NCBI RefSeq assembly: GCF_022701215.1
Contig: NZ_CP089976.1
Coordinates: forward strand, 1,050,001 to 1,082,000
DNA from: Moraxella nasovis
Lineage (GTDB): Bacteria > Pseudomonadota > Gammaproteobacteria > Pseudomonadales > Moraxellaceae
DNA length: 32,000 nt
Direction of reading: 5' to 3'
Shown here: one piece after another, positions 1 to 32,000 of the stretch
Position numbering within the stretch: the stretch's first letter is position 1
How the letters are laid out: every line of letters starts with the position of its first letter
Position numbers and translations under genes: made by a program
Notes under the pieces: model-generated
The model's input: only the letters and a program-made list of their open reading frames with translations
What the model was told of the DNA's origin: nothing
The model's database searches: none

Positions 1-660
1 GATGATCATCCGTTATCAGAGCCGACCAATGGCATGGCAGCTTGGTGGCAAGCCTACCAAGAGACAGATGAGCTAAATCGTGAGCGTATGATCGATGAGC
101 TGGCGACAGGTGATGTGCCAACCAAACGCCGCAAAAAACGCAAAACAGAAGATAAGGCTGAATTGCACCAGTTGCAACAGCTGTCTTTGGGTGAAGATAA
201 GCCATCAGATAAGCCAGAGCCACTCTTTGTGGTCGAAGGTGTCAACGAGCTGCTTGAATCGCACCAAATGCCACAAAAACCAAAGCTACGCCAGCCAGAA
301 GTGGCATTACCCGCCTTTGAGGTGGTGGCGTACACTGAAGATGACTTTTTAAAGCTGCTTAATAATGATGAGCCTTATATTCCAAGCAGTCGCTTGCGTA
401 AGCGTAAGCCGTCATCTTCTTTATCGGTCAAAGAGCGTGAAAGTGGCATGACCCAACAAGTGCCTGCTACATCTAAAGAGCCTAAAAAGTCCACCAGACA
501 AGCCAGAGTGCCTAGGGCTAATAAACCCACAGCTAAACCAAATCAACTAGCTAAGACAAAGATTGAGACTAAGACTAAGACCGAAACTAAGACGGCAGAC
601 CAAAAGAGCAAACCACGGCGTAAACGCAAGCCTAATGCTAAGCCAAAAGCGACAGATTAG
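1..660 (+). CDS. pcnB: Poly(A) polymerase I, C-terminal part (5' end lies outside the window), with a long Lys/Thr/Glu-rich tail
   Basis: The frame is open from base 1. It contains the motif AAWWQAYQE...ERMIDEL followed by an RRKKRK basic tail, like the PcnB C-terminus. It sits directly upstream of folK-panB-panC, the classical pcnB-folK arrangement. Confidence 0.65.
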   Translation, partial: DDHPLSEPTNGMAAWWQAYQETDELNRERMIDELATGDVPTKRRKKRKTEDKAELHQLQQLSLGEDKPSDKPEPLFVVEGVNELLESHQMPQKPKLRQPEVALPAFEVVAYTEDDFLKLLNNDEPYIPSSRLRKRKPSSSLSVKERESGMTQQVPATSKEPKKSTRQARVPRANKPTAKPNQLAKTKIETKTKTETKTADQKSKPRRKRKPNAKPKATD

Positions 661-1167
661 GTGGGCGACATGAGTACATGGGAGCAGATATATCTGGGGC
701 TAGGTGGGAATATTACAAACGATCTTGGCGATCCTGCTAGCCATATTATGGCGGTGGCAGATACGCTTTGTGATAACGAGCATTTTTGTGATGTACAGCT
801 GTCATCACTGTATGCTTCTAAGCCATTTGGGGTGGTTGATCAGCCTGACTTTATTAACGCTGTGTTATCTGCTAAGACAGATTTATCGCCATTGGCATTG
901 CTTGATGTCTGCCAACAGCTAGAAAAAAATGCAGGTCGGGTTAAATTACGCCATTGGGGTGAGCGTTCGCTTGATGTGGATGTGTTATTTTATGGCGATC
1001 AGACGATCCAAAACGACAGATTAACCGTGCCACACGCTTATCTTTTTGAACGTAATTTTGTGCTTGTACCACTCGCTGAGCTTAATCCATGCTTAACGAT
1101 TAATGGCAAAAAGATTGCAGATGAGCTGTGGGCAAACGACTTATCTGGACTGACGAAGCTTGCTTAA
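661..1167 (+). CDS. folK: 2-amino-4-hydroxy-6-hydroxymethyldihydropteridine pyrophosphokinase (HPPK)
   Basis: Contains IYLGLGGN near the N-terminus and RHWGERSLDVDVLFYG...VPH, typical of HPPK. GTG at 661 abuts the pcnB stop; ATG at 670 is an alternative start. Confidence 0.85.
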   Translation: MGDMSTWEQIYLGLGGNITNDLGDPASHIMAVADTLCDNEHFCDVQLSSLYASKPFGVVDQPDFINAVLSAKTDLSPLALLDVCQQLEKNAGRVKLRHWGERSLDVDVLFYGDQTIQNDRLTVPHAYLFERNFVLVPLAELNPCLTINGKKIADELWANDLSGLTKLA

Positions 1168-1231
1168 GATTGGCTTGAGTTTATTAGTTTTACACTTACT
1201 TATCAAATAACCCTTAAATGCAGAAATTTTT

Positions 1232-2065
1232 ATGAGCTATCTATCTACAGAACAAAAACCTAAAATGCCGATTACTTTATCCACCTTACAAAAGTTTAAA
1301 GCCAACGGCGAGAAATTTAGCTGTCTAACTTGTTATGACGCAAGTTTTGCAGCAGCCATGCAGACCGCTGACATTGATACGATTTTGATTGGTGACAGTC
1401 TTGGTATGGTGGTGCAAGGCAAGTCATCTACCTTACCTGTTACGGTCGCCGATATGACATATCATACGGCAAATGTCGCTCGTGCTAATAATCACGCCCT
1501 AATCATCAGCGATTTGCCGTTTATGAGCGTTGCCACGCTTGATCGAGCGATTGAAGCTAGTCTTGCGGTCATGCAGGCAGGGGCAAATATGGTGAAAATT
1601 GAAGGTGGTAGCGAGCTGTGCGACATTGTTTCGGTGCTTTCAAATAATGGCGTACCTGTGTGTGTGCATTTAGGTTTGACACCGCAATCTGTTAATGTGC
1701 TTGGCGGATATAAAGTTCAAGGCAAAACCGATGACGAGGCTCAAAAACTGCTCGATGACTGTCAAAAATTAGTGCAAGCAGGGGCAAGTATGCTACTGCT
1801 AGAGTGTGTGCCAAGTGGGCTTGCCAAAGCGGTCACCGACAGCGTACCTGTGCCTGTGATTGGCATTGGGGCAGGCGTGGATACGGACGGACAAGTGCTG
1901 GTGATGCATGATATGCTTGGCGTTTATACCCGCAAACCTGCCAAATTTGTCAAAGACTTTTTAAGTGATAAAGACAACGAAACGCACGACATCGTAGGAG
2001 CATTTAAAAATTATCATATGGCGGTTAAAAATAAAACCTTTCCAACAGCTGAACACAGTTTTTAG
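1232..2065 (+). CDS. panB: 3-methyl-2-oxobutanoate hydroxymethyltransferase
   Basis: 277 aa with CLTCYDASFA...ILIGDSLGMVVQG...KIEGG motifs characteristic of PanB, followed by panC. Confidence 0.9.
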   Translation: MSYLSTEQKPKMPITLSTLQKFKANGEKFSCLTCYDASFAAAMQTADIDTILIGDSLGMVVQGKSSTLPVTVADMTYHTANVARANNHALIISDLPFMSVATLDRAIEASLAVMQAGANMVKIEGGSELCDIVSVLSNNGVPVCVHLGLTPQSVNVLGGYKVQGKTDDEAQKLLDDCQKLVQAGASMLLLECVPSGLAKAVTDSVPVPVIGIGAGVDTDGQVLVMHDMLGVYTRKPAKFVKDFLSDKDNETHDIVGAFKNYHMAVKNKTFPTAEHSF

Positions 2066-2130
2066 ACTGCTCTTATTATCAGTTTAGAAGCGGTTTAAGA
2101 CGTTGTTTTCTTGGTTAAATTTGGGATATT

Positions 2131-2976
2131 ATGAAAATTTATCACACCATTAAACAGTTACAAGATTACCTAAAATCACTAAAAAGCCAAAAAATTGCAC
2201 TTGTGCCAACTATGGGTAATTTACACCAAGGGCATTTATCGCTTGTTAAAATCGCTCGTAGCCACGCTGATATTGTGGTGGTGAGTATTTTTGTCAATCC
2301 TACACAATTTGGCATAGGCGAAGACTTTGACAGCTATCCACGCACGCTAGACGCTGATGTGGCACAGCTTGACGGACTGGTTGATGTGGTTTTTGCTCCA
2401 AGCGTGGACGAGATGTATCCTACTTATCCGCCCAACGTACAGGTATTGTCAGGTGATATTAGCCAAATTTTGTGTGCCAAAACTCGCCCCACGCATTTTG
2501 ATGGTGTAGGTTTAGTTGTAAGCAAACTTTTTAACATTGTTCGCCCTGATGTGGCGGTATTTGGCAAAAAAGACTACCAACAGCTTGCCATTATCCGCCA
2601 ATTAAATGACGAGCTAAATTTCGGCATTGACATTATCGGTGGCGACATTGTACGCCGTGAAGATGGTTTGGCACTGTCTTCTAGGAATGGGTATTTGACC
2701 GACAGCCAAAGCAGGCACGCCCCATTTTTACAAAAAACCTTAAGCAAGTTGGCAAAACAATTAACAATCGCTGATTTTAACGATTTTGACACCTTAATTA
2801 AACAAGCGATTGATGTTCTAAGTGGTAATCAATTTAGGGTGGATTATTTACAAGTATTAAATCAAAAATTACAAAAACCCAGCAAAACTGATAAAAATCT
2901 TGTGATTTTAACGGCATGTTTTTTAGGCAAAACACGTCTGCTTGACAATGTAGAATTTGACCGAGCGTGCCAATGA
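2131..2976 (+). CDS. panC: Pantoate--beta-alanine ligase
   Basis: 281 aa with the PTMGNLHQGHLSL (HIGH-type) motif and FGKKDYQQL, typical of PanC. Confidence 0.92.
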   Translation: MKIYHTIKQLQDYLKSLKSQKIALVPTMGNLHQGHLSLVKIARSHADIVVVSIFVNPTQFGIGEDFDSYPRTLDADVAQLDGLVDVVFAPSVDEMYPTYPPNVQVLSGDISQILCAKTRPTHFDGVGLVVSKLFNIVRPDVAVFGKKDYQQLAIIRQLNDELNFGIDIIGGDIVRREDGLALSSRNGYLTDSQSRHAPFLQKTLSKLAKQLTIADFNDFDTLIKQAIDVLSGNQFRVDYLQVLNQKLQKPSKTDKNLVILTACFLGKTRLLDNVEFDRACQ

Positions 2977-3842
2977 CCCAGATTGTCATCGTATCAGGGC
3001 GTTCAGGTTCTGGTAAAACGTCTGTACTAAACATACTAGAAGATTTTGGCTACTATGTCATTGACAATCTGCCATTATCGCTGATTCTTGATGCGGTGCA
3101 TAAGCTGACCAAAGATGGTAATATCCAAAAAATCGCTTTAGGGGTAGATGTCAGAGCGCCGCAGTCGGAGCTTTCTGGATTTGGCAAAGTGCATGACGCA
3201 CTTGTGGCAGAGTATGGCGAGTTCACGGTGCAAGTACTGTATGTAACCGCCCAAGAAGGCGTGCTTGTGGCACGTTTTGGGGCGACAAGACGTGTGCATC
3301 CTTTGATGAACACAAAGCACAACTTACCAAATGCCATCGCCCATGAAGTTATCATGCTTGAACCGATTGCCGATCGAGCTGATATTAAGATTGATACAAG
3401 CAGCCTAAATACCCACGAATTAAAAGAGCAAGTCCGTAATCACTTGGGTGTAGATAGTGTCGTTACGGTAAATGTATTATCGTTTGGTTTTAAATATGGC
3501 ACGCCCATTGACGCTGATTTTGTGTTTGATGTGCGAATATTACCTAATCCGCATTGGCAGGCCAAACTGCGTCCCCAAACAGGTCTAGACATGGATGTTC
3601 AAGCATTTTTTAACCAGTACCCTGAGGTGGATGACATGGCAAAAGACGTGGGAGAGTTTTTAGCGAAATGGTTGCCGCAGTTTTTACACAACAATCGCCA
3701 CACTGTAACCATCGCCATCGGCTGCACAGGGGGCAAGCACCGCTCGGTATATGTCAGCGAATATGTGGCAAAAATGCTAAAAACAAGCTTGCCAAGTAAT
3801 ATGCTAATTACAAATAAGCACCGTGAAAAAAGACATTGGTAG
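2973..3842 (+). CDS. rapZ: RNase adapter / nucleotide-binding protein RapZ (YhbJ family)
   Basis: Walker A GRSGSGKT at the N-terminus and C-terminal GCTGGKHRSV are both RapZ hallmarks. ATG at 2973 overlaps the panC TGA (ATGA); the track start at 2967 is a GTG. Confidence 0.88.
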   Translation: MTQIVIVSGRSGSGKTSVLNILEDFGYYVIDNLPLSLILDAVHKLTKDGNIQKIALGVDVRAPQSELSGFGKVHDALVAEYGEFTVQVLYVTAQEGVLVARFGATRRVHPLMNTKHNLPNAIAHEVIMLEPIADRADIKIDTSSLNTHELKEQVRNHLGVDSVVTVNVLSFGFKYGTPIDADFVFDVRILPNPHWQAKLRPQTGLDMDVQAFFNQYPEVDDMAKDVGEFLAKWLPQFLHNNRHTVTIAIGCTGGKHRSVYVSEYVAKMLKTSLPSNMLITNKHREKRHW

Positions 3843-3864
3843 TATAAAATATTTAAGGAAAGCT

Positions 3865-4371
3865 ATGAATATTGATTGGTCTAAAATTGATATGCGAGTC
3901 TCTCGCACCGAAACTAAAAAAGCCCATGACCGCTTACAAGCACTGACAACACCACTTGCCATGCTGTCTAAAAAACAGCAAGCAAACCTGCCTGTGAGTG
4001 AGTTTTTCTTAGATGAGCTGGATCAATTGGCAAGCATCACGTCTGCTGCTGCTAAGAATCGCCAAATCAAGCGTGTGGGCAAGCTTATCGTTGAAGAAGA
4101 TCGACACACCTTAACCCAAGCGTTATTTGAGATGACCTTTAGTGCTCCCCAAATCGCTAAAATCCAAACATGGCTGACTCGCCTAAGCCTAGAAGACGAA
4201 AGCACGATTAAGCAGTTTGTAAAGCAGTTTAACGCCAGTGAGTTTAACAGTATTTATCAGCTGCTTCTTTGGATTGAATATGCCAAGCACTTAGCAGATG
4301 ATGATCTGCTTGCTGAAAGCGTGGCGGATTTTGAAAGTTATATTAAAGAAGTGGCGATTTTATCAATCTAA
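3865..4371 (+). CDS. yjgA: YjgA/DarP-family (DUF615) ribosome-associated protein
   Basis: About 168 aa, helical and charged, with SRTETKKAHDRLQAL...RQIKRVGKLI resembling the YjgA pattern. ATG at 3865 is preceded by AAGGAAAGCT. Confidence 0.65.
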   Translation: MNIDWSKIDMRVSRTETKKAHDRLQALTTPLAMLSKKQQANLPVSEFFLDELDQLASITSAAAKNRQIKRVGKLIVEEDRHTLTQALFEMTFSAPQIAKIQTWLTRLSLEDESTIKQFVKQFNASEFNSIYQLLLWIEYAKHLADDDLLAESVADFESYIKEVAILSI

Positions 4372-4375
4372 TCAT

Positions 4376-4404
4376 AAAAAAGCCTGCATTTAGCAGGCTT
4401 TTTG
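4376..4404. terminator. Bidirectional rho-independent terminator between convergent yjgA and dsbA
   Basis: AAAAA-AGCCTGC-ATTTA-GCAGGCT-TTTT: a 7-bp GC-rich stem flanked by an A-run and a T-run. Confidence 0.7.
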
Positions 4405-4414
4405 ATTGGTGGGA

Positions 4415-5038
4415 TTATTTTTTCTCAGCTCGAACCTTTTCTACTAGAAAATCAACCACTTGGGGTACTTTTTCGTCTTCGCCATTGACGATGTATTTAC
4501 CATGAACAACCACCGCAGGCACACCTGTTAAGCGATGACGCATGGCACTTTGTTTGGAGCGTTCCACTTTGGTCGATACAGCAAAAGAATTATAAAGGTC
4601 ATTAAACTTCGCTTTATCCACCCCTTGCTTGGCATACCAGTTGCCAAGCGATTCTTGGGACTGTTCCACACGCTCGCCATCTTTATGAATGGTGTCAAAT
4701 AAGTCTTGGTGCGTCTTATGCAAAACACCAAGCTGCTGTGCGGTATAAAAGCCACGAGCACCCACTTCCCACATAGGATTCATGGCAGCAGGTGTTTGGA
4801 AAAATGCAACGTCCTTAGCACGGGTTTTTGCCCATTTTTGCATGTGTGGCTCTAATGCATAACAATGCGGGCAGCCATACCAAAAAAATTCACGCACAAC
4901 AATAACGTCGCCTGCGATGTTTTCAGGGTTTGGGGATACGGTGTAGTCCTTGCCTTCGGTGAAAGTGGCGGCAGATGCTAAAGTACAAAAACCAGTAAAA
5001 GCAGCAGCAGCGGCAAGTTTTAGGGCGTATTTTTTCAT
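4415..5038 (-). CDS. dsbA: Periplasmic thiol:disulfide interchange protein DsbA
   Basis: Has an N-terminal signal peptide (KLAAAAAFTGFCTLASA) and the CPHC active site in FFWYGCPHCYALEP. Confidence 0.85.
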   Translation of the reverse strand: MKKYALKLAAAAAFTGFCTLASAATFTEGKDYTVSPNPENIAGDVIVVREFFWYGCPHCYALEPHMQKWAKTRAKDVAFFQTPAAMNPMWEVGARGFYTAQQLGVLHKTHQDLFDTIHKDGERVEQSQESLGNWYAKQGVDKAKFNDLYNSFAVSTKVERSKQSAMRHRLTGVPAVVVHGKYIVNGEDEKVPQVVDFLVEKVRAEKK

Positions 5039-5281
5039 TATTTTTTCCTTACAACAATAGGTAGGCGAATATATAACAAATTACGTATAATTAATAATAG
5101 CATAATTTACCTTATTTTTGGTAAAAATTCACCCCAATAAGTGTTTGAAAATGTTTAGGTATCTTGCCAAAATGTGGAAATAAGTTGCTTGAATTTGAGA
5201 CCGATTGGGTAATTGGTAGTAAAAAAATGCTGAAAATGGTAAGATAATTGCTTATTTGGCTAACATTAATTTGGAATACAC

Positions 5282-6016
5282 ATGAGTACACACGCCCAAA
5301 ACGCAGATTTTGAAGAAATTGGAAAATTTACTCGCCTAGCTGATGAGTGGTGGGACAAAAATGGTGCATTTAAATCATTGCACGACATTAACCCACTGCG
5401 TTTAAACTGGATTGAAGATTGTGTTAAAGAGCATTTTGGCACAGGATTAGGCGGTAAAAAAGTGCTGGATGTCGGCTGTGGGGGTGGTATTTTATCGCAT
5501 TCAATGGCAGTGCGTGGAGCAAACGTATTGGGTGCAGACTTAGGCGATGCCAACCTTCAGGCGGCTAAGATTTATGCTGATAAGACCAGCATGAGTGATG
5601 TGTTAGATTTTCGCTGTGTGCCAGTAGAGGTGTTAGCTGCTGAGCAAGCAGAGCAGTACGATGTTGTAACGTGTATGGAAATGCTAGAGCATGTGCCAGA
5701 CCCTAGTGCGATTGTTCAGGCGTGTTTTGATTTACTTAAGCCAAATGGCGTGTGCATCTTATCCACCTTAAACCGCAACAAAAAATCCTATCTGTTCGCT
5801 ATCGTGGGTGCAGAATACATACTACGCCTTGTTGATAAAGGCACGCACGACTGGCATAAGTTTATCACGCCTGCCGAGCTTGACACAATGGCAACTCATG
5901 CAGGCTTTAAGCGTGCAGATATGACAGGACTGCATTATAATCCTTTAACTCGCCATTATTGGCTGTCAAACCGCAATGTTGATGTCAATTATATGATGGC
6001 GTTTGTCAAGCCTTGA
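5282..6016 (+). CDS. ubiG: Ubiquinone biosynthesis O-methyltransferase
   Basis: Contains FTRLADEWWD, the SAM motif VLDVGCGGGILS, and MEMLEHVPDP, typical of UbiG. Confidence 0.88.
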   Translation: MSTHAQNADFEEIGKFTRLADEWWDKNGAFKSLHDINPLRLNWIEDCVKEHFGTGLGGKKVLDVGCGGGILSHSMAVRGANVLGADLGDANLQAAKIYADKTSMSDVLDFRCVPVEVLAAEQAEQYDVVTCMEMLEHVPDPSAIVQACFDLLKPNGVCILSTLNRNKKSYLFAIVGAEYILRLVDKGTHDWHKFITPAELDTMATHAGFKRADMTGLHYNPLTRHYWLSNRNVDVNYMMAFVKP

Positions 6017-6025
6017 GATGAAGCC

Positions 6026-6703
6026 ATGGATACTAAAAAAGCGGTTTTATTTGACTTAGATGGTACGCTAATTGATACAGCGAGCGATTTTATTCGTATT
6101 ATTCGCCTGATGTGCGATAAGTATGATTATCCTTGTCCTTTAGATTCACAGATTCGTGAACAAGTATCTGCAGGTAGCCGCGCGATGGTGCAGCTGATGT
6201 TTGGTAATACAGCAGACTTTAATGATGATAAGCTTGCCGCCTATCGCCAAGAGTTTTTGGATTTGTATGAGGCAGATATCTGCGTGGATAGTCGGCTATT
6301 TGAGGGTTTAGATGAACTGCTTACCACGCTTGAGCAGCGGTCGATCCCTTGGGGAATTGTAACAAATAAGCCACGCTATTTGGCACAGACTTTATTAGAT
6401 CGGTTAAATTTATCCAAGCGTTGTGCTGTGCTTGTTTGTCCTGATGATGTTGAGCATACCAAGCCTAGCCCAGAGCCGATGTTTTTAGCGTGTAACGCCC
6501 TAAATATCGCTGCCAAAGACTGTATTTATGTGGGAGACCACCTTCGAGATATTCAAGCAGGTAATGCTGCAAATATGCTAACAGTGGCGGTAAAATATGG
6601 CTATTTGTCTGCTGATGATAAGGCAAATCTACAAGCATGGCAAGCAGACATCGTGGTGGATACGCCAAAGGATTTAGTTGATATGATTTTATCTTACATA
6701 TAA
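6026..6703 (+). CDS. HAD-superfamily phosphatase (phosphoglycolate phosphatase / MupP-like)
   Basis: HAD motif I is FDLDGTLIDT, motif II VTNK, and motif III/IV YVGDHLRDIQAG. As I recall, ubiG-HAD-SDR synteny also occurs in Pseudomonas, where the HAD gene is mupP. Confidence 0.75.
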   Translation: MDTKKAVLFDLDGTLIDTASDFIRIIRLMCDKYDYPCPLDSQIREQVSAGSRAMVQLMFGNTADFNDDKLAAYRQEFLDLYEADICVDSRLFEGLDELLTTLEQRSIPWGIVTNKPRYLAQTLLDRLNLSKRCAVLVCPDDVEHTKPSPEPMFLACNALNIAAKDCIYVGDHLRDIQAGNAANMLTVAVKYGYLSADDKANLQAWQADIVVDTPKDLVDMILSYI

Positions 6704-6815
6704 GGGTTTGATACTGCTTTTGAGCGTACGACAACTTGATATGAAACTAAGTATGCTTAGCCTAACAGGTTTATGCCTAATGCTAAAGCGAACCTAAAAA
6801 CAGGAATAAAATACG

Positions 6816-7583
6816 ATGAAAAACCACGACCAAATTCGCAGTTTTATACCGACAGCCGATAGTCTAAAAGATAAAATCATCCTAGTTACAGGAGCAGGTG
6901 ATGGTATTGGCAAGACAGCTGCTTTAACTTATGCCAAATGCGGTGCAACCGTACTACTGCTTGGTAAAACCCAAAGCAAGCTAGAGGCTGTATATGATGA
7001 AATTGAAAGCCTAGGACTTGCTTTGCCAGCAATTTTACCGATGGATTTGGCAAAAGCAAGCTTTGCACAAATGCAAGAGCTGGCAATCTTAATTAACAAA
7101 GAATTCGGTAGACTAGATGGTATCTTGCATAACGCAGGCGTTTTGGGGGCGTTAACACCGCTTGAGATGTATGATCCGATTACCTTTGAGGAGGTGATGC
7201 GCGTGAATCTGACAGCAGTATTTATGCTAACCCAAGCTATGATGGACCTACTAAAAGCATCGCCATCAGCATCTGTGGTCTTTACAAGTAGTGGCGTGGC
7301 AAAACCCCGTGCATTTTGGGGGGCGTATTCGCTTTCTAAGCAGGGTATTGAAGGCATGAGCGATATATTTACCCAAGAGACATCTAAGCATACAGCATTA
7401 AGATTTAACTGTATCAATCCAGGAGCAACCAGAACCAATATGAGAGCTCACGCATTTCCTGGCGAAAATCCGATGACACTAAAAACGCCCGATGAGATTA
7501 TGCCTGCCTATGTGTATTTGATGACAGACTTAGCAAGCGGTGTAAAAGGACAAGTGGTGGACTGTCAGCCAAAATCTGATTGA
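6816..7583 (+). CDS. Short-chain dehydrogenase/reductase, YciK-like
   Basis: Carries the TGAGDGIG cofactor motif, NAG, and the YSLSK catalytic YxxxK. Confidence 0.8.
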   Translation: MKNHDQIRSFIPTADSLKDKIILVTGAGDGIGKTAALTYAKCGATVLLLGKTQSKLEAVYDEIESLGLALPAILPMDLAKASFAQMQELAILINKEFGRLDGILHNAGVLGALTPLEMYDPITFEEVMRVNLTAVFMLTQAMMDLLKASPSASVVFTSSGVAKPRAFWGAYSLSKQGIEGMSDIFTQETSKHTALRFNCINPGATRTNMRAHAFPGENPMTLKTPDEIMPAYVYLMTDLASGVKGQVVDCQPKSD

Positions 7584-7708
7584 TTTTTAGGTCTGTTATG
7601 ATGCCTGATGATAGCGATTAAGATTATTGTATCTTAGTGTCGCTTATGGCATGATGTACTTATGATGTTGTATTTATTTTAATTAAACGTAAACCAACGA
7701 GAAACGTT

Positions 7709-9028
7709 GTGGACTTATTTTTTAACCTTGCTATGATCGCTCTGCTGATTTTGGTATCAAGTTTTTTCTCTATTTCTGAGATTGCCTTGGCAGGGGCTCG
7801 CAAAATTAAGCTAAAACTCATCTTGGAAGGTGGCGACAAGCGTGCCGAGAAAATCATGCGTCTGCAGGAGCATTCTGCTGACTTTTTCGCCACTTCGCAA
7901 ATTGGATTAAATGCAGTCGCCATCTTGGGCGGTTCGGTGGGTGAAGGGGCTTTGCGTCCTTATTTTGCCGATTTTATTGGGCATTTTTATCAAGGCGTGT
8001 GGCTAGATAACATCGCATTTTTTACGTCTTTTGTGGTGGTTACATTGCTGTTTATCTTGTATGCCGACCTTATCCCCAAACGCATTGCGATGATTAACCC
8101 TGAAAAAATCGCTTTGATGGTCATTGAGCCTGTGCTGATGGTCATCAAAATCATCAAGCCTTTGGTGTGGGTGATTAACGGTCTTGCCAATCTGACCTTT
8201 CGTCTTTTTAAAATCAATACCACCAGAGAAGATAACATCACCTTTGATGATGTGTCTGCCATCGTGGACGCAGGGGCAGAGGCAGGCGTGGTCTTGCAAC
8301 AAGAACAGCATTTTATTGAGAATGTCTTTGAATTAGAAGAGCGTACCGTGCCATCATCAATGACAGTGCGTGAAGATGTGGTATTTTTTACCTTAGATGA
8401 GAGCGAAGAGAATATCCGCCAAAAGATTGCTGATTATCCGTATTCCAAATTCTTGGTGTGTAATACCAATGTTGATCAGGTCATCGGTTATGTGGATACG
8501 AAGGACATTTTGGTCAGATTGCTCAATAACCAATCATTCGTTCAGCTCAACGAAAGCGTTATCCGCAATGTGCTGATTATTCCTGATACGCTGACACTCT
8601 CAGAGCTATTGGATAAATTTCGTGCCAGCAAAGAAAAGTTCGCCGTGGTCATCAACGAATACGCTTGGGTGGTCGGCATCATCACGCTATCAGACATCAT
8701 GATGACGGTGATGGGCGATTGGGTTGCCCCTACTGATGAAGACCAACAGATTATCCGCCGTGATGAAAGCTCGTGGCTCATTGATGGTAGCACGCCCATT
8801 GATGATGTCAAGCACGCTTTGGACGTGGCTGATTTTGCCGATTGGGATCATTATGAGACCTTGGCAGGCTTTATCATGTACCGCTTACGCAAAATCCCAA
8901 GACCTGCTGATTTTGTCATGCACGAAAATTTTAAATTTGAAGTGGTGGACATTGACCATTTTAAAATTGACCAAGTGCTCGTAACTCGTCTATCTGGCGG
9001 TGATGAAGTAGATAGAGATTGGGTGTGA
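7709..9028 (+). CDS. CNNM/TlyC-family membrane protein (DUF21 - CBS pair - CorC_HlyC), putative divalent-cation efflux
   Basis: 439 aa with four N-terminal TM helices, a central CBS-like region (VRED..., IITLSDIM) and a C-terminal transporter-associated domain. It has a GTG start. Confidence 0.8.
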   Translation: MDLFFNLAMIALLILVSSFFSISEIALAGARKIKLKLILEGGDKRAEKIMRLQEHSADFFATSQIGLNAVAILGGSVGEGALRPYFADFIGHFYQGVWLDNIAFFTSFVVVTLLFILYADLIPKRIAMINPEKIALMVIEPVLMVIKIIKPLVWVINGLANLTFRLFKINTTREDNITFDDVSAIVDAGAEAGVVLQQEQHFIENVFELEERTVPSSMTVREDVVFFTLDESEENIRQKIADYPYSKFLVCNTNVDQVIGYVDTKDILVRLLNNQSFVQLNESVIRNVLIIPDTLTLSELLDKFRASKEKFAVVINEYAWVVGIITLSDIMMTVMGDWVAPTDEDQQIIRRDESSWLIDGSTPIDDVKHALDVADFADWDHYETLAGFIMYRLRKIPRPADFVMHENFKFEVVDIDHFKIDQVLVTRLSGGDEVDRDWV

Positions 9029-9046
9029 GCGACTAGGCGTGATTTG

Positions 9047-9078
9047 AAAATGCAAGTTTGAGCTTGCATTTTTTATTT
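9047..9078 (+). terminator. Rho-independent terminator after the CNNM gene
   Basis: AAAATGCAAG-TTTGAG-CTTGCATTTT followed by TTATTT. Confidence 0.7.
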
Positions 9079-9135
9079 GAAAAAAAGGTTGATTGTGTTT
9101 GAAATATTTTGTTACATTTATATTTAAAAAATATA

Positions 9136-9165
9136 TTGACAAAATTTTGAAAAATAACATATTTA
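9136..9165 (+). promoter_or_regulatory. Sigma70-like promoter for the AT-rich cassette
   Basis: Perfect -35 TTGACA at 9136-9141. A -10-like element (CATATT/TATTTA) lies at 16-18-nt spacing around 9158-9165. The background is very AT-rich, so this is tentative. Confidence 0.4.
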
Positions 9166-9183
9166 AACCGTACCGAAATAATA

Positions 9184-9203
9184 TTACATAATATATTATG
9201 TAA
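9184..9203. promoter_or_regulatory. Perfect 20-bp palindrome (operator-like) in the leader of the small ORF
   Basis: TTACATAATATATTATGTAA is its own reverse complement. It lies about 20 nt downstream of the putative -10 and 52 nt upstream of the ATG at 9256. Confidence 0.5.
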
Positions 9204-9255
9204 ATAAATCATTTGGGTACATTTAACATTAACTTTTAGTAATAAGGATTTTATC

Positions 9256-9366
9256 ATGAAAAGTCAAGTTAAATTAATTGCCAAACAACTACCTGTTGCT
9301 CAAAAAGCAAATGCTGGTAAAATGGAGAGAAAAAAAGCTAAGGCTGCTGCGTGTATGTTTGAGTGA
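9256..9366 (+). CDS. 36-aa Lys/Ala-rich peptide MKSQVKLIAKQLPVAQKANAGKMERKKAKAAACMFE (candidate precursor peptide; not in the ORF track)
   Basis: I translated this by hand. ATG at 9256 is preceded by ATAAGGATTTT (AAGGA 7 nt upstream), and almost the same ATAAGGATTTT string precedes the next gene. It stops at TGA 9364-9366 and a terminator hairpin follows 28 nt later. Confidence 0.5.
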   Translation: MKSQVKLIAKQLPVAQKANAGKMERKKAKAAACMFE

Positions 9367-9394
9367 TTTTTCTCAATAAGTAGTTTAGTGTAAG

Positions 9395-9427
9395 GCAATA
9401 AGAATTTTAATGTTCTTATTGCTTTTT
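9395..9427 (+). terminator. Intrinsic terminator/attenuator between the small ORF and the downstream genes
   Basis: GCAATAAGAA (9395-9404), an 8-nt loop, then TTCTTATTGC (9413-9422) and TTTTT (9423-9427). The stem is a perfect 10 bp. Confidence 0.65.
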
Positions 9428-9452
9428 GGATTTAACACATAAGGATTTTCAT

Positions 9453-9866
9453 ATGGTTATTGATGCATCAATTCAGGATTATATAGAATGTTTGGATTTT
9501 TATTGGATTAAGAAAAAACTACTGTCTTTAAGTGCTGATGGAGATTCCAAAAATTGGACTTTGGAGGGCGTGGAAGATGCAATACGCCAATATAAAAATT
9601 TTATGATATTAATGAAAATTTATGATGGAACAAGTGAAAAAATAGTGCCTTCTGTTGAAGTTGATGTTATTTGGCATAATCATATTTTAGATACCAAAGC
9701 CTATTTTAAAGATTGTGAAGTGATATATGGTAGATATATGCACCATTTTCCTTATTTTGGAATAAGAAGCAAGGAAGATTATCAAGATTTAAATCAGTCT
9801 TTTGATAGAACTCAGGAGTTATATTTCCAGCATTTTGGTGAATATATGTATGAAATTGATTTCTGA
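9453..9866 (+). CDS. Stand-alone GRDP-like (DUF1399) domain protein, about 137 aa
   Basis: AIRQYKNFMILMK...VPSVEVDVIWHNHILDTKAYFKDCEVIYGRYMHHFPYFG follows my recollection of the plant GRDP N-terminal domain pattern (AI.RYK...VP.D.EWIWHCHRLNP.RY..DCE..YGR). ATG at 9453 follows AAGGATTTTCAT; the track start at 9426 is a TTG inside the terminator T-tract. Confidence 0.7.
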   Translation: MVIDASIQDYIECLDFYWIKKKLLSLSADGDSKNWTLEGVEDAIRQYKNFMILMKIYDGTSEKIVPSVEVDVIWHNHILDTKAYFKDCEVIYGRYMHHFPYFGIRSKEDYQDLNQSFDRTQELYFQHFGEYMYEIDF

Positions 9867-11202
9867 TTTTTCTTTTTCTTGGAAAGATGAATTAAAACTC
9901 ACATCGGCATTTATCATTAATCGCTTGATGCCGATACTTGTTTTTTTTACTGCTTTTATTTTGGTATTAAATAAAGCTGAACCAAATCAGATTGATGAGT
10001 ATTCCATATATTCGTCCGTTTATAATAGTGCATTAGCTTTTGGTTTGGGTATGACATCTGGAATTCGTTTTTATAGCACTTATTATGCTTATCAGCGATT
10101 GTCTTTACTTCTTGTTAGTTTTGCTTTGTTTTTGGGTATTTTGATTTTTGGTGGATTTTTGATTTATACCAATAATTTTTTGCCAAGTAGTTTGCAAAAT
10201 AATACAGTTGCTTTGATGTTTGCATTGTTATTTCCTGTTGTATTCTGTTATGAATTTTTGGTTATTTTGGGTGAAAGTAAAAAAGCGGTCAAGGCAAGCA
10301 GTATTTCTAATTTAATTGCACTACCTATCTTTTTGATGGTGTTTTTTGTGATATTATGGGTGCTGCCCAATCAGCTGACTACTGTTGAGTTGGTTAGTAT
10401 GTCGCAACTTATCACAGAATGCCTACTTTTAACTGTGCTAATGGTTTATATACGAAAATTTGCTATAATTGATGATTGTCAGAATAATGGTAAGGGTGGT
10501 ATTGTCAATCAAGTGCCTATGCAAGCAGGTAATTTTTATATTATCAAAAGTATAGTTGTTTTTAGTTTTCCCATTATTGTTTTGCAGTTTTTAAAAAGAG
10601 TGGCTCAGAGTCAGTCATTGCTTTTTGTGAGCGATGTTACAAATTCGGTTGGTATTCTACAAACGTTATTTATGCTTGCTGTTTTATTCTCTGTTTTTGC
10701 AGCCGCATTTGCTAATAATGGTTTTGTGGTTTTAGCAAAAGAGTACCAGTCATGGAAAATTTCATCTTGGTGTTTAGTAAGGTCTTATTTTTTATATAAT
10801 GCTATTTTATTGGTTTTTACCTCTTTGTTATTGTTGTTTTTTATATTCTTATTAAACGTCTGCGATATTTACGATATTAAAAATCAGCCTTTTGTTAATT
10901 TTTTAAGGCATAATAATGCTTTAATATTTATTTTCTTATTGTCTGACATGGTATTTTGGTCTTTGCTTATGTATGTGCGTGCATTAGGCGATAGTTGGCG
11001 TATGCAGACGGTTTGGATTGTGGTGTTGGGCGTATTATTAGGTGTGGGGTTATTTTTATTTGATGTTAATTTGCCTTTAATCATCACGATATTTTTATTG
11101 GCAAATGTGATTAGTAGTTTGTTTTCTCTTTATTGGATTTATCGGCATATTGATTTAAAAATAAAAGCAATGTCTTTTAAACCTAAATTTAATTCTCCCT
11201 AA
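9850..11202 (+). CDS. Polytopic (about 12-14 TM) membrane protein, MOP/MATE/Wzx-like exporter topology
   Basis: 450 aa, almost entirely hydrophobic helices separated by short loops. ATG at 9850 overlaps the end of the DUF1399 gene by 17 nt, suggesting translational coupling. The gene is very AT-rich. Family assignment rests on topology only. Confidence 0.7.
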   Translation: MKLISDFSFSWKDELKLTSAFIINRLMPILVFFTAFILVLNKAEPNQIDEYSIYSSVYNSALAFGLGMTSGIRFYSTYYAYQRLSLLLVSFALFLGILIFGGFLIYTNNFLPSSLQNNTVALMFALLFPVVFCYEFLVILGESKKAVKASSISNLIALPIFLMVFFVILWVLPNQLTTVELVSMSQLITECLLLTVLMVYIRKFAIIDDCQNNGKGGIVNQVPMQAGNFYIIKSIVVFSFPIIVLQFLKRVAQSQSLLFVSDVTNSVGILQTLFMLAVLFSVFAAAFANNGFVVLAKEYQSWKISSWCLVRSYFLYNAILLVFTSLLLLFFIFLLNVCDIYDIKNQPFVNFLRHNNALIFIFLLSDMVFWSLLMYVRALGDSWRMQTVWIVVLGVLLGVGLFLFDVNLPLIITIFLLANVISSLFSLYWIYRHIDLKIKAMSFKPKFNSP

Positions 11203-11939
11203 ATCTCCACCGCCACCACCGAGCAGTCATCACGTCCACGCCGTTTTTTCAGATTATGAAGCATGATGGCAAGGCGGTCGGTCAGCGTGGACTGGCTGTG
11301 CCACATGAGCGTCAGCTCGTCCATGCTAAATTCATCCGTCAAGCCGTCTGTACAGATGAGTAAAGTTTGCCCTTGTGTGAGCGTGTGCGTGGCGTGGTGG
11401 ATTTTAAAGTCGTACTCATTAGGGTCAGCGATGAGACACTCCGCCAAACCGCCATACATCTTAGCATATTCCACACCGTCTTTGATGTCATCATGGAGTA
11501 GCTCGTTTAGTATCGTGTGGTCGTGGCTTAATTTGTGCCACACGCCATCATCAATCACAAACACCGAGCTGTCCCCCACATTAAAAATTAGGCACGCTCC
11601 TGTTTCATCAATCACCGCTCCTGCGATGGTCGTTGCCGACCCCAAAGCGGTGGGGGCGATGTGATTGCAAAATTTATCAAAATACTCATCAAAAAACGCC
11701 CGAGTTCCCACCGCTACCGCAGGCGTGCTTGCAATGGCATTTAACCAAAAACGGCTTGCCAAATGGCTTTTTGGGCTAGATGACACACCGTCCGCCACCG
11801 CCACACAAAAGGGCATAGCAGGTGTGGGAACGGTTTTGGTGTGGTGCAAGGCGACATGGCGAACACTTGTACCGTCAAATAGTGCATCTTGATTGACCGC
11901 TTTGCCGTCTGCTTTGATTTGAAAATAGGCGATGAGCAT
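11199..11939 (-). CDS. PP2C-family Ser/Thr protein phosphatase (246 aa)
   Basis: PP2C motifs appear in order: AVADGVSSS, NVGDSSVFV, ICTDGLTDE, and RDDCSVVAVEI at the C-terminus. ATG at 11939 is preceded by ACAGGAAAAGCC. The track start at 12008 is a TTG upstream of a hairpin. Confidence 0.8.
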   Translation of the reverse strand: MLIAYFQIKADGKAVNQDALFDGTSVRHVALHHTKTVPTPAMPFCVAVADGVSSSPKSHLASRFWLNAIASTPAVAVGTRAFFDEYFDKFCNHIAPTALGSATTIAGAVIDETGACLIFNVGDSSVFVIDDGVWHKLSHDHTILNELLHDDIKDGVEYAKMYGGLAECLIADPNEYDFKIHHATHTLTQGQTLLICTDGLTDEFSMDELTLMWHSQSTLTDRLAIMLHNLKKRRGRDDCSVVAVEI

Positions 11940-11970
11940 GGCTTTTCCTGTTAAATTACCGAAAATCAAA

Positions 11971-11997
11971 ATGGGGCAATATCGCCCCATTTTTTTT
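11971..11997. terminator. Hairpin with flanking A/T runs between the middle gene and the PP2C gene (bidirectional terminator/attenuator-like)
   Basis: ATGGGGC-AATATC-GCCCCAT followed by TTTTTTT on the plus strand. On the minus strand the same stem is followed by TTTGATTTT. Confidence 0.5.
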
Positions 11998-12010
11998 AAA
12001 TCACACAAAT

Positions 12011-12484
12011 TTAAACACTTAAAGGCAATCCACGAGCCTTGCGGTTTTCAGCAACTTTGGCGTACCAATCTTTGATGACTTTGGTGGTTTCGGCATCATC
12101 GCTGGCACAGCGGTTTAATGTCCCTGGGCGCTGTGGACATTCACGCACGTCTGTACCGTCAATTTCCCAATCCAGCACACGCACAGGACGGCGATTTTTT
12201 ATCCATTCGGTGCGTTCGTCGTTATCGTCGTTGATAAAGTACGCACCGCCAATAACTTGCACAAGGGCGACAAAGGTTGCACCTTGGCGAATGGCGATGA
12301 TATCATTGACTTTGATGTCGTTTTTAAACATGTCAATTTGCTCTGCTCCGCCATCCCATTCGCCCAAGCCAATAAAACCGTGATGTTCTAGGATATAGGG
12401 AATGTGCTTGGCAAAATCGTACATTTCACCGGTGGGGTGCATTTGCATATGCCAAAAGTTGTTGGGGGTAAAGGTGTTGTTCAT
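12011..12484 (-). CDS. Hypothetical 157-aa protein, family not recognised (possibly a PUA/EVE-like small beta-barrel)
   Basis: ATG at 12484 is preceded by AAGGAG with a 6-nt spacer. It begins MNNTFTPNNFWHMQMHP...GFIGLGEW...VNDIIAIRQGATFVALVQVIG. The fold suggestion is only a pattern impression. Confidence 0.65.
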   Translation of the reverse strand: MNNTFTPNNFWHMQMHPTGEMYDFAKHIPYILEHHGFIGLGEWDGGAEQIDMFKNDIKVNDIIAIRQGATFVALVQVIGGAYFINDDNDERTEWIKNRRPVRVLDWEIDGTDVRECPQRPGTLNRCASDDAETTKVIKDWYAKVAENRKARGLPLSV

Positions 12485-12509
12485 GATAAACTCCTTAGGT
12501 ATCAATGAG

Positions 12510-13034
12510 TTAGGTGTTAATGGTAATGCTGATTTGACTTTCATCTATGCCAAGTGTCAAAGCAAGTCTGCGTTTGGCTTCGGGAATGGTTAAAGGTTCA
12601 TTAGAAACTGATGTGATTTCGGTTGGCGTTTGGGATAGCATGGTTGGCACAACTTGATGAAACTCTAACGTATTCACATCAATGCCAAAATCTTGCAAGG
12701 TGTAATACGCCACAGGATTGGCATTACCCTTGATTTTTTCTCCATTAACTGTTGATATACTAATCTCTGCATATTCGCTGATGTGGACTTCATTGCGTTC
12801 ACCATAGGTATGGTTGGGTTTGATGTCGCTGATTTTACCAATTAAAAAAGCGGTATGAGATGGTGCTTCGGGCTTCCCCCATTCGCCGATTAACTGTACA
12901 CAAATCAAGTATTGACAGCGTTTGGCACGATTTTTATTAAACCGCCAGTTGCCACTATACCCTTTTGCTAAAATTTCGCCTTTACCTTGATAAGTAAAAA
13001 CCACCAAACATTCTTGATTAACAGTATTCACCAT
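12510..13034 (-). CDS. Hypothetical about 174-aa protein, family not recognised
   Basis: First gene of the minus-strand operon. GGAG lies just upstream of ATG 13034 (GTG 13031 is an alternative start). The N-terminal about 125 aa look beta-rich, followed by a Thr/Ser/Pro linker and the C-terminal tail PLTIPEAKRRLALTLGIDESQISITINT. Confidence 0.65.
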   Translation of the reverse strand: MVNTVNQECLVVFTYQGKGEILAKGYSGNWRFNKNRAKRCQYLICVQLIGEWGKPEAPSHTAFLIGKISDIKPNHTYGERNEVHISEYAEISISTVNGEKIKGNANPVAYYTLQDFGIDVNTLEFHQVVPTMLSQTPTEITSVSNEPLTIPEAKRRLALTLGIDESQISITINT

Positions 13035-13057
13035 ATACTCCAATTAACTGTTAATAT

Positions 13058-13086
13058 ATGATAATGTATGGCATGATATTTTGCAA
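13058..13086 (-). promoter_or_regulatory. Sigma70-like promoter for the three-gene operon
   Basis: Minus strand reads TTGCAA (13086-13081), a 17-nt spacer, then TATCAT (13063-13058), about 25 nt upstream of the start codon. Confidence 0.45.
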
Positions 13087-13097
13087 GCATATATGAG

Positions 13098-13715
13098 TTA
13101 AAATTTTAAGAGTTTTTTTTTAAAATTTTTGATTTTTATATCAATTTTAATCCCCCCCCTATCCCCCCAACCTGCCCACCAGCCAAACACAACATTAACG
13201 CACATTAGAGCGAACAGCACTTGCAAGGACAGCTCCCAAGTCCCTGTTTTTTCAAATAATTTCCCCAAAGTCAGCGGACCAAAAAACGCCACGCCATAGC
13301 CCACCGCCTGCACCATGCCCGACAAATCCCAAGCGGTCTCTGTGCTTGTTGTGCGGATAGAAAATAGCATGAGCGACAGCGTAAAAATCCCCGTCGCCCC
13401 AAAGCCCAAAAGTGCCGACCACACCACAAGATGATTAGGTAGCCATAGCACACCGCCCACGCCCACAGCATTGGCGATACTGCACGCCAAGGCGATGAGC
13501 CGAATGGGGAAATTTCGTTTAATAAAAAAGGTCAGCAAAAATATTGCCACAGGGGCAGTCAGCTGAAACACGAGTGCCAAAAGTCCATCTTGATACTCAC
13601 TTAGCCCATAGCCCATGCCGATGGACGGCAAAAAACTGGCAACAGTATAAAACAATAACGACTGTATACCCATATATACGCCCATGTACCACGCATTTGG
13701 GTTTTGCCAAGGGTT
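13098..13715 (-). pseudogene. Remnant: C-terminal six-TM half of a CynX/YeaN-like MFS transporter
   Basis: From NPWQNPNAWYMGVYMGIQSLLFYTVASFLPSI onward it resembles the second half of CynX-type MFS proteins. No N-terminal half is present. The upstream part of the ORF is Pro/Ser-rich read-through overlapping the cobW remnant, and the 3' tail runs through a G8 tract. Confidence 0.5.
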
Positions 13716-14345
13716 AAAGGGGCTTGGGCTGTGGGTAGCGCTGGGTTTTGGTGGTGAGATGGGCGATGTGGCTTGTTTTGCCATCATCGATGACGATGGT
13801 GGCGGTAGGATTGATGGTGTGTATCCATTCATATAGATGAGCCAATTCATCGCCACTTAGCATATCTGTGCGATTGATGGCGATGATGTCAGCGTATTTG
13901 GCGTGCACTTGATAGCCGTCATGATTGCGATAGCGTTCTTGTTGCCATTGGGCGGCATTTAGCACACAAATCACCGCCTGCAAGTCAAGACTGCTCTGAT
14001 AGTGGCTTTCACTAAGCTTGGCAATCAGCTCATTAGGGTGGGCAAGCCCTGTCGGCTCGATGATAAGGCGTGCGGGGCGGTGGTCTGCGAGCAGTCGCAC
14101 CAAGGCAATTTGGAGTGGTAATTGACTGGTGCAACAGATACAGCCGCCGCTGACTTCCTTGATGGCGACATCATTGGCGGTGAATAATTTGCCATCAATG
14201 CCAATTTTGCCAAATTCATTCACCAAAATCGCCCATTTCTCATCTGATTTATGGGCGAGTAAGGCGTTGATGAAAGTGGTCTTGCCAGTACCCAAAAAAA
14301 ACCTGTAATCAGCGTGTTGGGCGTGCAGATTGATGAGTGTTAAAA
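13714..14345 (-). pseudogene. Remnant of a CobW/G3E-family GTPase (zinc-chaperone-like) gene, frameshifted and 3'-truncated
   Basis: It has the P-loop LGTGKTTFINALL, the CICC metal motif (GGCICCTS) and a switch region. Upstream codons ...NTLITGFF sit in a different frame across an 8-nt homopolymer (14294-14301). There is no canonical start codon upstream, and the C-terminal CobW_C domain is absent. Confidence 0.65.
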
Positions 14346-14360
14346 TTGATGAGTGTTAAA
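14329..14360. repeat. Perfect 16-bp tandem duplication (ATTGATGAGTGTTAAA x2)
   Basis: Read directly: 14329-14344 equals 14345-14360. The second copy contains the stop codon of the lipoprotein gene. Confidence 0.95.
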
Positions 14361-15513
14361 GCAGTTTGTGGCGTTTGGCACTTGCCATACAAGTCTGATA
14401 CCGCTTATCAACACGAGTGGCGTACCAGTTGGTGTTATAATCTTTGCTCAATTTGGGACCTGAGATGACGACTTGGGGCATGATGGCATAGGTGGGCTGT
14501 TTGTGGTATTTTTGGCTAAATAAGTCGTTTATCGTCTGATAGACGGCGGTTTTTTCAAAGGCTTGGGTTTTTTCTTTTTTTAGGTCGCTTCTGATTTGTC
14601 TTTCGCTGATTGGGCTTTGGGTGGTGGCTAGTAGCTTGATGAGTGCAAGCTCGCTTTGGCTTTTTTGGCTACTAGGACTGCCATCATCATAGATGAGTAG
14701 GTCGCCATCAATGTCAATTTTTTGTTTGCTTAGGCTGGCAATGCGTTGCTGAAAAGCGGCATTACGACTAGAATACATACCAGAGTTATAATCAGCGAAG
14801 CGATATAGTGGCTTATCGTAGTCTGCCTTGTATGTCATTAGGCGATGAATGCCATAGTATAATCCGCCATATTGGCTGTATAAGTCTTCACGCAGTTTGC
14901 GGTCGTTCATGCTTTGACGGCGATGATCGCGAGCATAATTGATATGCACTTGCATAGACCCTAGGGTCGTTACAGGATTAATGCGTTCATCAATGCCTTC
15001 GCCTGTTAGCTTTGCGATATTGGCTAAAGATGCCACATTATAGCTATCAGTAAAGTAGTCGAAGATTTGTTGATATAACAAATCAAGCTCACGCTCGGTC
15101 TTTACCGCCTTAATCTGCTTGATAAAGTTATTATCGGTGGTAGGCTTGGTTTTAAGCATGTTTTTAAAGATGCCTGCTAGGTTTTTGCCAAATTTTTCGG
15201 TAAGCTTATCATCAATGGCAGCCAGCGATACCGCCCCAAGATTGGCAACTTTCGGATCTGCTTGGAAGTTTGACTCTTGGTCGATAACTGCGATTACTGT
15301 GCAGATGTTCGTGGCGTTTTGTTCAATTTTGAGTGTGGCGAAAATATCAGCGATGTCATTAGCCCAGCTTTCACGATTTTGCACTCTTTTTGGGATTAGC
15401 TTAACGAGTTGCTTTTTGGTAAGCTTTGGCTCTGATGAACCTAAGCTGTCAGTACAGCCTGATAAAACAGCTGCCATACCCAGCAATAATACCCAGCTTG
15501 TTTTAGCCATCAT
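14356..15513 (-). CDS. Predicted lipoprotein (possibly DUF1615 family)
   Basis: The signal peptide carries a lipobox (VLLLGMAAVLSGC) and the mature part is about 360 aa and hydrophilic. ATG ATG at 15513/15510 follows GAGG. The family name is from memory, not verified. Confidence 0.6.
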   Translation of the reverse strand: MMAKTSWVLLLGMAAVLSGCTDSLGSSEPKLTKKQLVKLIPKRVQNRESWANDIADIFATLKIEQNATNICTVIAVIDQESNFQADPKVANLGAVSLAAIDDKLTEKFGKNLAGIFKNMLKTKPTTDNNFIKQIKAVKTERELDLLYQQIFDYFTDSYNVASLANIAKLTGEGIDERINPVTTLGSMQVHINYARDHRRQSMNDRKLREDLYSQYGGLYYGIHRLMTYKADYDKPLYRFADYNSGMYSSRNAAFQQRIASLSKQKIDIDGDLLIYDDGSPSSQKSQSELALIKLLATTQSPISERQIRSDLKKEKTQAFEKTAVYQTINDLFSQKYHKQPTYAIMPQVVISGPKLSKDYNTNWYATRVDKRYQTCMASAKRHKLL

Positions 15514-15518
15514 ACACC

Positions 15519-16436
15519 TCAAACAGGCTTACGCAGACGCATTAAGCCTTCTTGCTGAGTGGTGGCGACCAATTTGCCATCTTGCCAAAATTGTCCGTGG
15601 TTAAGACCTTTGGCGTGGCTTGTGGTGTCGCTCCACATCTCATACAGCAGCCAGTCGTTTAGCTTAAATGGACGATGAAAATGCATGGCGTGATCGATAC
15701 TTGCCATCTGAAGACCTTTGGTCATAAAGCTTAGGCCATGACTCATCAATCCTGTGCCCACCAAATAAAAGTCAGATGAAAACGCCAATAAAGCTTGGTG
15801 GACGGCAAGCGGCTGATCTTGTAAATTAGCAATTCTAAGCCAGTTTGCTTGACGTGGCTGAGCTGGCGTGGGCTTGATGGGGTTTTGGGGCGAGATAGGT
15901 TTAATCTCTACATGACGCTGCCGCATAAAGCGTGATTTTAGGGCGTCTGGCACTTGATCTAGATAATCAAGCTTTAATTCTTGTTCGGTTTTTAGGGTGT
16001 CTGGTGTCGGATAATCTGGCATGGTAGTCTGGTAGTCAAGCCCTTCTTCCATCGGTGAGAATGACGCTAACATACTAAAAATAACCTGCTCAACCAACTC
16101 GCCACTGTGTGCATGGGGAATGTACTGAATAGCAGTTACTTCACGAGCAGACAGGCTGCGACCATCTCTTAGCCGACGTACCTGATAGGTTACAGGATAG
16201 CGAATATCACCGCCCCTTAAAAAATATCCATGTAAGGAATGACAAGGTTTGTTCACTTCCAGTGTCTGAGAAGCAGCGATGATGGCTTGAGCTAAGACTT
16301 GACCGCCAAAAATACGTGGCCCAACATAATCGAAACTTTGCCCTACAAAGACGTCTTCATCTGTCTTGGTTAGGGTGATGGTCTTTAGCAGCTGTGCTGT
16401 TAGATTCTCAGAAGATGTGTTCGTCGTGTCTGTCAT
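15519..16436 (-). CDS. tesB: Acyl-CoA thioesterase II
   Basis: About 305 aa with FVGQS...GPRIFGGQVLAQA at the N-terminus and a double hot-dog length typical of TesB. ATG at 16436 (MTDTTN) is the likely start; the track's 5' extension is probably spurious. Confidence 0.82.
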   Translation of the reverse strand: MTDTTNTSSENLTAQLLKTITLTKTDEDVFVGQSFDYVGPRIFGGQVLAQAIIAASQTLEVNKPCHSLHGYFLRGGDIRYPVTYQVRRLRDGRSLSAREVTAIQYIPHAHSGELVEQVIFSMLASFSPMEEGLDYQTTMPDYPTPDTLKTEQELKLDYLDQVPDALKSRFMRQRHVEIKPISPQNPIKPTPAQPRQANWLRIANLQDQPLAVHQALLAFSSDFYLVGTGLMSHGLSFMTKGLQMASIDHAMHFHRPFKLNDWLLYEMWSDTTSHAKGLNHGQFWQDGKLVATTQQEGLMRLRKPV

Positions 16437-16557
16437 AAGTTTTCCAAGTCTTATAAGTAAAAACGATTTAATAAAACACATCAAGTATAACATTTTTTTT
16501 ACCATTTAAAGACAAAAATGGTAAAATGAAAGCTACTATTTTGAAAAATTGATCATC

Positions 16558-19137
16558 ATGTTAAATGCTTACAAGAAAAAACTAGCAACAGTTTTTGGTA
16601 AAAATAAGACCCAGCAGCCAGAGTCTGAACAGACTTTAACCGATTCTTATCGTAAGGCATCGGTGCAGGGCTTGTCATTTGTCGTAAAACCTACCGTGCT
16701 TGGCGATGTGCCACAGATTGATGAGAATCGCCCAACCTTTTATGTGATTGACGTCTATTCACGTTCTAATAGTTTATTGGTTGGTATGATGACAGATGAG
16801 CTGGGATTGCCATCGGCATTATCCATGGTTCAGTCTGAAAAGTTGCCTAGTGCTGAGACATCGGCGATGATTTTTTTGAAGGACAGGCGTAATAAACGCC
16901 CTGCCAGTGCTAAGTCTGCCCCCCGCCTAGATCGATTGGTGCAGGCGTGTCTAAATAATGAGCAATTAGATATTAATCTTGTGCCTGTTACAATACTATG
17001 GGGTCGGGCACCAGACAAGGAAGATTCACTGTTTAAGCTGTTAATGACGGACGAGTGGAGATCGCCTGGCATCTCAAAGCAGCTATTTAACATCAGCGTG
17101 ATGGGGCGAAACACCTTTATTCAGTTTGGCAAGTGTGAGTCGCTAAGTTCGCTGGTCAGTGCGTATCATGAAGGCTCTGCATCTGATACCACCCAGAAAG
17201 TAAGCGATTATTTACAAAGTATTTTGGATAATCAGCGAACCAGTATTGTTGGTCCAGATTTATCAGATAAGCGTAATATTACTGGTAAGATTCTAGCGTC
17301 TGCCACCGTCCAAGAAGCGATTGATAAAGAAGCCATTAGAATCAATAAACCAATCGCAGAAATTAAAAAACAAGCAGCAGGCTATCTTAGTGAGATTACG
17401 AGTGACTATTCGCATTCTTTGGTGCGGTTTTTTGAGCGTTTTTTAAACCGATTATGGACAAAGTTATATGATGGCGTAGAAGTGCGTCATTTTGAGCGAG
17501 TGCGTAAGCTTGCCACCGATTATCAGATTGTTTATGTGCCTTGCCACCGCAGTCATATCGACTATTTGCTATTATCATACATCATTTATAGAAATGGCCT
17601 AAGAGTGCCACATGTCGCTGCTGGAGAAAATTTAAATATTCCTATCGTGGGTGAGATTTTACGCAGTGGTGGTGCGTTCTTTATGAGACGCAGTTTCCGT
17701 GGTAACGAGCTTTATAGCACAGTCTTTAAAGAGTATGTACATACATTAATGCAGCGAGCTGTGCCTATCGAGTACTTCATTGAAGGTGGGCGTTCTCGCT
17801 CTGGACGATTATTGCCGCCTAAGCTTGGTATGCTTGCCATGACGGTCAATAGCTATCTTAGAGAGCCTGCCAAGCCTGTGGCATTTATTCCGACATATAT
17901 CAGCTATGAACGCATCATGGAAGGGGCAACTTATGTTGGTGAGCTTAAGGGTAAGCCAAAGCAAAGCGAAAACCTACTTGGTTTGATTAAGACCACTCAG
18001 AAAATTGAGCGTATCTTTGGTACGGTGCATTTGTCGTTTGGTGAGCCGCTGTATTTGACAGATTTTATGCAAAAATTTGATGTAGTGATTGATGATGAAG
18101 CGACCGAATGTCAAGATGCCAAGCGATATGCGATGATTAATAACATCGGCGTTAAAATCATGCAAAACATCAACAAGGCTGCCGTAGTCAATCCTGTGTC
18201 ACTACTTGCCTTGGTACTGCTATCTACGCCAAAGTCTGCCTTAGCTGAAGACCAATGCCTTGAACAAATCGCCCTTTATCAGCGTATCGCCATAAATCTG
18301 CCTTATGATGTGGATACACACATTACAACGATGACGCCACGCCAAATACTAAATTATGGCATTCGTTTAAAGCTGATTGATCGCACGCCGCACTTACTTG
18401 GTGATATGATTCGAGTGGCGGATAAACAAGCCCCGCTACTGAGTTATTTTAAAAATAATATCTTACACGTGTTTATCTTGGCAAGCTTTATAGGCTCGCT
18501 TGTGCAAAGAAACAGTCGCATTCATCAAGATGAGCTTGATGATGTGGTACAGTTATTATACCCATTCTTGCAGGCTGAATTGTTCTTAAAAACCGCTTTA
18601 CGTAATGTGCCTAAGCTTGTTAATCAGGTGCTGACGCTATTGATTGACGAGGGTGTCGTAGTGGATCTGGGTGGCGGTATTGTGGGAGCACCTGAGGGTA
18701 ACTCAGCGGCATACCAAAAACTCATCGTACTAGCAAGCCCTGCTCAGCAGAGTCTTGAGCGGTATGTGATGGCATTAGCCCTACTTGCCAAGCAAGGCTC
18801 AGGCAAGCTGACCGCAGAGCAGACGGTAAATCTGTGCTATGTATTAGGTCAGCGGGTGTCGGTGCTGTACTCAGACGATTTGCCAGATATGTTTGATAAG
18901 GCGTTATTTACCAGTTTTATTGATACCCTAAGACGTCTAGGCTATGTATGGCAAGTTGATGGTGAGCCTGAACTTCATTTTGATGAACGTATTGACGAGA
19001 TAGAAAAACATGCGTCATTTGTGCTAGATGCAGACATGATGCAGCTGCTTGCTCATGTAGCAAGTCTAAATACCGATGAGATTGACCTTGTTATCACGCA
19101 GATGAATAAAAAACGCAAGTTTGGTATCAAAAAATAA
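16558..19137 (+). CDS. plsB: Glycerol-3-phosphate acyltransferase
   Basis: About 860 aa with the H(X)4D acyltransferase motif VPCHRSHIDYLLLS, plus FFMRRSF and IEGGRSRSGRLL blocks typical of PlsB. Confidence 0.92.
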   Translation: MLNAYKKKLATVFGKNKTQQPESEQTLTDSYRKASVQGLSFVVKPTVLGDVPQIDENRPTFYVIDVYSRSNSLLVGMMTDELGLPSALSMVQSEKLPSAETSAMIFLKDRRNKRPASAKSAPRLDRLVQACLNNEQLDINLVPVTILWGRAPDKEDSLFKLLMTDEWRSPGISKQLFNISVMGRNTFIQFGKCESLSSLVSAYHEGSASDTTQKVSDYLQSILDNQRTSIVGPDLSDKRNITGKILASATVQEAIDKEAIRINKPIAEIKKQAAGYLSEITSDYSHSLVRFFERFLNRLWTKLYDGVEVRHFERVRKLATDYQIVYVPCHRSHIDYLLLSYIIYRNGLRVPHVAAGENLNIPIVGEILRSGGAFFMRRSFRGNELYSTVFKEYVHTLMQRAVPIEYFIEGGRSRSGRLLPPKLGMLAMTVNSYLREPAKPVAFIPTYISYERIMEGATYVGELKGKPKQSENLLGLIKTTQKIERIFGTVHLSFGEPLYLTDFMQKFDVVIDDEATECQDAKRYAMINNIGVKIMQNINKAAVVNPVSLLALVLLSTPKSALAEDQCLEQIALYQRIAINLPYDVDTHITTMTPRQILNYGIRLKLIDRTPHLLGDMIRVADKQAPLLSYFKNNILHVFILASFIGSLVQRNSRIHQDELDDVVQLLYPFLQAELFLKTALRNVPKLVNQVLTLLIDEGVVVDLGGGIVGAPEGNSAAYQKLIVLASPAQQSLERYVMALALLAKQGSGKLTAEQTVNLCYVLGQRVSVLYSDDLPDMFDKALFTSFIDTLRRLGYVWQVDGEPELHFDERIDEIEKHASFVLDADMMQLLAHVASLNTDEIDLVITQMNKKRKFGIKK

Positions 19138-19140
19138 CAA

Positions 19141-19165
19141 AAAAGCACGCTTTTGGTGTGCTTTT
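19141..19165. terminator. Bidirectional terminator between convergent plsB and pdxH
   Basis: AAAAGCAC - 9-nt loop - GTGCTTTT. Confidence 0.6.
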
Positions 19166-19191
19166 ATGATAGTTAATAAAGTGTGCTTGCT

Positions 19192-19824
19192 TTATGGAGC
19201 AAGCCTTTCTTTAACCCATTCGTTATTATCTAGACGATAACGAATGCGATCATGCAGACGGCTTGGCCTGCCTTGCCAAAACTCAATTGTTTTAGGATGA
19301 ATCAGATACCCGCCCCAGTGTGGTGGACGTGGCACATGCAAAGGGTGCTTTATGCCAAACTTCGCTGCACGTGTGACGATAACTGACTTATCGCTAATCA
19401 CAGTGCTTTGTTCGCTTGCCCAAGCACCGATACGACTGGTGTAGGGTCGTGAGTTAAAGTAGTCATCACTTGCAGCGTCATTAAGCAATGTTACTGTGCC
19501 TTCGATACGCACTTGACGTTCAAGTTCTGCCCAAAAAAAGGTCAGTGCAGCAAAGGGGTTTATTTGTAATGCTTGACCTTTGGTGCTGTGATGGTTGCTA
19601 AAAAACACAAAACCTTCATCATTTACTTCCTTTAGTAGCACCATACGAGCCGATGGGCGGCCATCTGCTCCCACCGTGGCGATATTCATGGCGGTAGGCT
19701 CATTCACTTTTGCATCGATGGCTGCATCAAGCCACACTTTAAACTGCTCTATGGGATTGGCATGGCAGTCGCTTTTTGACAGGGCTTTTTTGCTGTATTC
19801 TTCTCGGATATCGTGTAAGTTCAT
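19192..19824 (-). CDS. pdxH: Pyridoxamine/pyridoxine 5'-phosphate oxidase
   Basis: 210 aa with [23 protein letters not shown] and a C-terminal LAP, typical of PdxH. Confidence 0.92.
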
Positions 19825-20084
19825 GATATTTCTTCAGATTGTTTAGATTTAAAGCGGACAATGCCAACGTTGTCATTAGCATAGCCGTTATTTTCTCGCA
19901 TTTGCTTAGCGTCATCAAGCGTCGGACGACGTTCGGTATGTCCACACTGAGTGCATTCAATGTATTCATCTGGCTTAGGGATAAAGATTTCTACTTGCAC
20001 GATGGCATCATAGGCTTTGCACTTTGGGCAAGAGACGCTAGATAAGAAGCGGCGTTTTGGTCGGTTTGACTGGTAACGCATCAT
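19821..20084 (-). CDS. YheV-like small zinc-ribbon protein
   Basis: 87 aa with two CxxC pairs (CPKCKA ... CTQCGH). ATGA overlaps link it to both prlC upstream and pdxH downstream. Confidence 0.55.
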
Positions 20085-22192
20085 AAGTCCTCAAAGCCAT
20101 TATGACGGAGCAGTGCATCAATCGTCGCTTGTCGCCCTGCAAAGTCGTAAAAATTTTCCTTAGCAGTGCGTGACCCACCTTTTTGGAGAATAGCGCGCTT
20201 AAAGCGATTACCAATGGTGGGGTTAATAACACTGCCAAAGTCGTTTTTGGCTTCTTCAAATATGCCAAACGCATCAGCAGATAACAGCTCTGCCCATTTA
20301 TAAGAATAGTAGCCTGCTGCATAATCACCTGCAAAGATATGGCTAAAACTGTTGGCAAAACGTCCATCACGGGGTGGGCGAATGACGGCTACTTCATCAC
20401 GCACCTGCTCTAATGTGGCTAAAATCTCATCAAAAGTGGTAATGGCATCTGCATGAATGCGTAAGTCAAATAACGCAAACTCAATTTGACGTAAGGTCTG
20501 TAACGCAGATTGGAAGTTTTTGGCGGCAAGCATCGCTTCTAATTTGTCATCAGGCAGTGGCTTGCCAGTCTCCACATGACGGCTAATTTTGGCGATGCCT
20601 GCTTTATCCCACGCAAAATTCTCCATAAACTGACTCGGTAGCTCAACTGCGTCCCACTCCACGCCACTAATGCCAGAGACATCAGCGATATTTACTTGGG
20701 TGAGCAGGTGATGCAAGGCATGACCAAATTCATGAAATAAGGTCAGCACTTCATCATGTGTCAGTAGGCTTGGCTTACCGTCCACCGCAGGCGAGAAATT
20801 CCCCACCACAAAGCCCACAGGTAAAATTTGTGTGCCGTCCAAGCGTTGGTGGCGATTTTGAAAATCATCTAGCCAAGCACCGCCTGATTTGCCTCTACGT
20901 GCATATAGGTCGATATACACGCCGCCAATCAAGTCGTCTTTGTCATGCACTTCATAAAATTGTGCGTCTTGATGCCAAACAGGGGCATCTTTTGCGACAA
21001 ATTGCACGCCAAATAATTCATGGATAATCTTGAACATACCGTCCAATACCACAGGCACAGGAAAATAAGGGCGAATCGCTTCACTGTCTAGGCTGTACTT
21101 GGCATTTTGTAGTTTTTCGCTGATGAATGGCACATCCCAAGGCTGTACGTCATAAATGCCAAGCGTTTTGCCAAATTCACGCACCTCATCTAAGTCCTTA
21201 AGGGCAAATGGGCGAGCCTTATTGGCAAGATTTAATAAAAACGCTTCAACTTCATCACAGCTGTCTGCCATCTTGGTGGCAAGCGATACTTCGGTATAAT
21301 CCTTAAAACCAAGTAATTTCGCCTGCTGGGTGCGTAACGTGAGTATGCGTGCCATGATGTCTGAATTGTCAAACTTGGTTGGCACGCCGTCTTTTTCGCC
21401 ATCAAAAGTCGCTTGGTCAGACGCACGAGTATTATAGGCGTGATAGAGCGTTTCACGCAGATGGCGGTCGGTGGCGTACTGCATGACCGCCAAATACATC
21501 GGCACGTCCAAGGTCGCCACATAGTCGGTCGGCAGGGCAGTGTTTGGGTGCTTTTGGCGATAGGCATCACCTGCCGATTTTAGCAGAGCAAGACCGCTTG
21601 GTGGTATGCCATCAAGCTGCTCTTTGGTGAGTGGCAGGGCAAAAGCTGCCGTGCTATCTAAGATGTTATCGGAGAATTCGGCAGACAGTAGTGATAGGTG
21701 GTTTACGATATCTGCAAACTGGGTTTTTTTAGCGTCAGGCAAATGAATGCCCGAGAGCCAAAAGTTTTGTAAGGAAAGCTTAGTTGCTCGAATGCGAGCC
21801 AAGTCATCGCTATCTTGTAGCTCTTTAAGTAGCATCTCATAGATGTCAATAAGTGCAGCAGACTGACCGATACGCACCTTAAAGGCACTGATTTTTGGTA
21901 AGATGTCAAGATAGGCACGGCGAATATCATCAGAGCTTACCACGCTGTTTAGGTGACTTAGCACGCCAAAGGGACGATAAACAGCAAGCGATAAGTCATC
22001 CATCGTCGAAACGATATGCTGCGGTGATGATGAAATTTTATCACCTTGGCTTTGTATGTCGTCTAGGTAGGCATAAGCGTCATCTAAGGCGGCTAAGATG
22101 GCATTTGTTAGAATGTCTGGCGTAACCTTATCAAAGTCGATTAAGTGCAGGCGTGAATCTAAGTTGTTATTTTTAAGTGTTAAGGCGTCCAT
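20081..22192 (-). CDS. prlC: Oligopeptidase A (M3 zinc metallopeptidase)
   Basis: About 700 aa with the HEFGHALHH zincin motif and M3-family length. ATG at 22192 (MDALTLKNN) follows GAGAGGAAAAA. Confidence 0.92.
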   Translation of the reverse strand: MDALTLKNNNLDSRLHLIDFDKVTPDILTNAILAALDDAYAYLDDIQSQGDKISSSPQHIVSTMDDLSLAVYRPFGVLSHLNSVVSSDDIRRAYLDILPKISAFKVRIGQSAALIDIYEMLLKELQDSDDLARIRATKLSLQNFWLSGIHLPDAKKTQFADIVNHLSLLSAEFSDNILDSTAAFALPLTKEQLDGIPPSGLALLKSAGDAYRQKHPNTALPTDYVATLDVPMYLAVMQYATDRHLRETLYHAYNTRASDQATFDGEKDGVPTKFDNSDIMARILTLRTQQAKLLGFKDYTEVSLATKMADSCDEVEAFLLNLANKARPFALKDLDEVREFGKTLGIYDVQPWDVPFISEKLQNAKYSLDSEAIRPYFPVPVVLDGMFKIIHELFGVQFVAKDAPVWHQDAQFYEVHDKDDLIGGVYIDLYARRGKSGGAWLDDFQNRHQRLDGTQILPVGFVVGNFSPAVDGKPSLLTHDEVLTLFHEFGHALHHLLTQVNIADVSGISGVEWDAVELPSQFMENFAWDKAGIAKISRHVETGKPLPDDKLEAMLAAKNFQSALQTLRQIEFALFDLRIHADAITTFDEILATLEQVRDEVAVIRPPRDGRFANSFSHIFAGDYAAGYYSYKWAELLSADAFGIFEEAKNDFGSVINPTIGNRFKRAILQKGGSRTAKENFYDFAGRQATIDALLRHNGFEDL

Positions 22193-22380
22193 AAATATTT
22201 TTCCTCTCATGAATGGTGATAATGAGCTTGCACGAATGTATCGCAAGGCTTTTATAAAGTGGTGCATTCTGCTTTAATTTTACCACATTTTTATGATGAT
22301 GGCATTTGGGAATATAAGCAAGTGATAGATGATTTTACAATGCCAAGCATTTAGTTTATGATAATGGTTTTGGGTAATTC

Positions 22381-23130
22381 ATGAATACCATCACTGTTGT
22401 CAGCTATAACATTCATAAAGGAATGTCGCCCTTAAATCGCATATTAAACCTAGATGGCATGGCACAAGCACTTGCTAGGCTATCGCCTGATATTTTATGC
22501 TTGCAAGAAGTGCAAGGGCGTAATCTAAAGCGACTGGCAAGTCTTAAGGGCTATCCATCTTATTCTCAGCATGAGTGGTTTGGTGAGTATCTGTCACTGT
22601 CTGCAAGCTACGGCAAAAACTGCAGCTATGAGCATGGACATCATGGCAATGCCACGCTTTCACCCCATCTGCTTGACCCTAAGCATAATGTGAATATTAC
22701 GGTCAATCGTCTTGAGAAAAGGGGTGTGTTACACTGCGAGATTCACCCAGCAGGTTGGGATAGACCGATAGTTGTGCTAAATGCTCATCTAAATCTGCTA
22801 CACGCCGATAGAGTAAGACAGTACCATGCCATCATAGACTATATTCGCCATAAGCTTGACCCAAAAGCACCGCTGATTTTGGCAGGGGATTTTAATGATT
22901 GGTCAAAAAAGTCAGCTAGTATCTTAGAACCGCTTGGGCTTATTGAAGTATTTGGGCAGATTTATGGCGATAGCCTGCCTACCTTTCCTGCGGTGCGTCC
23001 CTTTTTGGCGTTAGACCGTATTTATGTAAAAAACCTAAGCATACACCAAGCAACCGTACACACAGGCACACCTTGGGCAAGCTTATCTGATCATTTGCCA
23101 ATCAGTGCCAAGCTTGGGCTTGTGGCGTGA
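22381..23130 (+). CDS. Endonuclease/exonuclease/phosphatase (EEP) family protein
   Basis: Contains YNIHKG, LCLQEV, GDFND and SDHLPI motifs in the canonical EEP order. Confidence 0.75.
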   Translation: MNTITVVSYNIHKGMSPLNRILNLDGMAQALARLSPDILCLQEVQGRNLKRLASLKGYPSYSQHEWFGEYLSLSASYGKNCSYEHGHHGNATLSPHLLDPKHNVNITVNRLEKRGVLHCEIHPAGWDRPIVVLNAHLNLLHADRVRQYHAIIDYIRHKLDPKAPLILAGDFNDWSKKSASILEPLGLIEVFGQIYGDSLPTFPAVRPFLALDRIYVKNLSIHQATVHTGTPWASLSDHLPISAKLGLVA

Positions 23131-23187
23131 TTTTAGGATTACTGGTTTAAGATTTTTTAAATAATTATTCGGATAAACTTAACCACC

Positions 23188-24627
23188 ATGAAAAAATTTG
23201 TTCACGCCAGTATCAAAGTACTGCTTTTTATCATCGCCATCACACTCATCATTATCGCACTTGGCTATGGTCGTATGTTATTAAGCGAGACCACCCAAGG
23301 CGATGTTGCATGGCGTTCTTGTTATCGTCCGACTTATTGGTCGTGGTTTAGCATACCGCCATCACCACAGTTACAATGTGCTAATATTGACGTACCGCTC
23401 AATGATACGTCCAATCAGACCATCACCCTTGCCTTAACACGCCTGCCATCAACGCATGAACACGCCAAAGAGCTACTGCTCATCAATGGCGGACCGGGTG
23501 GGCATAGTCTAGACATGGCAGACTGGCTGTCTGATGATGAATACACACAAGCCCTAAAAGACAATTTTCATATACTAGGCATCGCCCAACGTGGGGTCAG
23601 ACCATCAACCGCCATGAACTGTGGCAACCTTACAGAAGAAGAGGGTGCCAAAGCCTATGTAGATGCGTGCATTAAGCATTCAGGGCTTGATTTTATCAAA
23701 TCCATAGATACCCTAAGTGCTGTCAAAGACCTTGATTTTATCCGCCACAAGCTTAATATTGACACTTGGTCCATGCTTGGCTACTCCTACGGCACTAAGG
23801 TGGTGGCGTTGTATGCACAGGCTTATCCCAAAAGACTAAGAGCAGGCGTATTAGATGCGGTGGTTGATACCAAAGAAGACCTATTTACGATGTGGGCAAA
23901 TCAGCAATCACAAGCACAGTTTGCTTTTGACCGATTTATCGTCCATTGTCAGCAAGATGAACGTTGTATTTTTGCCAAATCCGATGACCAAAATCGCAAG
24001 TTTTTGACGACACTTCATGAATTATCCGCCCAAAAGTTCACCGACAAAAATAATGACGCCATCAATGAGCGTACGCTACTTGCATTGTTTGAAGATAACT
24101 TGGGCGAACCTATGATGTGGCGTGAGCTTAATGAGATGTTTGATGAGCTCAAACAAGGCAAAACCGACAAATACAACGAATTATTATTCATCAAAGAATT
24201 TGGCGAAAAAGATTTCACCCAAGACGCTTTTATCGCCATCAACTGTGCCGATTCTGCCCCAAAAGTGCGTCAAGATTATCTGGATAAATCACGCCACGTG
24301 GATAAAATCGCCACCTATAATGACATCAAACAAACGACAGATGAACTGCTTGACGCTTGTTATTATTGGCCCTTTGATGGTACGGACGATTTGACGATGC
24401 AGGCGGTGGCAGATGTACCGACCTTGCTATTTGTCGCCCAAAAGCACGATTTGGCCACGCCCTTTCATAACGCCAAAAACATGGCGGCTCGTTTTCGTGG
24501 ACATCTCATCTACACCCCAAACTTCGGACATACCATAAGCTTGTCCGCCATGAATGCGTGTATTGACCAAGCGGTGGTGGATTATTTGGTGGCATTAAAA
24601 AAGCCTGACAGGATGATGTGTGAGTAA
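23188..24627 (+). CDS. Membrane-anchored/secreted alpha/beta hydrolase (S33 aminopeptidase-like)
   Basis: Has an N-terminal TM/signal segment, INGGPGGHS, the nucleophile elbow GYSYGT, and a C-terminal FGH. Confidence 0.7.
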   Translation: MKKFVHASIKVLLFIIAITLIIIALGYGRMLLSETTQGDVAWRSCYRPTYWSWFSIPPSPQLQCANIDVPLNDTSNQTITLALTRLPSTHEHAKELLLINGGPGGHSLDMADWLSDDEYTQALKDNFHILGIAQRGVRPSTAMNCGNLTEEEGAKAYVDACIKHSGLDFIKSIDTLSAVKDLDFIRHKLNIDTWSMLGYSYGTKVVALYAQAYPKRLRAGVLDAVVDTKEDLFTMWANQQSQAQFAFDRFIVHCQQDERCIFAKSDDQNRKFLTTLHELSAQKFTDKNNDAINERTLLALFEDNLGEPMMWRELNEMFDELKQGKTDKYNELLFIKEFGEKDFTQDAFIAINCADSAPKVRQDYLDKSRHVDKIATYNDIKQTTDELLDACYYWPFDGTDDLTMQAVADVPTLLFVAQKHDLATPFHNAKNMAARFRGHLIYTPNFGHTISLSAMNACIDQAVVDYLVALKKPDRMMCE

Positions 24628-24785
24628 CCGCCTTTTTATTTGGTTTTATTATGCCATTTTACTCATATATCATAAAAACACGCCATAAGCCAAGCCAGCA
24701 GACCGGCATACATGATTATCTTTGAATGAATTGTAGCAACTGATGGATTAAAGTTAAATCCTATACCAGTTTTTAATATTTTAAG

Positions 24786-24808
24786 TTAATTAAGCTTAGC
24801 TTAATTAA
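24786..24808. repeat. Inverted repeat TTAATTAAGC-TTA-GCTTAATTAA
   Basis: 10-bp perfect arms read directly. It lies just 5' of the strong terminator hairpin. Confidence 0.6.
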
Positions 24809-24811
24809 AAC

Positions 24812-24848
24812 AAAACTTTCATCTTTAATAAAAAGATGAAAGTTTTTT
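24812..24848. terminator. Strong bidirectional rho-independent terminator in the hydrolase/glmS convergent spacer
   Basis: AAAACTTTCATCTTT-AATAA-AAAGATGAAAGTTTT forms a 15-bp perfect stem. A further TT follows on the plus strand, and the A-run on the other side gives a T-tail on the minus strand. Confidence 0.75.
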
Positions 24849-24994
24849 ATCGGTGTTATTATATTTTTAAGGATACGCTTGACTTAAAAGACTAAATATA
24901 GCCATTTATCACCTGTGCTGCATCCACGTTTATCTTTTGACGTTGTCAAAATAACGCTCGTTAAGCTCTATCTTGCCGATTTAATAAAAGGCGA

Positions 24995-26833
24995 TTACTC
25001 AACCGTAACCGACTTTGCCAAATTGCGTGGTTTATCCACGTCAGTGCCACGCACCAAGGCGACATGATAGGATAATAGCTGTACAGCAATGGTATGCACA
25101 ATCGGTGATAGCACGCCAATGTGGCGTGGCGTGCGAATGATATGCACACCGTCTGTTTCGGTAAAATCGCTGTCTAAGTCGGTTAAGACGAACAGCTCAC
25201 CGCCCCTTGCCCCAACTTCTTGCATATTGGCTTTGACTTTATCGAGTAGGTTGTCGTTAGGTGCGATGACGACCACAGGCATATTCTCATCAACTAAAGC
25301 CAGCGGACCATGTTTAAGCTCACCTGCTGGATAGGCTTCAGCGTGGATGTAGGTTAGCTCTTTAAGCTTTAACGCCCCTTCTAAGGCAATGGGATAATGA
25401 ATACCACGCCCTAAGAATAAGGCAGATGGCTTGGTGGCAAAGTCTTTTGCCCAAGCAGATAACTGCGGCTCAAGATTTAAGGCGTGCTGAATGCTACCGG
25501 GTAATAAGCGTAACTCTTCGGCATAGTTTGTTAGTTGTTCATCGCTGACATGACCACGCAGATGACCTAAGGTAACTGCAAGCCCAAATAAAATCACAAG
25601 CTGAGTGGTGAAAGCCTTGGTACTCGCCACGCCAATCTCCGCCCCAGCACGAGTGTAGATGGCAAGCGAGCTACTTCTAGGTAGGGCAGACTCCATGACG
25701 TTACAGATAGATAGGCTGTGCTTATGTCCTTGGGCTTGGGCATATTTTAGGGCTTCCATCGTATCTAGGGTTTCGCCTGACTGGCTAATGGTGATGATCA
25801 GTTCATTTTCATCACTAATGACATCACGATAGCGGTACTCGCTTGCGATTTCTACATCACAGCGGATTTTAGCGATGGATTCTAGCCAATATTTGCCTGT
25901 GAGTGCAGCATAATAAGACGTGCCACAGGCGAGTATCTTAATACTGTTAATTTGACTAAAAATTTGTCTTGCTGTTTCGCCAAAATTCTCTGGAACAAAA
26001 CCGCCATCTAAAAATATTTCGGCAGTGTCAGCGACGGCTTTTGGTTGTTCGTAAATTTCTTTTTGCATAAAGTGGCTATGCCCGCCAAGCTCAAGCGACG
26101 CTAAGGAAAGCTCTGAGATTTTCGTGTTGCGATTGGCAACATTGCCTTGTTTGTCGAGTAAAGTCTCAATGCCGCTTGCACTTAGTAGGGCAATATCGCC
26201 ATCTTCTAGGTAAGCGACTTTACGAGTAAAAGCAATAACAGCAGATACATCAGATGCGATGAATGTCTCATCATCACCAAACGCCACAAGCAGTGGGCAG
26301 CCCATGCGTGCCACGACCATATGGTTAGGGTCGTCTGCACAAATCACCGCAATGGCATAAGCCCCATGAAATCGTAATGACGCTGTCTGTACAGCACGGT
26401 ATAAATCGCCACCATTTTGGCTGTATTCATGGTGAATGCTGTGAGCGATAACCTCGGTATCAGTCTGGGAGTTAAACTCATAGCCTAAGGCTTGTAAGCG
26501 TTCACGCTCTGCCTCAAAATTTTCAATAATGCCGTTATGCACTACCGAAATTAAGCCACCTGAAATGTGCGGGTGGGCGTTCGGCTCAGTAACTCCGCCA
26601 TGCGTCGCCCATCTGGTGTGTCCGATGCCGATATGACCTGTCAGATTTTTAGCATGGGCAGCCTGTGCCATATTCTGGACACGCCCCACACGGCGAACCC
26701 GCTTAATCTCATCGCCGTTATGCACCGCAATCCCTGCTGAGTCATAGCCACGATATTCAAGGCGTGCCAAGCCATCGGTTAAAAAATCCACCACATTGGC
26801 ATTTTTACGAAGTGCTCCAACAATTCCGCACAT
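24995..26833 (-). CDS. glmS: Glutamine--fructose-6-phosphate aminotransferase
   Basis: 612 aa with the N-terminal MCGIVG (Ntn cysteine), two SIS domains and a C-terminal KSVTVE. Confidence 0.95.
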
Positions 26834-26911
26834 AATCGTTCCTAACTTAAAATAAATCCTATTATAACAAAAACATGATAATAATCGCTTAAAATTATAT
26901 CAACAAACCAT

Positions 26912-27763
26912 TTATAACAAATCCCAACTGTCTTTGGCAGGATAGACCACTTTTGGCGTGGTGGGTTTGTCTTTTTGGGCTTGAAGTTTTTTGCTCCGAT
27001 GCACCAAAAAATCCAGCAGATGATTGCGAATGCGATAATAGCCCTGCTCGTGATGGATATGCTCACGAGTGCGTGGGCGTGGTAGGGTGTTCACCACAAT
27101 CTCAGCAAGGGTTGCACAAGGTCCATTACTCATCAAAAAAATCCTATCAGCCAATAAAATCGCTTCATCAATATCATGCGTAATCATAAAGACGGTTTGT
27201 TGGGTACGCTCAATGATACCGACCAATTCATCTTGGATATTGCCACGAGTCAAAGCGTCCAATGCCCCAAATGGCTCGTCCATCAGAAGCATTTTTGGCT
27301 GTGTGGCAAAAGCCCTTGCGATGCCAACTCGCTGTTTCATGCCACCGGACAGCTCGGACGGCATTTTGTGCATGACGTTTTGTAGTCCGACCAAAGACAG
27401 ATAATGGTGGATTTTTTCGTCTTTTTCGTGTGCCAAAATGCCCTTAAAGCGTGCGTCAATGGCAAAGCCGATGTTATCAGCGACCGAAAGCCAAGGCAGT
27501 AGAGCGTGCGACTGAAATACCACGCCACGGTCAAGACTTGGGGAATTGATTTCCACGCCTTCCATCAAAATCTGTCCGCCTGTTTGTTGTTCTAGTCCTG
27601 CTAGGGCGTTTAAGATGGTGGATTTGCCACAGCCTGAATGTCCGATTAGGCAGATAAATTCGTTCTTTTTGATGTCAAAATTGACCCCTTCAAAGACGTT
27701 GGGGGCGTTGTCGTTGTAGCGTTTGGATAGATTGTGAACTTCAATTAGGGTTTCGTTTTTCAT
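26912..27763 (-). CDS. ABC transporter ATP-binding protein (NrtD/CmpD/SsuB-type)
   Basis: Walker A is GHSGCGKST, the signature LSGGMKQRV, and Walker [12 protein letters not shown]. Confidence 0.88.
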
Positions 27764-27824
27764 GTGGTTGTCTTTATGAAATGTGGACTTGGATTAAGTG
27801 ATGAAATGATGAACCAGATGCCAG

Positions 27825-28712
27825 TTACTCTGTATAACTCACCTTGTTTTGTAATAATGCAAATACCCAATCAAGTATCCAGCCGACCACGCCGATGAGT
27901 AGCACGGCAAAAATCACATTGACGATGGATAGGTTGTTCCATTGATTCCACACAAAATATCCGATGCCTGTACCGCCCACGAGCATCTCAGCGGCGACAA
28001 TCACAAGCCACGCAATGCCCATAGAGATACGCATACCTGTGATGATGGTGGGGGCAGCGGCAGGCAGGACGATTTTGCGGGCGGTGGTTAATGGGCTAAC
28101 TTCAAGCGTCTTGGCGACATTTAGCCATTCACGGCGAACATTTGCCACACCAAAGGCGGTATTGGTGAGCATGGGCCAAATGGAGCAGATAAAAATCACA
28201 AAAATGCTGGATAAATTAGAGTCTTTTATCGTATAAAGGGCGATGGGCATCCATGCTAGGGGCGAGATGGGTTTGAGTAGCTGTACAAAGGGCGAGACTG
28301 CCTTGTTCATGACACGGCTAATCCCGAGTAGATACCCAAGCGGAATGGCGACCATCATCGCCAATACAAACCCTAGCAGCACTCGCATGATGGAATAGCC
28401 AAGCTGAATGCCAATGCCTTTATCGTTTAGCCCCTTATCATAAAATGGGTCGGATAAATGCTCGATGGCGGTGGCAGCGAAGCGTTTTGGACTAGGAAAT
28501 TCGGTCTCGGTGCTTGTGATTATTGCCCCAGCTGGCGTGTGTTCTGGGATATTGCCCATCAGCACTTCATATTCTAAGGCGATGGGGTCGGTGGGGGCGG
28601 TGATTGATGTTGGCAAGGTGGATAAGTGCCACACACCAAGTACGCCAAGCACCAATAAGGCAGTGATTAGATATGCTTTGGTTTGGGTGCTAAGTTGATT
28701 GAGTTTTATCAT
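27825..28712 (-). CDS. ABC transporter permease (NrtB/SsuC-type)
   Basis: Six-TM binding-protein-dependent permease with an EAA-like loop (VAKTLEVSPLTTARKIVLPAAAP), lying between the SBP and ATPase genes. Confidence 0.85.
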   Translation of the reverse strand: MIKLNQLSTQTKAYLITALLVLGVLGVWHLSTLPTSITAPTDPIALEYEVLMGNIPEHTPAGAIITSTETEFPSPKRFAATAIEHLSDPFYDKGLNDKGIGIQLGYSIMRVLLGFVLAMMVAIPLGYLLGISRVMNKAVSPFVQLLKPISPLAWMPIALYTIKDSNLSSIFVIFICSIWPMLTNTAFGVANVRREWLNVAKTLEVSPLTTARKIVLPAAAPTIITGMRISMGIAWLVIVAAEMLVGGTGIGYFVWNQWNNLSIVNVIFAVLLIGVVGWILDWVFALLQNKVSYTE

Positions 28713-28721
28713 AGTCGCTTG

Positions 28722-28751
28722 ATTATTAAGGCTATTATTAAGGCTATTATT
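28722..28751. repeat. 2.5 copies of a 12-mer (ATTATTAAGGCT) in the SBP-permease spacer
   Basis: Read directly: 28722-28733 equals 28734-28745, then a partial ATTATT. Confidence 0.9.
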
Positions 28752-28796
28752 GGGGTTTTGATTGCCTTTGGATTAAGATTGGTTGATGGATTAAGG

Positions 28797-30158
28797 TTAG
28801 TTGGCTTTGATGGCAAAGCTACTTACGTATTCATCAGGGTGGTCTGGGTCAAAGGCTTTGCCCATGACGGTGATGGATTTTTCGCCATCAAAAGAGTAGC
28901 CCATCGCCTGCATTTGTGTTTTGGCATCGGTCAGCATAAAGACATCATGGGCAAGCTTTTGGTAATTGACATCGCCTTTTAGGTAGCCCCAACGCTTCAT
29001 TTGCGTGAGCATCCACACCGCCAAAGATTTCCAAGGAATGGCATCAAAACCTGTGCGATTTGGCACATCTTGGATATTGCCCACGCCATCGGCAAATCTG
29101 CCTGTCAGGCTTTGGCGAATGACAAGCTCTGGCTGATTGAGATAATTGGCAGGCGAGAGAACTTGGGAGAGTTCACGCTTGGTTTTGGGGTCGTTTGCCA
29201 AGACATTCGCCTTTAAAATCGCTCGATACATCGCTAGGAATGATTGCGGATTGTCCTTGATGAAACTTTGAGACGTACCAAAGCTACAACAGGGGTGTCC
29301 ATTCCAAATCTGCTCGGATAAGGTGTGGATATAGCCTGCCTTATCCCAGACGGCACGTTGATTGAATGGCTCTGGACCAAAGAACCCATCAATATTCCCT
29401 GCTTTTAGGTTGGCAATCATATCAGGCGGTGAAGTGAGCCGAAGTTTGACATCTTTGTCAGGATTTAGCCCATGCTCTGCCAAAAAATACCTAAGCAGAT
29501 AATTGTGCATGGAATGCTCAAAAGGAATGGCGAAGGTCATGCCACGCCAATTCTTGGGATTGCGGTTGTTTTTGTGTTTTAGGGACATGACGAGTGCTTG
29601 ACCGTTGATGTTTTGGATACAGGCGACTTTCATGTCCTGCTTAGCAGAGCCTAGCCCCAGACTGATGGCAAGTGGCATGGGTGCCAAAAAATGCGTGGCA
29701 TCAAGCTCACGATTCATCATCTGATCACGCACCAAAGCCCAGCCTGCACGCTTGACCAGACTGACATTCAAGCCTTGTTCGGCGTACAGCCCAAATGGTT
29801 CTGCCATGATGAGCGGTGTGGCACAGATGATGGGAATAAAGCCGATGGTCAGCTCTTTTTTCTCAGGGCGTAGGCGGTCGGCAGCCACAGCTTCTTGCAA
29901 GGCACCAAGCGGAAAAATACTTGCCACAGCCCCCACCCCAACTGCCTTTAAGAATGCACGGCGAGTCGGCTCGTGCGGAAATAAGGCACGCACAAAAGCA
30001 GTCTCAATCAATTGAGCTGCTGCCTGCTCGCTTTGGGAGTTGTGGCTTAGGTTTGGATTAAGACGACTAAAATGGGTACAGTCGGCTTGATTTTGGTGTT
30101 GCCCACAGGCACAGCCAACGGGTGAATTGGGGTCGGCAGGGCGAAAAATATGGCTCAT
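28797..30158 (-). CDS. NrtA/CmpA-family ABC substrate-binding protein (nitrate/nitrite/cyanate/bicarbonate-type) with a Tat-like signal
   Basis: 453 aa. The twin-arginine motif TRRAFLKAVGVGAVA is followed by a large NrtA-length periplasmic domain. It heads the permease/ATPase operon. Substrate cannot be determined from the sequence. Confidence 0.78.
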   Translation of the reverse strand: MSHIFRPADPNSPVGCACGQHQNQADCTHFSRLNPNLSHNSQSEQAAAQLIETAFVRALFPHEPTRRAFLKAVGVGAVASIFPLGALQEAVAADRLRPEKKELTIGFIPIICATPLIMAEPFGLYAEQGLNVSLVKRAGWALVRDQMMNRELDATHFLAPMPLAISLGLGSAKQDMKVACIQNINGQALVMSLKHKNNRNPKNWRGMTFAIPFEHSMHNYLLRYFLAEHGLNPDKDVKLRLTSPPDMIANLKAGNIDGFFGPEPFNQRAVWDKAGYIHTLSEQIWNGHPCCSFGTSQSFIKDNPQSFLAMYRAILKANVLANDPKTKRELSQVLSPANYLNQPELVIRQSLTGRFADGVGNIQDVPNRTGFDAIPWKSLAVWMLTQMKRWGYLKGDVNYQKLAHDVFMLTDAKTQMQAMGYSFDGEKSITVMGKAFDPDHPDEYVSSFAIKAN

Positions 30159-30415
30159 GATGGGTGTCTTAATCTAGGATTTGGGTCATAAAAATAAAAT
30201 CGGTCGCTGTTATTATAATCAACAATCGCAACCGATGACATATGCCAAATGAGAATATGGATATGACATTAAGTATTGGCAATCAAAAAATCATCGTGAA
30301 GGTTTGGGGTGCGACAAGATTTATTTGGGTGTGTGCTGATTAATTTTGCCTAAATTGTCAGTAAATCGCTATAATATCGTTTTGTGGATATTTAATTTAT
30401 TAGGTAGGATTTTTT

Positions 30416-31969
30416 ATGACTTACAAAGAGCAACGAGACGAATTACACCGCCGTATCTGGCAAATCGCTGACGAAGTGCGTGGGGCGGTGGACGGCTGGG
30501 ATTTTAAGCAATATATCTTGGGGGCGTTGTTTTACCGCTTTATTAGTGAGCATTTTAGTGCGTATATTGAAGCGGGTGATGACAGTGTTAATTATGCCCA
30601 ATTTGATGACAAAGCCGAAATTTTGGACGCTATTAAAGATGACACCATCAAGACCAAAGGCTATTTTATTTATCCTAGCCAATTATTTGAAAATGTCGCT
30701 AAAAACGCCCACACCAATGACAATCTAAACACCGACTTAAAGGCGATTTTTGATGCCATTGAAGCATCAGCCACAGGCTATCCGTCCGAAGACGACATCA
30801 AGGGCTTGTTTGCCGATTTTGATACCACCAGTAGCCGATTGGGAAATAACGTCAATGACAAAAATGACCGCCTTGCCAAAGTCCTAAAAGGTGTCGCACA
30901 GCTTAATTTTGGGGAATTTAAAGATAATCAGATTGATTTGTTTGGCGATGCTTATGAATTTCTCATCTCAAATTATGCTGCCAATGCGGGCAAATCAGGC
31001 GGTGAGTTTTTCACTCCACAGCACGTCTCAAAGCTCATCGCACAGCTTGCCACACACGGTCAAAAACAAGTCAATAAAATCTATGACCCTGCCTGTGGGT
31101 CAGGCTCGCTACTATTACAAGCCAAAAAGCAGTTTGATGAACACCTGCTACAAGACGGTTTTTTTGGGCAAGAGATTAACCATACGACTTATAACCTAGC
31201 TCGTATGAATATGTTTTTGCACAACATCAATTACGACAAATTTAACATTGCTTTGGGTAATACGCTCATAAATCCTGAATTTGGCGATGATAAGCCTTTT
31301 GATGCCATCGTCTCCAATCCGCCTTATTCGGTCAAGTGGATAGGCGATGACGACCCTACGCTCATCAATGACGACCGTTTTGCCCCAGCAGGCGTGCTTG
31401 CCCCGAAGTCTAAGGCGGATTTTGCTTTTGTGCTACACGCATTGCATTATCTGTCTGCTCGGGGTCGTGCGGCGATTGTGTGTTTTCCTGGCATATTCTA
31501 CCGTGGCGGAGCGGAGCAAAAAATTCGTAAATACTTGATTGATAATAACTACGTAGAGACGGTGATTGCCCTTGCACCCAATTTATTTTTTGGCACGAGC
31601 ATTGCGGTCAATATCTTGGTACTTGCCAAAAACAAGCCTGACACACGCACGCAGTTTATAGATGCCAGTGGTCTATTTAAAAAAGAAACCAATAATAACG
31701 CACTCACCGATGAGCATATCGCCCAAATCTTAGCGACTTTTGGCGACAAAACAGACGTAGCACACTTTGCTAAGATGGTAGATAACACCCAAATCGCTGA
31801 TAATGATTATAATCTGGCGGTAAGTAGTTATGTAGAAGCTCGTGATACCAGAGAAATCATTGATATTGATGTGCTAAATGGGGAAATCCGTGAGACGGTG
31901 GCGGTCATTGATAAGCTACGAGTGCAGATTGATGAGATTGTGGGGGAGATTGTGGGGGAGCGTGCATAA
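30416..31969 (+). CDS. hsdM: Type I restriction-modification system, DNA methyltransferase subunit
   Basis: Has an HsdM N-terminal domain ([18 protein letters not shown]), SAM motif [11 protein letters not shown], and catalytic motif IV VSNPPYS. Confidence 0.92.
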
Positions 31970-32000
31970 TGGAGCTTGTGCTATATACAACCGATGACGG
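31970..32000 (+). CDS. 5' end of the next gene in the R-M locus ([11 protein letters not shown]...), possibly RhuM-like rather than HsdS
   Basis: The ATG immediately follows the hsdM TAA. Only 10 codons are visible. The (I/L)VLYxTxDG start resembles my recollection of RhuM-family N-termini often inserted between hsdM and hsdS. Confidence 0.3.

Follow-up and report, generated by a model that had tools for sequence, protein, structure and literature searches.

A block of low G+C content in Moraxella nasovis encodes, in succession, a very short peptide, a stem-loop, a GRDP-like (DUF1399) protein and a polytopic membrane protein, and the question is what these elements do together. The window analysed comprises 32,000 nucleotides of contig NZ_CP089976.1, and G+C is 29.5% in the block (9040-11202) versus 44.4% in the remainder. 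A recount confirms, within rounding, the five 60-nt hand counts given in an initial annotation of this DNA (55.0% at 8701, 16.7% at 9121, 31.7% at 9961, 23.3% at 10801 and 51.7% at 11221), and all of the features that it reported are present where it had placed them. Upstream of the block lies a CNNM/CorC gene (7709-9028; PF01595, PF00571 and PF03471 matches). Its terminator-like stem and T-run (9047..9075, plus strand), read from the sequence as AAAATGCAAG-TTTGAG-CTTGCATTTT followed by TTATTT, forms the left edge of the low-G+C block, and G+C falls from there. On balance, the evidence described below tips towards the region 9099-11202 being a mobile, self-contained RiPP/microcin-like operon that would make and export a small peptide-derived product.

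All Moraxella-type cassettes carry an invariant 21-nt block, TTGAAATATTTTGTTACATTT (9099..9119, plus strand), at their 5' edge. Ten related loci (L003-5, L007, L101-106) each have a single exact match to it on the same strand, and it occurs once in the window, with ~0.01 matches expected by chance; a role as a promoter-upstream or operator element is probable. A sigma-70-like promoter, TTGACA-16-CATATT (9136..9163, plus strand), follows. Its score of 10/12 is the top score and is reached by two sites, the second on the minus strand, and, with DNA as AT-rich as this, promoter-like sites overall show no enrichment (14 vs 11.6 +/- 3.4 in shuffles). The TTGACA promoter had been pointed out in the initial annotation, and its TTGAC(A/G) box is kept at the equivalent position in two related cassettes, L101 and L103. 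Between promoter and RBS lies a perfect 20-bp palindrome, TTACATAATATATTATGTAA (9184..9203, no strand assigned), likewise noticed earlier, which is not conserved in the related cassettes L003, L007, L101 and L103 and may be an operator specific to this genome.

The first gene (9256..9366, plus strand) is unannotated and encodes a precursor-like peptide of 36 codons, MKSQVKLIAKQLPVAQKANAGKMERKKAKAAACMFE, starting with ATG; AAGGA is situated 8 nt upstream, in agreement with the good RBS ascribed to it before. The exact 36-aa peptide is absent from the protein collection searched. The initial annotation took a lack of conservation of the small ORF as a point that would refute it; what is found is conservation at the protein level in homologous loci of distant taxa. 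In these loci, approximately 18 peptide genes start with ATG behind an RBS, and their products have an invariant Cys in common, which is Cys33 in the window peptide. The C-terminal motif ERKKAKAAxCMFx is preserved despite synonymous changes (Arg AGA to CGT, Lys AAG to AAA, Ala GCT to GCA). Throughout the family, the Cys is embedded in KKAKAA(A/R/H)C(M/L)(F/P), (I/V)AKPAHC(L/Q)P or HCQG(G/D)G(G/S/H)W, which can be summarized as AK(A/P)AxC(M/L/Q)(F/P) or HCQGGGxW endings, and the L103 peptide (KKAKAAHCLPAEFS) is a bridge between the KKAKAA...C and AKPAHC types. The promoters of L101 and L103 are almost the same and their first 23 (leader) codons are identical, but the cores have diverged; a leader motif KP(V/T/E)Q(K) is common to the HCQGGGxW-type peptides. 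In deeper lineages, however, the conserved part is the C-terminal motif, and peptides of 14-15 aa leave little room for a leader. As the leader is the better conserved part in most RiPPs, this counts against a RiPP-like reading. So does the lack, in the Moraxella peptides, of the His found before Cys in most other lineages.

The spacer that separates the peptide gene from the GRDP gene contains a stem-loop (9392..9425, plus strand) with a perfect 10-bp core, GCAATAAGAA/TTCTTATTGC, extending to up to 14 pairs and followed by TTTTT. This spacer has a folding z of -3.0 versus shuffles. All 12 homologous spacers tested contain a stable hairpin (z from -1.4 to -5.4; z <= -3 in 10 of them), with unrelated stem sequences. 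The initial annotation called this element a leaky terminator. The hairpin part of that description holds everywhere, whereas the T-run is confined to Moraxella-type cassettes and is missing in many other lineages, so elsewhere the element may be an RNA 3'-end or stability hairpin. The stem-loop in the window is read here as a partial terminator or an RNA 3'-end stabiliser.

The order of a short ORF, a terminator-like hairpin and structural genes is also the classic layout of an attenuator. The peptide might accordingly be a functionless, ribosome-sensing uORF, with the hairpin controlling an inducible detoxification or efflux operon of the GRDP and MATE-type genes. Several peptides end in Pro-stop (AHCLP*, AHCQP*), a context that slows termination, and in enterobacterial loci the stem begins just 5-9 nt past the stop codon. 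Across loci, however, stop codon and stem lie anywhere from 3 to 30 nt apart. When ORF and spacer of 10 loci were folded together, the minimum-free-energy structures, which are predictions only, contained no alternative antiterminator pairing, and in every full-length fold the hairpin is an independent local element; Rfam yields no family match. The combination of a conserved leader and a variable core in L101 and L103 also argues against regulation by translation of the peptide, and a uORF leaves unexplained why Cys-peptide motifs are fused to GRDP domains, in Nonomuraea as four tandem copies, as described below. We consider this explanation improbable.

The second gene (9453..9866, plus strand) encodes a 137-aa GRDP-like protein (PF07173 DUF1399; PF27765 UCP032817-like), for which a role as the peptide-maturation protein is proposed. 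The PF07173 match scores 32.4 bits (E = 1.7e-7; cut-off 22.7) but is restricted to model positions 95-143 of 143, and PF27765 comes from precomputed annotation of the identical protein (P0001) and of all close homologues. Because PF07173 is matched above its curated cut-off, the GRDP/DUF1399 assignment made earlier stands, as does the WH.H...Y..DCE..YGR signature, which corresponds to W74-H75-x-H77...Y84..D87-C88-E...Y92-G93-R94. In 120 homologues, Y47, P66, D71, W74, H75, H77, I78, L79, D80, T81, Y84, G93, H98, Y101 and G103 are invariant, and D87, C88 and H97 are kept in at least 90%; the window protein has the conserved core (E/x)xDxxWHxHILDT ... HH(F/Y)PYFG. The invariant Asp/His/Tyr cluster is probably a metal site. 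An AF2 model (pLDDT 93.4) consists of six helices and finds no solved-structure fold match in the PDB (best E = 1.1). Since the fold is without a match to an enzyme of known function, we infer catalysis only from the invariant Asp, His and Tyr residues. Nothing was found in the literature on the bacterial function of this protein.

The DUF1399 domain (PF07173) is common to the window protein and plant GRDP1 and GRDP2. In the plant proteins, which have no described peptide or exporter partner, a low-complexity Gly-rich segment follows or accompanies the domain; in bacteria a Gly-rich element is found in the HCQGGGxW-type partner peptides. The window protein has no glycine-rich region, the feature after which the plant proteins are named, and ends with the domain (...EYMYEIDF*). 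Many other bacterial members bear Gly- or Cys-rich tails, in addition to the separate HCQGGGxW peptides. C-terminal tails of at least 8 aa are present in 196 of 262 homologues; 121 of the tailed proteins have at least two Cys residues in the tail and 71 at least four, and Cys makes up 7.6% of tail residues vs 1.4% within the domain. Some tails are formed by tandem Cys-unit repeats, and in Nonomuraea four copies of SADRCAVAFESEA are fused N-terminally to the GRDP domain, followed by an MFS pump. A similar dichotomy exists in the borosins, where an OphMA-type enzyme is fused to its substrate tail, possibly with repeated cores, or occurs in a split bacterial form, as GRDP occurs with a fused tail or alone with a separate short peptide. 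The borosin enzyme, however, is a SAM-dependent alpha-N-methyltransferase, and the six-helix GRDP model has no SAM fold. In concept, the proposed role of GRDP resembles that of the MNIO/DUF692 systems (methanobactin, TglHI, bufferins), whose metalloenzymes modify Cys residues in small ribosomal peptides of Proteobacteria: both would have a metal-dependent protein acting on a conserved peptide Cys. MNIOs are TIM-barrel proteins with partner subunits, and no DUF692 is detected in the GRDP cassette.

The same residues are also compatible with metal handling, in which the Cys/His (Gly) peptide would ligate metal, as a metallophore or like the tail of a metallochaperone. GRDP would be the partner that binds metal, and the peptide-metal complex or free ligand would leave through the MATE-type pump, so that covalent modification is unneeded. 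The invariant Asp/His cluster of GRDP would suit this, as would the position of the invariant Cys, mostly after His (AHC, HHCQGGGHW), and the abundance of Cys and His in fused GRDP tails, e.g., DCWHDCQGRCWHAC. H-x-x-GGG-x-W also resembles HGGGW, the Cu-binding unit of the prion octarepeat; this is a resemblance only. On the other hand, His is absent from the peptides of Moraxella, Xenorhabdus and L018, each of which has just one Cys, and none of the cassettes carries a metal-responsive regulator or a metal-uptake gene. The neighbours of GRDP genes, moreover, fit covalent tailoring better: oxygenase, halogenase or methyltransferase genes are often situated downstream. PhyH genes and a JmjC/cupin_8 gene are among the tailoring-type neighbours, a Trp-halogenase fragment adjoins a peptide with a C-terminal Trp, and SAM methyltransferases and TauD adjoin tail-bearing GRDPs. 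Metal handling thus appears unlikely, though less so than attenuation by the peptide.

The third gene (9850..11202, plus strand) encodes a 450-aa protein, the proposed exporter and self-protection pump. As noted before, its start overlaps the preceding gene by 17 nt (ATG at 9850; GRDP stop codon at 9864-9866). The initial annotation predicted 12-14 transmembrane segments, and an AF2 model has ~12 long helices, at low confidence (pLDDT 57, from a 3-sequence alignment). Neither this protein nor any of its seven closest relatives has a match in Pfam or NCBIfam, the MatE profile included. The Cupriavidus counterpart, however, matches PF01554 MatE (E = 5.9e-14) and, below the cut-off, TIGR00797 (E = 2.7e-18), with a weak match to NF041801 MATE_SolL. 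Alignment by hhalign of the window type (A3) with the group that contains this MatE-positive member (A4) gives a probability of 84.8% (E = 6.5e-6, 369 columns), and both groups have the motif R-x-L-x-D-(T/S)-x-x-x-Q. When the pLDDT-57 model was compared with the PDB by Foldseek, the best 41 matches all belonged to the MOP superfamily and the best 18 were MATE exporters (E down to 7.5e-5, TM 0.36-0.58). This HHpred/Foldseek-type check had been suggested in the initial annotation, and its outcome, together with the profile comparisons, indicates that the membrane partner is a divergent MATE/MOP-superfamily transporter with 12 predicted helices.

ClbM (4z3n), which is among these Foldseek matches, and SolL are 12-helix MATE-fold pumps encoded within the colibactin and solanimycin biosynthetic clusters, respectively, for the export of product or precursor. 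The window protein has diverged too far to be recognised by any MatE HMM, and its gene is translationally coupled to one for a small soluble protein, an arrangement that is not known to be reported for the ClbM and SolL pumps. MATE pumps usually carry small cationic molecules rather than peptides of 15-46 aa, which counts against the export of a peptide by this protein. An envelope or glycan function would make the protein a Wzx/MurJ-type flippase for lipid-linked sugars, GRDP an accessory and the small ORF incidental. Foldseek does match WzxE and MurJ structures, which rank 19, 30, 32 and below. In addition, a plant GRDP is reported to interact with a UDP-rhamnose synthase (PMC13001069); apart from this interaction, the plant proteins are known only from stress and development phenotypes. 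A polysaccharide flippase orthologue from a glycan locus, which the initial annotation had considered, is nevertheless at odds with the lead of MATE exporters in the fold matches and with the MatE-positive Cupriavidus counterpart. None of the ~15 cassettes has a glycosyltransferase or sugar-nucleotide gene, and the small ORF is conserved, making this function very improbable.

The order peptide-hairpin-GRDP-transporter recurs at 15 or more independent loci, both chromosomal and plasmid-borne, in which polytopic transporters of ~410-460 aa are encoded by genes overlapping or abutting the GRDP gene. These include M. cuniculi (L007), Moraxella-like metagenomic contigs (L003, L101, L103), a plasmid-like metagenome contig with IncFII repA and traI (L001), Serratia (L012), Photorhabdus (L014), a Klebsiella plasmid (L015), Cupriavidus (L016), Kiloniella (L008), Halomonas (L011, L100), plasmids of Pseudomonas savastanoi (L098, L099) and further metagenomes (L018, L045). 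GRDP clade, transporter clade and peptide type co-vary. The conservation of small ORF, hairpin and gene order in distant taxa is, by these comparisons, beyond chance. The initial annotation had asked whether DUF1399 genes are recurrently preceded by a small ORF and hairpin and followed by a MATE/MOP-like protein, or have random neighbourhoods. In the close subfamily the former is the case and the order is fixed. The wider family is heterogeneous, with mixed neighbours and with most members lacking a transporter, which counts against peptide modification and export. The further possibility of universally conserved core sequence is contradicted by the AT-rich composition here, by an insertion point in the M. 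cuniculi chromosome that is not the one seen here, and by plasmid-borne copies elsewhere; as judged from these data, the cassette is mobile and horizontally acquired, not core.

A structural gene, a small soluble protein and an exporter are likewise the components of class II microcin/bacteriocin loci. The Lys-rich peptide might therefore be a cationic bacteriocin active as such, with GRDP as a cytoplasmic immunity protein or chaperone and secretion by the MATE-like protein. The peptides are indeed short and strongly basic, e.g., MKKVRKIAKPAHCLP, and the near-identical L101 and L103 cassettes differ in a diverged core. Immunity proteins evolve fast, however, whereas GRDP, with its invariant polar residues, is the most conserved component of the cassette (42-81% identity across classes). 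Fusions of GRDP domains to Cys-rich tails also occur without an exporter, and the additional oxygenase genes in operons imply chemistry. Secretion of peptides of 15-46 residues by a MATE fold is not known. An unmodified bacteriocin is therefore unlikely, lying in probability between metal handling and attenuation.

If GRDP modifies the peptide, it would do so without the usual enzymes. Apart from the GRDP-like protein, the cassette proteins have no Pfam or NCBIfam match, and thus no LanB/C/M, YcaO, radical SAM, ATP-grasp, MNIO or ThiF-like family is represented, in accordance with the earlier remark that the usual RiPP enzymes are missing. The cassette also encodes no leader peptidase, which counts against a RiPP-like operon. 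A close known parallel is pantocin A of Pantoea, for which the 3.5-kb cassette paaPABC (PMC12250964) combines the gene of a 30-aa precursor with genes for a 2OG oxygenase and an exporter of small-molecule type. Like the GRDP cassettes, it is compact (~3.5 kb) and mobile, with a tiny precursor, few invariant residues and variable flanks. Both have one or two enzymes, including a 2OG/Fe(II) oxygenase in several GRDP cassettes, a small-molecule-type exporter that also confers self-resistance (as is proposed here) and no dedicated leader peptidase. Pantocin A differs in having a ThiF-like enzyme, PaaA, acting on Glu-Glu-Asn and an EamA-family exporter, whereas the GRDP cassette has GRDP/DUF1399, an invariant Cys and a MATE-like exporter, with no ThiF-like domain.

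The layout recalls that of microcin C (mccABCDE of E. coli), in which a terminator between mccA and mccB gives rise to an abundant, stable short transcript (PMC4231749). The two would have in common a very short peptide gene, a hairpin or terminator and then the gene of a modifying enzyme. MccB, however, belongs to the adenylating E1-like enzymes, with a C-terminal Asn as its target, and has no equivalent here, and many GRDP cassettes have no T-run. Microcin C is exported by a non-ABC efflux pump, as the product here would be.

The modification and export of a peptide, as put forward in the initial annotation, is supported by the genes, their conservation, linkage and co-variation, and by GRDP and Cys-peptide occurring both fused and split. 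Transcription would start from the TTGACA promoter, and the first gene would give rise to the Lys-rich 36-aa peptide with its C-terminal ERKKAKAAxCMF and invariant Cys. The hairpin would stop or stabilise most transcripts while a fraction reads through, as in the mccA-mccB precedent, so that the peptide message would be in excess. The read-through RNA would give the GRDP-like protein and, through translational coupling, the MATE-type transporter. The Asp/His/Tyr cluster of GRDP may bind the C-terminal motif of the peptide and modify it at or around the Cys. The product, possibly trimmed first by host peptidases, would then be exported by the MATE-type pump, which would also protect the producer. 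This imported ~2.2-kb cassette probably makes and secretes an undescribed modified peptide, with GRDP as the proposed, likewise undescribed, maturation protein.

Directly downstream of the CNNM/CorC gene (7709-9028), whose 3' end carries a hairpin with a T-run (9047-9075), the window enters an AT-rich block encoding a small peptide, a GRDP-like protein and a polytopic membrane protein. We favor, at slightly better than even odds, the interpretation that this block is a mobile operon in which a ribosomally synthesized Cys peptide is matured by the GRDP-like protein and the product is exported by a MATE-type pump. All the features listed in the initial annotation were found: a promoter, TTGACA-16-CATATT (9136-9163), a perfect 20-bp palindrome (9184-9203), a 36-codon ORF with the RBS AAGGA (9256-9366), a stem-loop followed by T5 (9392-9425), the gene for a 137-aa GRDP-like protein (9453-9866; PF07173, 32.4 bits against a cut-off of 22.7) and the gene for a 450-aa polytopic protein (9850-11202), whose ATG lies 17 nt inside the preceding gene. 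The 137-aa protein has a counterpart of 100% identity among NCBI proteins of Moraxella nasovis. The sharp drop in composition that it described also holds (29.5% G+C in the block 9040-11202 versus 44.4% in the remaining window), and its five G+C values counted by hand are correct within rounding. Promoter-like sites are not enriched as a class in the AT-rich block (14 counted versus 11.6 +/- 3.4 in shuffles), and the promoter assignment therefore rests on conservation. The 36-aa peptide has no entry in a collection of 15 billion proteins, so its ORF is unannotated, and an Rfam search of 8900-11400 returned no family.

At the right edge, the stop codon of the transporter gene overlaps that of a convergent PP2C-family phosphatase gene (11199-11202) with no terminator between them, and the G+C shift is situated exactly at this junction. 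The phosphatase gene (PF13672; 11199-12008, minus strand) is followed by two overlapping 177-aa ORFs on the minus strand (12011-13043); the ORF at 12510-13043 matches phrog_37247 (function unknown, E = 1.6e-30) and that at 12011-12544 has no match. G+C goes down to 33% at 12901-13200, and the 12011-13043 region may be a second small accessory islet. Elsewhere in the window, a sharp local G+C dip (29%) occurs at 24601-24900, between the ORFs 23188-24627 and 24995-26833.

Close GRDP homologues were followed back to their contigs for neighborhood comparison, and the order of small ORF, hairpin, GRDP gene and overlapping or abutting gene for a ~410-460-aa polytopic protein recurs among these loci (L numbers). 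The trio is present in M. cuniculi (L007), Moraxella-like metagenome contigs (L003-5, L101-106), a plasmid-like metagenome contig with IncFII repA and traI (L001/2), Serratia marcescens (L012/13), Photorhabdus luminescens (L014), a Klebsiella plasmid (L015), Cupriavidus (L016/17), Kiloniella (L008), Halomonas (L011, L100), two plasmids of P. savastanoi (L098, L099) and other metagenomes (L018, L045). The transporter start overlaps or abuts the GRDP stop in every case, and the 17-nt overlap YMYE(I/V)DF*/MKLIS is common to the window, L003, L101, L103, L014 and L008. GRDP clade, pump clade and peptide type co-vary. Three loci deviate from this pattern: Xenorhabdus stockiae (L009) retains peptide and GRDP without the transporter, Nonomuraea has an MFS pump in its place, and in Neisseria leonii (L006) the peptide and GRDP genes are alike decayed by frameshifts. 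In the last locus (CP145606; L006:5700-6250), a frameshift divides the GRDP gene into fragments of 30 and 82 aa, the peptide ORF is disrupted, with MRKK... and ...KAKPAHCLL* in different frames, and the 412-aa membrane gene appears intact. Among 80 metagenome loci of the wider GRDP family the downstream genes are heterogeneous, which confines the transporter link to the tail-less subfamily. The L001-type cassette was not found in complete E. coli genomes nor, as DNA, in PLSDB. On a plasmid of Halomonas sp. I5-271120 (L100:2005-3562), the cassette directly adjoins a divergent luxR/acyl-homoserine-lactone synthase pair, which hints at quorum-sensing control.

Besides being AT-rich in the M. nasovis window, the cassette is flanked in M. 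cuniculi by ispF and an isochorismatase-family gene, has different neighbors again in L101 and L103, and is carried on plasmids elsewhere. All Moraxella-type cassettes open with an invariant 21-mer, TTGAAATATTTTGTTACATTT (window 9099-9119). No conserved right end was found among the cassettes, no direct repeats were found flanking the window block, the window contains no tRNA gene, and no integrase gene adjoining the cassette was seen. A 22-nt inverted match (8995-9016/11194-11215) is only 73% complementary and was treated as chance.

Judged by their sequences, the small-ORF peptides are one family with a single invariant cysteine throughout. The members are MKSQVKLIAKQLPVAQKANAGKMERKKAKAAACMFE in the window, MKKNQKTEAGKAVRKPAKPAHCQP in Kiloniella, MKKVRKVAKPAHCLP in L001, MKKARKIAKPAHCQP in Serratia, MKKVRKIAKPAHCLP in Photorhabdus and MKRTRKIAKPSACE in Xenorhabdus, together with peptides ending in GDKEMRKKAKAARCMFE (L101), GDKEVRKKAKAAHCLPAEFS (L103), (S/L)ERKKAKAARCMF(R/E) (L003/L007), NALAARCMNPLS (L018), AAAKNNGGGGHCQGGGGW (P. 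savastanoi), GGGHCQGGGSW (Halomonas), NSNAHCQGGGGW (Klebsiella), SSSHCQGDGGW (L045) and SSQGHHCQGGGHW (Cupriavidus). The L103 peptide bridges the Moraxella and enterobacterial types. Between the window and L003 the conserved motif is retained through silent codon changes: AGA to CGT for Arg, AAG to AAA for Lys and GCT to GCA for Ala. The L101 and L103 cassettes share nearly the same promoter and exactly the same first 23 codons; they differ sharply between the codon preceding the Cys and the end of the 3' spacer, and become similar again at the GRDP gene. This recalls the arrangement of a conserved leader and a variable core in peptide natural products. The Cys is probably the target of GRDP. 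A 90% cluster shared by 431-aa ammonium transporters and a 44-aa Pseudomonas peptide was set aside as a clustering artefact.

The hairpin between the peptide and GRDP genes had been described as a leaky terminator. A 9-15-bp stem is present in all 12 peptide-GRDP spacers tested, with unrelated stem sequences and fold z-scores from -1.4 to -5.4 (-3 or below in 10 of the 12), and the T-run is restricted to Moraxella-type cassettes; the universal feature is thus the stem. The stem could mark the 3' end of the RNA or stabilize it, and could be a true terminator in some lineages; it would set or stabilize a surplus of precursor mRNA. In microcin C, a terminator between mccA and mccB has been shown experimentally to give an abundant, stable precursor transcript (PMC4231749). 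The stop-to-stem distance ranges from 3 to 30 nt, and folds of ORF plus spacer contain no competing antiterminator. A small ORF followed by a stem could also be a regulatory leader peptide with an attenuator controlling an efflux operon, a decidedly improbable reading to which the fused GRDP proteins and the tailoring genes are the strongest counter-argument.

C-terminal tails of at least 8 aa occur in 196 of 262 GRDP homologues; 121 of these tails have at least two Cys residues and 71 have at least four, and Cys makes up 7.6% of tail residues versus 1.4% in the GRDP domain. Some tails are tandem Cys-unit repeats, such as five copies of PKCGAPxG. In Nonomuraea deserti (L010:5325-5484), a 39-bp unit repeated perfectly in tandem (4.1 copies) specifies four SADRCAVAFESEA segments, fused in frame and N-terminal to the GRDP domain, and the gene is followed by an MFS exporter (PF07690, E = 1e-27); this locus appears to be a fused form of the peptide-GRDP system with several cores. 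These tails and repeats, together with the separate peptides, show that GRDP domains exist both fused to and split from Cys peptides. Borosins have the same dichotomy of modifying domain and substrate. Accessory genes are of tailoring types: PhyH (one or two copies) and JmjC/cupin_8 genes lie near GRDP, and SAM methyltransferase and TauD genes adjoin tail-bearing GRDPs, the remaining neighbors in the wider family being heterogeneous. In Halomonas salifodinae (L011:9694-12340), a 121-aa N-terminal tryptophan halogenase fragment (PF04820, E = 4.8e-27) directly follows the transporter gene of a cassette whose peptide ends in Trp (...HCQGGGSW); a transposase-like ORF in the opposite orientation, presumably IS30-like, seems to break up the halogenase gene.

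Other enzyme genes follow some tail-bearing GRDP genes in metagenome loci (L054:2216-3118, L038:893-1774). They encode an S9 prolyl-oligopeptidase-family protein (E = 4.9e-21) and a protein that weakly resembles radical SAM enzymes (E = 1e-3, below cut-off) and carries a CNLTCRGC motif, enzyme types used in other peptide pathways. In the GRDP-family protein P0102, the domain is followed by a short Cys motif, GRCPNCGSGS, and then by a sequence opening CFVADTPI..., which we take to resemble the start of a Hint/intein-type self-cleaving domain.

GRDP belongs to a large family, with 5,702 representatives (E <= 1e-3, clusters at 50% identity). Residues that do not vary among 120 homologues are Y47, P66, D71, W74, H75, H77, I78, L79, D80, T81, Y84, G93, H98, Y101 and G103. 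AF2 predicts six helices with high confidence (pLDDT 93.4, pTM 0.88). The profile gave only noise against all PDB sequences (E >= 0.5), the model has no Foldseek neighbor in PDB (best E 1.1), and the protein has no match in NCBIfam, PADLOC or PHROGs. The sole Foldseek matches in BFVD are unannotated giant-virus GRDP-like proteins. They include A0A3G5A0N6, A0A3G4ZYS9 and A0A2I2L3W5, the fold occurring in Harvfovirus, Gaeavirus, Terrestrivirus, Orpheovirus and Fadolivirus (TM up to 0.71); one match bears the description ubiquitin-like domain-containing protein. Searches of the literature available without subscription turned up no bacterial function for DUF1399/GRDP, no occurrence of the peptide motifs and no RiPP combination of precursor peptide, MATE and PhyH (plant papers only or nothing). 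GRDP is likely to be catalytic, or at least peptide-binding, and its site probably holds a metal. The peptide might instead serve as a metal ligand, which we regard as unlikely; the conserved peptide-GRDP-pump module would then still be a new metal-handling system. GRDP identity is 42-81%, far above that of the pump (20-43% within type, with no BLAST hit between types). This high conservation opposes an immunity role for GRDP, proposed, along with a chaperone role, in the rather unlikely case that the peptide is an unmodified cationic bacteriocin.

Direct HMM and PDB sequence searches with the 450-aa membrane protein were negative, its relationship being detected only by profile-profile and fold comparison. 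The Cupriavidus counterpart matches MatE, and hhalign of the two transporter types gave a full-length alignment (probability 84.8%, E = 6.5e-6), which suggests that they are related. The top 41 PDB matches of the low-confidence model (pLDDT 57) are all MOP-superfamily structures; MATE exporters make up the best 18, and the matches include ClbM. A MATE-type pump exporting the peptide product is the probable role, and a glycan flippase is very improbable.

Functionally, the cassette is closest to pantocin A paaPABC (PMC12250964) and microcin C (PMC4231749). Architecturally it is closest to the fused and split borosins, and its pump to the cluster-encoded MATE exporters ClbM and SolL. It is a member of none of these systems because their defining enzymes are absent. 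We read it as an operon for peptide production and export with an undescribed maturation protein. Gene content, conservation, linkage, co-variation and the fused and split architectures are observed directly; the roles of GRDP, the Cys, the metal site and the pump are inferred. A stronger proposal is tentative and has less than even odds: that GRDP/DUF1399 (PF27765), as maturation enzyme, defines a new class of ribosomal peptide natural products, transforming the invariant Cys at an Asp/His metal site, in cis on fused Cys-rich tails and in trans on separate peptides exported by a dedicated MATE pump.

If true, this would be the first biochemical function for a domain family that is shared by bacteria, plants, fungi and giant viruses, and would give a testable role to a domain of unknown function with ~5,700 representative clusters (50% identity), including plant GRDP1/2 and the giant-virus homologues. 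The fused and split architectures would supply natural substrates for in vitro work, and the pump would be an example of a MATE fold dedicated to a ribosomal-peptide product. The cassette, present in Moraxella that live with animals and on plasmids from pathogens of plants and humans, is very small and easily cloned (~2.1 kb); it would define a new peptide natural-product family, and would imply that Serratia, Klebsiella, Photorhabdus and Pseudomonas savastanoi have secreted peptides borne on plasmids.

Follow-up and report, generated by a model that had tools for sequence, protein, structure and literature searches.

A Moraxella nasovis gene islet of predicted nucleic-acid reader cassettes beside a PP2C phosphatase gene, with a possible role in phage or mobile-element conflict

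We propose that a minus-strand locus of Moraxella nasovis is an islet of independently mobile single-gene reader cassettes, genes A and B, that take part in phage or mobile-element conflict and have a Moraxella-specific PP2C phosphatase as partner, a reading to which we give a probability of about 0.4. The locus lies in a 32-kb stretch of DNA, called the window here. A preliminary description had placed in it a promoter, A, B, a hairpin, and the PP2C gene, all of which are present on the minus strand (Table 1), and had regarded the three genes as one module. The trio is indeed syntenic in Moraxella, but the array is variable there, and elsewhere A and B are found apart from each other, with no PP2C. 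As A and B are normally lone cargo, the locus looks like a conflict islet assembled locally rather than a universal three-gene system. The suggestion that the genes are mobile or defense-type cargo has fared well, with strong support from plasmid, prophage-hotspot, and domain fusion data.

Table 1. Features of the locus, by position in the window
Feature	Position	Strand	Basis
Sigma-70-like promoter, TTGCAA-17 nt-TATCAT, 5' of gene A	13058..13086	-	Consensus scan
Gene A, 174 aa, LU293_05300	12510..13034	-	ORF and RBS, homologues, PHROG, AF2, Foldseek
Gene B, 157 aa, LU293_05295, EVE/YTH-like (predicted), probable DUF8426 (PF28530)	12011..12484	-	ORF and RBS, homologues, AF2, Foldseek, fusions
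Terminator-like hairpin, 11-bp stem, 4-nt loop, then UUUUGAUUUUC	11968..11993	-	Between B and PP2C
Putative PP2C_2-family metal-dependent phosphatase, 246 aa	11199..11939	-	Pfam PF13672, NCBIfam, PDB sequence matches, motifs
Truncated MFS transporter gene, upstream border of the islet	13098..13856	-	Pfam MFS_1 partial match, tblastn

That A and B are real genes is clear from the M. nasovis annotation, which lists exactly these proteins, and from the dozens to hundreds of homologues of each. Gene A runs from an ATG at 13034, with GGAG 5 nt upstream, to a stop ending at 12510, and after a gap of 25 nt gene B runs from an ATG at 12484, preceded by AAGGAG, to a stop ending at 12011. Promoter matches show no excess over shuffled sequence (7 found, 7.0 expected), nor do terminator matches (2 found, 3.7 expected). 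The promoter call draws its support not from consensus-scan frequency but from the closest relative, L033, in which the hexamers are identical and the 17-nt spacing is kept while the spacer itself has diverged. The claim of a single operon stands for A and B, which lie behind one promoter, but is less secure for the whole trio, as the hairpin before PP2C resembles an intrinsic terminator and PP2C may therefore be only partly co-transcribed in M. nasovis. This hairpin, which counts against the conflict-islet reading, is missing from the Moraxella relatives compared and is specific to M. nasovis. The surroundings are decayed, as had been described: tblastn finds only residues 200 to 392 of the M. 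lacunata orthologue covered by the upstream MFS gene, and CobW is reduced to a 193-aa fragment. Besides these two, the neighbors are CNNM/CorC, GRDP-like, membrane protein, DUF1615, and TesB genes.

The earlier guess that both small proteins are PUA-like (EVE/ASCH) barrels holds at the level of predicted fold, clearly for B and weakly for A. In Foldseek, the AF2 model of B (pLDDT 90) matches the EVE protein PH1033 (1wmm/2hd9; E 1.5e-4, probability 1.0, TM 0.50 to 0.55), as well as YTH domains, MJECL36, the EVE-HNH enzyme VcaM4I, and Rpa0253. All 27 PDB chains matched at E <= 1e-3 are EVE, YTH, or ASCH-like, and the predicted structure is clearly that of a PUA-like pseudo-barrel. At the sequence level, neither B nor its relatives match any model of the local Pfam library at E <= 1, EVE, YTH, and ASCH included, and B has no sequence or profile match in the PDB. 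Judged by its relatives' PF28530 records, B probably belongs to DUF8426: many homologues 44 to 63% identical to B have this family on record, and the L033 orthologue (67% identical) is listed as "DUF8426, weak." PF28530/DUF8426 is a new Pfam family. The invariant residues of B (W11, W94, W106, F53, and R98/R99/R102) are compatible with a putative aromatic cage for a flipped modified base.

The domain also occurs in much larger proteins. A B profile search found 406 cluster representatives, and among the best 150 there are 83 fusion proteins of at least 300 aa, with the B domain N-terminal in 75 of the 83. Scanning of 84 long members revealed AAA_5 with the McrB-type GTMNxxDRS consensus in 53 and AAA_15/AAA_21 in 24, while PADLOC assigned REase_II/LlaJI-like models to 50/84 and PtuA to 24/84, at up to 7.8e-89. 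On these profile matches, B is a putative stand-alone version of a domain that McrB/LlaJI-like and Septu PtuA-like defense ATPases have at their N terminus. Modified-base readers are known from prokaryotic defense, for example, EVE-McrB and VcaM4I (PMC7897488), and the B domain resembles the former in providing McrB-like GTPases with a specificity module at the N terminus. The locus itself encodes neither an McrB AAA+ GTPase nor an McrC nuclease and is not a system of the McrBC type (type IV); only the reader domain is common to B and the McrB-like fusions found elsewhere.

Gene A matches phrog_37247 over its full length (E 1.5e-30, residues 8 to 173 against profile positions 5 to 188 of 189). 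Its AF2 model (pLDDT 85) consists of a putative PUA-like barrel at residues ~8 to 125, a disordered linker, and a C-terminal helix-strand tail with the conserved pattern LTIxEAKxxLAxxLGVxxxxIxIxI. Foldseek matches in the PDB, with TM about 0.4, include DrmA (E 8e-3, probability 0.99) and the TRIP4 ASCH domain, YTH, and Lon-N (E 0.01 to 0.1), with PD-T4-3 also among the structural matches; those among viral proteins are uncharacterized phage proteins (E 2.3e-4 and 5.4e-4) and ASCH-named proteins. The resemblance of the predicted fold to PUA-like barrels is consistent across these matches but marginal. Pfam, with ASCH, EVE, YTH, and Nmad3 included, gave no sequence match for A or for seven relatives, which include an Erwinia cluster named "Nmad3 domain-containing" in one source, and no PDB sequence was matched by A, profile search included. 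PADLOC-DB 2.0 has no match for A, B, or PP2C at E <= 1, and this result, the marginal fold matches of A, and the missing EVE/ASCH/YTH and PDB sequence matches of both proteins count against the conflict-islet reading. The two small proteins had been called unrecognized, and so they are in local searches of Pfam, NCBIfam, and PADLOC, but B's relatives have family records and A has its PHROG match. The pattern that they were thought to share is not supported: homology between them is undetectable (hhalign probability, 0.2%), and their likeness is at most that of a common fold class.

Readers of the EVE/YTH/ASCH type that stand alone next to restriction or toxin-antitoxin genes have been described as a theme, in a paper that mentions neither phosphatase nor plasmid association (Bell et al. 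2020, PMC7641849). B clearly, and A more weakly, resembles these readers in its predicted small beta-barrel fold. The two are unlike them in lacking a Pfam EVE, ASCH, or YTH sequence match, in forming families of their own (probably DUF8426 for B, and for A phrog_37247, with its extra conserved C-terminal tail), and in being mostly solitary, unfused to effectors, as cargo of tiny plasmids.

Outside Moraxella, A travels alone, without PP2C. It is present on 193 plasmid records, of which 163 are mobilizable, mostly 4.5 to 6.4 kb, and some of which have their own RepM or ColE1-type replication. On pRAY, which has no identifiable rep gene (PMC6160057), A is placed after the mob operon and is followed by Abi_2; on pEr982-3, it is followed by TPR plus NYN. 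P2-like and lambdoid prophages and chromosomes carry it too. In a Pseudomonas prophage it comes after the Q antiterminator, and homologues occupy the P2 gpA-gpQ hotspot next to an OLD-like nuclease, in 8 of 5,426 E. coli genomes (flank present in 747). This hotspot is a documented reservoir of anti-phage systems (Rousset et al. 2022, PMC9122126). The A homologues resemble P2 old/tin and other gpA-gpQ cargo in being rare and variable there; in sequence, however, A has no relation to Tin or Old, and its copy in the window lies in the Moraxella chromosome and not in a prophage.

Gene B is found on 11 plasmids, as sole cargo on mobilizable ones of 4.8 to 11 kb, and PP2C is absent in 11/11. It also forms solitary chromosomal islets, for example, inside the Kingella nuo operon, and one such islet adjoins a Phd/PIN toxin-antitoxin pair. 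In 74 of 80 metagenome loci with B, none of A, DUF6530 (an alternative cassette), X (an extra gene of M. lacunata), or PP2C is nearby. That B goes without PP2C in every plasmid and in at least 74 of the 80 loci speaks against the conflict-islet reading. Beyond Moraxella, the genes around B are a mixed, largely housekeeping set (144 clusters among 204 neighbors), which is not the classic defense-island signature and likewise tells against conflict. The hosts include Moraxella, Neisseria, Kingella, Acinetobacter, and a member of the Pasteurellaceae; many of these groups show natural competence and have numerous restriction-modification systems. DUF6530 occurs on 112 plasmids, alone and without PP2C, and we found no paper that mentions it or DUF8426. 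Each of A, B, and DUF6530 is typically the only cargo of plasmids that move between hosts, and all three families are concentrated on very small replicons, down to 2.6 kb for some.

By profile and motifs, the third gene encodes a putative PPM/PP2C phosphatase, with the full catalytic-motif set attributed to it at the outset. It scores 49.7 bits against Pfam PF13672 PP2C_2 (cut-off, 24; E 4.2e-13) and 30.9 bits against SpoIIE (cut-off, 25). The metal-binding aspartates of motifs 1, 2, 5, 8, and 11 are all kept, as D18 (NQD), D50-G51 (ADGVSS), D123 (VGDS), D198-G199 (CTDGL), and D237/D238 (RDDCS); these motifs align with Stp1 (2pk0) and tPphA (2j82), the best solved relatives by sequence, and are conserved in four Moraxella orthologues; orthologues in the genus are 65 to 67% identical. 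With the Stp1, PstP, and tPphA phosphatases, which are paired with Hanks kinases, the window PP2C has the catalytic fold and metal-binding aspartates in common. It differs in having ADGVSS where DGMGG is expected, in reaching only 68.3 bits against the 230-bit cut-off of the NCBIfam Stp1/IreP equivalog NF033484 (E 6.6e-19), and in being linked to a probable DUF8426 gene instead of an adjacent kinase.

The usual PP2C contexts are missing, in agreement with the preliminary description: within ~4 kb of the locus there is no gene for a kinase or for an FHA, STAS, or vWA protein, and no Hanks kinase motif (catalytic-loop, DFG..APE, or glycine-loop) appears in six frames of the 32-kb window. The TerY-P triad, composed of TerY vWA, PP2C, and a Ser/Thr kinase, is tied to type IV CoCoNuT restriction systems (PMC11090510). 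Our locus is similar in that a PP2C-type phosphatase sits beside components akin to those with which type IV restriction systems sense their targets, but it and the window have neither vWA protein nor kinase, and the partners are reader-domain proteins only. A cognate kinase adjacent in related strains had been named as an alternative; the extra gene X of M. lacunata is not a kinase.

Comparison within Moraxella revealed four arrays, A-B-PP2C, A-B-X-PP2C, DUF6530-B-PP2C, and A-DUF6530-B-PP2C, each with its own promoter-like site and with the same MFS gene ahead, the conserved upstream border of the islet in all Moraxella relatives; it precedes the array in L007, L011, and L026. B is in every variant seen and is the gene nearest PP2C, except in M. 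lacunata, where X intervenes. In L033, the B stop and the PP2C start overlap by 4 nt (ATGA), an arrangement typical of translational coupling. Genes downstream of PP2C vary between species while MFS, array, and PP2C stay together, so PP2C travels with the islet. The adjacency of B and PP2C could be plain vertical synteny within one genus.

These arrays bear directly on whether the genes are merely coincidental neighbors, that is, an ordinary Ser/Thr PP2C with its kinase or substrates elsewhere in the 2.03-Mb genome, and A and B as unrelated selfish cassettes inserted at a recombination hotspot flanked by the MFS gene and PP2C, the three genes having no functional link. Coincidence would account for A and B each lacking PP2C almost everywhere, for content between MFS and PP2C (A, DUF6530, B, and X) that varies as at an insertion hotspot, for the hairpin ahead of PP2C in M. 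nasovis, and for the resemblance of the phosphatase to the Stp1/tPphA type. It is harder to reconcile with the constancy of B beside PP2C, the overlap in L033, and the movement of PP2C with the islet. It also fits poorly with a PP2C score so far under the Stp1 equivalog cut-off and with PP2C_2 relatives of 27% identity on small Acinetobacter plasmids, where they lie behind a conserved small unknown protein in a similar two-gene layout. We find coincidence doubtful, although it is the best placed of the alternatives.

Another possibility is that the readers serve anti-restriction or anti-defense, binding the bases or features that McrB-like or PtuA-like proteins sense and, by shielding element DNA or by dominant-negative competition, easing the establishment of plasmids, prophages, or transforming DNA. 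B shares homology with the sensor domain that defense ATPases carry yet has no effector, a state that suits an inhibitor more easily than an immune system. The host-hopping of very small plasmids with A, B, or DUF6530 as their only cargo and the competence and restriction-modification wealth of many B hosts point the same way. The contexts of A, in the P2 hotspot and beside Abi_2 or NYN, are instead enriched for defense rather than counter-defense; the position of A on pRAY gives no support to plasmid leading-region placement, and chromosomal copies in housekeeping operons agree poorly with a purely element-selfish role. A reader-domain decoy would, to our knowledge, be unprecedented, and this explanation seems to us unlikely.

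A function of A, B, and DUF6530 in plasmid replication, copy number, stability, or addiction, with the Moraxella arrays as relics of integrated plasmids, would suit the concentration of these families on very small plasmids and the missing rep gene of pRAY, but it is very improbable given A on plasmids with their own replication and in prophages and chromosomes, B in housekeeping operons and fused to defense ATPases, and predicted folds of nucleic-acid readers rather than of Rep, Par, or known toxins.

We therefore return to phage or mobile-element conflict. Transcribed together from one promoter, A and B would act as stand-alone readers of modified or unusual bases, A being ASCH-like with a C-terminal docking tail and B EVE/YTH-like by predicted fold. 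Their ligand would be nucleic acid, with modified DNA of phage or other foreign origin as the likeliest target, and their most probable role would be phage exclusion. As neither has an effector domain and both are sole cargo of tiny plasmids, defense would need either sequestration of the target or recruitment of an effector supplied by the host; elsewhere, the effector may come from a neighboring gene, such as Abi_2 in pRAY or TPR plus NYN in pEr982-3. PP2C, the invariant partner in Moraxella, would serve B as an output or reset enzyme specific to this lineage and would not belong to any universal triad.

The locus fits an islet put together from single-gene cassettes, each mobile in its own right and each coding for a stand-alone protein that resembles a nucleic-acid reader. 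Its layout is the one given in the preliminary description, with promoter, A, B, hairpin and PP2C all present in that order on the minus strand, and the A and B ORFs encode exactly the proteins LU293_05300 and LU293_05295 of a 2.03 Mb Moraxella nasovis contig. A gap of 25 nt separates A from B. By consensus scan, promoter-like sites in the window are at chance level (7 found, 7.0 expected) and terminator-like sites are not above it (2 found, 3.7 expected); the promoter call is supported not by that scan but by conservation in the closest relative (L033), which retains both hexamers and the 17-nt spacing with a diverged spacer sequence. The segment between B and PP2C folds better than shuffled versions of itself (z = -2.4), and its hairpin occurs once in the window, ruling out a repeated element.

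Features of the window and of comparison loci, with positions in the respective sequence
Sequence	Feature	Positions	Strand	Basis or remark
Window	Promoter-like TTGCAA-17 nt-TATCAT	13086..13058	minus	consensus scan
Window	Gene A, 174 aa	13034..12510	minus	ORF and GGAG ribosome-binding site
Window	Gene B, 157 aa	12484..12011	minus	ORF and AAGGAG ribosome-binding site
Window	Hairpin, 11-bp GC-rich stem, then UUUUGAUUUUC	11993..11968	minus	between B and PP2C
Window	PP2C gene, 246 aa	11939..11199	minus	ORF
Window	MFS and CobW fragments	13098-14295		upstream of the islet
Window	AT-rich block	9000-11202		downstream of PP2C
Window	Multi-pass membrane protein, 466 aa, no Pfam match	9802-11202		in AT-rich block
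Window	GRDP-like ORF, 146 aa	9426-9866		in AT-rich block
L007 (Moraxella lacunata)	X, 255 aa	7123-7890		between B and PP2C
L054 (short low-coverage contig)	C-terminal PP2C fragment	1185-1550		…CSDGLTDG…DDCSVV
L142 (Kingella potus)	Stand-alone B	6001-6441		between nuoE and nuoF
L018 (Arcobacter cloacae pACLO)	ATPase with B-like N-terminal domain, 503 aa	5995-7506
L025	DUF6530 copy	1310-1732		joining or replacing A, or paired with B
L029	DUF6530 copy	1469-1888		joining or replacing A, or paired with B
L004	DUF6530 copy	11183-11608		joining or replacing A, or paired with B
L137	DUF6530 copy			joining or replacing A, or paired with B

The flanks are decayed, as had been noted from the sequence: the upstream MFS transporter gene is reduced to residues 200-392 of its orthologue, and a 193-aa N-terminal fragment of a CobW/G3E GTPase adjoins and overlaps it, pointing to a scar of deletion or rearrangement at the islet's upstream border. 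On the other side, the AT-rich block (GC 0.28-0.31, surroundings about 0.44) has the look of a separate insert gained by horizontal transfer; its membrane-protein gene is convergent with the PP2C gene, the two ends overlapping by 4 nt.

The phosphatase passes the Pfam PP2C_2 model (49.7 bits, cut-off 24) and also SpoIIE, is alignable with Stp1 (2pk0) and tPphA (2j82), and has intact aspartate motifs (D18, D50-G51, D123, D198-G199 and D237/D238). Its score of 68 bits falls short of the 230 that would make it an Stp1 equivalog, and it had no match among PADLOC models. The label "orphan" is correct for the 32 kb window, as no kinase, FHA, STAS or vWA gene lies within about 4 kb of PP2C and a Hanks kinase motif is absent from every frame. 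PP2C proteins beside type IV systems are known only within TerY-P triads (PMC11090510), in which a kinase and a vWA protein are present, whereas neither is found at this locus. A scan of the genome collection with PP2C matched only M. lacunata and one Moraxella metagenome-assembled genome (MAG), a set too narrow to weigh PP2C without B. On Acinetobacter plasmids of 11.7 and 14.4 kb (L135 6002-7822; L136 9525-10750), a PP2C_2 gene 27% identical to that of the window stands directly behind a conserved 120-aa protein, with a 177-aa protein further upstream on one plasmid; HMM comparison rejected both proteins as A, B or DUF6530. The arrangement may be a parallel cassette of a small protein and a kinase-less PP2C.

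Both small proteins had been guessed, with low confidence, to be PUA-like barrels, and for B the predicted structure supports this. Its AlphaFold model (pLDDT 90, pTM 0.87) matches, by Foldseek, the archetypal EVE protein PH1033, YTH m6A readers, MJECL36, Rpa0253 and, in VcaM4I, the EVE domain of a modification-dependent nuclease; 27 PDB chains reach E <= 1e-3 (TM about 0.5, highest probability 1.0). B itself is unmatched in the local Pfam, NCBIfam, PADLOC and PDB sequence libraries and in a PDB profile search; many of its relatives are assigned to PF28530 (DUF8426), a new Pfam family. Mean column identity is 58% across a family spanning Moraxella, Neisseria, Kingella, Achromobacter, Pseudomonas, Photobacterium and Proteus, and invariant residues include W11, H12, M13, Q14 and P17 (the WHMQxxP motif), R98, R99, P100, D105 and W106. 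NCBI records label several members of 146-148 aa (P0044, P0065, P0078, P0095) "pyruvate kinase", almost certainly a mistaken annotation passed from one record to another.

Searched with a profile of B, 1.84 billion cluster representatives yielded 406 relatives. Among the best 150 of these, 36 are complete stand-alone proteins and 83 are fusions of at least 300 aa, with the B domain N-terminal in 75 of the 83. In the 84 B-domain proteins scanned, the fused part was an AAA_5 domain with a McrB-type GTMNxxDRS consensus in 53 and an AAA_15/AAA_21 ABC-type ATPase in 24; LlaJI-like REase_II models of PADLOC matched 50, and fusions also matched Septu PtuA (up to 7.8e-89) and, more weakly, AriA and AbiLi. 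Since its domain is found fused N-terminally to McrB- and PtuA-like ATPases, B is a detached form of an immune sensor domain. On plasmid pACLO, a protein annotated as "AAA family ATPase" has a B-like N-terminal domain; its gene and the next one downstream, for a 241-aa protein, separate cas6 from cas7 in a type I-B CRISPR-Cas operon.

For A the barrel guess is plausible, with weaker structural matches. The full-length protein matches phrog_37247 at 1.5e-30 and otherwise has no sequence match in local Pfam, NCBIfam, PADLOC or PDB, the last by sequence and profile. Its model (pLDDT 85) comprises a beta-rich domain (8-125), a disordered variable linker and a strongly conserved C-terminal helix-strand tail (consensus LTIxEAKxxLAxxLGVxxxxIxIxI), whose likeness to HTH and peripheral-subunit-binding motifs is no better than chance. 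By Foldseek the model matches PUA-like folds alone, and weakly: DrmA, TRIP4 ASCH, Lon-N, YTH and the 5hmC-specific PD-T4-3 in the PDB (E 8e-3 to 0.1, TM about 0.4) and, among viral proteins, uncharacterised and ASCH-named entries (best 2.3e-4). "Nmad3", the source name of one A-family cluster, was discarded as an identity, as it has no local Pfam match and the single paper found with the term is unrelated. The pattern that A and B had been thought to share amounts at most to a common fold class and not to a common family; hhalign of the two profiles detected no homology (probability 0.2%), and paralogy was rejected.

Neither small protein belongs to a housekeeping family, a possibility that the preliminary description had raised against itself. 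Of the 193 plasmid records with A, 163 are mobilizable and most measure 4.5-6.4 kb; hosts include Acinetobacter, Escherichia, Salmonella, Enterobacter and a few Actinobacteria and Alphaproteobacteria. It is essentially the sole cargo of p6_060092; on the aminoglycoside-resistance plasmid pRAY* the order is mobC-mobA, A and then an abortive-infection-like Abi_2 gene (pRAY*-v1, L005 1341-2687), and on the 4.6 kb Enterobacter roggenkampii plasmid pEr982-3 (L140 2481-4028) A is first in an operon with TPR and NYN genes, NYN being an RNase domain. The candidate effectors that follow A differ between these plasmids (Abi_2; TPR plus NYN), which suggests that A serves interchangeable effectors as their sensor or adaptor. 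A also occurs after the Q antiterminator in a Pseudomonas prophage and, in P2-like prophages of E. coli, between gpA/DinI and an OLD-like nuclease or portal gene. The P2 gpA-gpQ locus is a hotspot of anti-phage systems (PMC9122126), in which A is rare, present in 8 of 5426 genomes (a partial match to the region, presumably to its conserved flank, was obtained in 747). That A also occurs in prophages and on plasmids of RepM and ColE1 type speaks against its being the missing Rep of pRAY; the pRAY paper reports a replicating deletion derivative, with the retained ORFs unstated (PMC6160057).

B is carried by 11 plasmids, most of them mobilizable and of 4.8-16 kb, usually alone beside mobilisation or toxin-antitoxin genes, and was absent from the viral contigs scanned. 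Around it in 80 metagenome loci lie 204 proteins in 144 clusters, among them nuo, purA, RNR, integrases and Rep, with no recurrent partner family beyond shared local synteny. In Kingella potus and related metagenome contigs (L055-L061), B is a solitary islet within the core NADH dehydrogenase operon, and another lineage has it in a hut operon beside a Phd/PIN pair. The third family, DUF6530 (about 140 aa), occurs on 112 plasmid records, Gram-positive hosts included; some are of 2.6 kb, and on those of E. coli, Shigella and Salmonella it is one of three annotated genes. On Acinetobacter plasmids it is paired with B. Plasmid maintenance as the role of A, B and DUF6530 would suit these small replicons and is very improbable, with A in prophages and B inside core chromosomal operons.

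Whether the trio is one signalling or defence module, as had been proposed, has a divided answer. The Moraxella locus is syntenic but variable: the same MFS gene always precedes the array and a promoter-like site precedes the first cassette, and the order is A-B-PP2C in the window, in L033 and in one Moraxella MAG, A-B-X-PP2C in M. lacunata, and DUF6530-B-PP2C or A-DUF6530-B-PP2C in other arrays. Every variant contains both B and PP2C, which in L033 overlap as ATGA without a hairpin. Synteny of the trio, however, is confined to one genus. A, X and PP2C lie near B in 3 of 80 B loci, all M. lacunata-like, DUF6530 in 2 of 80, and a C-terminal PP2C fragment in 1 of 80, downstream of a B homologue of 56% identity on L054, the remnant of a B-PP2C pair in some other lineage or an artefact of assembly; no plasmid has A or B together with PP2C. 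An alternative is that PP2C is functionally unrelated and simply borders an insertion hotspot. The variable arrays and the unlinked trio elsewhere are consistent with this; the constant B-PP2C pair argues against it, as do the genes past PP2C, which differ between Moraxella species while MFS gene, array and PP2C stay together, and we regard it as rather doubtful.

Related Moraxella arrays hold no cognate kinase, X having been rejected as one. This protein, absent from the window, ends 2 nt before the PP2C start; a weak Pfam UDG match (E 0.066) and the motifs GRETRG and HHPS, which succeed each other as A and B of UDG do, hint that it may be of the DNA-glycosylase (UDG) superfamily. Its distant relatives are on large Burkholderiales, Acetobacter and Vibrio plasmids.

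The tiny plasmids, the prophage defence hotspot, the Abi_2, NYN, OLD and toxin-antitoxin neighbours and the homology of B to immune sensors together point to conflict with phages or mobile elements. Phage exclusion by A and B is the role we favour (probability about 0.4); a neighbouring gene would supply the effector in cis where one is required, and in Moraxella PP2C would serve as the lineage-specific partner of B. The readers could instead be anti-restriction shields or decoys. Carriage on very small plasmids and the homology of B to the sensor domain of immune ATPases accord with this, the prophage defence hotspot and the Abi_2 and NYN neighbours argue against it, and we consider it unlikely. 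If the readers do shield against type IV restriction, they would form a new class of anti-restriction proteins, with a bearing on how pRAY and other resistance plasmids spread.

A long shot is that the Moraxella array is a kinase-independent immune module of readers and phosphatase. A, B and possibly DUF6530 would detect, in the DNA of an invader, base intermediates that are hypermodified or phosphorylated, for example the phosphorylated 5-hydroxymethyl-pyrimidines formed when phages hypermodify thymidine, and PP2C would act on a nucleic-acid-linked phosphate or a phage phosphoprotein, blocking completion of the protective modification; X of M. lacunata might participate. More broadly, members of all three families would work without an effector, each as a single protein that confers immunity or counter-immunity purely by reading modified bases.

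Stand-alone PUA-like readers in conflict contexts are already known. What is new is the uncharacterised families and their Moraxella-specific link to a PP2C without a kinase partner in the window; DUF8426 and DUF6530 are unmentioned in the literature searched, and the main survey of EVE contexts (PMC7641849) mentions no phosphatase or plasmid association. As sole cargo genes of very small plasmids, A, B and DUF6530 rank with the most frequent in Acinetobacter, Enterobacteriaceae and other bacteria. With reader folds predicted for at least two of the three families and B a detached sensor of immune ATPases, the main value of these results is a testable hypothesis, action on modified nucleic acid where hosts, phages and mobile elements are in conflict, for three very common small-plasmid cargo genes. 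Moraxella, which stacks the cassettes beside a kinase-less PP2C, is a natural place to ask whether a phosphatase may be the output or the reset of such readers.
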